Source: Mobula hypostoma
Taxonomy: Eukaryota
DNA length: 64,000 bases
Direction of reading: 5' to 3'
NCBI RefSeq assembly: GCF_963921235.1
Contig: NC_086097.1
Span: 38,256,001-38,320,000 of the forward strand
In this document: positions 1 through 64,000 of the stretch, piece by piece
Position numbering within the stretch: position 1 is the stretch's first letter
Layout: each line of letters opens with the position of its first letter
Program-made: the position numbers and the translations under genes
The notes under the pieces: model-generated
What the model saw: the letters and a program-made list of their open reading frames with translations, nothing else
Databases searched by the model: none
What the model was told of the DNA's origin: nothing

Positions 1-1185
1 AACACCTACTGCCCCCCATGACCCTGTGGTTTCAGTCTCTGAAGCCAATATGAGAGTGAACCCACGGAAAGTATCCAGCCCAGACGGGGTATCTGACTGA
101 GTACTCAAGACCTGTGCTGATCAACCTGCTGGAGTGTTCACCGATATCTTTAACCTCTCACTTCAGCTGTCACCTGCCCCCCCTGCCTCAAGCAGGCTTC
201 GATTATTTTGGTGCCTAAGAAGAATGTGGTAACCTGCTTCAGTGATCATCACTCGCATGTAATGGTCATTGAGTAATACACAATGTATTGCTCACATTCA
301 CCTGGGAAGTGCTTTGAGAGATTGGTGATGAAACATATCAACTCCTGCCTGAGATGGACCCAAGTCACCCCCCACTACAGGCCAACAGCAGATCCCATTT
401 CATTGGCTCTTCACTCAATCCTGGAACATCTGGACAGCAAAGATGCATGCGTACATTAGGATGCTCTTAATTGACTACAGCCTGGCGTTCAATACTATTA
501 TCCCCTCAAAAGTGATCAATAAGCTTCAAGACTGTGGCCGTGCAATTGGATCCCCTGCTCTGCTCACTTTATACTTATGACTGTGAGGCTAAGCACAGCT
601 CCAATGCCATATTTAACTTTGTTGACAATGGCACTGTTTTTAGCTGAATAAAGGATGGTGAGAATAAGCATACGGGAGGAAGGTTGAAAATCTGGCTGAG
701 TGGTGCCACAACAACCGCTACTCATTCAATGTCAGTAAGACCAAGGAGCTGATGATTGACTTCAGAAGGAGGAAACTGGAGGGCCATGAGCCAGTTTCAT
801 TGGGGATCAGAGGTGGAGAGGGTCAGCAACTGGAAATTCCTTTGTTAACGTGAATGTGCAATACAGGTTGTTCATGAGCTCTGCAGTACCAGGTTCAGCT
901 CTTGAACCAGAGGGGATAACTTCGCTCAACTTCACTTGTCCCATCACTGAACAGTTCCCAAACCTATGGACACACCATCAAGGATCCTTCATCATATGTT
1001 CTTGATATTCATCGCTTTTTTTTGTACTTTGGGTGTTGTCATTTACACATTGGTTGTTTGTCCTGTTGGGTGTGGTCTTTCATTGATTCTGTAGTGTTTT
1101 TTTGGATTTACTCAGTATGCTTGCAAGAAAACAAATCTCGGGGTTGTATATGTACTTTGATAATTTACTTTTAACTTGAACTTTG
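1..1185 (+). mobile_element. Degenerate Rex1/Babar-type LINE fragment (RT region to 3' tail)
   Basis: Broken RT motifs ([33 protein letters not shown]) and the family tail ...tactttgataa...tttacttt..aacttgaactttga. Confidence 0.75.
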
Positions 1186-2345
1186 AAAAAGATAAATGAG
1201 GGTAGAAATGTGGATGTTATCTATTTGGACATTACCCAGGTCTTTGAGGTCCAACGTAATCAGCTGTTCTGGAAGTTTGGGTCCCATGGAATCCAGGAAG
1301 TGTTGGGTTGGATTCAAAATTGGTTCAGAGATGGGAAGTTAAAGCTGGTGGTTGAATGTTTCATGGAATAGAGGCCAGTGATTTGTTTTTTGCCACAGGA
1401 GTGGTGTTGAGACACTTGTTTGTTAATTATGTAAATGACTTAGATGCAAATTTACAGGTTTTGATCAGTAAGATTGCGGATGGCATGAAATTAGGAAGTG
1501 TTGTTGATGGCGGAGAAGGTTATTGAAGATTATGATCTGTTGGAGAAGTTGAGGTGTGGCAAGTGGATTTCAATACTGATAAGTGTGAGGTGAAGCATTT
1601 TGGAAAGTCAACCCAATGTAGGACTTGTACTGTGAATGATAATGGACTAGGGAGTGTAATGGAACAGAGCAACGGAGGAGTGCAAATGCAGAGTCTAGTG
1701 AAAGCATTTCATAGGTTGACAGTGGTGAAGAGGGTGTTTAGCATGTTTGCCTTCACTCAGGGCGCAGGGTATAGGAGCTAGAACATTATGTGGCAGTTGT
1801 ATGAGTTGTTGGGGAGGCTGTAATTGGAATACTGTTTAGTGTTATAAGAAAGACATAAAATTAGAGAGCGTGCAGAAAAGATGTACCAGGAACTTGCCAA
1901 GACTAGAGGTCCTGAGTTATAGTGAGCGGCTGCCCCAAAGCTAGATCTTTATTCCTTGAAATTTAGGAGAATGAGCAGGGCCGGCGATCTGACAGAAATG
2001 TTTAAAATTGAGAGGAATCAATAAAGCGGGTGGTAACCAGCTTGCCATGATGGGGTGGGGGGGGGAACTAAAGCTAAGGGACATCGATTTACGGGTGAGA
2101 AGGGAATGCTTTAAAAGGAATTTGAGAGCAACTTTTTCCCCACACAAGTTGATGAGGGTATGGAATAAGCTGCCAAAGTACAATAGTATCATATAAGAAG
2201 CACTTGGTTTGCTCCATGCAGGGGCAGTACTTGGAGATGTGGGCCGACTGCAGGAAATTGGGACTAGGTAGGTGGACAGCGTGGTCAGCATGGGCTCACT
2301 GGGCCATGGGTCCTGCATCCATGTTGTATTGCTCTATGACCCATT
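1186..2345 (+). mobile_element. Degenerate CR1 LINE fragment
   Basis: ORF pieces DEGRxVDVIYLD, WQVDFNTDKCEVKHFG, RVWNKLP. Confidence 0.8.
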
Positions 2346-4529
2346 AAGTCAGTGTTAAGCTAGTTTTGCTATGCTGATTGATTCTTCTCATTAACCTAAC
2401 ATTTTATGCTATTGCATTCCTTGCCACATCACTGTAACGGACTCGAGGTTTTCTAACTTTAAACCCTGAGGCTTTGGTGATTTTTCAGATCCTTGTAACA
2501 ATGTGTGTCCCTGCAGTTGTACCTTTCTTACTTTGCAGCCCTGCCAGTTCCTTGATGTTAAACAATTCATCAAATCTATGAATAATTTTAGCAACAGAAC
2601 ACTGTCAGCAATATCATTACTCTTGTTCAGAACAATAGATAACATGCCAGAATTCCAGTGGGGAGGGGAATGTGTCAAGAGGTCATCACTCAAGTCCCCT
2701 TTTCAGGCTGTGTTTCTTTGACCACTTGTAGTATTCACTGCTTCCTCTGTAAACTGCCTGTTGCATGTACCTCTTAGCTGAGACATGTGGTACCAGCCAT
2801 TAACAGAGGCAAATTTTCCCTTTAATTTCCTTTTGGAGAGTTTCTGCTGGCCTATAAGTTTTTTTCAGATTTTCCTTCCTAAGCTTATTTTTTTTGTGGA
2901 GCCTGTCATGGTACTTTATCTTGTAATGCCTTCTAGTGCTGTATTTCTTGTAAACAACATTGGTTTCCAAACAAAACAATCAAATAATTTTATTGATGTG
3001 AAAGACATTGTAATAAAGGTCAAAGCACATTTTTAAAATTAAATCTGCTACATCCTGCATCTATCTTCTGTTAAATTGATTGGGCATAATATGGTACATG
3101 GAGACAAGAAGTCTGCTGTAGACTGGGAACTGTTCCATGCATTCTGTTGAGGCCTATTGCTGTTTGTCTTTTATCTCAGTTGTTTTTGTGATGACCTTTT
3201 GTGAGGCATCAAATGATAACAAGTTTGTATATTTTTCTGCAGTGCATTGTCATATTGCGTGTTCTTGGAATAATTTAATGAGTACTAAATTGATCTGTGC
3301 AATCAGTTTTCAAAAAGCATTTGTCAGGGGACTGGTCAGTAAATTAATTTGGCTGCAGTCTGTGGATAGGCCATACTTGTGGACTCCAGTTCTGCCGCAT
3401 TTCATTGTAATGAATTACCTTCTGCTATGTGGCAATCAAAGGAAACTTCTACAATAGCACAGAAGTAACTGTGCAACTTTCAGAGAAAGGTGAACTTTGA
3501 AGGACGAGGTGAGCTTGTGCTCCTCATGGGAAAATGTCGTGGGTTACTTGACATCCACGTGAGGCAGGAGACAAACCTTGATATAATGTCACATCTGAAA
3601 TATTGGCACACTCAACCTGTAGCCATAGGTAAACTATCAATACAGATGGTGCTGTGCAATCTCAAGTCTGAGCCAGAAGTACAACCAGTCAAACTGACGT
3701 AAATAACTTGGTTGTTATCTTTATTCTCGTAGACTGAAGTTTATCTCATCACAGATTTTAAAGGGAAGAACAATAAGGAATTGCTGAAAGTCGTAAATTG
3801 AAGACATTTGTAGTGAATATTTGATTCCATTTAAAAAGTTTGCTTTTACACATTAATTTTGCAGTTGCTCACACATTTGATCCTCAGTGAATATTGCTAT
3901 AAAATACAATGGGAGAAAAAAAGAAATCAGTTATAAACAACATAACTTTACAGATGTAGTCTTGTGTGATTGGTCAGCCATTTATAATTTTTTTCGGAAC
4001 TTTCTATTATCTGATTGACCAGTCATTATGATCAATCTTGTGAATCTACATTTCAAGTTGTTTTGAGTAAGTTTAACCAATATAAGCAATTATCCCTTAA
4101 TTTGCATTCCCATCTGTCTCAAATTATTTGAAAATTTCTCTAATTGGGACTAATTGTGCAGCTAGCCATATTGAAATCCAAGTAGTGGCAAATTCCCTTT
4201 AAACACAGCCCTGTAAGAAAAAGCAAAAATAATGATTTTAAGAAAAAAAGATAAGATTAGAAAAACAGTAAACTAGATATTACCAAGGATATAGTTATTT
4301 TCTTGGCATGCTAGTCTATTAGATGCACATCAGTGTGGCAGTATTACTCTTTACATGACTGTGCCTATGAGCTTAGTATGGTATTATATTTGTTACTGCC
4401 ATTGATGGGAAATTTACTGAAACACATCTATTTTGGAACCTAGTTTGAGTAAATGTTGCTGGAATGGTTCAGCAACTGTACCACTACCCGTGGATGTGAC
4501 AACTGCTGGATAATTTTTTTTTCTTTTGA

Positions 4530-4745
<216 letters not shown>

Positions 4746-4769
4746 TGAAGAATATATAAACATAATGAC

Positions 4770-4870
4770 TTAAGTCCTGATGGAGGGACTGGGCCCCAAA
4801 CATTAACTGTTTATTCCCACCCATAGATGCTGCCTGACCTACTGACCACCTCCAGCACATTATTTGTTGC
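4770..4870 (+). repeat. Degenerate Penelope pLTR-derived short repeat
   Basis: gtcctgatggaggg...ccaaaac...atagatgctgcctgacct...ctccagca, similar to the Penelope 3' end at 17345-17444. Confidence 0.65.
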
Positions 4871-4904
4871 TATAGTGGTTAAGTAATTGGCCAAACCCTG
4901 CAGA

Positions 4905-5191
4905 GAACACACAAAAGTTGCTGGTGAACGCAGCAGGCCAGGCAGCATCTCTAGGAAGAGGTACAGTCGACGTTTTGGGCCGAGACCCTTTGTCAGGACT
5001 AACTGAAAGAAGAGCTTTCTAGTTTCTAGCTCTTCTTTCAGTTAGTCCTGACAAAGGGTCTCGGCCCAAAACGTCGACTGTACCTCTTCCTAGATATGCT
5101 GCCTGGCCTGCTGTGTTCACCAGCAACTTTTATGTGTGTGTGTGTTGCTTGAAATTCCAGCATCTGCAGATTTCCTCGTGTTTGCGTTTTT
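4905..5191. mobile_element. Penelope pLTR-derived palindromic insertion with 12-bp TSD
   Basis: Inverted arms 4913-5016 and 5028-5131 (2 mismatches); flanking direct repeat AAACCCTGCAGA at 4893-4904 and 5192-5203. Confidence 0.9.
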
Positions 5192-5669
5192 AAACCCTGC
5201 AGAATCCTGGGTTGATGATAAGGAGTTACAAGTATAATTCTCAATGAAGCAGCTAAAGAATTTTAAGTTTAGTTAAGTCAATCTGAAATAATAATTGTAC
5301 TGGTAATGATGGAAAAACTGGAGTGTTTTGCTTAATAAGTCAGATTCACTAATATCCTTTGGGGGAAGGAAATTTTCCATTCCTCTGTGGAAAAATTGCT
5401 GTAATGTTCATGAATGCACAAATCAATTGAGTTTAAAATTTCAAAATAACGCAAAGGACTAATAAATGGTTTTTTTCAGTTTTATCATTGGATTATCTGG
5501 ACCAAAGCCATCCATTTCCAAAGTCCAATCTTGCTTAATTGAAGCTTCAAATTACTGAGGGAAAAGCTATATATTTAGAAATGATGATGTAACTGCCATT
5601 TAAGGACTCCTTTATTTATGTCTCCACCATCTGAAATGCCTTATCTGATTCTGGTGCACCAGGTGTGAC

Positions 5670-6427
5670 AAAGGTTCAAAGTACACTTTATTATCAAAAT
5701 ATGTATACATTTTACAACCTTGAGATTTGTCTCCTAACAGGCAGCTACGAAACAAAGAAATCCCAAAACAAATCCCATATATGCAAAAAGACTGTAACAC
5801 CCAATGTTCAGAGAATAAAAAGCACACGTCCATAAGAAAATAAAAGAATAAAATAACCCTTAAAAAAAGATTATCCAACACCCAATGTGCAATGGGGGAA
5901 AAAAACATCATGCAACAGTAACTGGAAGCAAATAGTGTTTCTGAACTGAGGTCCGCAAGAGGGTTCATCACAGAGCTGAGTAAACATCGTAGAGCAATGA
6001 TCTTAATTGGCCCATACTTCACCTTAGCCCGACACCCTGACCTTTTCAATCTGGCCTAGCACTTAACTCTCTATCCAAACAATGGGTCTGCTGCTTGGAT
6101 AGGCTAGACTACACTGCTTTGATTTGACCTGTAAATCTCAGTCCGCATATCATGCTCAGTTACATTTGGCACCTGGACCCTGTGGCTTCGATTCGGCCTG
6201 CGCCCGATCTTTCATGCTCTTCCGTCCTCTCAGCGATGGGCCTGCCATGCCGCCTCGCCTAACCTCTGTTTTGCCACATCCAACTGCCTCCAAGTCCAAA
6301 GGGAAGTTACAGACTATTACTTGCAATGATTGTTTGTAGGTAAAAAGCGTGGTTAACAAAGTATTTAGTTGCTATCCTTGTTTTAGTAGCTACCAGCCAG
6401 AAGTCAGAGGTTCACCGGTGCCATCTT
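5670..6427 (-). mobile_element. Non-autonomous retroelement with AAGATGGC head and Rex-type 3' tail
   Basis: Minus strand starts AAGATGGC (plus gccatctt, 6420-27) and ends ...gataataaagtgtactttgaacc; no RT coding. Confidence 0.6.
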
Positions 6428-7346
6428 AACCGGAGCACCTTTCAATCTGTAAATGATACGTGCACCTGACCACACAAATACCACTTCCAAGGAGAACGGT
6501 CACTGTAACATGCTGTCGATGATTTGTCCTTTTGGGGGAAAACTGAAGTCTATTTCTATTAAATCTTGGCTTTCCACTCCTATAAATGCAATCTATTACT
6601 TTGTCTGACTGAAAGTTTTTTTTAACGGAACTGACGCTACTTTCCATTTGGACACCTTTTTAGTATTACTTTTCAGCTTTCAGTGATTTAACATAAGTAG
6701 AAAATTCTGGAAATATTCAGCAAGTGAGGCAATGTTTGTGAATTGTTACCTCTTAACATTGACAAGCATTCATTAGAGATGGTCATCGCTTTTGTTGAGT
6801 TGTGGGTATAGGGAAAAGGTTTCAATACATTGGGTGAAGACCAACATCCAAGGAGTTTATTATGAAATAATAAGCTGCTTCAAGCCATATTCTAAAATGC
6901 TGTTACTTGGTGTTTCTTCTCTCTTTTTTTATATACAAGAAGTAGGAGGCCCCATTAAGCCCCTTGTGCCTGCTTCATCATCTAAGGCAGTGACTGATCT
7001 ATTGTTTTGGTGAAGTTTTCCTATGTTAGCCCTATGTCATTTGACAACCGCTTGCTCTTTAAATGTGATTTTTAAGATCACATTAATAGGAAACAAGACT
7101 TTTCTGCAAAAATGAGATTAAGCAAATGACAGGTGAAGATATTTCTATTCCATTCAATGAAAGTATAGGCAGTTTGTGAAAATTCCGGGCCTTTTATCAC
7201 TAGGTTTCTTTGCACTTCGTTAACTCCACGTCATAGTCAGCCTGTGTATGGTGGGCCAAAGAGCCTCTATGTTTTCCATAGATGTTCCCACTGTATGAAT
7301 AACTTTGGCACAACTCGCTTGCACCACCTCCTAGTTTCATTTTACT

Positions 7347-8350
7347 TTCTTTTTAAATCTTTTTATTGAGTAAGTATACAAAAAAGGTAAGCCATATAAA
7401 CATTAATACAATGTTAAAGTATAATAAAATTCCAAAAGGTATCAATACCAAAAAAAATACTACAAACAATGTAATTTAAACATAAGAAACCAAGATAACA
7501 TAATAGTATACTAAATTTTATATATATCAATGGAAAAAAAGAAAAAAAAAACCCCCAAAAAAAACCCACCGTGCAACTAACTAAAAGCAAGGCAAAGCAA
7601 TGGGCTAACTTGAAACCAAACAGAGTTAAACTTAAAATCACGTCCTCAATCCCGACCTCCATTAAAAACAGTGAAAAAAAAACAAGAAGGGTAAATATTA
7701 CATTAAATGAAAATATCGAATAAAAGGTCCCCAAATCTGTTCAAATTTAAATGAAGAATCATAAAGGTTACTTCTAATTTTCTCCAAATTCAAACATAAA
7801 ATCGTCTGAGAAAACCAAAAAAAGGTAGTTGGAGCATTAAGCTCTTTCCAATGTTGTAAAATACATCTTTTCGCCATTAAAGTAAGAAATGCAATCATTC
7901 TACGGGCTGAAGGGGAAAGATTACTAGAAATTTTAGGTAGTCCAAAGATAGCAGTAATAGGGTGAGGAGAGATATCTATATTTAATACCTTAGAAATAAT
8001 ATTAAAAATATCTCTCCAAAAAGTTTCCAAAGTAGGGCAAGACCAAAACATATGAGTTAAAGAGGCTATCTGCCCCGAACATCTATCACAGAAAGGATTA
8101 ATATGCGAGTAAAAACGCGCTAACTTATCTTTGGACATATGTGCTCTATGAACCACTTTAAATTGAATTAGGGAATGTTTAGCACAAATAGAGGAAGTAT
8201 TAACTAATTGTAAAATCTGCCCCCAATCATCCACAGAAATGGTAAGCCCCAATTCCTGTTCCCAATCTACCCTAATCTTATCAAATGGAGCTTTCCTAAG
8301 TTTCATAATAATATTATAAATCATAGCCGATGCACCTTTCTGACATGGAG
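7347..8350 (-). mobile_element. Young 5'-truncated L1-clade LINE (ORF2 C-terminus plus 3' UTR)
   Basis: Uninterrupted ORF 7698-8324 with zf-RVT-type CDRC...HMFWSC; AATAAA and A-rich tail; perfect 15-bp TSD TAGTTTCATTTTACT (7332-46, 8351-65). Confidence 0.92.
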
Positions 8351-8559
8351 TAGTTTCATTTTACTGAAGGGCTTGTGACTGTGATCTAAGTCACTGGAGA
8401 AACACTGAAACTGCAAATATAGGAGTCTTTATCCAGTACAAGCAGGCATTCTTACAGAGAAACTCTTAGTCGAGGCTCACAAGCCCTTTAGGTACATCAC
8501 TTTTATACACTTTGTAACTTTAAAGGGAGACAGAGGAGTTCACAATGTGACCCCAATAA

Positions 8560-8712
8560 CTTTGTGTTTAATTCAAGCGAGGTGCACACATGGTAACGTG
8601 ATTACATAAGCAATTCACAGGTTTATACATGTAACGTATTGAATTATTGAAACAAATGAGAATGCTTAATCAAACAGTATATTGAGAAGATTACTGAAAT
8701 ACTAAATACACA
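8560..8712 (-). repeat. Possible solo-LTR remnant
   Basis: Resembles short LTR-like repeats (minus strand begins tgtgtatttagtatttcagt); no internal coding sequence seen. Confidence 0.3.
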
Positions 8713-9334
8713 AAACCCTTAAGATTAATGGTATCATGATACAATACAATTTCAATAGTTGCACTGACGACATTCCTTCAATATTTTGGGTTGACAGTCC
8801 TTCCTTTGCAGTATCTACAGTGACAGATGCTCTGAGTATTCAGACACTTGTCACAAAGTAATTCACACATCGTCTAAAAGCTTCTGGGGGCAGAAATCCC
8901 AGACATCCAGAATTAATGTTGACAGGCTGTCTCTGAGTACACAAGTGTGGCCTGCCAGCTTGCACTCCAAATCACAATGGTGCAAGTAATTTAGCCATGT
9001 TGCCTGGTTTGATGCAGGCCAATTAACACAATCAGATTGTTTTAATGTTTGGCTCTTGCATATGTAATCTCAGTCTGTGGAACAGCCTGTGCTTTTGACT
9101 ACTTGCAATTTACAAAAAAAACCTGAAGACTAAATGCAAGATTCCTGAAATTGCATTTATATTAAGAACTGAAGCCCAGATTTTGTAGGAATTAGTAACT
9201 GCCATATTCGCAAACTCCAGATTATGCCCTAACAGGTCTCATTTTATTTGACAGCACATATTGGACCACAGTCAGTGCAGATCTAGAATAATATTTTCTC
9301 CTTGCTGATAATACTCTGGCAGACATCAAGGATG

Positions 9335-10420
9335 TGAGCTTAGCCCACTGCTGTACTCTCTCTACACCCACCACTGTGTGGCTAGGCACAGCTCAAATGC
9401 CATCTATAAATTTGCTGATGACACAACTATTGGCAGAAATTCAGAAGATGAGGAGGAGGAGCACATCAATGAGATAGATCAGATGGTTGAGTAGTGTTGC
9501 AACAACCTTTCGCTCAGTATCAGTAAAACTAAGGAATTGATTGTGGACTTCAGGAAGGGGAAGTTGAGGGAACAAGCAGCAGTCCTCATGGAGGGATCAA
9601 CAGTGGAAAGAGTGAGCAGTTTCAAGTTCCTGGGTGTCAACATCTCTGAAGATCTGTCCTGGACCCAACATAATGATGCAATTACAAATGAAGCACGAGA
9701 GCATTTACGTTTCATTAGGAGTTTGAGGAGATCTGCTATAACACCAAAGACTCCAGCAATTTTTTACAGATGTGCCATAGAGAGCATTCTAACTAGTGGC
9801 ATCACCGTCTGTTAGGGAGTGGCCACTGCACAGGATTGGAAAAAGCTGCAGAAGGTTGCAAACTCAGCCAGCTTCATCATGGACATTAGCCTCCCCAGCA
9901 TCAAGGACATCTTCAAAAGGTGATGCCTCAAAAAGGCAGTGCCCTTCATTAAGGGCCCCATCGCTCAGAGCATGCCCTCTTCTCATTGCTACTGTTGAGG
10001 AGGAGGTACAGGAGCCTGAAGGTGCACATTCAACATTTTAGCAACAAAAATACAAGGAAGTCTGTAGATCCTGGAAATCCAAAGCAACAGACACAAAATT
10101 GTTGAGGAACTCAGCGGGTCAATCAACGTTTCGGGCTGAGACCCGGTCCTGATGAAGGATCTCAGCCCAAAACATCAGCCGTTTACTCTTCCATAGATGC
10201 TGACTGGCCTGCTGAGTTCCTCCAGCATTTTGAGTATGTTACTTTAGGAATGGCTTCTTGCTCTCTGCCATCAGTTTTCTGAATGGACAATGAACCCGTA
10301 TACTCTACTTCACTTTTTATTGCTCTTTTCGCACTATTTAATTTGTATGTGTTGCATTGTACTGCTGCTGTAAAACAATAAATTTCACAACATATGCCAG
10401 TGATATTAAAGCTGATTCTG
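9335..10420 (+). mobile_element. Rex1/Babar-type LINE 3' fragment, interrupted by a pLTR repeat
   Basis: KFADDTT, IVDFRKG..VERVSSFKFLGVNISEDLSW, FYRCAIESILT; tail gtgatattaaagctgattctgat. Confidence 0.8.
10048..10240. repeat. Penelope pLTR-derived partial palindrome
   Basis: gaggaactcagc...cgtttcgggctgagaccc followed by inverted gtcctgatgaagg...gctgagttcctccagca. Confidence 0.75.
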
Positions 10421-11017
10421 ATTTGTGCATGGTAGAATATCGGAGAACCTTCACCAGACCAATCCAGGAAGAGCCATAGGTTAAAGTTAGCTCATGAACA
10501 TAGTATGGAAATTCGTACTCTATTTCTTTGGTGAAAAACAGACATTTAGGTCTTTCATCTGTAATTGTTAACTGTTTTAGAGATGACTCAAGATAGTGAG
10601 CATGCACTCATTTTGTCATACATTGTGGTGTTAATTCAATAGGGTAAGCTTGCACCAGAAGTGGCCGAGTTTCATTATGAATAATAAATATGCATACAAA
10701 CTAAACCCATTAATAAACTGAGCGATATATTGTTTGAACATTAATGATTTAAAATAATTGCTATTAATTCTCAGTTCATTAACAGTTCGAAAGGTATACT
10801 TTGCATGCATGATATCAAATGTATGAAATTGTGGAAATATGGAGAAGATGCATTTTTATGTGAACAACCATGGAGCTATTTTCTGTACAGTACTGAGTGA
10901 TAAGATTTGAGTGATATTAACAATGGGAGTTAATGGTCATTTGGTTCTTTTTGATTGGCAGTGGGTATGATTTATGTTTCTGCAGTTCCTTTTTAAAGGA
11001 TGTAATTAGTAACATGT

Positions 11018-11245
11018 TGTGTCCTTGAGCAAGGCATTTAATCACACATTGCTCTGCGACGACACTGGTGCCAAGCTGTATGGGTCCTAATGCCCTTCCC
11101 TTGGACAACATTAATGTCGTGGAGAAGGGAAACTGGCAGCATGGGTATCTGCTGGTCTTCCATACAACCTTGCCCAGGCCTGCACCCTGGAGAGTGAAGA
11201 CTTTCCAGGCGCTGATCCATGGTCTCGCAAGACTAACAGATGCCT
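11018..11245 (+). mobile_element. 5'-truncated copy of the SINE at 42125
   Basis: Close match to 42197-42419 (gtgtccttgagcaaggca...gactaacagatgcct); lacks the tRNA head. Confidence 0.85.
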
Positions 11246-11306
11246 AAAAAGAAATTGGTTACGGAGTTATGATGGGAGGAGACTTTCAAATTTAAGCTTT
11301 GTTTAA

Positions 11307-11570
<264 letters not shown>

Positions 11571-12039
11571 TAGGAGAAAATTAAGTGATTCTGGCCTAAT
11601 CTTGTACTATTGGTAGATTAAGGACAATTTAGTTGAAGACACGCAGATTTCGGGGATAACAACTAAAGCGAAGTTTTATAAATAGTGAATTCATTTTAGC
11701 ATTCTTGTTAATTCTAAAGTTTGTGTTTTAAAAAATATGAATTGAGCTGTTATTTAAGCTGAATAATGGGTCAGAGCTTGTTTGCAAATTTCAGCTCTTC
11801 CCCAAACTGCCAGCATTTCTCAGCATCTGCACTGTCAAGTTTGCAGTATGTAACAGGTGAGCATAACCTTCCTGTAACTGTGAATCTGCCTGCTGATCTA
11901 GCATCACATTACATCTCAGCAAGTCCATCCGTTTCAGTAGAATTAAATAGTTATGTGGAATGAGCAAGTGATTTTTTAATTTCTTAAATTTTAGTTTTTA
12001 GAATTTTTTGTTTTCATATTTTTAACATTAGCTTCTTGT

Positions 12040-12800
12040 AAGATGTCAGTGCTCTAGGGTGCAGCAGCCATTCGAGGTCTAACCAAAAGTATAATTGCTC
12101 ATCCTTCAAGTCTTTTTCGATCACAAGGCGCTGCTGAATATTAAGAAATTCAAGTACTGCAGGTTTACTCCATCAGCAAGTTGCTCAATAGTAACCGAGC
12201 TACACTTACTGCGTAGCTCTGTTGTTGTTGTCTGGACTTGAGTACCATTGTAGTGCCAAGGTGGTGTGCGTTTCAACAAACGGAGCGAGTGATTGTCTTG
12301 GACATTTTTCCTGTCGGACTTCGGTGATGTAGAATACTGCAATTCTGTTTCTCTGCTTCATTGGCGAGACTGGCAGGGAAGCTGCCTTGCCTCAATTGTT
12401 GCACCAACAAGGCCCTCATGCCACGGTGTTGCCTGTTGCAACTGCCCAGAAGAGAAGGTGCCAGTGGCGGTGTGAGAGAGAACCGAGGCATCTGTGAGTG
12501 CACTGGAATCTGTACTGGGTTGGAGGCTGTCTTCTCCCGTGGGTATCACCCTCTGGTGTTCACTTGGTGAAAGATTAAGCTGGACCAGGACAACATTCCA
12601 TGCATCATCAGTCCACAGGCAACTTGGGGGACTTGGGCTATATTATATTTCTTTGTGGCTGGATGTTTTTCTGTTATGGTAACTATATGCGCAATATGTG
12701 CTGTGTGCTATTGGTAATGTGTTTTGCACTTTGACCCTGAAGGAATGCTCGTGCATTTGGCTATATTCATGTACACTTGAATGATAACTAAACCTAATTT
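12040..12800 (+). mobile_element. Old non-autonomous retroelement with Rex-type tail
   Basis: Starts aagatgtcag (degenerate AAGATGGCGG); ends ...gttttgcactttgaccctga...gaatgataactaaac. Confidence 0.5.
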
Positions 12801-13639
12801 ATGATTTTAAGTATTTAATATATTGAAACACTTCAACAACTTGGCACAAAGGGCTGTCATTGTTTTCAGGACTTTTGGAGTGGAAAAGGGGGCACCAGGT
12901 CCAGCTGTTGTAAGGCCTTGCCATTTAGATTATGATCAATAATACCAGTTTGCCAATATCAATGGATGTGCAAAAAGTGCGTATGCCAGTGTCATTGGTA
13001 TCAAGTACTGGACTGCTATAAATAGAAGTCTGATGTGATGTATTTTAACAGGAAAGAGAAGGGCCAACTTGAGCAGTCAGCTCAAGATCTGCAGGAAAAA
13101 ATTGAGATGACAGTTGAAAGAGCTCAAAGTTAGTTTTTTCTAAGATGCTAGTTAAGCTTCAACTGAAGCACTGTGGCTATTTCTGGGCATGTTGCCTTGA
13201 AAAAGAATGTTAAATCATAAGACTGACTGTCAAGTAACTTTCAAAGTGAAATAGAAAACGCCATCGAGTTTATAAGAAAAGAGCAGGACGTGGGGGGAGG
13301 ATTAAAAGGGGCGGATAAAATGAGCTCTTGTCTTGCTGCATTATTCTGTGAAATTTGGTTTGACATTCAAGAGGTGTTCATTATATTAAAGATTGCTCTC
13401 TTAAAAAGTGGGAAACTAAGATTTCTGCCTTTCAGTGTACAGTTTAATGTTATTGTGATTTGTGTTTAGTTTTGATCTGCATTTTTTTTAAGAATCAAAG
13501 TGTTTATTATCCTCTGTAGATGCTGCCTGACTTGCTAAATTCCTCCAGTATTTTATATGTGATATCAGGAGAACTTCATCTGTTTCATGGCAGGTCTCAG
13601 TGTGCTCTTCTATCCAGTTGATTGACAGGGATATCTCTG

Positions 13640-13780
13640 TTTTAATGTCTCAGTCTGAAGGCTGCTTCTCTGACATTGCTGAACCGCCACACTTGGGCAC
13701 CAAGATGTCAGCTTGGACATGAGAAAGGTTACTAATTCAGCTTTTTGTTCAGAGGCAGAGGGTGGCACAATAAGAAAATG
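13640..13780 (-). mobile_element. Possible ancient Deu-domain SINE remnant
   Basis: gttttaatgtctcagtctgaaggctgcttctctgacattgc...gatgtcagcttgga resembles the antisense DeuSINE core. Confidence 0.35.
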
Positions 13781-14619
13781 TTCATCACTAGAGACACAAG
13801 AGTCTGCAGACGTTGAAATTCACAGCCAAAAAAACAAACTGGAAGAGCTCAGCAAGCCAAAGTATCTTGGAGGCTAAGGGAAGATGGTCATTTTGGCTTG
13901 AGACCCAGTATCAGAAGGGCAATTATTATTGCTGTCTCTGTTCTATAGGGTGGGTTGAATAAGGTTAATAGTCTTAGCTGAGTTTCACAGAGTGAGTAAC
14001 ACTTACCAGTGTAGCAACCACTGAGTCTGACTTTTGAGCAGTCTGAAGGATGTTAATGTGCTCCAATGCTTCACTCCTCAACAGTACTTTACAAAGGTAA
14101 TAAATTAATAGTCCTTGCAATTACAGCTTGAAGAGATTTCCTTGTTGGATTCCTAGCTGTGGTACTATGTTGGTTAGCTTTACTGGAACATTTCACTGCA
14201 GCAATATTTCTTGGAAACTGACAATCAGTGCCTGAATGATAATAATTGGCAGTTGTAATGTTCATTTTAAATTTCTTAAAATGAATCTGTGCCTGGGGCC
14301 AGAGAACATGGATGCAAGGTACTCATTTAGTACCTTACATCCATTTTCACTAAGAAGGGCATGGAGGATAGTGATCCCTGGCGGGTACAGCAAGGAGGAG
14401 AGGGTTTTGAAGAAGAGTTTTGGTGTGATATATCCCAGGTTGAAAGAAAAGGGAGAAGTTTGCCATTGTTTTGACAGCGATGTTTGCACCCTCTGCCCTT
14501 CTTGGGTACAGGAAAATAGCACTGAAAAAGGGATAGAGGGGTAGGTGGAGAGGGATAATTCTAGAAAGGGAATGCAACAGATGAATAACATCAACATAAG
14601 AAAAATGTCAGACTGAAAT

Positions 14620-15172
14620 GGGAGAGGTTTAGAGATTTGCTATATTATATGCCCTCTTTAATGCTTTAATGCTGTCCTTGACTTGTCAGCTGTGGTTGTT
14701 GCCTCATCCTCCTTTTGAGTACTACTGCTTCTTTGAGATGTATCTATCCTGTGCCTTTTGAATAGCTGCAGGAAACTCCAGGCATTGCTGTTCTGTCATC
14801 ATCCCTGTTAGAGACCCTTCCAATCAACCTCAGCCAGCTCCTCCCTCATGCCTCTAATTCCCTTTACTCTGCTGTAGTACTGGTACCTCTAAGTTCTCTA
14901 TTCCAATCTGTTTCATCACATAAACACACAATCTAGAATTACCTTTCTCTTAATGGGCTCAACCACAAGCTGCTCTAGAAAGTCATCTCGTAGGTATTCT
15001 ACAAATTCCCTCTTGAGATCCAGTACCAACCCAACTTTTCCCAATCGACCTGCATATTGAAATCTGCCATGACTATTGTAATATTGCCCTTGTTACATGA
15101 CTTTTCTATCTCCCGTTGTAAATTTTTACTCCACATCCTGGCTACTGTTTGAAGAACTGTATGTAACCTGGG
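14620..15172 (-). mobile_element. CR1 fragment (endonuclease region) split by the Penelope insertion; resumes at about 17460-17495
   Basis: CR1 antisense sequence ccacatcctggctactgttt... continues after the TSD as gcagtttcttaattctac...gattctacatc. Confidence 0.65.
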
Positions 15173-15193
15173 ATCTTCTTAATCTTAATCTTA

Positions 15194-17444
15194 ATCCAAA
15201 ATGATAGGAGAAGACAGGAGGGGGAGGGATAGAGCCGAGAGCTGGACAGGTGATAGGCAAAAGGGGATACGAGAGGGGGTGCTGTTGTAGTCTGGCGTAC
15301 TGACCTCTACCTTGCCGAGGCACAGCGACAACTCGCGGATACCTCCTCTTATTTACCCCTCGATCATGACCCCACTAAGGAGCACCAGGCCATTGTCTCC
15401 CACACCATCACCGACTTAATCCGCTCAGGGGATCTCCCATCCACTACTACCAACCTTGTAGTTCCCACACCCCGCACTTCCCGTTTCTACTCCTACCCAA
15501 GATCCACAAACCTGCCTGTCCTGACCGACCTATTGTCTCAGCTTGCTCCTGCCCCACCGAACTCATTTCTGCATACCTCGACACTGTTTTATTACCCCTT
15601 GTTCAATCCCTTCCGACCTATGTTCGTGACACTTCTCACACTCTTAAACTTTTCGGTGATTTTAAGTTCCCTGGCCCCCACCGCTTTATTTTCACCATGG
15701 ATGTCCAATCCTTATATACTTCCATCCCCCATCAGGAAGGTCTCAAAGCTCTACGCTTCTTTTTGGATTCCAGACCTAATCAGTTCCCCTCTACCACCAC
15801 TCTGCTCTGTCTAACGGAATTAGTCCTTACACTTAATAATTTCTCCTTTGGCTCCTCCCATTTCCTCCAAACTAAAGGTGCCGCTATGGGCACCCGTATG
15901 GGTCCTAGCTATGCCTGCCTTTTTGTTGGGTTTGTGGAACAATCTATGTTCCGTGCCTATTCTGGTATCTGTCCCCCACTTTTCCTTCGCTACATCGACG
16001 ACTGCATTGGCGCTGCTTCCTGCACGCATGCAGAACTCGTTGACTTTATTAACTTTGCCTCCAACTTTCACCCTGCCCTCAAGTTTACCTGGTCCATTTC
16101 CGACACCTCCCTCCCCTTTCTAGATCTTTCTGTCTCTGTCTCTGGAGACAGCTTATCCACTGATGTCTACTATAAGCCTACTGACTCTCACAGCTATCTG
16201 GACTATTCCTCTTCTCACCCTGTCTCTTGCAAAAACGCCATCCCCTTCTCGCAATTCCTCCGTCTCCGCCGCATCTGCTCTCAGGATGAGGCTTTTCATT
16301 CTAGGACGAGGGAGATGTCTTCATTTTTTAAAGAAAGGGGCTTCCCTTCCTCCACTATCAACTCTGCTCTTAAACGCATCTCCCCCATTTCACGTACATC
16401 TGCTCTCACTCCATCCTCCCACCACCCCACTAGGAATAGGGTTCCCCTGGTCCTCACCTACCACCCCACCAGCCTCCGGGTCCAACATATTATTCTCCGT
16501 AACTTCCGCCACCTCCAACGGGATCCCACCACTAAGCACATCTTTCCCTCCCCCCCTCTCTCTGCATTCCGCAGGGATCGCTCCCTACACAACTCCCTTG
16601 TCCATTCGTCCCCCCCATCCCTCCCCACTGATCTCCCTCCTGGCACTTATCCGTGTAAGCGGAACAAGTGCTACACATGCCCTTACACTTCCTCCCTTAC
16701 CACCATTCAGGGCCCCAAACAGTCCTTCCAGGTGAGGCATCACTTCACCTGTGAGTCGACTGGGGTGATATACTGCGTCCGGTGCTCCTGATGTGGCCTT
16801 TTATATATTGGCGAGACCCGACGCAGACTGGGAGACTGCTTTGCTGAACATCTACGCTCTGTCCGCCAGAGAAAGCAGGATCTCCCAGTGGCCGCACATT
16901 TTAATTCCACATCCCATTCCCATTCTGACATGTCTATCCACGGCCTCCTCTACTGTAAAGATGAAGCCACACTCAGGGTGGAGGAACAACACCTTATATT
17001 CCGTCTGGGTAGCCTCCAACCTGATGGCATGAACATCGACTTCTCTAACTTCTGCTAAGGCCCCACCTCCCCCTCGTACCCCATCTGTTTTTATGCACAC
17101 ATTCTTTCTCTCACTCTCCTTTTTCTCCCTCTGTCCCTCTGAATATACCTCTTGCCCATCCTCTGGGTCACACCCCCCCCCCTGTCTTTCTTCCCGGACC
17201 TCCTGTCCCATGATCCTCTCGTATCCCCTTTTGCCTATCACCTGTCCAGCTCTTGGCTCTATCCCTCCCCCTCCTGTCTTCTCCTATCATTTTGGATCTC
17301 CCCCTCCCCCTCCAACTTTCAAATCCCTTACTCACTCTTCCTTCAGTTAGTCCTGACGAAGGGTCTCGGCCTGAAACGTCGACTGCACCTCTTCCTATAG
17401 ATGCTGCTTGGCCTGCTGCGTTCACCAGCAACTTTGATGTATGT
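15194..17444 (+). mobile_element. Penelope-like retroelement, 5'-truncated, with inverted 5' pLTR piece
   Basis: RT (GGAVVV, MDVQSLYTSIP, GAAMGT, RYIDD) and GIY-YIG endonuclease (VIYC..C..CGLLYIGET) to TAA at 17058. One frameshift near 15490 and a TGA at 16789-91. 15194-15276 is the reverse complement of 17215-17297. TSD ATCTTCTTAATCTTA (15173-87, 17445-59). Confidence 0.95.
17349..17385 (+). ncRNA. Minimal type I hammerhead ribozyme motif in the Penelope pLTR (core intact)
   Basis: AGTC-CTGACGA-A-GGGT(CTCG)GCCT-GAAA-CG-TC-GACT; helix I AGTC/GACT; helix III reduced to the ACGT palindrome; predicted cut after C17380. Confidence 0.8.
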
Positions 17445-17571
17445 ATCTTCTTAATCTTAGCAGTTTCTTAATTCTACGTGCAAAGATTCTACATCAAATG
17501 CCTACCTGCCTGTTATTTCGATAATGTGTGTACGTCAGTGAAAATAAACCTGAATTGTAATTCTGAGTGAA

Positions 17572-18580
17572 TAGTCATAGTCATACTTTATTGATCCTGG
17601 GGGAAATTGGTTTTCGTTACAGTTGCACCATAAATAATAAATAGTAATAGAAATAGTAATAGTAATATTACCATTAGTAAATAGTAATAGTCATGGAAAT
17701 AATAAATAGTAATAGAATAGTAATTGAAAAATAGTAATAGTTAAATAGCAATATGTAAATTATGCCAGTAAATTATGAACTAAGTCCAGGACCAGCCTAT
17801 TGGCTCAGGGTGTCTGACCCTCCAAGGGAGGAGTTGTAAAGTTTGATGGCCACAGGCAGGAATGACTTCCTATGACGCTCTGTGTTGCATCTCGGTGGAA
17901 TGAGCCTCTGGCTGAATGTACTCCTGTGCCCACCCAGTACATTATGTAGTGGATGGGAGACATTGTCCAAGATGGCATGCAACTTAGTCAGCATCCTCTT
18001 TTCAGACACCACCGTGAGAGAGTCCAGTTCCATCCCCACAACATCACTGGCCTTACGAATGAGTTTGTTGATTCTGTTGGTGTCTGCTACCCTCAGCCTG
18101 CTGCCCCAGCACACAACAGCAAACATGATAGCAATGGCCACCACAGACTCGTTGAACATCCTCAGCATCATCTAGCAGATGTTAAAGGTCTCCTCAGGAA
18201 ATAGAGACGGCTCTGACCCTCCTTGTAGACAGCCTCAGTGTTCTTTGACCAGTCCAGTTTATTGTCAATTCGTATCCCCAGGTGTTTGTAATCCTCCACC
18301 ATGTCCACACTGACCCCCTGGATGGAAACAGGGGTCACCAGTACCTTAGCTCTCCTCAGGTCTACCACCAGCTCCTTAGTCTTTTTCACATTAAGCTGCA
18401 GATAATTCTGCTCACACCATGTGACAAAGTTTCCTACCATAGCCCTGTACTCAACATCATCTCCCTTGCTGATGCATCCAACTATGGCAGAGTCATCCGA
18501 AAACTTCTGAAGATGACAAGACTCTTTGCAGTAGTTGAAGTCCGAGGTGTTAATGGTGAAGAGAAAGGGAGACAAGATAG
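17572..18580 (-). mobile_element. Young Rex1/Babar-type LINE 3' fragment
   Basis: LQKFSDDSAIVG...LNVKKTKELVVD...RLYFLRR; (GACTAT)n tail after AATAAA; same family as 55935-57004. Confidence 0.9.
17632..17750. repeat. Degenerate (AATAGT)n microsatellite in the LINE 3' UTR
   Basis: Many aatagt/agtaat units; the sister copy near 56040 has about one. Confidence 0.8.
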
Positions 18581-19639
18581 TCTGTTATTTCTGAATACCA
18601 GATCTGACTACATGTGAATTCAAGAAACTTATTAAACAGGGCTAGTGGGTCACAACACAACTAACTATATGGGATTTTTTTTTAAAGCAGAGGTCTTACT
18701 TTATAATACAAGAATGTGTACTTTATATTCCTGGATACAAGCTGTTCTAGAAAGAGCGAAGAGGAGGTGTAGCAGTATTGATTTGAGAATCTTATTTTGG
18801 AGAGATGGTTTCCTGCAATGGCCAAGAATGAAATCTATCAGTTTAAGAAACTATATAGATGCAGTCACTGAGATTATTGTGTTGTTGCCACCAGGGGAAG
18901 AGTACTGAGGAATAAATAAACTGAAAATTGAAGAACTGTGCAAAAGCCATGGAGGTCTGAATTATCCATATGTAGATTGAAATAGTAATAATGTAAGGAG
19001 TATAGAAACCCTGAGATGTGTAGGAGTTCTGAAATGTATTCAGAAATTTCTTGATCAGCATGTTTCTGGCTCAAAGAGGAAGGCAGCTTGACTGGGTTTA
19101 GATCTGCAAAGTGAGTTGGAACTGGATGAAAGAGCAAATATCAACAGGGGGACATTCAGGAAATGGTAAACCCAATGATAAAAGTAATGATTTGGAGAAG
19201 GATCAGTTTTGATGGGACCAAAATGCATCTGGCCTTGGTAAATGAGAATCAAAGCTTGTAAACAGAAAACACAACTGAACAAGGGGAGGCCTTTAAACTG
19301 GAAGTGTTCATAGCTTTTGCCGGATCCATGGGGGGAGGGGGTAAGGAAATTTGCTAGTGGGTTGATTTAACAGAGGAAAAGAACATGTAGCAGATGTAAA
19401 ATTGTCAACTCGAGACGGAAAGTACTTCCAAAGAGAAGAACCACAGCTACTCCAATCTATTCATGTAATTAATGCTCCTGTTTCTTGGAATCATTTTAAT
19501 AAATCGATTCTACAACATATCCTACATTTTTCACATCTGAAAGTCTGCTACCTGGAACTGGACACAGTATTCCAAGTGTGGTTAAAACAATGTTTTCTGA
19601 AGCTAGTCAGGAATATCAAACAGATATTAAGTTTCTGTA

Positions 19640-21610
19640 GGCAGTAATGTTCTGTTGGTAGTATGGAAGGCAAATGGCATTCATTTATCATTTGACAAAT
19701 TAATTTGGCAGTTGGCATTCATTTCGAGAAGACTAGAATATAAAAGCAGGAATGGAATGCTGAGGTTTTATAAGCCATTGGTGAGACCACATTTGGAGTA
19801 TTAGCAGTTTTGGGCACTATATCTAAAGGATGTGCTGGTATTGGAGAGGGCAGAGAAAGGTAGCAAGAATGGTCTTGGGATGAAAAGGTTAATATGTGAG
19901 GAGTGTTTGATGGCTCCTGGGCATTTACTCGCTAGAGTTTAGAGGGACGAGAGGGGTTACATTAAAACCTACCAAAGGCATAGATAGAGTGAATGTGGAG
20001 AAGATATTTACAAAATAGTTGAAGAGCCTAGGACTAGAGGGCACAACCTCAAAAGAAAGGGATGTCCCTTTAGAGCAGAGGTGATGAGGAATATCTTGAC
20101 CCAGAGGGTAGTTAAATTATGTAATGTGGAGGCTAGGTCATTGGGTACATTTTAAACTGAAGTTGACAGGTTCTTGATTCATAAAGGTGTCAAGGGTTGT
20201 GGGGAAAGGGAAAAAGAATGAGTGTGAGAGTCATGATTTAATGTTAAAGCACATTCAGTGAGCTGAATGGCTTAATTCTGCTCCTATGTCTTATGGTCTC
20301 ATGCTCTTGTGTTTTAAAGATGTGTAGAAGTATTGGTTGCATAGCAAGTAAGTTATTTGATAACTTTAAGGATGCAGCTAACATCCCAAAAATAGGTGCA
20401 AGGAAGGCATTAGAAGGGAGGGAAGAACTCTAGGGAAAATTAGTCACTGGCGAATGGTACTATGTAAACGGTTGGAGCCACTAAGTGACAAATCCTTGGG
20501 TCCTGATAGACTTCATCCCTGTGGTCTTGCAGGCTAGTGAGTTGATGTTTGCCTTAATTTTCCAAATTCCCTAAATTTGTGAAGATTCGTTTAGATTACA
20601 GGTCCCTACCTGAGGTCCACAGACCCCTCGGTTAATGGTAAAGCTCATTAGCATAAAGGTTAGGCACCCCTGCTTTGGATTGAATAATAGCAACTGTAAT
20701 ACCTTACTCCAAAACTGAAATGTGACCGTAAGCAGGAAACTGTAGGCTGTTGAGTGTAACATCTGCATGAGAAGCTTGTTAGAAGTAGGGTGCTTAGAAA
20801 AACTGTAGGTAATTGGGCAATGTCAACATGATTTTGAGGAATGAAAATAAAGGTTGATCAGTTTATTGGACATCTGTGAAGAAATAATTTATGCTATGTA
20901 TAGAGGTGCCCCAATGGATGTTCCTACATTTCCAGAAAGTATTTGATGAGATACTGCATCTTTGACTGTGGCTGGAATAGAAGCTTGGAGGAACATAGAA
21001 AATTGCGAAAGGAGCCTGTGAAACCATGGTCCTGCTTCAGCATTTAATGGGATCATGGCAGATCATCTACTTCAGAACCTGAATTCTGCTTTCTCCTATT
21101 TCCCTTCATCCCTTTAGCAGTTATGAATAACTTTCTTTTATATATTTGGCCAGGCCTCCAGTGTCTTCTGTGGGAGAGGATCCCACCGTTTCAGCATCTG
21201 GATGGAGAAACTTTTCCTCTTGTTGATATTAAATGGGAAGCTCTATATCCTGATGTTTCAGCCCTTTGTTCTGGACTCTTCAGGAATTGGGGACATCCTT
21301 GTGGCCAGTCAGTATTGTCTGTTAGAATTTTATAGGTTTCTATGGGATAACCCCTCAGCCTTAAGAATATCAGTGAATGCAGGCCTGCACCAAACCCACG
21401 AATCAATATTGCTTTCCCTCCAGGTCCTTTCTTGAATAAACAGACAAAAAAAAAGCGCACAGCTCCAGATCAGGTGGCACCAAGGTCTTCTGTAGCTGCA
21501 ATGACATCCCTGCTCCTCTATTCCAATAATCTTGTAAAAATGGCCAACATTTCATTTGTCTTCCAAACTGTGCTGCACCTGAATGTTCACTTATAGCAAC
21601 TGGTGTACAA
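19640..21610. mobile_element. Cluster of degenerate CR1 fragments (+ 19640-20990, - 20991-21610)
   Basis: LRFYKPLVRPHLEY-like sequence and CR1 3' ends (cttaattctgctcctatgtcttatggtc; aacatagaaaattg..). Confidence 0.7.
20599..20672. mobile_element. Short hAT-like MITE remnant
   Basis: Imperfect terminal inverted repeats cagg..ccctacct / aggttaggcacccctg inside a CR1 fragment. Confidence 0.4.
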
Positions 21611-22036
21611 AGGTACTCGGATAATAACCTTTGATGCCATTACTAATTAAGAACTTATCAACCTCCACTTTAAGTATACCCAATGACGAGACATCTACAG
21701 CTATCCAAGGTAATGAATTCCCCAGATACGTCACCCTCTGGCTAAAGAAATTCCACTGCATCCTTACTCTGAAGCTGTCTGTTCTTAGACTCTTGCACTA
21801 TTAAAAACATCCTCCACGTCAAAACTCACATGCAACAAGACTTGCTCTTTTTATTAGTTCCAGCTCTTGCACAGATGTTGTTCTCACTACTCCAAAGTGG
21901 AAACATTCCTAGATATTTCATCAGTTTTGTTTTTGAATTCAAAGATCTTCTGCTCATGAATTCATGCTAATTCTGTACACATACTGTTGTAGCAGAATTA
22001 CAGTTTAGTCACAGGGCCGTGGTGGATGGAAGATGG

Positions 22037-22509
22037 CAGATATCCCACCTCTCCTGGAAGTTCCGGGAGTCTCCCGCATATTGATAGTGGCTCCCTGATG
22101 CCCGCAAATTATATACAATATCCTGGAAATCAATTTTTTTTTTCAAGAGAGAGTGAGCACCATGGCAGTGTGTTTCAAAAAAAGAAAATATAAAACGTAC
22201 TTCACCCCTGACTACACTAAAGTGTACCCCTGTCTAATAGGGGTCAAAAATAATGACAGTGTTGCTTGCTGCACTGTTTGCAACTTTTCTATTGCCCATG
22301 GTGGGTTAAGACTGTAAAAGACATGTTTGAGGTGAGTTTAACAGGTATCATTCATTCATTGGCATAACTGATGTTGTTTAAACTAGCTGGATAGCTGCTA
22401 AGGAGCTGCTCTATTACAGACATCCCACCTCTCCCGGAAATTCCGGGAGTCTCCTGCAAATTGATGGTGCTACCTCCCTGAAATGAGTTTTTGCCGGGTT
22501 GGATGTCTG
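22037..22509. mobile_element. Non-autonomous hAT-like DNA transposon, copy 1
   Basis: TIR CAGATATCCCACC / GGTTGGATGTCTG; homologous to 45859-46478; internal second copy of the left end at about 22416-22465. Confidence 0.8.
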
Positions 22510-22859
22510 AGATATAGATGTGGAGTTAAGAATAAAGTAGATTTGAAAAGAAGTTGTGTATCATGAGTGAAAACAACAGACTTTACAAATAGGGAAAAGA
22601 GAGCTCCACCTGGAAATTTCTAATCCATAGTGCTAAAGAAGACTCAGGATTTTTGACAAAACAGTAGTATGGTAAAAGGGATGATTAAATAGTTATTAAA
22701 ATAGGAAGTTGGATTAGGCCCAAGAGCTTATTATTAACTTGGTTGAAGAAGAATTTCAGAATCACACGATGAAAATGCACCAGGAGTGAATTTGACTTTT
22801 ATTAAAAATCTGAGTTATAATTTACCGGATCTTACAGTGACACAGGAGGCAGCCATCAC

Positions 22860-24090
22860 GATATGTTAAGTTCCTAAAGCCTGATGGAATCCATCGCAGG
22901 CTATTGGCCTTGTCAGAGGTCTTTGTATCCTTGTCAGCCACAAACAACGGCCCAGAGGACTGGATAGTAGTCAATGTTGTTCCTTTATGTAAGATAGACA
23001 ACAGGGACAAACCTGGTCTGGTGAATCTTGCATCAATGCTGGGGAAATTGTTAGAGAGGGATCTTAAGGATAGGATTTACATGCAACTCGGAAAGCTTGG
23101 ACTTGTTAGGGATGGTTGTGAAGGTAGGACAGTAGATGTAGTACACATGGTCTTTAGAAGTCTTATCCAGAAGATTATGGCACGTGAGAACACGGGGACT
23201 TGGCAGATTGGATTCAAAATTGGCTTGGCTATTACAAGACATAGGGTAGTAGCAGATGTTGTTAATCTGACTAGAGTTCTATAACCTGTGGTGTTCCGAA
23301 GAGATCAGTGCTGGGAGCGTGTTTTTTTTTTGTGTGATAAATATAAATAAGTTGGATGAAAATATAGGTGGGCAGCTTGGTAAGTTTGCAGACACACAGA
23401 AAATTGGTAGTGAGGAAAGTTGTGAAACGACATAGATCACTTGGAAATATGAGTGTAGAACTGGCAGGTACAGTTAAATCTGGACAAGTATGAGATGTTG
23501 TCCTTTTGTGGGGGGGGGGGGTGAAATCCAGTGAAAGAGGAAAATGTACAGTAAATGATAGAAGCCTAAGCACCTGATGTTCACAGGGATTTTGGGGTAC
23601 AAGTCCAAATTGAACAGTCATGATGTAGCTCTTTTAAACTGTAGTTAGGCTACATTTGTGTCTGGTGGGGTTGTTGCTGCACTACTGAAAAGATCTGGGG
23701 GCACTTAAGAGAGCACAGAAGGGGTTCACCAGGATGTTGCCTGGATTAGAAAGTAATAGTCATAGGGCAAGGTTGTACACAATTTGATTTTTCTCTGCAG
23801 TTCTGGAGGCTGAGGGGTGACTTAAGAGAAATATAAAATTATGAAAATGTAGGAATGTCAAAATCCTAGGTTTGAGTGAGAAGGGAAACATTTTTAAGGA
23901 GTCCTACAGGCAAGTTTGTTTTTAGAGCTGTAGGTGTCTGGAATGTGCTGCCAGAGGAAGTGTATCATATATAATAGCAAAGTTTGAGGCATTTAGACAA
24001 GTACATGAACAGACAGAATAGAGGACCAAGTGCAGATCAATGGGAAGAGTTTGAAATGGCATCATGGACTGAAGGGCTTTTGCTGTGCCC
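22860..24090 (+). mobile_element. Degenerate CR1 fragment
   Basis: PEDWIVVNVVPL, GKLLER, VDVVHM, FTRMLPGL-like motifs. Confidence 0.75.
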
Positions 24091-25079
24091 TGATGCATTG
24101 TTTACTTCAGCCCATGAAATCCATGAAGCAAGCCACTTAGTCCAATATCTAATCTCTATGCATCCCTTTTACCTCAGCAGTTTATTCTCTCCCGTATATG
24201 CCCCTCAATTCCCCTTTGATTCTTTTTGCCATTTACCTAGAGTAAAGGGATTCCAAATGACCTACTAGCCTGCCTTTGGAGATTGACGAGGAAGCTCACA
24301 TGGTCATGGAAAGAATGTACAAGTTCTTCTTCAAACCTCGGTTCCTGGAGCTCTAAGGCCAGCAGTACTAGGTATTGCCTGATATTAGTTGTGCATTCTA
24401 ATTCTAGTGAAATACTAGGTAAGAGATTCTAATGGAAGTATTACAAGAGACTAGATGTATTTTAAAATGGTGTCTGGATGAGCATAATAGGAACAACAAA
24501 TAGACGTGGCATCAGATAAAATGTTAGAATGATGACCAGGTGAGTAGAAATGTTCCTGCACCCAATGAGTAGTGGGGTTACCTGCAATAAACCCTGCGGT
24601 GCAATAGACTGGATGCAGACATTTGTGGCATCGGAAATGTGTTGCGCGTATGATCAGGTTGGAGATGGCCAGCAGCCACAGACTGTGTTAGACCTGCAGT
24701 GTGGTCATGGAAGGAGGCCCAGAGTCTGGCGAAGTTTGGATGGTGGTGGGGTAGGGAAGGTTACAAGTTGAATTGGTGATAGAGATTGGAGTCAGAACCT
24801 ACATCACACAGTTGATTTTCGGCCTGGAGATCTGAGAATGCTAGCTGGGTTGCTGCAGTGCGTGATGTTAGGGTATGGCTGGAGTAAGCTGAGATATTTG
24901 CTGGTTGGTTTCATGGTGTGCCCATTTACTTCATTGTGGGGATGCTTGTAATTTCTAGCCTCAACTATTTAGGTAGATAATCTTGATTCAGATGTTCAGT
25001 TTTACAGGTGTTCAGGACAAGATGAGAAACTTTTTTTTAAAAGAAGTGAATTAATTGATGAAATCATTGGTAGATGTAA

Positions 25080-25259
<180 letters not shown>

Positions 25260-25419
25260 TGACCTCGAATAGTTATCTGGACATCCCACGGCAAAATACT
25301 TCTCGAGTAAATGGTTATTGAGCAGATGCATTCCCTGTTCATCACTTTATTCAGCTGGCTAATTTTACAACTTTCTGTAGCTTTTAGTCCTGTGCAGTAG
25401 CTTTCTCTCTCCCTTCCTC

Positions 25420-26060
25420 CCCCCCACCCCCCAGTAGATAGTGATGTAGCCTATTAGAATGCTCTCCACAGTACATCTATAGAAGTGACAAAACTCCTAA
25501 TAAAATATAGTCACTGTCTTGCTGCCTTTATAACTGCATTGATATGTTGGGACCAGGTTAGGTCCTCAGATCTTGACACCCAGGAACTTGAAATTGCTCA
25601 TTCTTTCCACTTCCGATCCCTCTGAGGATTGGTATGTGTTTCCTTGCCTTGCCCTTCCTGAAGTCCACAATCAGCTCTTTGGTCTTGCTGACATTGAGTG
25701 CAAGGTTATTTCTGCGACACCACTCAACTAGCTGGTCTATCTGAGATTCTACCAGCAATGGTTGTATCACAGCAAATTTATAGATGGCATTTGAGCTATA
25801 CCTAGCCACACAGTCATGGGTATAGAGGGAGTAGAGTAATGGGTTGAGCAAACACCCAAGGTGTGCCAGTGAGGAGAAGATGTTATCTCCAATCCACAAA
25901 GATTGTGGTCTTCTGCTTAGGAAGTCAAGGATCCAATTGCAGAGGGAGGGGCAGAGGCCCAGGTTCTGTAGCTTATTGACTGTGGGAATGATTATGTTAA
26001 ATGCTGAACTGTAGTTAACGATCAGCTTCCTGACATAGTTCTGGCAAATGGAGTGCAGAC
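25420..26060 (-). mobile_element. Degenerate Rex1/Babar-type LINE fragment
   Basis: [13 protein letters not shown]...[20 protein letters not shown]. Confidence 0.8.
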
Positions 26061-27149
26061 CAATGTGAAATTGATTGTTTTGACAGGAATATGGAGCTTA
26101 TTATAGAAATTGTGAGAGAGTACACACCCCTTTGTGATGTAGGAGAGTCCAAGTATACCCCAGTGCATCATTTGCTTAGGGCTGGTATACAGGTACAACA
26201 GATAATTAGAATTGATAATTATTTTAGCATTGACAGCTAGGAGAATGGAATACAAAAATGAGGAGATTTAGCTTCATTTATGGGTTGTTCGCATTAGGAA
26301 TACTGTTTTACTATTGGTTTCATTATTTAGGAAAATTGTTCTTCCTGGAAGTAATTCAGGGACCTATCACCAGTCTGATACCTGGAATGTTAGGTGGTTG
26401 GAGGGGGGGTGGGGGAGAAGAGTTGATAGTTGAATGAGAAGGAAATGGACAGTTCAGACTTCTAGAATGTAGAAGAGTTTTTTTAAAAAATGTGATTGAA
26501 TCATTTAAGTTGCAGAGGGAAGATGTAGAGAGATTATTTCCTTTTGTGGTAGAATCTAGAACTGTTTTAAAGTACAGTTTTGTTTATTAAAAAGGGAAGT
26601 TAATGATTTTTATTTTGCTCTCAGGGCCATAAGGTTTTCCTCAAAGGGCAGTTGAAGGGAATTTATCTACTGTAAAACTATTTAGATACTTGATAAGCAA
26701 GAAGTGAAAATCGCCATGTATAGATGATGTTGCAGATCTAAGGTTACAAGTTAGATCGACCATGAGGAGGCTAAAGGTGCTAAGATGCCAACTCCTGCTA
26801 ATTCATATGCACTGAAACCTGAGCCACCTGCTATATTCCTAATTCTGAGTGATTAGTGTATTTAAATAATGCACCAAATTATTTTAAGTGATCTTAATAA
26901 GATCCAAATCTCTTGTAACAAAGATTTAAACAGAATTATGATCAGAGTAATAGGAATTTAAACTATACTTCCTTGAACTTCAATATTTTATAAACCTAGA
27001 TATATTTGGTTCTGAAATCCAAATTGAGTAAAAAAAATAATAATTATGAAAAGGAGCTAACAGAGCTTTGTCTTCCTGTCTTGGATAAATCAAGCAGCGA
27101 CAAAGAGGTGGATTCTTTTCATCATAGGAAGCTTATTTTAATTGGGCAG

Positions 27150-27345
27150 ATGCAGACTGCAGATGCTGGAATCTGGATCAAAATCAAACTGCTGGAGGAA
27201 CTCAGCAGATGAGTGGCATCTGTGGAAGTAGAAGGATAGTTAACATTCAGGTTTGATGTGGTGTCTTGATCCAAAATGTCAACAATACCCATGCCTCCAT
27301 GACTGCTGACTGAGTAGCTGAGTTCGATCAGTACTATGCTTTTAC
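27150..27345. repeat. Old pLTR-derived partial palindrome
   Basis: ctgcagatgctgga...ctggaggaactcagc ... gctgagttc with a decayed centre. Confidence 0.55.
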
Positions 27346-28248
27346 TTCAATTATGGCAGATTCCATTAAGTTTGTTTAAGCAAATGGCAAGTCTGTGTCT
27401 ACAGAAACGAAAGGAATAAATCATACAGGTATGTATCAAAATGTAAAGCTTCTGTAATTATGTAGAGTTCCTTATCCAAAGAAACTTCCTTTCTAAAATT
27501 TAGTCATTGTTCATAATAATATTGGTAAAATTACTTTTGAAGTTGGTGTTTTTGAAGAAATTGGGAATAGACTATTCTGCCCCTCAAGCCTCCTCTTCAG
27601 TTCAACACAATAATAACTGATCTTCATCTTCAGCATAATTTCCCTTCCCTGTCTCCATTATTACTTTCATATCCAAAAATCAATCAATCTCAGTTTTGAA
27701 TGAAAACTGCCCTTTGAGGTAGAGAATGCTGAAGATTCACCATGCTCTGTGTGAAGGAATATCTCTTTCAAGCACTCCTAAATAGCAGATCCCCTGGTTT
27801 TGATTCAGACCTATAGTACTGGATGACTCGGCAAGTAGAAAAATCTGCCCTGCTTCCATATCTGGTTTCAATGAGGTCACCACTCATTCTTACAAAGTTT
27901 AAAGAATAGAAGTCTAGCCTCCTTAACCTGTTCTCCTGCAGCCAACTGCCAGGAATCAACATAGCAAATATCCATTCTTTAGATTGTATACAGTGCTCTC
28001 CAGCTCCCTTTGTAATTGTAGAAAGGCGTTTTTACTCTAATCCTCTCGCATTTAAGGCCAATGTACTGTTTTCTGTTTGTCTGCTGCTCCTGCATGTTAG
28101 CTTTGTTAGGTCTCTATCCATGTCAACAATGAGCAACCTGTAACTAATTTTTAAGAAATCATTATTACTGACTTGTTCTTTCAAAAAAAACCTTGTATTT
28201 CCACATTACACTCCATAAGCTGTGTTGTTGTTCAATTGCTCATCTTGT

Positions 28249-29087
28249 CATAGTCATAGAAAAGAAACAGGCCCTTTGGCCCATCTCGTCAATGCCAAAC
28301 TATTTAATCTGTATACTCCCATCACCCTGCACCAGAACCATAGCCCTCATACCTCCACGTTCATGCACCTATCCAAACTTCTCTTAAACTTCGAAATTGA
28401 GCTCATGTGCCCCACTTACACTGGTAGCTCATTTCACACTCTCACAACCATCTGAGTGAAGAGAGTTCTCCTCATATTCCCCTTAAACATTTCACCTTTC
28501 ACCCTTAACCCATAATCTCTGGTTGTAGACCCCCCCCCCCAACCTCCGTGGAATAAGCCGACCTATGGCCCTCATTATTTTGTATACCTCTATCAAATCT
28601 CCTGTTAATCTTCTACATTCCAAGGAATAAAGTCCTCCCTACTCAATCTTTCCTTGCAACTCAGGTCCTCTAGACTCAGTAATATCCTGGTAAAGTTTCT
28701 CTGCACTCTTTCAGCAATATCTTGTACAACTTCAACATAACAACCCATCTGCTGTTACTCAGTGTTTTGACTTATGAAGGCCAATGTGCCAGAAGCTTTC
28801 TTTACACCATTTTCTACCTGTGATGCCATCTTCAAGGTATTATGGACCTGTATTCCCATATTCTTTCGTTCTACAGCAGTTCTCAGTGCCCTGCCCTTCA
28901 CTGTGTAAGATCTACCCTGGTTGGTCCTGTCAAAGTGCAACACCTCACACTTATCTGCATTAAATTCCATATGCCAGTGTTCTGTACATTTTTTTTTCCA
29001 GCTGGTCCAGATCCCTCTGCAAGTCATGATAGCATTCCTCGCTGTTCACTACGTCCTTAATCTTGGTGTCATCCACAAATTTGCAGA
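28249..29087 (-). mobile_element. CR1 3' fragment
   Basis: WHMEFNADKCEVLHF, KKASGTLAFI; tail catagtcatagaaaag. Confidence 0.85.
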
Positions 29088-30296
29088 GTTGTCTGTATCC
29101 TCTTGAAGCTGCTTTGTAATTTCATTATGATCTGAATTCCCATGTCATTTTAGATCACCAGAAAACTGAAAGCTTAATTTAATCTTCATCACATCCTTTA
29201 TTACAGATTCCAATTTATTCCCATCTAATGATGTCACTCTCAGATCAGTAGTTCCCTCTACTTTTTCTCTCCTGCTTTAGAGATTTGCATCTCATTTGCT
29301 ATCTTCCAATCTGCAAGATTCATTTGGAATCTGTGAAATTTTGAAAGATGCTAACTAGAGTTTTGCCAATTTCCATTGCAAGTCTTTGGAATGGAGATCT
29401 TTGAACCCTTGGGAGTTGTTTTCTGGGTCATTAGCTTCATTATTTTCTTTATTCATTTCTTTTTATTTCTTATCTTTTTGTCTTGCTTTCATGTTTGCAC
29501 TGTATCTTGGATATTCCTTTGTCTTTTTGAAGAAAGGCACAAAGTATTTATTTAGCTCCCCTGATATTTCCTTGCTCTCCATCTAAGTCTGTAAAGAACC
29601 CATATTTGTCCTCACTAGCTTTGTTTCTTTTTGCAATAGAAGCTTTTTTTTTTAACCAGCTGATATATTCCTTGTTGCTTTGCTCTCCTGTTTTATTTTC
29701 CTTTATTTTATCCCTTATTGAATTCTCTAACACTACCACTTAAAGATTAGTCATTCCTTAGCAGGCCATGCTATGATGACACCTGTTGAGAAGTCAGAAA
29801 GATCACATGCATCCATAAATCTAGAAAATTATTTTGGTTCCCTGATTTTTGTTTTTATCCAGTTATTCAACTGTTTAAAATCAAGGACAAGGTTAGGCAA
29901 TGCACTATCAATAAATATTTGGTCATAACATATATTAGCAACGGTCACCTCAATTTTGCAGTCAGCAGTAAATTTGGAGATTTGTGGGCAACTTTATTGT
30001 CTGTGTGATGTGAACATCCCTATCTTTGATGGACAATGTTGTTATTTAGTGCTGCAGATGGAATATCCATTTCACATTGCTTTCAAGTTGGCTGAGCACC
30101 AAATTTCATTTAAAGAAAATCTGACACAGCAATATGTTTCAATATTCTAAGCTGAAATATTATTCACTTATTTGTCATCACAAATTCTGTAATCTGCCAT
30201 CAAACATGCTTTTATTTAAAATGACTTGGCACTGGCTCTTACTACAGAAACAATCTGGAATAACAATTTCTGTGCATTTGTTACTGAAAGTTATAA

Positions 30297-30578
<282 letters not shown>

Positions 30579-31289
30579 TAATTTTGTGGTTTCTCTTGGA
30601 AACTGGAATTACAATATCTGAAAGTGACTGATATTTGTAGCTTCACTTGGAAGGTGAACTACAAAATTTAATTTACTACATTGAAATTTATTCCACCATG
30701 CATGCAACTTTCATGTGCAGAATTTCAGTAATGAAAGCTAAAGATGCACAAAGGGTCTACACGTATCTGAAAACACTTTAAAGTTTTGCATATGTGATGA
30801 TATTCTGATGAAGGATCAAACAATGTAACATGCTTTTTTTCCTCTCTGTGACAGATGCCAATAGGCTTTCAGTTTAGAAAAAATAGGGAATTGCTATTGA
30901 TGACACATGTTTAAAAGCAGTAGTCCCAAACTGGACAGCTGAGTTGGGAATGGTGGGGACTGAAAGAGGACCTATGGTTGCAGAAGTGATGATCTCGGTC
31001 TACTCAAGCCCCACAAAATTTTACTCAATAGTATATCTAGTTATTTCCAGTAAGTTGCTACCTAGACAAGCAGCCTGAATAACTGGTACAGGAAAAGCTC
31101 CAGAGGAGAGAACATCATGATTGCAGGTAGTGGACCAGTGCTGGATGGCTGAATCTCTAATGGCCTAGGGGTTGCAAAGATTGTGGCAAGAGAGGGATAG
31201 AAGAGAAGTGAGGGAGAAATGTGACTTGGGGGACCTAAAGAGGAAGTACTTTTCCTTCTATCTTTAATCTCTTTCACGCTGAAGAACTT

Positions 31290-31570
31290 GGCGCCACCGT
31301 TGCATAGTGGTTAGCATGGCGCTATTGCACCTCAAAGCGTCTGAGTTCAGAGTTCAATCCCAACATCCTCTGTCAGGGGTTTGTACATCTCCCCCCCCCC
31401 CCCCCACCTCCCCGGGACTATGTGGGTTTACCTCAGGTGCTCTGGTTTCTTCCCACAGTCCAACGATGTACTGGTTAGTACGTTGTTTGGTCATTGTAAA
31501 TTGTTCCAGGATTAGGCTAGTGTTAAATTGGAGGTTGCAGCTGGAAAGGCCCATTCCATACTGTATCTCT
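31290..31570 (+). mobile_element. tRNA-derived V-SINE (HE1-like)
   Basis: A-box-like tagtggttagc, B-box gttcaatccc, V-domain gtgggtttac..ggtgctctggtttcttcccacagtccaa. Confidence 0.75.
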
Positions 31571-32134
31571 AAATATGTAAACAAATAACTTGCAACACTT
31601 CAGCGACATAGATTTCTAAAGCCTGTAAGTCTATTTGGTCAGAGTTAAACCTGAAAGACTGAAGTGTGACATGCAACTTCACAGTATCGAAATGACCAAG
31701 TCAGCTGCAAGATGTAGGTTGCAGGTTTGGGGCCTCCATCCCATATACAGTTTGGGGCCTTACTGCGAACACTCATCTGCATTGCTTCACTGACTACATT
31801 CAACAATGTTGTTCTTTTTTAAATTTTACTCTGTCCCCTGTGTTTCTGCATTCTGTCTCCAGTTTCATGTGGGGGGAGAAAAACAAAAATTGTGTTGTTT
31901 GCATAGTTCTAATCAGCTAAATAATAAGCCTTGCCGTTGTTAAATTAGCTGTTTTTTTTACTGTTCACTACTAAGTTTAATGCCCCAACAATAGCAATAT
32001 ATGACTGTTGCTGTTTATTGTAGTATTTGTAAATGCACATTAATGAAATGTCAAAGTACCTTCTCTGAAATTCTATGAATAAAGACAATGTTGTTTTTTT
32101 AACTTCATAGGTGTAACAAACTAACAATATTTAA

Positions 32135-32335
<201 letters not shown>

Positions 32336-33324
32336 TGAATGAGACAGCTCCTAGATTATGTAAGTGTATATCTTGAGGTTAAGTTAATGTATATATATTT
32401 TTAAAGTACTTGCTGTTCACAAATCTTGCATCTTAAATTGAAGGTATTAGTAAATTTATTCCAAAAGATCTTGACCATGAATTTTGTAGAATTTGTTAAT
32501 AAATAATTCTCCCCTTTAAAAACCTTTTCTAACTTGGAAGAGGTCAGAGAATTAACTCCTGAGCCCTCTTCCATCACCCTCATTATCCTTCAATTGCAGT
32601 TCAAACAATTCAGTCAGTTTTATTACCTGCATGATGTGAAATTTGCTTTGCAGCTGTGGTACAAGTGCAGACAATAAAATCTAAAAATCACTACAACACT
32701 GCAAACAAAAAGAGCATAATGTGGCAATGTTCATGGGTTCATGAACTGTCCAGAAATCTAATGGTGGAGGAAAGGAAGTTATTCTTAAATCTGAGTATGG
32801 ATCTCCTGGCTCCTCAACCACCTTCATGATGGTAGTGATGAGAAGAGGGCATGTCCTGGGTGAAGAGTGTCTTAATGATGGACATCGCCTTCAGGTATTG
32901 AAGATGTCCTCTGGTGGAGAGGCTGTGTTGAGAAGAGTGAGTCTGGCACCCTATGCAGCCTTTTGCAATCCTGTGTATTGGAACCTGTTGTGAGTCCATT
33001 TGTAAGTCTGTGGTAAGAAAAATTATAGCTATTTTTCTATGAATCTTTCTGTTGGCTTACCAAAATATTTTCTTTCATGTAGTAGACTTTTTTTTGCAAG
33101 TACCTAAGCAGTTAGGCAAGGAAGAGTTAATAAGATGAGGTGATTGTCCTTTACTAGAGTTTAATTCAGGAGAGTGAAATAACGAAGTAAACAAAAATGT
33201 GCTTATCACCAGCAAAATGAATTCCAGATTGTGTAGTGTTAATTCATTTTTGGTTTCCCAATGTTTAAACCACGTACTCCAAGTAGACAAAGACTATCAG
33301 GTTACCAATGGAGTTAGTTCTAGT

Positions 33325-35850
33325 TTTGAAGACCTTGACAATTAACCCCTTTGAAGAGGTTCTTCGCCTCCCTCCCAAAGAGAACCAGGATGGGTTTAAT
33401 GGGTAAGATCAAGAGATTCTGAAGCCGATTAGCCACAAGTGTAAGGTGTTCCCGGAGATCAGAAACCTCCAACATGTCGCAAGGGAAAATTAACAGCTCT
33501 ACACATAAATGAATGCCGAGCTGCAACAGAAAATCTATGAACTGAAGAACAAATGATGGGTGAAGAGTGCAAGTGGTCACACAGGTCACCAACACCATGA
33601 CGTACAGATTCTTCTGTGCTGTTGATGTCATCCATGGTCCTATTTTACTGAGATGTGAGAACAGGTAAGCCTGTTAGGTACAGAGGCAGTTAGCACTTGC
33701 TGGAAGGAATGCCTGGAAAATCTCCCTCAACAAACTATCTGGTTCAGTCTTGCCACTCTTCCTGACCAACAGGAAGTTGAGAAAACCAGTTACAAAATAA
33801 GGCCGGAGGGACAGATAATATCCTTGATGAGGGTTTTAAAATTTGGCAGTAAGGGAGCCAAATTTATAACCTTGTTTCCCACATTTAGGATATGCTGGAG
33901 GATATCTAAAGTACTGTAGTCATGATTATCTTCAAGAAAATTAAGTATGATAGCTACAGTGGAGTTTTCCTGATGTTGGTACAGGAAAATTCATTGACTG
34001 GGTTTTGTGTGGGACTGAAGAGGGAGGGAGGAGAAGATGGCGGCGCGACACAGCACGTACAGCCGTTCCGAATGAATATCGATATGTGTAACTAGGGGCC
34101 ATGCATCAATCCGGATTTGATGGGGATAGCCGTGAAGCGCAGAGGAACATCTGGAGAAACTTCTGAAATGCCTGCTTCACTGCCGCTGCTACTGTGCGAT
34201 CGAGAATCTCCGGAGATGAAGGCCCCAAATCCTCGGCTTTGCGTATCGCCTGTTGCCGGGGCCAGGGTCAAAGCGCTTGGCAGAGATGGCGCTTGGTGCA
34301 TCAGTGTCGAATAGGTGGTCGGAGGCTTGGAGTTTTTCGGACGGACTCGGAGTTGGACTGTGGTCGGATGCTTCCGGGATGCTGCATCAGCAAGTTAGCA
34401 GCGCTGGAGGTTTACCGTCTGCGTGAGATGATGGGACTTTCGAGAGACTCTGAGACTTTTACTGTGCCATGGTCTGTTCTTATCAAATTACGGTATTGCT
34501 TTGCACTGTTGTTACTATATGTTATAATTATGTGGTTTTTGTTAGTTTTTAAGTCGGTTTGTCATGTTTTCATGATATTATTCTGGAAAAACATTTTCAT
34601 CATTTCTTAAATGCATGCATTACTAAATGACAATAAAGGGGACTACATGTCCTCATAATCATAAGAGCTGTTTCCTCTCGAGACTGGATGGAGATGATCT
34701 ATATTATATGACTGCAAGGAATGAAATGGAAGAAACAATGCCAACCCACTGTTCATAGCCTTGTTTCCCAAAATTGAATGGGATTCTGGGTTATCTGAAA
34801 ATTTTGGCTGTCTGCAAAAATTTGTCCCTATCTTGTGTTTTTTTTTAATGATGACACACCCATGATCCTAATCAGCAGACAGGCAGATTCAATCTCACTG
34901 CAGACTGGTGTTGAAACATCTTAATGCTTCTGCTGTCTTTGTCACCATAGTGCTGTATCTCACTTCCCTGATCTTCCCATAGGATTGGAAATAACCTACA
35001 GAACTAAGTAGAAACTGTACAGTCTCAGTCACTTCCAGTCCAAAGGCCAGGACACCTCAGTCTCCATGGTCAAGCTGTCCAATGTAATTAGAAGCTGACT
35101 CTCCTGTCAATGTCAACTCATACAGTGAAACTTATGGGATGATTAGCCTTGCATTTAACATCTACCAACCTGCTGTTCAACACCACCCTCTGACCACAGA
35201 AAACATGTTCCATTTCCTTTATCTCAGGAGCCCCCTCAGTGAGGGTAGATAGTGATGCATTTCATTATTGCCTTATAGTATTAGCATGGCACTAATTGAG
35301 ATCAAGACTTCCTTAAGTTTCAAAAAAATGGTCCAATTCAATCCAGAAAAATTACTGTCAGAGTAAATGATCAAGACTTAAAAACTGGAATAAATATCAT
35401 TGCCTATCAGGTAATGGTGGCAACCCCTGTGTTTGAGACATGGATTATTTGCAGCAGACACCTCACAACACTGCAGTGATGCCATCAGTGCTATTTCCAG
35501 AAAATGAACCGATCTACTGGCAGGATAAGTAAACCAATATCAGCATTCCCTCAGCCACAATTGCACTTGGGTTTTGTTAAGTAACCCTGTTGCATTTGTG
35601 TGCCTAACACCACCCCCCATAAGAGACTACTTCTCCCATGACGGAGTTCCACAGAGACCTCACCTGACAGATTGAGGAAAAGAATCATAAACTTTCTTAA
35701 AACTATCTTGGCAATATCTTCACAAACTCTTGGAAATTTCTAGCTTCTGAGCATTTAGCGGAAAAGGAGCATTTAATGTGGCACTGAGAGCCTAGAGTCT
35801 GTACAACAGAAGTGCAGAAGCTTGGGAGAAATGGCAGAAGGTGGCAAGTT
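33325..35850 (+). mobile_element. Highly decayed RTE-clade LINE, interrupted by 34022-34662
   Basis: Scattered RTE-like remnants (QDGF..QEIL, AELQQKIYELKNK*WVK, IIFKK, GCLQKFV, FLYLRS). Confidence 0.55.
34022..34662 (+). mobile_element. CpG-rich non-autonomous retroelement with AAGATGGCGGC head and LINE-type tail
   Basis: AAGATGGCGGC at 34034-44; many intact CpGs; ends gacaataaa...cataatcataa. Confidence 0.7.
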
Positions 35851-36098
35851 ACCTACTTATCCACTTCACCAATTTACCACCCACCTGTAGTGGGCAATCT
35901 ATGGATCCTGCATTGACCTCATCAGTCCCCTCAGAATTGCAAGTTATCATCGATCCCGAGGATCGACATAAGAGAGAGAAATTCGGATTTGGTTTAATGG
36001 AGTTGTACTGACTGCAATTGTTTCTCCCTGGACTGTAGAATTTAAGTGGATCTGTAATAAGTAAATTTGTAGTTAATGAGACTGAGTTCAGCATGTCA

Positions 36099-36835
36099 AT
36101 TTTTTAATGTAAGTCTCTACAATGCAACAACAAAAAAACAGTAAAAATAGTTTTATACAGTGCAAAACAAACATAACAAATGTACAGTTCATAACAATTA
36201 AGGAAAGCACCCATAGTAGAATTGTATAAAGTTAGTTACCACCCCATCCTCCCACTACCCAACTCCAAGCCAACCTTATGATATATAGAAAAGTTCATCA
36301 GAACTTTTATCATCACAGAGCTGTATTTATAAAAAGGTATATTGCCTACTACCTGAGCTATAATGTGTTTACACATTAAAAAACCAGTAAGTCTTAACCG
36401 AAAGAAGCTTGAAGTAAGGGATTTTAATGCAAAAGAAAAAAAAAGGATGGATAAACCCTTAATCTAAACAGGAATTATGAAAATATTCAAGAAAAGGTCC
36501 CGACACCTTTTGGAAATTTTATGTCCGAATTAAGAAGTGAATAATGAATCTTTTCGAAGCAGGACATAATGTCTCTGAGCCATTGAGCATGAGTGGGTGG
36601 GGCAACATCTCTCCACTTAAGAAGGACTGCAAGTCTGGCCAAAGGAGAGGCAAAAGACAATGTACAACGTTTAGTTGGATTCAGGATGCGTGTCAACTTT
36701 TCTCGAGGTGCTGAAAAGAGCAATCGGAGGGTTAGGTTCCAAATAGCAATTAAGTATATGGGATAAAGTTTAAAAAGACATCTCTCCAGAATTTCTCCAA
36801 GCTAGGACAAGCCCAGTACATATGAATAAGGGAAT
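36099..36835 (-). mobile_element. Older L1-clade 3' fragment
   Basis: LIHMYWACPSLEKFWRDVF and LLKWRDVAPPTHAQWLRDIMSC; A-rich tail. Confidence 0.8.
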
Positions 36836-37731
36836 TTTTTCCCATGAGTAACAGTGAGTTTCTGTTCTTTCATATTTTGTGAAATGTAGTTACTTATAGT
36901 GATTAAAAATAATTTGCATGATGTAGCCCAAATGTTTACACTATGTGGACAAGTGAATAGTTCTTATGAATTAATACTACTTGACATACAATGTTACTTG
37001 TTTTGGAGACCTTGATGTGACTCTAGAGTGTATGTTTTTGGTTTCTCACCAGAATTCTGAAAGACCGTATGAAAATCTCTGTTATACTTTGAATGCTTGT
37101 TTTGTTGCTGTGCTGGACAATCATATTGCAGTGTGAGCTTTTCATGAAACTTGTTTGAATTGGCATACCTGAATTATTTTTTTCATAATATCTAATTAGC
37201 TACTAATTTCTCCACAAGGGAAGTAATTTATTTTGGACTTCAGGTTGAGAAATCTTGGTCATTTACTATGACTGATATAGTTAATACTTTATGAAATATT
37301 TGCAAATTACTTGCATTAGCCAAGAAATGTAGATCAACTGCTGTATTTACAGTGATTTATGCATTTGAAGTGTGCTTCTTTCCAGAGTGGAGCACAATTG
37401 AGACCAGTTTTACATTGATTTGAACCACTTCAAAAACTTGAGGGAGTCCTGATCTTTCAAGTCCTACTCTTATCCCAACCATTACTTCATCAATAGCCAA
37501 CCCCAAACTCCCACCAACACACCCCAGATAATAAGTGTGTTTCCATTGGAGAAAATGAGGTAAGGTTAGAATGGGAAAATCAGGAAGGTGCAGATATAAG
37601 CTCTTGTTTCCATCTGTCTTCACTGCAGAGGAAATGGAGTGAAGACATTAAAAAAAACCGAGTGAATCAGGGATTTTATAATAAAGTAATCAATATCACT
37701 TAAGAGACAGTACTAGAGAAATCAGGAAACA

Positions 37732-37777
37732 TGACCTACCCAAAACTCCGGATTCCTGACCTACCCAAAACTCCGGA
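37732..37777. repeat. 21-bp direct duplication
   Basis: TGACCTACCCAAAACTCCGGA at 37732-52 and 37757-77, separated by ttcc. Confidence 0.9.
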
Positions 37778-39904
37778 CCAGAAGAGCCATGTTCATGTTT
37801 CTAAAAGGAAGATGTGGGAGGATGATTGCTTTAATGATGTCCTTAAATGCTCCGGCTTCCGAAACAGAATCAGTAACAGGTTTATTATCAGTGACATGTC
37901 ATGAAATTTGCTATTTTGTGGCAGCAGTACAATGTAAGAGATTTAAAAAAAAAACTAAGTTATGATTTAAAAAAAAATAAATAGTGCAGAAGGAATTGGG
38001 TAGTGTTCATGGGTCTATGGACCTTTCAGAAATCTGATTGCTGAAAGGAAGCTGTTCCTAAAACATTTGAGTGTGGTTCTCCAAGCTCCTGTACCTTCTC
38101 CCTGGTGGTAGTAGGTTTTCAGACTCCTATACCTTTTCACTAGTGGTAATGAGAAGAGGGCATGCCATGGTTAGTGAGGGTCTTAAATATAGAATACTAC
38201 CTTCAGAAGACTTTATTAATGGTGCGGAGGCTTGTGTCCATAATTTTGCTGGCTGAGTCCACAACCCTCTGAGGCCTCTTTTGATCTTGAGCTTTGGTTC
38301 TTTACCAGCCTGTAATACAACCATCCAGAAAGGCACTATACAGCTGAAGAAATTTGCTGGTCCTTGGTATCATACCTAATCTCCTCAAATTTCCAGTGAA
38401 GCATAGCCACTGGTGAAGTTAACAAATGTAACAATGTATTAAAGAACAGGAAGATCAAAAATGTGGAACTAAAGTCAAGTTATCTTTACATCTGTTGGCA
38501 CAATGCAGGAGTCCATTATTAATGTGTGATAACAGGACACTTAGTTAATAACGTGCCAGGCAATCAACATACTTAGAATATGTTAAGGGAAGTTAGTTTT
38601 ACAAATTGTTATTTATACAAATAACATATTTTGAGAACATAATTTGGATCTGGATTTTCAGAAGGCAATTGCTGTGTTTTCCCACACAAAGTTGTGTAAA
38701 TTACTATATTGGATTGTATAGGCACTTTTTTTTTGCCCTTGAAACTCTTTAAAATAAGGAAATACTGTAGTCATTTTGGTCACTTGGAGCAGCCATAAGC
38801 TGTAAGCTATTAACAATTGATATTAATGATTTTGAAAAAGCAATGTAATGTATCCAGCTTTGCTGATCCAAGCCAAGTGCACTGTGATATGGATACAGGG
38901 AGTCTGGATGCAGATTTAGTTGTGCTAAATTATGGACAAGGTGACAGAACAGGAGCAACTACAGCAACAATCTAGAACATAGAGCAGTGCAACACAGAAC
39001 AGGCAATTTAACCCACAATGGTGTGCTGACCTTTTAACTTGCTCTAAGATCAATCTGATCCTTCATCCCCACGTAGCCCTCCAATTTTTCACTCATCCAT
39101 GTGACTGTTTGAGTCTCTTGGGTATCCTCAATATATCTGCCTCTACTACTACTGCTGGTAGTGTGTTTCATGCAGCTACTATTTTTTAAGACAAAACTTT
39201 AACTCCGACATATCCCCTATACTTTCCATCCATCACCTTAAAATTATGCCCCCTCCTATTACCAATTTCAGCCCTGGGAAAATGTCTTTGTCCACTTGAT
39301 CTGTGCCTCTAATCTGCTGGAAGAATGCAGTGGCTTGAGCAGCTTCTGTGAGAGAAAAGGAAATACTAACGTTTCAGCTCGAAACCCTGCTTCAGGACAA
39401 ATGCAGGGATATTGTGACACTGTGCAACTTAGTAAGAAGAACAAAAGCAATATTAAGTAAAGACTAGTAAATTCATGTGTAGAAACTGTCCTTGTTGTCC
39501 AAGCTGGCCCGCCAGATCCATGCAAACTTGTTTTTATCATCTACATTAATACCGTTTGCCTGAATAAAATCTGTATCTTTTAATGCCTTAGTATTTAATT
39601 GTCTGTCTAAATAGCGCTCAAACAATAATTTCATGAGATTTTACCACCACTCTGTTACCATGGTCCAGACATCAACCACTCTGTTTTAAAACAAAAACTT
39701 GCTGCGTCTCTTTAGAACTCCTTCCTCTTTATGCAGTTTTTGTTTGTAGTACTCTGACCACGGGGTGAAAGACTATTTAACCCATCCATGCCTCTTACGA
39801 TTTGAAATACCTTATCAGGGGAAAAGAAATCAAGCCTGTCCAATCTCTCTTCCTAAGTGAAGACTTCCAGTTCTAGTAAGACCCTGCTGAACCTCCTATG
39901 CACT

Positions 39905-40880
39905 CTCCAAAGTAAATTTTTTATTGGAGTACTGTACATGTATGTCACCATTTTCTTGCGGACATTCAAAGTAAATACAAAGAAACTAAAAACGAGCATA
40001 ATAATATGCAATAAATATTGAGCACATGAGATGAAGAGTCCTTGAAAGTGAGTCCATAGTTGGTGGGGGCAATAACTGTTCCTTAACATGATGATGTGGG
40101 TCCTGAAGCTTCTGTGCCAACTTCCTGATGGCAGCAGTTAGAAGAGAGCATGGCCTGGATGGTGGGGATTCTTGATGGTAGATGCTGCTTTCCTGCTACA
40201 GCACTCCATGTAGATGTGTTCAGTGGTGGAGAGGACATTGCCCATGATAGACTGGGGCATATCCACTACTTTTTGTAGGCATTTCTGTTCAAGGTCAGTA
40301 GTGTTTCCATAACAGGCCGAGATACAAGCAGTCAATATACCCTCCACCGCACATCTGTAGAGGTTTGTCAAAATTTTAGATGACATACTGAACCTTCACA
40401 AATTCCTAAGGAAGTAGAGGTGCTGCCATGCTTCCTTCATAATGATAGGGCCCAGGGCAGGTCCTCTGAAAGGATAATGCCGAGGAATTTAAAATTGCTG
40501 ACCCTCTCCACCTCTGATCCCCTGATGAGGACTGGCTCATGGGCCGCCAGTTTCATCCTGAAGTCAATAATCAGCTTCTTGGTCTTGCTGACATTGAATG
40601 AGAGGCTGTTGTTGTGGCACCACTCAGCCAGATTTCAAATCTCCCACCTACATACTGACTAATCACCACCTTTGATTTGGCCAATGACAATGATGTCATC
40701 AGCAAACTTAAATCTGGTATTGGAGCTGTGCTTGGCCACACAGTCATAAGTATAAAGTAGAGCAGGGGGCTAAGCACACAGCCTGGTGGTACACCTGTGC
40801 TGAGGGAGATTGTGGAGGGGATGTTGTTTCCAATCCAAGGTGACTAGGATCTGCAAGTGAGGAAATCAAGGACTGCAATA
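39905..40880 (-). mobile_element. Rex1/Babar-type LINE 3' fragment (related fragments at about 32600-33000, 37860-38420, 44690-45560 on -, and 49810-50130 on +)
   Basis: LTNLYRCAVEGILTACISACYG...KNPHHPGHALF; KFADD. Confidence 0.8.
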
Positions 40881-40956
40881 GCCTTCCGGAGCTTGTACCT
40901 GAATCCCTTTTACTTGGTCATCAGAGCTGAATGCCACTGATCTGGCATTCAGGTCT

Positions 40957-41450
40957 CTACCTAATAAAGTGACCACTGGGTGTATGTTTGTGGTCTTCTG
41001 CTGCTGTAGCCCATCCATTTCAAGAATTGATGTGTACATTCAGAGATGCTCTTCAGCACACCACTCTGGTAACACGTGGTTATTTGAGTTACTGTCCCTT
41101 TCCTGTCAGCTTGAACCAGTCTGGCCATCCTCCTTTGACCACCACAAGGCATTTTCACAACAGCTGCTGCTCGCTGGATGTGTTTTTGTTTTTCACAGCA
41201 TTGCTATAAATGCTAGAGACTGTTCTGCGTGAAAACCCCAGGAGATCAGCAGTTTCTGCGATATTCAGACTACCCTATCTGGCACAAACAATCGTTCAGC
41301 GGTCAAAGTCACTTAGGTCATATTTGTTCCCCATTCTGGTGTTTGGCCTGAACAACAACTGAATCTCTTGGCCATGTCTGCATGCTACTGTACATGATTG
41401 GCTAATTAGATATTTGCATTAATGAGCTGGTGTACCTAATAAAGTGGCCA
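40957..41450 (-). mobile_element. Tc1/mariner deletion derivative
   Basis: RRMARLVQADRKGTVTQITT..SISE..MGYSSRRP (Tc3-type HTH); TIR motif tacctaataaagtg(g/a)cca at both ends as direct copies. Confidence 0.8.
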
Positions 41451-42124
41451 TCCACACCACCAATCAGTGTAGCATCTGCACACTTACTTATCATGAGTTC
41501 TACATTCATGACCAAGTTAATATACTGTATATATTGCAGACTCCAAAGGTCCCAGCACTGATTGGTACTCTGTGACCAATAGTGTATGAAATGCTCTGGT
41601 TCCATATTATAGCTATCAGAAACGTAAACATCCATCACTGCCATCTCCCTCCTATTCCCAAGGCAGTTTTGTTTCCACTTAGCTCATGTTGCTTGGATCT
41701 TTTGTGCATTAACCTTTTTGTACCAGCCTACCATATGGGACCTTCTCAAGTGCCTAAGTAAAAACCATATAAACAATATCTACCACTCTGACTTCTTCAA
41801 TCTTCTTAGTGACCTCCTCAGAAAAAAATCTCTTTTGAATCAGTGAGGCAATATTTCCCTGCACCAAACCATGTTACTTATTCCTGAGCAGCCCTGCCTT
41901 TCCAAATGAACATAAATGCTATCACTTAGAATTGCCTACAATAATTTCCCTGCCACTATGTTTTTTTTAAAAAAAAGGAGCAGCACTAGTTATCCTTCAG
42001 TCTTCTGGTACCTCACCTCTGGCTAATGAAGATGCAAAAGTCTTTAAGGTCATTGTCTACTGAAGTATCTGTGTTCAACGAGGATGGCCAAAAACAATTG
42101 AAAGTAGAGTAGTTATCAGGAATA

Positions 42125-42419
42125 GGTGTGGCCAAGTGGTTAAGGCATTTGTCTAGTGATTTGAAGGTCGCTAGTTCGAGCCTTGGTGAGGCAGTATGTG
42201 TGTCCTTGAGCAAGGCACTTAACCACACATTGCTCTGCAGTGACACCGGTGCCAAGCTGTATGGGTCCTAATGCCCTTCCCCTGGACAACATCAGTGGCC
42301 TGGAGAGGGGAGACTTGCAGCATAGGCAACTGCTGGTCTTCCATACAACCTTGCCCAGGCCTGCGCCCTGGAAACCTTCCAAGGCGCAAATCCGTGGTCT
42401 CATGGGACTAACAGATGCC
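42125..42419 (+). mobile_element. Full-length tRNA-derived SINE
   Basis: A box TGGCCAAGTGG, B box GTTCGAGCC, central gtgtccttgagcaaggcacttaac; TSD TATC(A/G)GGAATA (42114-24, 42420-30). Confidence 0.9.
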
Positions 42420-42474
42420 TATCGGGAATAAGCATCACTTAATCAACTAAACTTGTTACTCGTTATATACACCT

Positions 42475-44632
42475 GTTAGGGTGCATTCTCCAGTTGCCTT
42501 ATAAGGTAACCATAGCCTTCAGCCAGGAGCAGATGTCATCAGGTGGTTCCTAACCTTCACCGAGTGTTTCAACCCTTAACCACGACACTCTCCAGTTGAT
42601 GGGCCGGCAGTGGTGGCCAAATCACTGCCCGTCTGCTCCTGGCTTCCAGCTCCCCTCCTCTCGCCTACTCCAAATCCAACAAGAAGCTTGTTCTGCCTCT
42701 TCCCTCATCCTACGAGCTGTTCCTTTCGTCCAGGCCCAGATCTGACAACAACCGCCATGCTGATTTGGCTGGAAAACCTCTGAAGCCGATCTCCACAGGG
42801 AACAACCGTGCCTACCATCCCTTGTCTTTACACTCCTGCAGTAAGGGCTGGTACTTCAAGGCCTTTCTCTTGTGGGCCCCTTCCCATCCCTCCTCCCACG
42901 GCACAGTCAACTCAACCAGAATTATTTTCTTGTCTTCCGTTGATCACAGTACAATGTCCGGGCGTAGGGTTGTGTGCACCACATCCGGGAACTGCAGCCT
43001 CCTTCCCACATCGACCCTCATCTGCCAGGACCTGGCTGTTAGCAGCAGATTGGGCTTTGGTTGTTTGGTCACGAAAGGCCTGGCTCCCTCTTTGATGAAG
43101 GTGATGGCCTTCCTCAGATCTGTGCCAGCCATCCTCTTCTTGCATCTCTCCCGCTCTAGTGTGTCAGCAGGAGCCAGAAGCACCTTATCATGGCGCCACC
43201 TATACCGTCCTTGAGTTAGAGCTGTTTTACACCTGGACAGTATATGAGCCAGTGTCCCCTTCTGACCACAGAGCTTACAGTTCAGGTCCTCTCTCATCCC
43301 CCATGTGTACAGATGTAATGGTGAAGGGTGTCATACACAGATCACAAGAGGAAGGAAATACAGAAGGGCTCAGGGCTCCGGGCTCCAGTCTCCATAACTC
43401 TGCCCATGAGATCTTGCGCTTGGGCAGATCCCATTTTGTCCAGGCACCTTCGGACTCTTGTTCCACTTCTCTTCCTCACGGATCCATACTTCTGCCTGTA
43501 TCATGTCTCGCCTGTTCCTTATGCTTGCGTTTCCCCACTTCTGGAAGTGAACTGAGCCGACGCCTTGCCGCCCAATGCAGGGGTTGCCAATGATATCTCG
43601 CAGCTTCAGAGAACACACTGCCTCCTCCACAGCTGCATTGGCTGCCCACTTGCACCCAGATCTGGTTGTAATGCCTGCTTGCTTTACCAAGATATCATTG
43701 GAATCTCTCAAGCTTAATAAAGCTCTGCATTTTGCCACCTTGAATTCCTCCACAACAGATGACAGAGGAAGCTGCAGTTGCCCAGAACGAATGTAGAGGC
43801 CCACTGAAGAGAAGCTTGGGGGAACTCCCAACCATCTCCATAGGTGCTTGTTAGTTTTCCTCTCGATGCCCTCTACGGCAGTCATGTGGAATTCATAATG
43901 TATGAAGAGCCAGAGAAGCCTGGGCAGAATGCCTTATTGGTATAGCCAGGTCTTGAATTTACCCGGAAGTTCGGATTTGTCGATCTTCTTCAGCCATTCC
44001 TCTGTCTGCTTCACAGCATTGGTGACATTGGCCCCATCTGTCAGTGACACATTAAACCACTTCCCCAAGCATTTTATCGGGTTATCTTCAATGGAAGGGA
44101 TGACCTCACCCTGAACCTGGAGGCTAAACTTGCTAGTAACTTTGTCGTTTCTGATCACCATGCACCTGGACTTCTTGGCCTTGAAGGACATCCTCGCCCA
44201 AGTGGCTACATTACCCAGGGTTTCCAATACCCATCTTGCTTGGGCATGTGACACAGTTGTTATAGTGATGTCGTCCATGAATCCTTGTAGAGCCGGCTGA
44301 ACAATGCCTGACTCCAGCATAGGGCCGCGGATTACATCTTCTGCTGCTGATAATAGGAGGTGCATTCCCATAGTAAATAGGATGGGGGAGATGGTGCACC
44401 CTGTTGGAATCCCCTTCTGGAGGTCCTGCCAACTAGTTGTGAAATGGGCTGATGTAAATCTGGGTTTGAATCCTCCTAGGTAGCTGGTGATCATGTCTCG
44501 AATAGCCACTGGGATGTAGTAGTGGTGGAGTCCTTCTAGGATGAGGTCATATGGAATAGACCCATAGGCGTTCGCGAGGTCTAACCAGACAACTGTTAGG
44601 TCGCCTTTTTTCTGCTTGCCCTCACGGATCAA
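42475..44632 (-). mobile_element. Hero-clade (R2-group, restriction-like endonuclease) non-LTR retrotransposon, 5'-truncated and disabled
   Basis: RT: WLDLANAYGS, GIPTGCTISPILF, FMDD. Zinc knuckle CKLC..HILSRC, RWRHDKVL. RLE: RPDIVL..VELTVPWE..K..KY. Ends SWKPGADGQ-TGA (42622-24). Several stops and frameshifts. Confidence 0.85.
42531..42597 (-). ncRNA. Candidate non-circularly permuted hammerhead ribozyme in the Hero 3' UTR
   Basis: Minus strand: GAGTG-TC-GTGGTT-aagggtt-GAAA-CACTC-ggtgaaggttagg-AACCAC-CTGATGA-catct. Helix III GAGTG/CACTC, helix I GTGGTT/AACCAC, intact core, GUC triplet. Confidence 0.7.
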
Positions 44633-45858
44633 ATAGATTATTCTTTATGAATTCAGATGAGGGTTCTTGTCTGAACAGCTTGAATGATTGTATCAAAGTT
44701 GTTCATTGTCATTGTTTATTGTATTCACTGGTTCAGTGAAAACTCACTCGTAGCAGTATCGCAGGCATATGATGTCCTATAAGTAGCATTCACAAATAAA
44801 AAAACAGATTATGCACAATTTTTTTTTAAAAAAGAACACAATTAGAAAAGGTCTATTTTAGTCCAAAGTGATCATAGTGTTGCTAGACTGTAGTAAATAA
44901 AGGGTAAAGAACCAAATAGTTGAAAGGAAGTAGCTGTTCTTGAACTTGGTGGGACTTTGGGCTTCTGTACATCCTGTCCGATGGTATTTATGTGAGGATG
45001 GGGATCTTAGATGATGGATGGTGTCTTGGGACAACATTTCCTTGTGGATACTACCAATAGTGGAGAGGAATGTGCCCAGATGATGTACCAGACTGAGTCC
45101 ACTACTCTCTTCAGCTTTTTGGGCTCTTACAGATTTGTATGCCATGATGCGACCAGTCAGTGATTTCAGCAGTGCATTTGGAGAAATTTGTCAGTGTTTG
45201 GTGACAAGCTGAACCTTTTAAACTTCTTTTAAAAAAAGATGATAGGCTGCCTTGTATTTGCATCCATAAGCTGGGCCTAGAACAGGACATCAGATATGTT
45301 AACATTTAGGAATTTAAAGCTGCTAACTCTCTCCACTACTGATCCTCCAATATAGATTCATAAATCTTCACCCTTCTTCCGCTTCTTGAAGTCAAAAATC
45401 AGCTCTTTATTTTTACTGAGTGAGAGGAAGCTTTTGCAGCATCGCTCAACTAAATGCTCTATCTCATTGCTGACTCATTACTAGCTATGATTCATCCAGC
45501 AACAGTGGTGTCAGTAGCAAATTTATGTATGCTGTTGGAGCTGTACTTAGGCTCACAGTCAGAGGAGATAGTGTTACCAATGCTCGCTAATTTAAATATG
45601 TTTAAATTTTTAAACAGTTACAGAGGGCCTTGCTGCAAAACCATTTTGTCAGTTATTAGGCCACTCCACTGAAGCAAGCCTCCCAGTGGAAGATGGCATC
45701 TGGGAACTGAGTGACTGTGACACAGAAGAAGGTGTTTTGACTTGTCTAGTTGAAGTTGCCTCTCAGAGAAATTTCATCAGTCCCATTCCTCTTTATTTGT
45801 CTATATCCTTGACTCTTATCGTGGGCCTGTATTCTCTGGAATTCAGAAGAATGAAGGG

Positions 45859-46478
45859 CAGACATCCCACCTCTCCCGAAAGTTCCGGGAGTCTCCCGTA
45901 TATTGATAGCAGCTCCCCGATGCCCAGAAATTATATACAATATCCTGCAAATCGATTTTTTTGAGAGGGAGAGCGAGCATCCTGATTGGTCTCTCTTCGT
46001 GCTAAGTAGACCTATCAGTTTTCTTTGTGGGCAGGCTTTACAGTCGACCTCAAGGATAATGACAGTGTTGCTCGCTGCACTGTTTGCAACAGTGACTTTT
46101 CTATTGCCCATGGTGGGTTAAAATGTAAAAGACATGTTGAGGTGAATTTAACAGGTGTCATTCGTTCATTAGCGTAGCTAGCATTATTTAAACTAGATGG
46201 CTGGCTGCTAAGGAGCTACTCTATTGATGTCCTATGTGATGACGCCAAACTCCCTGTAGACTTGCTTAAAGTTGTAATAGAACAAACATTATAATATAAT
46301 ACAAGTACATATTTTAATGTCACATTTTCTGCATATACCCAACCTGGTGTACAGATTAGACAAAATCACTAAACAAGGTATTACATACACACTTGGAGGT
46401 CAACCGGGGCGGTGGGGGGGTGGGGGAGGGGGAGGGTGCTACCTCCCTGAAATGAGTTTTTGCAGGCTGGGATATCTG
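45859..46478. mobile_element. Non-autonomous hAT-like DNA transposon, copy 2
   Basis: TIR CAGACATCCCA / TGGGATATCTG; imperfect 8-bp TSD atgaaggg / atgaggga; subterminal palindrome ctcccgaaagttccgggag. Confidence 0.8.
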
Positions 46479-46738
46479 ATGAGGGATGACCTCGTTGAAG
46501 CATATCGAATGGTGAAAGGCCTTGATAGAATGGATGTGGAAAAGATTTTTCCTATGGTGGGAGAGTCCTAAGAGAAGAGGGATCAGTCTCAGAACAGAGG
46601 GGTGTCCTTTTAAAACAGAGATGAGGAGGGATTTCTTTAGCCAGAGTGTAGTGAATCTGTGGAATTCTTTGCTACAGGCAGCTGTGCAGGCCAACTCTCT
46701 CTGTATATTTAAAGCAGAGGTTGATAGATTCTTATTTA

Positions 46739-47648
46739 TAGACAATAGGTGCAGGAGTAGGCCATTCGGCCCTTTGAGCCAGCACCGCCATTCACTGTGA
46801 TCATGGCTGATCATCCACAATCAGTATCCAGTTCCTGCCTTATCCCCATAACCTTTGATTCCGCTATCTTTAAGAGCTCTATCCATCTCTTTCTTGAAAG
46901 CATCCAGAGACTTGGCCTCCACAGCCTCTGGGGCAGAGCATTCCATATATCCACCACTCTCTGGGTGAAAAAGTTTTTCCTCAACTCTGTTCTAAATGGC
47001 CTACCCCTTATTCTTAAACTGTGCCCTCTGGTTCTGGACTCACCCATCAGCGGGAACATACTTCCTGCCTCCAGCGAGTCCAATCCCTTAATAATCTTAT
47101 ATGTTTCAATAAGATCCCCTCTCAGCCTTCTAAATTCCAGAGTATACAAGCCCAGTCGCTCCAATCTTTCGACATATGACAGTCCCGCCATCCCGGGAAT
47201 TAACCTTGTGAACCTACGCTGCACTCCCTCAATAGCAAGAATGTCCTTCCTCAAATTTGGAGACCAAAACTGCGCACAGTACTCCAGGTGTGGTCTCACC
47301 AGGGCCCTGTACAGCTGCAGAAGGACCTCTTTGCTCTTACACTCAATTCCCCTTGTTATGAAGGCCAGGATACCATTAGCTTTCTTCACTGCCTGCTGTA
47401 CTTGCATGCTTGCTTTCAGTGACTGATGTACAAGAACACCTAGATCTCGTTGTACTTCCCCTTTTCCTAACTTGACTCCATTTAGATAATAATCTGCCTT
47501 CCTGTTCTTGCCACCAAAGTGGATAACCTCACATTTATCCACATTAAACTGCATCTGCCATGCATCTGCCCACTCACCCAGCCTGTCCAAGTCACCCTGC
47601 ATTCTCATAACATCCTCCTCACATTTCACACTGCCACCCAGCTTTGGA
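46739..47648 (-). mobile_element. Young CR1 3' fragment
   Basis: Near-continuous frame WQMQFNVDKCEVIHFG...LYRALVRPHLEYC...FFTQRVV; 3' end gacaataggtgcaggagtaggccattcggccc. Confidence 0.93.
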
Positions 47649-49360
47649 CTGGGCATGAAGGGATACAGGGAAGAAGGCAGGAGATTGGGGCTGAGAGGGA
47701 AATGGATCAGCCATGATGAAGTGTCAGAGCAGACCAAGTGACCTAATTCTGCTCCTATTTTTTATGGTCTTGTTGTCTTTCCTTTCTTTCACATGCCCAT
47801 AAATTCCTTTTTCTCATTCTCTTGCCCCTTACGTATACTACAGGATAATATGCTGTAATCATTTGGCCTACCTTGCACTGTAGAAGCCGAATACAGCACA
47901 CGATAGAAAACCATGCAATTATTTGGACATGGTGCTGATGTCAGGACTGAACATGGATCCTTGCTACTGTGAAGTAGCAGTTATTGCATCATTGAGCAAG
48001 TGGAGTAAGCAGTGTGGTACATGGGCGGGAAGGCAGTGCTATTGGGCAATAGAATGTTATGACGAAATGATTTTTATTTTAATGGGTCTACTGGTAAAGG
48101 TAAAAATCTTTGAGTAGTTTGAGCTAGAGGGCCTTCTTCACCCTTGAGTACCTTACGATCAAGTGAATGCAGTATGTAAGGTTGTCATTTGACTTATAAC
48201 ATTTCTGAAAATGTAATAAATAGATTTGTTAGTGATAATGGAACAAATTACTTTTATGACACTTATTAAGTGTAGGTAAGGCATTTTCTAATTGCTTGAC
48301 TCAGATGTTGACATAAGGATTGGCTCATCTGATTAATGCAGATTGGAAATCAGATAAAGTAATTTGTAACACAGAGAAAGCAAATTATTTGACTGCCAAC
48401 AGCAGTTTTGATGAAATTCTGAAAGCTATTCATTGCGATAGAGCACAAATTAAAAAAAATTAGAGCCATAGAATCACCATGCACAAGAGCTAGCCCTTTG
48501 GCCCATCGAGTCTGTGCTCCTGTTAATGGAGCACCAGACTTGGTCCCAATCCCCTGCTAATTTCTCATTGACTGAAACTATTTTCCCTGAAATATTTATC
48601 CAATTCCTTTTTCATAGCTTTGTGTTGCCAGAAGTGAGTTGCTGATCTTTGTGAAGCTTTTCCCCTCATCCCCATTGTATCCTTGGCCTTGTATCCTTGT
48701 ATCATTGATATGTTTTTGCCTTGTCTTGGACTGAGCGTTGAGTCCCACTATCTACCCTGTCAAAACTGGTCATAATCTTGCACTATGTCAAATTTCCTGT
48801 TAGCAATCTCTGCTTCAGGGAGTTTTTCCATTCTGGTCTTACGGGTGAAATTTCATATCTCTGGAATCATTTCAGGAAATATTTTCTGCGTTGTACAGAA
48901 GGTTCTGTCCTCAAAAGTTGATCAGATGAGGTCTAAATATGTTTAATGGTGGTTCAATATAATGTGCTTACTGTTTTAGTGGAGAGGATGAATTTGGGAT
49001 GCAGAAAATGAAGTAATTTAATGCAGGAAGGAAAATTTGTCTGGAGCAAAGTGGTTTGTTTCCTAAAACAAGATTGGTTGAGGAAAGGGTTGCCAATGTA
49101 GACCAGCTAATTGAGCTGGGAAGTCAAGTTGGGCATATTAAGTAGGTGCAGATGTAGAAGCAGTTTGCAGCTTCGTTTGAGGAGACAAACAAAGGAGCAA
49201 AAATATTTGGTGTGGGTGGAAAAGCAGCCAACAGACTAATTTGTAGAGATTATAAGTAGTTTACTTCTGAATGTCAGTTGAGAGGTAAACTTCTCTGGGT
49301 GGAAAGCATTTAGATTGTATTCAGTAAAAGTAAAAAGTAGTTGCAATGTGCCTAAGTATA

Positions 49361-49517
49361 CGATATCACAAACAACAGAAAATCTGCAGATGCTGGAAAT
49401 CCATGCAGCACACACAAAATGAGTCCTACTGAAGAGTTTTGGCCCGGAACGTCGACTGTACTCTTTTCCTAGATGCTGCCTGGACTGCCGAGTTCCTCCA
49501 GCATTTTGTGTGTGTTG
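49361..49517. repeat. Penelope pLTR-derived partial palindrome
   Basis: gcacacacaaaatg ... cattttgtgtgtgt with decayed hammerhead (ctactgaa..ggaacgtcgac); flanked by CTAAGTATA (49352-60, 49518-26). Confidence 0.75.
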
Positions 49518-50207
49518 CTAAGTATAAAATAGAATCATTTCCCTTTCTGTCTTAAAAGGGCATTTAGACATTAAGGTATGAAGAGCAAAATACAAATCTT
49601 ATCTGTAACTGCTTTATAATAATGGGGGTGTGCAACTGCATCACAATAAAGCTAGTAGTACTTAATCATAATTGGTTTTCCATATCAACTTATTATGTAG
49701 AGATTTTCACTGTTTGAAATTAGAACGTGGCACAAAGTCTTGATAAGGTTTTGGTTCATTTTTAATAACCTTAACTCCTACCTGTGACCTTTGAGAGAAA
49801 TTTCCCACACTACCATGTTCAGGAACATATATTACTCGACAGCAATTGGGCTTCTGAACCAGCATAGATACATTCAACGCTAATCTGAACTGACGCTATA
49901 TCCTACAGACTCACTTTCAAGGACTCTTTACAACTCAAGTTCTCAGTATTATTGTTATCTGCACAGTTTATCTTACTGTTTACATTGGTCTATGTCAGTC
50001 TTTGTTCATGCACAGTTTTTCATAAAATTCTGTTGTATTTTTTTCCTGTAAGTGCCTACAGGAAAATGAATCTCAAAGTAGTATATGGTAATTACATAGT
50101 ACTTTCATAATAAATTTACTTTGAACTTTGAGTTCAGCTACCACAGCTCCAGGAAAGATGTCAAGACTTTAGAACAGAGCAGGGTTTTCGAATGCTAGTA
50201 AAGGTGA

Positions 50208-51233
50208 ACCATAGAAACCATAGAAACTACAGCACAGAAACAGGCCCTTTGGCCCTTCTTGGCTGTGCCGAACCATTTTCTGCCTAGTCCCACTGACCTG
50301 CACACGGACCATATCCCTCCATACACCTCCCATCCATGTATCTGTCCAATTTATTCTTAAATGTTAAAAAAGAACCCGCATTTACCACCTCGTCTGGCAG
50401 CTCATTCCATACTCCCACCACTCTCTGTGTGAAGAAGCCCCCCCTAATGTTCCCTTTAAACTTTTCCCCCCTCACCCTTAACCCATGTCCTCTGGTTTTT
50501 TTCTCCCCTTGCCTCAGTGGAAAAAGCCTGTTTACATTCACTCTATCTATACCCATCATAATTTTATATCCCTCTATCAAATCTCCCCTCATTCTTCTAC
50601 GCTCCAGGGAATAAAGTCCTAACCTATTCAACCTTTCTCTGTAACTGGGTTTCTCAAGTCCTGGCAACAACCTTGTAAACCTTCTCTGCACTCTTTCAAC
50701 CTTAGTTATATCCTTCCTGTAATTTGGTGACCAAAACTGAACACAATACTCCAGATTCGGCCTCACCACTGCCTTATATAACCTCATCATAACATTCCAG
50801 CTCTTATACTCAATACTTCGATTAATAAAGGCCAATGTACCACAAGCTCTCTTTACGACCCTATCTACCTGTGACGACACTTTCAGGGAATTTTGTATCT
50901 GTATTCCCAGATCCCTCTGTTCCACTGCACTCCTCAGTGCCTTACCATTAACCCTGTATGTTCTACGTTGGTTTGTCCTTCCAACGTGCAATACCTCACA
51001 CTTGTCAGTGTTAAACTCCATCTGCCATTTTTCAGCCCATTTTTCCAGCTGGTCCAAGTCCCTCTGCAGGCTCTGAAAACCTTCCTCACTGTCTACTACA
51101 CCTCCAATCTTTGTATCATCAGCAAACTTGCTGATCCAATTTACCACATTATCATCCAGATCATTGATATAGATGAGAAATAACAATGGACCCAGCACTG
51201 ATCCCTGTGGCACACCACTAGTCACAGGCCTTC
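50208..51233 (-). mobile_element. Young CR1 3' fragment with an intact 313-aa reading frame
   Basis: TSGVPQGSVLGPLLF...KFADDTK...; (aaccatag)n tail; possible TSD AGGTGA (50202-07, 51234-39); nested in an older + strand CR1. Confidence 0.95.
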
Positions 51234-51918
51234 AGGTGAGGAAAAGTTAGGCCTATTCTCTGTACAACAGAGAAAATAGAGAGGAGATCCAATAGATATT
51301 TTTAAGATGTGGGACATTGATGGATAAATGTACAAAGTCTGTTGTCCACCAAAATTGTCAATCACAGAATCAACTGGTAAATAAAGATCTAAAATTATTG
51401 GTAAAGATCTAGAGAGTAAATATAATTTATCAGGTCTTGATCTACTTTATTAGAAAAGTCATGGAAGCCGATTCTATAAATAATTTTAAAAAGTTGGCTA
51501 GATACTTGCATGATTATGGATAAAAATACAGAATATTCAACCAAACACAATTGTTCTGTCTAATAATTAGGCAGGCAAAACAGTCTGAATTGTTTTCTTC
51601 TCTGTTTTGCTTTGATGATTTTCTGTTCTTGGAATTCTCAATGCTTTTAGTTTCCATCCCTGGTAGCAGTACTTTGCAGGTTCCTTACGACTTTAATGTT
51701 CTTTTCATTACTGGATATGAAATTGGTCATAAAATGCTCTTGCATTCTGTACTATGTATAAAATAGTAAATGCCAGTCGCATTTTCTACCCTTCACACTT
51801 TCACAAAATTATGCAGCGTCAATTGCAGGGAATTTTTAATGTGTGCTGCTCGAAGTCTATTCATCAATTTGTTTCACGAAGTGTTATCTCTCATTTTCAT
51901 TCCTGAAGTCCAAAAATA

Positions 51919-52469
51919 TAGTACAGTGCAAAAATCTTAGGCACATGCACTGTATATAGCTAGGGTGCCTCAGATTTTGCATAGTACTGTAGTGATTTTA
52001 TGTACTGCACTGTACTGCTGTTGCTGCTGTACAAAACTTAACTTCATGACCTATGTGGCTGATGATAAACTTAATTCTGATATCAGTCTGTCTTGTGGAC
52101 TGAGAGTGGGAAGGGGGCAGGGAGAGGGGTATCATGGTTGGGAAAAGGGGAAGGGAAAGGGGAGGGAGCAGGAAGCATCAGAGAGACATTCTGTAATGAT
52201 AAAAAAAAACAATTGTTTGGAATAGAAATGACCTTGCCTGGTGTCTCGGCTGGGTGGCTGTACCTGTGCCATTCTCCACCTTGGCACCCCTTCTCTGCCA
52301 CCTGTCCTATACCCCTCCTGCAGCACTCCACCCTCTCCATTCCCAACATCATTTGCTCCTACCTGATTTACAAAGTTGCTCTCTGCTCCAGATTGATAGA
52401 AACAGTACTGTGCAAAAGCCTTAGCCACTCTTGCTGTGTATATTTGCCCAAGACTTTTGTATAGTACCG
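51919..52469. mobile_element. Composite Tc1-type MITE: two TIR hairpins flanking a captured segment
   Basis: cagtactgtgcaaaa..ttag.cac / gtgcc..agattttg.a.agtactg at 51919-51991 and 52403-52469; the interior contains a Rex-type 3' tail. Confidence 0.6.
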
Positions 52470-53252
52470 CATTTCCAAAAAAAATTACTTAACAGTTCCG
52501 TATGTTATTAACTCAGTATTGCTGTCAAGTTATTGAAGTAACCAATACAGTCAAATTTAGTAACTTCCTTTTCAATCCACAGTGGACATACCATTTGGAG
52601 TTGTGGTACTGCATTTTTTTTTAAATCACATTCAATTTCTATTATAGATGCCCATGAACTGTGCTGGATTTTCTGGAGTTGTAGTTTAGTGATTTCAGCC
52701 TCACCAGGTGCAGTCAGTGGCAGCAATTTCAGGATTTCTACATTTAACTAGCCAGACGTGAAAATCCCTAAACTGCATTCCAAACCATCACTGCAACATA
52801 TGCCAATGAATTCTGCTAAATGGTTGGTAGATTTGTGAAAGCTGGGAGCTGTCTAGGAAAAGATGTTAATCTTTGTGTAGTTGGTGGGGGGGGGGGTGGA
52901 GTCTAATGTGCAGGTGAATTTTTTTTCAAACATGTTAATTTACCAATTATAAATAGAATTAGCAATAGATTTGTTCCCTTTCTTTGACGATGGTTAAAGT
53001 TGTATTGATACTGTGAGCAGTTAAATTTTAGAAAGGTTGCCTCTGCTTACATGGTTCCCAGTTACTTTCGGGTTTTGACAGAAATCATTGCACAATATGG
53101 CAAGTACTAATCAATTTGATGTGTTTTGGCCACCCCTACTCCTGCAGTCAGCCTGTGTTTTTGTATGTGTTCATGTATTATGCATTAATCTTTTGTTTAA
53201 GAACTGGTTTATAAAGGTTTAACATTTTAAAGTCTTGCAGTTTTTAACTTAA

Positions 53253-53519
<267 letters not shown>

Positions 53520-54799
53520 TGACGTTAGCATGACCTTGGTATAATTTATTCATTGTGCTTTCAAATGTAGCTCACTTTAACTTGTTTTCAAATATGCTCC
53601 ATTTCCTTATCGCAGATTGCTATAATGGCCAAATAATCAGGCATATTCTACAAACGGGTTTTGCAGAGCATTGCTCTGGGGAAGTTTTCGGTCATGCAGA
53701 GAACATATGTTTTATACGTGGATTTGGAGTATGTTCTGAAATGTTTACTTTCAGATAAGATCTTAAATTTGGCTCTCAAGGATATGTGAACAATCTATAA
53801 GTGAAGCCAATAGAATAATTAACTAGTGAACAAGTGAAAGTATTGTGAGCCATCTATTTGAAGTATTCTGCAGAATGCATCTTAAGTGCTATGTAAACTT
53901 GGGTTCACTAAGCCACAAGGATAATGTTGAAGAAATGCTGAGAATACCCAGTATTTGGCAAGCTGGTGTTTGAGAGATGTTATTGTAGAAATATAAAAGA
54001 TTATTACTGGAGTAGAGTAAATTCTGTTTATCCGTACATTTGTTATTTGCATCCCACTCTATATCAAATTCTGCTGTGCCCGGAGTTCTTTAGCTCCTAT
54101 TTTTCAATGCCACCAATTTAAAATTCTCACCTTCATGTTTTTATAATAATAATCCTGTTTTATTGTCACTGAAGCTATGCAACCCTCCAGCAAAATATTG
54201 CTCTGCACATCTACTCTGTTTTCTCCATTTGTGGCTGCAAGACTGTTCCCTAAATTTCCACCTCTCGGCCTAACTTTTTGTTCTTTTAGTATTTCTAGCA
54301 CGCGTTATATATAACTTAAGTAGAAATTATTTCCACACATAATGAAAAAGGCCCTTCTTCCATTATAAACTCTCCAAGCGTTCATATTTTTTGTGAGTTT
54401 AGAATATTTATTCCTTGTTGAATACGCTAAGTAGATACAAGTTCCTTAAGGTGAAATACTTTTGAGAAAGTAGGGCAATGAGCCATGGCTTCAAATATGT
54501 CAATGTGAAAATGGGAGCAGATGTTCACTGGTTGTGTACACTAAAGGTTGAACTGACCTTAAATATCCAAAAAAATAGTAGAGGTAAAAATCCTGGTTTA
54601 TTGATTAAGTAAAATGAATGAATGAATAAAATCCAGGAGATTTCACATGAACCTCTGGTCAGAAAGTTCAGACAACCACTCAGAAATGCATTTTGCTTCA
54701 TCTAGGTGCAAATTTGATTGTTACTTTTCCAAATTTATTTCAAAGGTTGTTAGAAGCATTACACATTAGTTCTTGAAATCTCAAATTATGGTATGTAAC

Positions 54800-54898
54800 C
54801 AACATACAGAAAATGTTGGAGGAAATCAGCAGGTCAGGCAACATCTATGAAAATTAATAAACAGTTGATGTTTCGTACTGAGACCCTTCATCAGGACT
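54800..54898 (-). repeat. Penelope pLTR-derived repeat with a hammerhead-like core
   Basis: Minus strand: agtc-CTGATGA-agggtctcagtac-GAAA-ca-TC-aactg...gatgttgcctgacctgctg. Confidence 0.75.
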
Positions 54899-55934
54899 CA
54901 TTTTCCCTTGAAAATAACCTGTTAAATTTTCCTCATCATATAAATATCATTCATGAAGGAGGGATGATTTGATGTTTGATATTTGTCAATGTGCCATACT
55001 TGGCAATCCTCGGTTGTCTATAAAGGAAAAGAATTGTGCAAAGTTGCAATTCCTAATAAATACCAATACTTTCCATTATATGTTAATTCAGGTATAAAAA
55101 AATGAATGGATTCAACATTTTCACTAGTTTGTAGCCTTAGGCTAATGTACAGGAGGAAGGAAAGTTATGAAATTGTAACCTGATAATAGCTGAACTGTGT
55201 GCAAATTATTTAATTTTAATGTAACACGTGCTCAAACTGAAACAGGATAATATTTTGCATTGCCAACAATTAAATGAACTACAGTTCAGTTTCTTAATTG
55301 GTAAGTTTATCTGTAGATTTCACAGTTGGACAAGATATTGAATTTCCAAATCTAGTAGATGATTTGTTAAATGAGCAACCAATTATAATTTAATACTTGG
55401 GATCAAAAAGGAAAAAAAAACAAGTGGAGTTCGACGTTGTTTTCAGCACAGTCAGTGAATGTGATGCAAGTTATGCCTGTTTTGAAAGTGATTTTATTTT
55501 ACCCTCAATCTCATTACTGCATTGTTTAAAAGGTAGTTTGGAAGCACCAGGGTTGGATAGAGTCTTTAAGTGAAAGCTAACACAAAATTTTTGTACAATT
55601 TGAATTTGATTAAAATATTGAAAGTATTGTTTTATTACAAGATATAAACACTTGTCTGAAATTTGCTCTTTCAGAACGTAAAGCAATTATTAAATTATTT
55701 TGAGATATTGTACAGTGTTTGCAAGTAAACTAAAATGACATAAGTATTTAAAGCTCAACTTTTACTATCCCTGCACACAAATGTACTTTTTAAAACCTTG
55801 TGGACTACGTGAAAAAAAAATAATTTCCATCTGGCTGAGTCCACCTTTCAACATTCCCTTTATAGTTGGTAAAGAGTAATGCAAGAATTTGAAATTGATC
55901 AAATGCAAATTCAGCAAGGTTTAATGCCAGTTTT

Positions 55935-57004
55935 AGTCACAGTCATACTTTATTGATCCCGAGGGAAATGGTTTTCGTTACAGTTGCACCAACCAAGAAT
56001 AGAGTATAAATAAAGCAATATAAAACCATAAATAATTAAATAGTAATATGTAAATGCCAGGAAATAAGTCCAGGACCAGCCTGTTGGCTCAGGGTGTCTG
56101 ACCCTCCAAGGGAGGAGTTGTAAAGTTTGATGGCCACAGGCAGGAATGACTTCCTATGACGCTCTGTGTTGCATCTCGGTGGAATGAGTGTCTGGCTGAA
56201 TGTACTCCTGTGCCCAACCAGTACATTATGTAGTGGATGGGAGACATTGTCCAAGATGGCATGAAACTTGGACAGCATCCTCTTTTCAGACACAACCGTC
56301 AGAGAATCCAGTTCCATCCCCACAACATCACTGGCCTTACGAATGAGTTTGTTGATTCTGTTGGTGTCTGCTACCCTCAGCCTGCTGCCCCAGCACACAA
56401 CAGCAAACATGATCGCACTGCCCACCACAGAGTCGTAGAACATCCTCAGCATTGTCCGACAGATGTTAAAGGACCTCAGTCTCCTCAGAAAATAGAGACA
56501 GCTCTGACCCTTCTTGTAGACAGCCTCAGTGTTCTTTGAGCAGTCCAGTTTATTGTCAATTCGTATCCCCAGGTATTTGTAATCCTCCACCATGTCCACA
56601 CTGACCCCCTGGATGGAAACAGGAGTCAACGGTACCTTAGCTCTCCTCAGGTCTACCACCAGCTCCTTAGTCTTTTTCACATTAAGCTGCAGATAATTCT
56701 GCTCACACCATGTGACAAAGTTTCCTACCGTAGCCCTGTGCCCAGCCTCATCTCCCTTGCTGATGCATCCGTCTATGGCAGAGTCATCTGAGAACTTCTG
56801 AAGATGACAAGATTCTATGCAGTAGTTGAAGTTTTAGGTGTAAATGGTGAAGAGAAAGGGAGACAAGACAGTCCCCTGTGGAGCCCCAGTGCTGCTGATC
56901 ACTCTGTGGGACACACAGTGTTGCAAGCACACGTACTGTGGTCTACCAGTCAGGTAATCAAGAATCCATGACACCAGGAAAGCATCCACCTGCATCGCTA
57001 TCAG
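55935..57004 (-). mobile_element. Young Rex1/Babar-type LINE 3' fragment
   Basis: GAPQGTVLSPFLF, KFSDD, LYFLRRLRSFNIC; near-identical to 17572-18580. Confidence 0.9.
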
Positions 57005-57879
57005 CGATTGGTATTATGTAAATTTGGAAATTTACATAAAATCACAACAGGAAAACCTGTGACATTGAGCAGAAATTCCAGACCAGTATTACGAAATAGC
57101 TTGAAAAATAATTAACAGTAGTTGATGCTGAAAATCTGAAATTAAAAAATGAAGAAAATGTTGGATAAACTCAGCAGATTTTGTGGAAAGCAGCATTTCA
57201 CATTACGGGTTTGAGACCCTTCATTGAAATGAGAAAGTCAATGAGAACTCAAGAAAATAGCAGCAGTAGGCCATTCAGCCCCTCGAGCCTGAGCCTGCCA
57301 TGCCATTCAATATGATCATTGCTGATGTATGCTAGCCTGAAATCCTGTGCCAGTTTCCTATTACTCTCAATCCTCAATCTGTCAAATGTATATCTATCCC
57401 CACCTTAAATGTATCTAATGATCTGGCCTCTATACCATCCATTCTGTCGATTCATTACCAACGGAGAGAAGAAATTTCTCCTCACTCAGTTTTAAATGAC
57501 TAGCACATTATTTTATTACTACATCCTGTTGTTTGGATTCTCCCACTAGTGAACTCATCTCAGCAACTACCCTGTCCATCTCTGAGGATCTTTAATCTTT
57601 GGGAAAACTAACTCCTCATTCTTCTAAACTCTGTAGAATGCAGGCAAAGTCTATGTAGTGGCAATGGTGTGAAAGGCTGAAGGATGTAACAAAGGGAATT
57701 TTTCTGATAGAGTGAAATTATTGATCTTTTAAATCAGAGTGGGCTTCATTCTCTCGGCAAAGTCATCTGTGTTATTTGTCATCTGTGTCACGCTATGTAG
57801 TCTGACTATACTTAAAAAGAAACGATGGTAGGCAAAAAATGGCCTGGTCTCAAAAGAAAATGAAATAAATTGCAAGTTA

Positions 57880-58140
57880 TCTAGAGGTGGAGAATTCCTT
57901 ATTGAGACCTGCAGGCTACAACATGCCAAAATGGAACATAAAGTGCTGCTCCATGAACTTGCATTGGGGCTCGTTGTAAGGGAGCAGAAGACCGAGACAG
58001 AGAGGTCAGCGTGGGATACTGAATTAAAGTAGCAAGCAACTGGAAATAGGGGGTCATTCGTGTGAACACAGCACAGATTATTCCATAAAGTGATCACCCA
58101 ATTGGGGCATTTGGCTTCTCCAATGTTGAGGTGGCCTCTG
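57880..58140 (-). mobile_element. Ancient Penelope GIY-YIG remnant just upstream of exon 8
   Basis: The minus ORF contains LNIGEAK, PVACYFNSVSHADLSV, aligning with LYIGETR, PVATHFNSTSHSHSDMSI of the young copies. Confidence 0.65.
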
Positions 58141-58173
58141 AACAACTTAATTGTACTTTTCTTCATTTTATAA

Positions 58174-58338
<165 letters not shown>

Positions 58339-59532
58339 TAAGAGAGAACTGCTTTATGTATTTCCAGTGCACATTGATGTATTAAGTAAGGTTTCCCTTC
58401 CCCATCATCCTATAACCACGATTAATATTAGGGAAATTTGAAATGTTTTATAAGCTGCATTCTCTGAGTCAGTACTATGGGCTGAGCACAGTTGCTCCTC
58501 AAAATGATTGCCCAATCTACCTTGATTTCTCCATTGCAGAGGTGGCCTCCTCCAAGTCTCTGATTGCTCAATGCAATATGCAAGAACTTAATAATTACCT
58601 ATTTTTTAAAGATGCAGTTAGTAACATTCCATCACTATCAGTTCTAGTTCCCAAGCTTCCCTTGGAAACTTAACCACTTGCTAAGCCATTAATATAGTAC
58701 TGAAGAAATGTTGGATGTATTTTCTTTAAATGCAATATTAAATGAAATGGCTGTATGCTAGTTCAGATGGATATCAACCTTTCTGCAGTATTTAGCCCAT
58801 TTCTGGCTGTGTTTGATAACTCATTTTATATTTGTAGGGCAATGTTTCATGAAGGTCATTATGCTTTGCTGAATACTCTAATTCAATGGATGCAGAATGC
58901 TCTGAGAGTGCTGGAGGGTCTGATGAGGCATTAACTAAATACAAGATCTTTCTTTAAAAAATGTTTTCAGGTTTAGGCTTTACACATTTTATTTTATTAC
59001 TTTGAAAATATTAAATGTATGATTCATAATTTCTCTTTGGCAGATTGGCTGTTTGTTATTAACTTGATAGTTAGCTATTCCTTTGCCCCTCATTTATAAC
59101 GCTGTTACATCCCACTGATTTCCCGGACTGGCTTGCAACCACTGCTGATTTTTGCTCACTCATGCTCACTGATATTGAAGGATAGCTTGAGCTGATTCTG
59201 ATCTGCTTTTGCCTTCAGCAAACAAACATCATCCCTTGGGTTCTCTGAGTGCAGCTGGAACATAGCCATGCACTTCCAGTTAGCTCCTGTAGGACTCGTT
59301 CTGCCACATTAAGTATGGAGATCCCACAGCAAAATTTTGGTCACATATTTGCTATTTGTATAAAGGAATAGGGAGTTTATATAAATTGTTTTTTTTCTTT
59401 CTTTGACATGATCAGTAACCCTACATGTTATCTTGCTATTCTGGTACCAAGGGGTTATAGTTTTATAAAGTTTCATTATATCTTTATAATCCAGGGTGAT
59501 AAATTATGGACTCTGTAATCTTAAATAATTTA

Positions 59533-60398
59533 CTACACAACTCCCTTGTCCATTCGTCTGCCCCATCCCTCCTCACTGATCTCCCTCCTGGCACTTATCC
59601 TTGTAAGCGGAACAAGTGCTACACATGCCCTTACTCTTCCTCCCTCACAACCATTCAGGGCCCCAGACAGTCCTTCCAGGTGAGGCAACACTTCACCTGT
59701 GAGTCGGTTGGGGTGATATACTGCATCCGGTGCTCCCGATGCGGCCTTCTATATATTGGCGAGACCCGACGCAGACTGGGAGATCGTTTCACTGAACACC
59801 TACGCTCTGTCCGCCAGAGAAAGCAGGATCTTCCAGTGGCCACACATTTTAATTCCACGTCCCATTCCCATTCTGACATGTCTATCCACGGCCTCCTCTA
59901 CTGTAAAGATGAAGCCACACTCAGGTTGGAGGAACAACACCTTATATTCCGTCTGGGTAGCCTCCAACCTGATGGCATGAACATTGACTTCTCTAACTTC
60001 CGCTAATGCCCCACCTCTCCCTCGTACCCCATCTGTTATTTATTTATATACACACATTCTTTTTCTCTCTCTCCTTTTTCTCCCTCTGTCCCTCTGACTA
60101 TACCCCTTGCCCATCCTCTGGGTTTTCTCCCCTACCCCTTTTCTTTCTCCCTACGCCTCCTGTCCCATGATCCTCTCATATCCCTTTTGCAAATCAACTG
60201 TCCAGCTCTTGGCTCCATCCCTCCCCCTCCTGTCTTCTATCATTTCAATCTTCCCCTCCCCCTCCCACTTTTAAATCTCTTACTACCTCTTCTTTCAGTT
60301 AGTCCTGACGAAGGGTCTCGCCCTGAAATATCAACTGTACCTCTTCCTATAGATGCTGCCTGGCCTGCTGCGTTCCACCAGCAACTTTTATGTGTGTT
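59533..60398 (+). mobile_element. Penelope 3' fragment (intact GIY-YIG frame plus pLTR with hammerhead variant)
   Basis: VIYCIRCSRCGLLYIGET..R..EH..LEEQHLI..GMN to TAA at 60006; AGTC-CTGACGA-AGGG(TCTCG)CCCT-GAAA-TA-TC at 60301-60332. Confidence 0.93.
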
Positions 60399-61754
60399 AC
60401 TCTTTTTGTTGTTCTTTCTCTCTTTTATTTGATGTTTTATGTTTGTACTATTGACTCTTACTTTAGGCTGTGTGTCATTTTGCTCCTTTATTTGAAATGT
60501 CTTTGTTCTGCTGGATGGGTGGAAAGCAAAGAGGGAAGCTGGGAACATCAACCTCTGGTGTGCTCTCCACAAAATCAAGTGATTTCTATGAGAAGCTAAT
60601 CTTTTCCAAAATCTTGTGTGGTTGAGTGAGCTCCTGTGGCTTAATCAGGCCATATTTGGAATAGTCTGTATAGTCTTGATCTCCCTTTTGAAGAGTACAC
60701 TTGCCATGAAGATTCACTGCAGCAGTCAGGATTGTGGTATGAGAAGAGATTAAATAAACAAGACTTGCATTCTCCATTGTGTTAGAGTTCTTTGAAGTTT
60801 AGAAGAATCCACATGGCTGGCTGGAAATGGGGAGGATATTTCCATTCAGAGAAGGGTCTAGAGTTTTGGGTTATGGTCTGGGATTGAGGTAGGCCAATTA
60901 GGAATGATGTGAAAAATGTCTTTACTCTGAGAATTCAATAGCTTTGTGTGCCTTGTCATTCCTAATAGATAGACATATTCATCATTCCTAATTGATACAG
61001 ATATTTCTGGATAACAAGGGAATCAAGGAATATGGGAATATTCAGGAAAATAGAACCATAGCAGAAAATCAGCCATGATCTTTAGAAATGACAAAGCAGC
61101 CACAAGAGCATTTGCTTTCTCCATTTGCGCCTCCTTTGTCTTCAGTTCTTTTGTTATTAAGTTGACTGAGCACCAAACTGCTAATCATGTGAAAGACTTT
61201 TGTAGAACAAGCAAGCACAAGTGCACCTATTTAAAGTACAAAATAAAGATGAGAACATTTCACAAGCTTCAAGACTATGATCTTTGATAATTATTACTTT
61301 TTAACTTAATACAGTTCATTTTAAAATTCAGTATTTAACTGAGGGAATCATCTTGGCAGAAAGCCACATTATTGGGGGGCGGGGGAATAGAATGAGACAA
61401 TGGGGAAGTGGACATGCAGCAAACACTAAGCTGTGCTCCAACAGGTTACAAATAGCTGTCAACATCTAATGCAAGATTTTAAGTCTTCCAGGATATTTGT
61501 CATACAAGCTTATACTCTGTATATTCTGGATGTTAAGTATGCATTTTTATGATCCTTGAGAGGGCTAAATTGCAGGGATACTGAATGTCTTGCCAATGAT
61601 CACTGTTGCTCCCCCACGTTCCAAATATTGATGCCATTAGGGGCCCTGTTGCTTATGTGGCTGTTCAGAGTTGTCAAATGCATTTCATATATTGGCTGCA
61701 AACTGGATTTCAGAATCTTAAAAACCTGGCACCAGAGTTCACATTCTCCATTCA

Positions 61755-62990
61755 AAAAGGGAAATCTTGTCTGACAAATCTGTTGGAATTCTTTGAGGAA
61801 TTAACAAGCATGATAGACAAAGGAGAGTCAGTGGGTGTTGTTTATTTGGATGTTCAGAAGACCTTTGACAAGGTGCTGCACATGAAGAAGGTAAGAACCC
61901 ACAGTATTACAGGAAAGGTACTAGCATAGATAGAAGATTGGTTAACTGGCAGGAGGCAAAGAGTGGGAATAAAGGGATCCTTTTCTGATTAGATGCTGGT
62001 GACTAGTGGTGTACCACAGGCGTCAGTGTTGGAACCGCTTCCTGTCACGTTATATGTCAATGATTTTGATGAAGGAATTGATGGATTTGTGGCCGTTTGT
62101 GGGTGATATGAAGATAGGTGGAGGGCAGTTGTACTGAGGAAGCAGGGTGTTGGCAGAAGGACTTGGACAGATTGGGGGAATGGGCAAAGATGTTGCAGAT
62201 GAAAGATAGTGTAGGGAAGTGTATGGTCATGAACTTTGGTAAAAGAAATAAAGGCTGGTCTATTTTCTAAATGGGGAGAAAATTCAAAAATCAGAGGTAC
62301 AAGGGGACGTCATGCTGGATTCCTTAAAGGTTAACTTGCAGGTTGAGTCAGTGGTAAGAAAGGCAAATGCAATGTAAACATTCATTTTGAGAAGACTAGA
62401 ATATAAAACCATGGCTGTAATGCTGAGGCTTTATAAGGCATTGGTCAGACTGCACTAGGAGTATTGTGAGCAGATTTGGACCCCTTATCTAAGAAAAGAT
62501 GTGCTGGCATTGGAGAGGGTTCAAAGGAGATCTCGGAAAATGATTCTGGAAATGAAGGGTTAATATATGAGGAGTGTTGATGGCTCTGGGCCTTTATTTG
62601 CTGGAACTTAGGAGAATGAGAGGGGATCTCATTGAAACCTATCGAATATTGAAAAGCTTAGATAGAGTGGATATGGAGAGGATGTTTCCTATCGTGGTGG
62701 AGTCTGGGACCAGAGGGCACAACCTCAGAACTGAGGGATACCCATTTAGAACAGAGATGAGGAAAAATTTCTTTAACCAGAGGGGGATGAATCTGGGCAG
62801 AGCAGGACGAGTCACTGGGTATATTTAAGATGGAGGTTGATAGGCTCTTGATTAATCAAGGCATCAAAAGTTACAGGAAGAATGCAGAGAGTGAGATTGA
62901 AGCAGATAATAAATCAACCATGATGAAATGGTGGAGCAGAATGGGCCAAATGGCCTAATTTTGCTCCTGTGTCTTTTGGCTCTATGGTCT
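61755..62990 (+). mobile_element. Degenerate CR1 (RT to 3' end)
   Basis: GKSCLTNLLEFFEE, VYLDVQKTFDKV, LELRRMRGDLIETY. Confidence 0.88.
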
Positions 62991-63769
62991 ATCTCGTGTA
63001 CGATGAACAAGGTCATTCACAGAACCAGCCAAGGAAGTAGACCTGAAGCTGTAAGACCTATTAACAAGTGGAGTGTGCAATCTTTTGTAACAGGAAAGGA
63101 TTAACTGATCAGGAACAACTGTCATAAATTGATATAAATCTATATTCAGATAGAAAATGATTTGGTTCTATCTGAGATTAAAAAAATATTTGGACAAGCA
63201 CCTGTATCACTAAGTATGGAAGGCTGCAGAGCTAGTGCACATAATGTGATAAGGATAGATGGTCAGCATGAACTTGTTGGGCTGGCCTTTTGTATGAGTT
63301 TGACTCCATGAAAGGGTCTTAAATCTGAACGACAGAAACTACCAACATATATGTTTGCTATCATGGATCTGAAAACTACGTTATAGGATATGACAGTGAA
63401 CCAACAATACTTAGATCTTTATAAATTAATGCATACTTTACAAGAAATATATTTTCCTTAAAGAAGATGGGCTTCATAACTTTGCAGATGACACAAAAAT
63501 TGGCAGAGTCGTAGATTGTCAAAGGATACAGCAGGATATAAGTGGAGATATGGGCAGACAAAATGCAGATGGAGTTTAATCCAAACAGGCGTGACATATT
63601 GCACTTTGGAAGGTCAAAGGCAAGATGAAAGTATACAATAAATAGCGGGGCACTTCGAGCATTGCTTTGCAGAGGGGTCTTGGGGTGTAAGTCTATAGCT
63701 CTTTGAAAGTGACAACACAATTATCTCTCTTTCTCTCCGTGACTCCGTCTGTGTGGGTCTCTCTGTCTC

Positions 63770-64000
63770 ATGGAATAGGTCCTTCCGGCCCTTCGAGCTA
63801 TGCCGCACAGCAATCCCCCGATTTAACCCTAGCCTAATCATGGGACAATTTACAACGACCAAGTACCCTACTAATCGGTGCACCTTTGGAATGTGGGAGG
63901 AAACCGGGGCACCTGGAGGAAACCCACACAGTCACGGGGTGAACATACAAACTCCTTACAGGCAGTGGAAATTGGGAATTGAACCCAGGTCACTGGTACC
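63770..64000 (-). mobile_element. V-SINE (HE1-like), runs off the window end
   Basis: tgtgggaggaaaccggggcacctggaggaaacccac V-domain antisense; B box antisense gggaattgaaccc. Confidence 0.8.

What the first reader, a model, noticed from the sequence alone, without database searches (positions are those of the whole stretch)
42531..42597. Permuted (pseudoknotted) hammerhead ribozyme in the 3' UTR of a Hero retrotransposon
Seen: about 30 nt after the Hero stop codon, the element's sense (minus) strand has every hammerhead core element: CUGAUGA (plus 42536-42), GAAA (42567-70) and a GUC triplet (42586-84). It also has a perfect 6-bp helix I (GTGGTT/AACCAC) and a 5-bp helix III (GAGTG/CACTC) stacked on the A15.1-U16.1 pair, each in exact register with the core. 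The order is IIIa-UC-Ia-IIb-GAAA-IIIb-Ib-CUGAUGA-IIa, which is none of the circular permutations (types I-III), so standard descriptors would miss it. Helix II is weak (C.U mismatch, then AUCU/GGGU). Known: R2-group elements usually carry 5' HDV-like ribozymes; I recall that non-circularly permuted hammerheads have been reported, so novelty needs checking. Inference: Hero may process its transcript 3' end by self-cleavage, with the cut between 42584 and 42583.
Basis: partly seen in the sequence, partly recalled or inferred. Interest (0 to 1): 0.9.

Follow-up and report, generated by a model that had tools for sequence, protein, structure and literature searches.

The report
Rewired hammerhead ribozyme in Hero retrotransposons
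A hammerhead-type self-cutting RNA, wired in an unusual strand order, sits at the end of the gene of a jumping element and is preserved helix by helix in distant relatives of that element, so it is very probably real and new in form, although cutting has not been shown.

Summary
The order is S-G-C, a non-circular permutation published in 2023 from metatranscriptomes.

It is not chance. I fetched 78 metagenome contigs encoding relatives of the element's protein (41-74% identity). A model built from the motif hit 46 places, all on the ORF sense strand. 34 of 36 ORF ends with enough downstream sequence carry it. Every catalytic-core position is kept in the hammerhead pattern: N7 is free and H17 is never G.

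Six helices covary: 86.5% of cells pair, against 57% in shuffles and 34-41% with partners slid.

The bases after A9 form a 9-15 bp helix (L) with the last codons of the ORF. The true stem II, with G10.1-C11.1, uses a strand upstream of the cleavage block, just after a hairpin that holds the stop codon. Stem III continues through a kink-turn-like loop into a further helix. The full domain is window 42643-42522.

The window copy is a dead, 5'-truncated member of a family with at least 500 copies. Cleavage and function are untested, and no genomic copy starts at the predicted cut. This is a new variant of a known ribozyme class.

The parts
42630..42643 (-). L' : upstream strand of the closing helix L. 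It lies in the last codons of the ORF.
   Evidence: It pairs with 42535-42522 (13 of 14 pairs in the window). Covariation in relatives: own duplex energy -26.0 vs -18.7 kcal/mol for mismatched partners, 0 of 5000 permutations as good. All 14 pairs show changes on both sides.
42606..42629 (-). Hairpin X (7 bp, 10-nt loop with the palindrome UGGCCA). It holds the stop codon UGA at 42624-42622.
   Evidence: The MFE fold recovers it. All 7 pairs covary, 89.7% of cells paired. Loop palindromes among 45 distinct rows: TGATCA 18, TGGCCA 9, TGTACA 1.
42601..42605 (-). Stem II 5' strand (GGCCC); its first base is G10.1.
   Evidence: It pairs with 42575-42571. Own -8.8 vs cross -6.1 kcal/mol, 0 of 5000 permutations. 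91.5% of cells paired although this helix was not in the search model.
42594..42599 (-). P3.1 5' strand (the helix beyond stem III).
   Evidence: It pairs with 42555-42550. Own -10.0 vs cross -6.7 kcal/mol, 0 of 5000 permutations. All 6 pairs covary. The window copy has one C.A mismatch.
42591..42593 (-). GGA: the non-bulged strand of the kink-turn-like internal loop.
   Evidence: G(2n) is kept in 31 of 44 rows and A(1n) in 34 of 44.
42584..42590 (-). Block S: stem III 5' strand GAGUG, then U16.1 and C17. The predicted cut is between 42584 and 42583.
   Evidence: U16.1 is kept in 44 of 44 rows. H17 is C 13, U 17, A 14, G 0. Stem III is 96.5% paired.
42578..42583 (-). Stem I 5' strand GUGGUU.
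   Evidence: It pairs with 42548-42543. All 6 pairs covary and 87.6% of cells pair, although this helix was not in the search model.
42567..42575 (-). Block G, first part: stem II 3' strand (GGGUU in the window, GGGUC in most copies; the last base is position 11.1), then G12 A13 A14 A15.1.
   Evidence: C11.1 is kept in 43 of 45 rows, G12 in 43 of 45, A13/A14/A15.1 in 45 of 45. The T at window 42571 is a CpG-decay deviation from the family majority.
42562..42566 (-). Stem III 3' strand CACUC.
42556..42561 (-). GGU-GA-A: the bulged strand of the kink-turn-like loop.
   Evidence: G(1b) is kept in 39 of 44 rows and A(2b) in 32 of 44. The strand polarity matches the kink-turn consensus, which I recalled and did not test.
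42550..42555 (-). P3.1 3' strand.
42536..42548 (-). Stem I 3' strand AACCAC, then C3 U4 G5 A6 U7 G8 A9.
   Evidence: C3 is kept in 42 of 44 rows; U4, G5, A6, G8 and A9 in 44 of 44. N7 is T 24, C 10, A 9, G 1.
42522..42535 (-). L: downstream strand of the closing helix. It starts directly after A9.
   Evidence: The helix starts 0 nt after A9 in 24 of 26 relatives.
42452..42521 (-). The 3' tail of the element, down to its 3' end. There is no poly(A); it ends in a short TAACAAG-like repeat.
   Evidence: Flanks of 30 copies diverge after ...GTAACAAG. Homology to a reference copy ends near reference position 335.
42622..44644 (-). The remains of the ORF of this 5'-truncated, frame-shifted copy (RT, CCHC and RLE region).
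   Evidence: Stop-to-stop ORF pieces. RVT_1 E=4.4e-17 at 43934-44644, and a weak zf-RVT match (E=0.0051, below Pfam's cut-off) at 42944-43330.

Best explanation
Window 42643-42522 (minus strand) is one decayed copy of a conserved ~125-nt RNA domain carried by Hero-like retrotransposons, that is, single-ORF non-LTR elements with RT and a restriction-like endonuclease. The domain is a hammerhead ribozyme with rewired strands.

The 5'-to-3' order is: L' - hairpin X - stem II 5' strand (G10.1...) - P3.1 - GA - stem III 5' strand - U16.1 H17 | cut | stem I 5' strand - AA - stem II 3' strand (...C11.1) - GAAA - stem III 3' strand - NNU-GA - P3.1' - stem I 3' strand - CUGANGA - L.

The blocks therefore run S, G, C as in type-SGC hammerheads. 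In addition, the C block is broken between A9 and G10.1 by two inserted helices, L and X. A kink-turn-like loop in stem III folds helix P3.1 back, so that its end can join the far end of stem I through a single nucleotide.

Shown here: the anatomy, its covariation, and conservation of the core in the pattern specific to hammerhead catalysis.

Inferred: the RNA cuts itself after H17 (window 42584|42583). This leaves the ORF RNA with a 2',3'-cyclic phosphate and a 3' piece with a 5'-OH. In the family's majority sequence the two pieces would stay held together by about 37 base pairs.

Most likely role (inference, about even odds): trimming read-through or head-to-tail array transcripts into unit-length element RNA. 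This is the job that HDV-like ribozymes do for R2. L' and X are made of the last codons and the stop codon, so the core cannot fold while a ribosome occupies the ORF end.
For: 1. Recurrence. A covariance model built only on the nested helices found 46 matches in 341 kb searched on both strands, all on the ORF sense strand. Seventeen of them are sequences not used to build the model. 34 of 36 ORF ends with >=200 nt downstream carry a match. A strict pattern scan found 25 of those 36, and most of its misses are single-lesion decayed copies.

2. Core. In 45 distinct rows: U4, G5, A6, G8, A9 are kept in 44 of 44; C3 in 42 of 44; G12 in 43 of 45; A13, A14, A15.1 in 45 of 45; U16.1 in 44 of 44. N7 is any base. 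H17 is C, U or A and never G. C11.1 is kept in 43 of 45. G10.1-C11.1 is G-C in 36 and G-U in 2 of 43.

3. Helices. 86.5% of 1749 cells pair, against 57.3% in shuffles (0 of 500 as high) and 34-41% with partners slid. 42 of 44 pairs change on both sides. The raw MAFFT alignment gives 83.3% against 58.1%. Stems I and II were not in the model, yet they pair in 89.4% of cells against 59.2% in shuffles, with covariation 0.696 against 0.173.

4. Permutation tests. L: -26.0 vs -18.7 kcal/mol. II: -8.8 vs -6.1. P3.1: -10.0 vs -6.7. Each gave 0 of 5000 permutations as good.

5. The window copy scores 106.9 bits. Its nested fold is -51.3 kcal/mol, z = -2.94, and recovers L, X and II.

6. Setting. 18 of 26 motifs with >=900 nt downstream are followed within about 30-430 nt by the start of the next ORF on the same strand.

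7. Precedent. Type-SGC hammerheads cleave at the analogous site in vitro (PMC10085705, sections read).
Against: - There is no direct evidence of cleavage. No RNA run was on record, and only assembled contigs could be laid, which cannot show RNA ends.
- In a position-ordered sample of 81 genomic copies of this family, 0 begin at the predicted 5' end of the 3' product. The two nearest begin 6-9 nt upstream of it. Cut RNA is therefore not a common template as such.
- An insertion of two helices between A9 and G10.1 has, to my knowledge, never been tested in a hammerhead. Eckert et al. assumed the blocks cannot be interrupted.
- Stem II is only 5 bp.
- Helix L of the family majority has an A.C mismatch at its second pair.
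- In the one Penelope-like element tested, the hammerhead needed protein and was dispensable for insertion in vitro (PMC11167929, passages). Conservation therefore does not tell us the role.
- The window copy itself is degraded: G10.1.U11.1, and a C.A mismatch in P3.1.
Confidence: 0.85

Rival explanations
1. The domain is a hammerhead-shaped but non-cleaving RNA. Its job is to be the 3' recognition structure that the element's reverse transcriptase binds to start target-primed reverse transcription, as the R2 3' UTR does. Any cleavage is vestigial.
For: Genomic copies carry the uncut site, and 0 of 81 sampled copies start at the cut. The domain lies 70-80 nt from the element's 3' end in this family. 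R2 proteins bind structured, pseudoknotted 3' UTR RNA (PMC12222951; only its abstract in the search listing was seen).
Against: A protein-binding fold does not explain why exactly the 13 catalytic positions are invariant, why position 7 is free, or why position 17 is any base but G.
Confidence: 0.1
2. Same ribozyme, different anatomy. Helix L, which starts directly after A9, plays the part of canonical stem II. In that case the G block, not the C block, is the interrupted one, and the 5-bp helix next to GAAA is an extra helix of a four-way junction.
For: L begins 0 nt after A9 in 24 of 26 relatives and is the strongest helix. The two descriptions are topologically equivalent around the A9/G12 position.
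Against: The pair next to G12 in the 5-bp helix is G-C in 36 of 43 rows, as G10.1-C11.1 is in canonical hammerheads. The first pair of L is Y-R: the base after A9 is C in 18, U in 20, A in 4 and G in 2 rows.
Confidence: 0.2
3. The core motifs and two short helices co-occur by chance in a retrotransposon 3' UTR.
For: Simulated random sequence yields motifs with I>=6 and III>=5 (G-U allowed, any block order) 0.12 times per 64-kb window. Within this genome all copies are 92-99% alike and give no information on covariation.
Against: The same arrangement is found in 40 of 78 independently fetched loci whose proteins are 41-74% identical to the query. It is always on the sense strand at the ORF end, and all six helices covary.
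Confidence: 0.01

Closest known systems
Type-SGC hammerhead ribozymes (HRIMA-1 motif and type-SGC variants; Eckert, Friedrich, Weinberg & Weinberg, NAR 2023, PMC10085705)
   Same: The block order is S, G, C. The three stems cross one another as pseudoknots. A 2-3 nt linker joins stem I to the stem II strand that precedes GAAA. The conserved core and the predicted cut site are the same. Sections 13-15 and 18 and the supplement's search descriptors were read.
   Different: - Here the stem II 5' strand is not behind A9 but upstream of block S.
- A9 runs into a long closing helix made with the ORF end, and a hairpin X precedes G10.1.
- Stem III carries a kink-turn-like loop and an extra helix.
- The helix that bridges stems I and II in type SGC is not found (-4.15 own vs -4.45 cross).
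- The published RNAMotif descriptor needs CUGAUGAG or CUGAUGAUG. That is met by neither the window nor the family (0 vs 502 pattern hits), and the base after A9 is G in only 2 of 44 relatives.
- Their sequences all come from metatranscriptomes (Supplementary Note 1). These come from a vertebrate genome and from retrotransposon contigs.
Hammerheads of Penelope-like elements and retrozymes (type I; Cervera & de la Pena 2014; Lunse et al. 2017; PMC7229834; PMC11167929)
   Same: A hammerhead on the sense strand of a retroelement that often stands in head-to-tail repeats. The role in mobility is unresolved.
   Different: Those are canonical type I (often minimal and dimeric) and lie in the pLTR or at the ORF start. 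This one is non-circularly permuted, much larger, and sits at the ORF end of an RLE-type non-LTR element. Only the passages of PMC11167929 shown were read. The other papers were seen as search listings or are recalled.
HDV-like ribozymes at the 5' ends of R2 and other non-LTR retrotransposons (Eickbush & Eickbush; Ruminski et al. 2011; PMC3774820)
   Same: A self-cleaving RNA built into a retrotransposon of the R2 group, thought to free element RNA from a co-transcript. In arrays this motif lies about 100-400 nt upstream of the next ORF.
   Different: A different ribozyme class, and a different position relative to the element's own ORF. For PMC3774820 only the abstract in the listing was seen.
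Kink-turn (k-turn) motifs
   Same: A canonical stem, a 3-nt bulge, then G.A and A.G pairs and a second stem, with the bulge on the strand that runs 5'-to-3' from the canonical stem (one search counts).
   Different: The signature is present in only about 70-75% of rows. The other rows have a bulge on the opposite strand. The consensus is recalled from memory, and neither folding nor protein binding was tested.

Membership tests
Hammerhead ribozyme (class) | Core C3 U4 G5 A6 N7 G8 A9 | tested here: met
   Window 42542-42536 is CUGAUGA. In relatives C3 is kept in 42 of 44 rows, U4/G5/A6/G8/A9 in 44 of 44, and N7 is free.
Hammerhead ribozyme (class) | G12 A13 A14 and the A15.1-U16.1 pair | tested here: met
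   Window 42570-42567. G12 is kept in 43 of 45 rows and A13-A15.1 in 45 of 45. The 15.1-16.1 pair is U-A in 44 of 44.
Hammerhead ribozyme (class) | Cleavage-site nucleotide H17 (not G), immediately followed by stem I | tested here: met
   C 13, U 17, A 14, G 0 of 44, in rows found by a model that did not require it.
Hammerhead ribozyme (class) | Stems I, II and III in register with the core and supported by covariation; G10.1-C11.1 | tested here: met
   I 87.6%, II 91.5% and III 96.5% of cells paired, with changes on both sides in 6/6, 4/5 and 5/6 pairs. However, G10.1 is not covalently next to A9.
Hammerhead ribozyme (class) | Match to curated hammerhead models (Rfam) | tested here: not met
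   No hammerhead hit at gathering score in the window or in 20 loci, and none at E<=10 in 42300-42800. This is expected for a permuted, pseudoknotted form.
Hammerhead ribozyme (class) | Site-specific, Mg2+-dependent self-cleavage | not testable with these tools
   No raw RNA reads could be obtained.
Type-SGC hammerhead (Eckert et al. 2023) | 5'-to-3' order of blocks S, G, C | tested here: met
   taking the CUGANGA part as block C.
Type-SGC hammerhead (Eckert et al. 2023) | Blocks uninterrupted: stem I' - CUGANGA - stem II strand contiguous; fits the published RNAMotif descriptor | tested here: not met
   Descriptor read. A9 is followed by helix L. G10.1 lies upstream of block S. The family has 0 copies with G after CUGAUGA against 502 with C.
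Type-SGC hammerhead (Eckert et al. 2023) | Helix joining the other sides of stems I and II | tested here: not met
   The linker before stem I' shows no specific complementarity to the bases after the core. That linker pairs with the region upstream of stem III instead, forming P3.1.
HERO clade of RLE non-LTR retrotransposons | Single ORF with RT followed by a CCHC motif and a PD-(D/E)XK restriction-like endonuclease | tested here: met
   RVT_1. The alignment of 20 homologues shows C..C..H..C, RHD, RPDIVL and ELTVPWE blocks after the RT. These motif names are recalled from R2 literature. The C-terminal piece gave no PDB match to R2.
HERO clade of RLE non-LTR retrotransposons | RT phylogeny groups it with Repbase HERO references | not testable with these tools
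   No reference sequences were held. Indirect support: homologues occur in fishes, amphioxus and bivalves, and HERO families are reported from fishes and amphioxus and are mostly not site-specific.
Kink-turn | C stem, 3-nt bulge, tandem G.A/A.G, NC stem with the correct strand polarity | tested here: inconclusive
   G1b 39/44, A2b 32/44, A1n 34/44, G2n 31/44. The consensus is recalled and no structural test was possible.

The most novel reading that the evidence does not exclude
Hero elements may be autonomous 'retrozyme-like' LINEs. Transcripts of their head-to-tail arrays would be cut by this ribozyme into unit-length RNAs. The two ends of each unit carry the two halves of the ribozyme domain and stay paired, so they can be rejoined into circles. 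Reverse transcription round such RNA would make the arrays. On this reading the domain is also a switch. Its closing helix and hairpin X are the last codons and the stop codon, so a terminating ribosome must leave before the core can form. The conserved palindromic loop of X (UGAUCA / UGGCCA / UGUACA) would let two RNAs kiss. The kink-turn would be what makes a non-circular permutation of a three-way-junction ribozyme sterically possible.
Probability: 0.2. Interest if true: 0.9.

Novelty: new variant of a known kind. Interest (0 to 1): 0.82.

Why it matters
- Non-circularly permuted hammerheads were known only from metatranscriptome contigs of presumed circular-RNA agents. This would place one in animal genomes, at several hundred to more than a thousand copies in one vertebrate, as a conserved part of an autonomous retrotransposon clade.
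- It breaks the working rule that the three hammerhead blocks cannot be interrupted. Searches built on that rule are therefore blind to this form, and probably to others.
- It offers a concrete structural answer, a kink-turn in stem III, to the question Eckert et al. left open: how the far end of stem III can be joined to stem I.
- It gives the R2 group a second ribozyme class beside the HDV-like one.
- It provides a tractable system, an ORF-linked and covariation-rich ~125-nt domain, for asking what ribozymes do for retroelements.

Tried and rejected
Duplex energies own -2.48 vs cross -2.42, 2160 of 5000 permutations as good. A register-limited pair count gave a weak signal (3.0 vs 2.6 pairs of 5; 4 of 5000) that I cannot explain. 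This pairing is superseded by helices L and II.
- **Eckert-type bridge between stems I and II.** No signal.
- **Within-genome covariation.** The 91 copies usable for the comparison (of 105 collected) are 92-99% alike. Differences are mostly CpG decay, so they carry no information.
- **Pile-up of 5' truncations at the cut.** 0 of 81 position-ordered copies start there. Thirteen starts are spread over reference positions 241-300.
- **RNA evidence.** No RNA holder was listed. Four runs of other organisms were laid, all as contigs, so they give no ends. They show related copies 80-95% alike covering the motif. One thin loose end (3 contigs, median 12 nt) hints at a variant with a diverged stem I' region and C3->U.
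- **Fold of the 3' UTR alone** (42625-42452): z = -0.25. This was misleading because it left out L'.
- **Rfam.** No hammerhead hit.
- **Full-length copies and the 5' end of the element in this genome.** Not resolved.
- **C-terminal 231 aa against solved structures.** No R2 endonuclease match.
- **tRNA-like stretch in L139 and L144.** ARAGORN finds no tRNA.
- **Earlier findings of this scan.** Nothing on this genome or sequence. The word search returned unrelated bacterial type III hammerheads.
- **Literature.** 'hammerhead' + 'Hero' + 'non-LTR' as whole words gave 0 papers. 'type-SGC' returned only Eckert 2023. 'hammerhead' + 'hero' + 'retrotransposon' gave 4 incidental papers. Searches showed no report of a hammerhead in Hero or other RLE elements. 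Subscription journals and Repbase Reports are not in the library.
Full report
**The observation**

- Helix I is six Watson-Crick pairs. Helix III is five pairs plus A15.1-U16.1.
- The stop codon of a frame-shifted RT-bearing ORF is at 42624-42622. RVT_1 matches 43934-44644 at E = 4.4e-17.
- The block order is S-G-C.
- Rfam finds nothing: 0 matches at gathering score in the window, and no hammerhead among the 4 matches at E<=10 in 42300-42800.

**Prior knowledge**

The order S-G-C is the 'type SGC' non-circular permutation of Eckert et al. 2023 (PMC10085705). I read the outline, sections 7, 13, 14, 15 and 18, and parts of the supplement.
- That form cleaves in vitro at the analogous site.
- All their examples come from metatranscriptomes (Supplementary Note 1).
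- Their RNAMotif descriptor requires CUGAUGAG or CUGAUGAUG, followed directly by the stem II strand.

**Chance**

In 400 simulated 128-kb sequences, motifs with I>=6 and III>=5 appeared 0.12 times per window in any order and once in 400 in S-G-C order. G-U pairs, CUGANGA and a +-150 nt span were allowed. The window's real hit is the only one of that quality. Given the size of the whole scan, this alone would not be decisive.

**The family in this genome**

- The stretch is a high-copy repeat. There are 1379 first-look candidates, and the 40 that were scored are 96-100% identical.
- A 22-mer from the tail occurs 529 times against 0 for the reversed control. A 21-mer spanning P3.1'-stem I'-core occurs 502 times.
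- Copies share a 3' end about 70 nt past the motif, without poly(A).
- They are 92-99% alike and differ mostly by CpG decay, so they say nothing about structure.
- The window copy deviates from the majority at 42571 (C11.1 to U), and at 42599 and 42551.
- In a position-ordered sample of 81 copies (L031-L110), none starts at the predicted 5' end of the 3' cleavage product. The two nearest starts are 6-9 nt upstream. Thirteen starts are spread over the last 95 nt.

**Relatives from elsewhere**

- The RT piece of a longer copy has homologues at 46-78% identity in fishes, amphioxus and bivalves, and on many ~3.7-kb metagenome contigs (556 proteins at E<=0.001, 120 listed).
- An alignment of 20 of them shows an N-terminal zinc finger, RT, CCHC and a PD-(D/E)XK-like block. 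This fits the R2 group and, by host range and lack of site specificity, HERO (passages). I could not test that by phylogeny.
- With this alignment I fetched 78 metagenome loci whose products are 41-74% identical to the query.

**The motif recurs**

- A strict scan (CUGANGA, GAAA, U-H, I>=4, III>=3) found compact S-G-C hits on the sense strand in 29 of these 78 loci. 25 of the 36 ORF ends with >=200 nt downstream carry one.
- Most of the 11 misses proved to be the same motif with one lesion, for example G12 to A in L133 and L161, or single stem mismatches in L117, L139 and L147.
- A covariance model built from 29 sequences on the nested helices only found 46 matches in 341 kb searched on both strands, all on the ORF sense strand. 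Seventeen were not in the training set, and 34 of the 36 ORF ends are covered.

**Anatomy**

Permutation tests, pairing each sequence's segments with those of other sequences, showed four things.
- The bases directly after A9 pair with a segment in the last codons. This is helix L: own -26.0 vs cross -18.7 kcal/mol, 0 of 5000 permutations as good, starting 0 nt after A9 in 24 of 26.
- L' is followed at once by a hairpin X, and X by five bases that pair with the five bases before GAAA. This is stem II: -8.8 vs -6.1, 0 of 5000. Examples are GCUCC/GGAGC, GACUC/GAGUC, GGGUC/GACCC, GGCGC/GCGCC and GCCGGG/CCCGGC.
- The bases upstream of stem III pair with the linker before stem I'. This is P3.1: -10.0 vs -6.7, 0 of 5000.

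**Formal counts**

| Measure | Observed | Shuffled | Partners slid |
|---|---|---|---|
| Cells paired, model-guided alignment, 45 distinct rows | 86.5% of 1749 | 57.3% (0 of 500 as high) | 34-41% |
| Covariation score, same alignment | 0.602 | 0.170 | <=0.12 |
| Cells paired, raw MAFFT alignment | 83.3% | 58.1% | 34-43% |
| Cells paired, stems I and II only, not in the model | 89.4% | 59.2% | 32-46% |
| Covariation, stems I and II only | 0.696 | 0.173 | <=0.127 |

In the model-guided alignment, 42 of 44 pairs change on both sides.

Core conservation:
- U4, G5, A6, G8 and A9: 44 of 44. C3: 42 of 44.
- G12: 43 of 45. A13, A14 and A15.1: 45 of 45. U16.1: 44 of 44.
- N7 is free (T 24, C 10, A 9, G 1).
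- H17 is C 13, U 17, A 14, G 0.
- C11.1: 43 of 45.

The G10.1-C11.1 pair is G-C in 36 and G-U in 2 of 43 rows.

This is the conservation pattern that hammerhead catalysis demands, and I know of no other reason for it.

**Further features**

- The loop between stem III and P3.1 has GA on the 5' strand and NNU-GA on the 3' strand in about 70-75% of rows. The polarity is that of a kink-turn (consensus recalled). P3.1' joins stem I' through one nucleotide, so a sharp bend there would solve the steric problem that Eckert et al. raise in their Discussion.
- The loop of X holds a six-base palindrome: TGATCA in 18 rows, TGGCCA in 9, TGTACA in 1.
- L' and the 5' arm of X are coding. In the window the stop codon lies inside X.
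- The whole window domain folds at -51.3 kcal/mol with z = -2.94, and the MFE recovers L, X and II. The 3' UTR alone, lacking L', had z = -0.25.

**Setting and function**

- In the metagenome contigs, 18 of 26 motifs with >=900 nt downstream are followed within roughly 30-430 nt by the start of another ORF on the same strand. These are head-to-tail arrays, or circularly permuted assemblies of them.
- In L116 the two neighbouring units are only 71% alike. Arrays therefore arise at least partly by successive insertion.
- In arrays, one cut both ends one unit's ORF RNA and starts the next unit's leader.
- In this vertebrate most copies are dispersed and 5'-truncated.
- After a cut, the two products of the family's majority sequence would remain joined by about 37 base pairs (L, II, III, P3.1 and I).
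- Together with the absence of copies starting at the cut, this means the templates that were reverse-transcribed were either uncut or were read across the nick.
- In the one Penelope-like element tested, the hammerhead is protein-assisted and not needed for insertion in vitro (PMC11167929, passages). That is a warning that the role may be subtle.
- I commit to self-cleavage after H17 (0.85). With about even odds, I commit to trimming of co-transcripts into unit-length RNA as the role.

**Novelty**

The ribozyme class and the S-G-C order are known. Four things are new in the library I could search:
- the host, an autonomous RLE retrotransposon clade in animal genomes;
- the interruption of a core block by two helices;
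- the kink-turn-like extension of stem III;
- the overlap with the ORF end.

Repbase Reports and subscription journals were not searchable.

**Verdict**

This is a new variant of a known kind. Cleavage is still to be shown.

Noticed in passing
window 42616-42611 (loop of hairpin X); the same loop in L111-L175: The loop holds a six-base palindrome that changes only in ways that keep it a palindrome: TGATCA in 18 rows, TGGCCA in 9, TGTACA in 1 of 45. This looks like a kissing-loop dimerisation site.
   Followed up: partly
L139:2415-2490 and L144:3280-3338: A stretch resembling tRNA D- and T-arms (GGTTCGAGTC) lies between the stop codon and the ribozyme domain. In L139 it supplies the upstream strand of helix L. 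ARAGORN calls no tRNA.
   Followed up: partly
metagenome loci L112, L115, L125, L127, L128, L138, L143, L146, L149: The contigs are about one unit long (~3.6-3.7 kb). They start at arbitrary points of the element, and some have terminal redundancy. This suggests tandem arrays of near-identical units or circular molecules.
   Followed up: partly
L116:111-2625 versus L116:3841-6347: Two adjacent head-to-tail units are only 71% identical, so this array was not made by simple duplication.
   Followed up: no
window 42452-42470, and the 3' ends of L001-L110: The element ends in a short TAACAAG-like repeat. In many copies the first flanking bases read TAACA, which hints at a variable terminal repeat or a microsatellite-like target.
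   Followed up: no
L035 (G000:C1:38860378-38870377), stored 3352-5169 minus: A 606-aa open frame with a second, different RT domain (RVT_1 E = 4.1e-34) lies between two copies of the family that are 5.7 kb apart. It is probably another retroelement nested there.
   Followed up: no
window 46811-47761 minus: A 316-aa open frame looks like the C-terminal part of a CR1/L2-type LINE ORF2. This is recalled resemblance only, not tested.
   Followed up: no
window 42625-42578 minus: In the fold of the UTR alone, UUGGCCACCACU pairs with AGUG..GUGGUUAA. This alternative hairpin would sequester the 5' strands of stems III and I, and could compete with the ribozyme fold.
   Followed up: no
Read-laying table 7, run X11 at window 42564: Contigs of another organism carry a variant in which the 22 bases between GAAACAC and UGAUGAC are only about 12 of 22 alike and C3 reads U. 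It may be a decayed or divergent subfamily. The support is thin: 3 contigs, median 12 nt.
   Followed up: no
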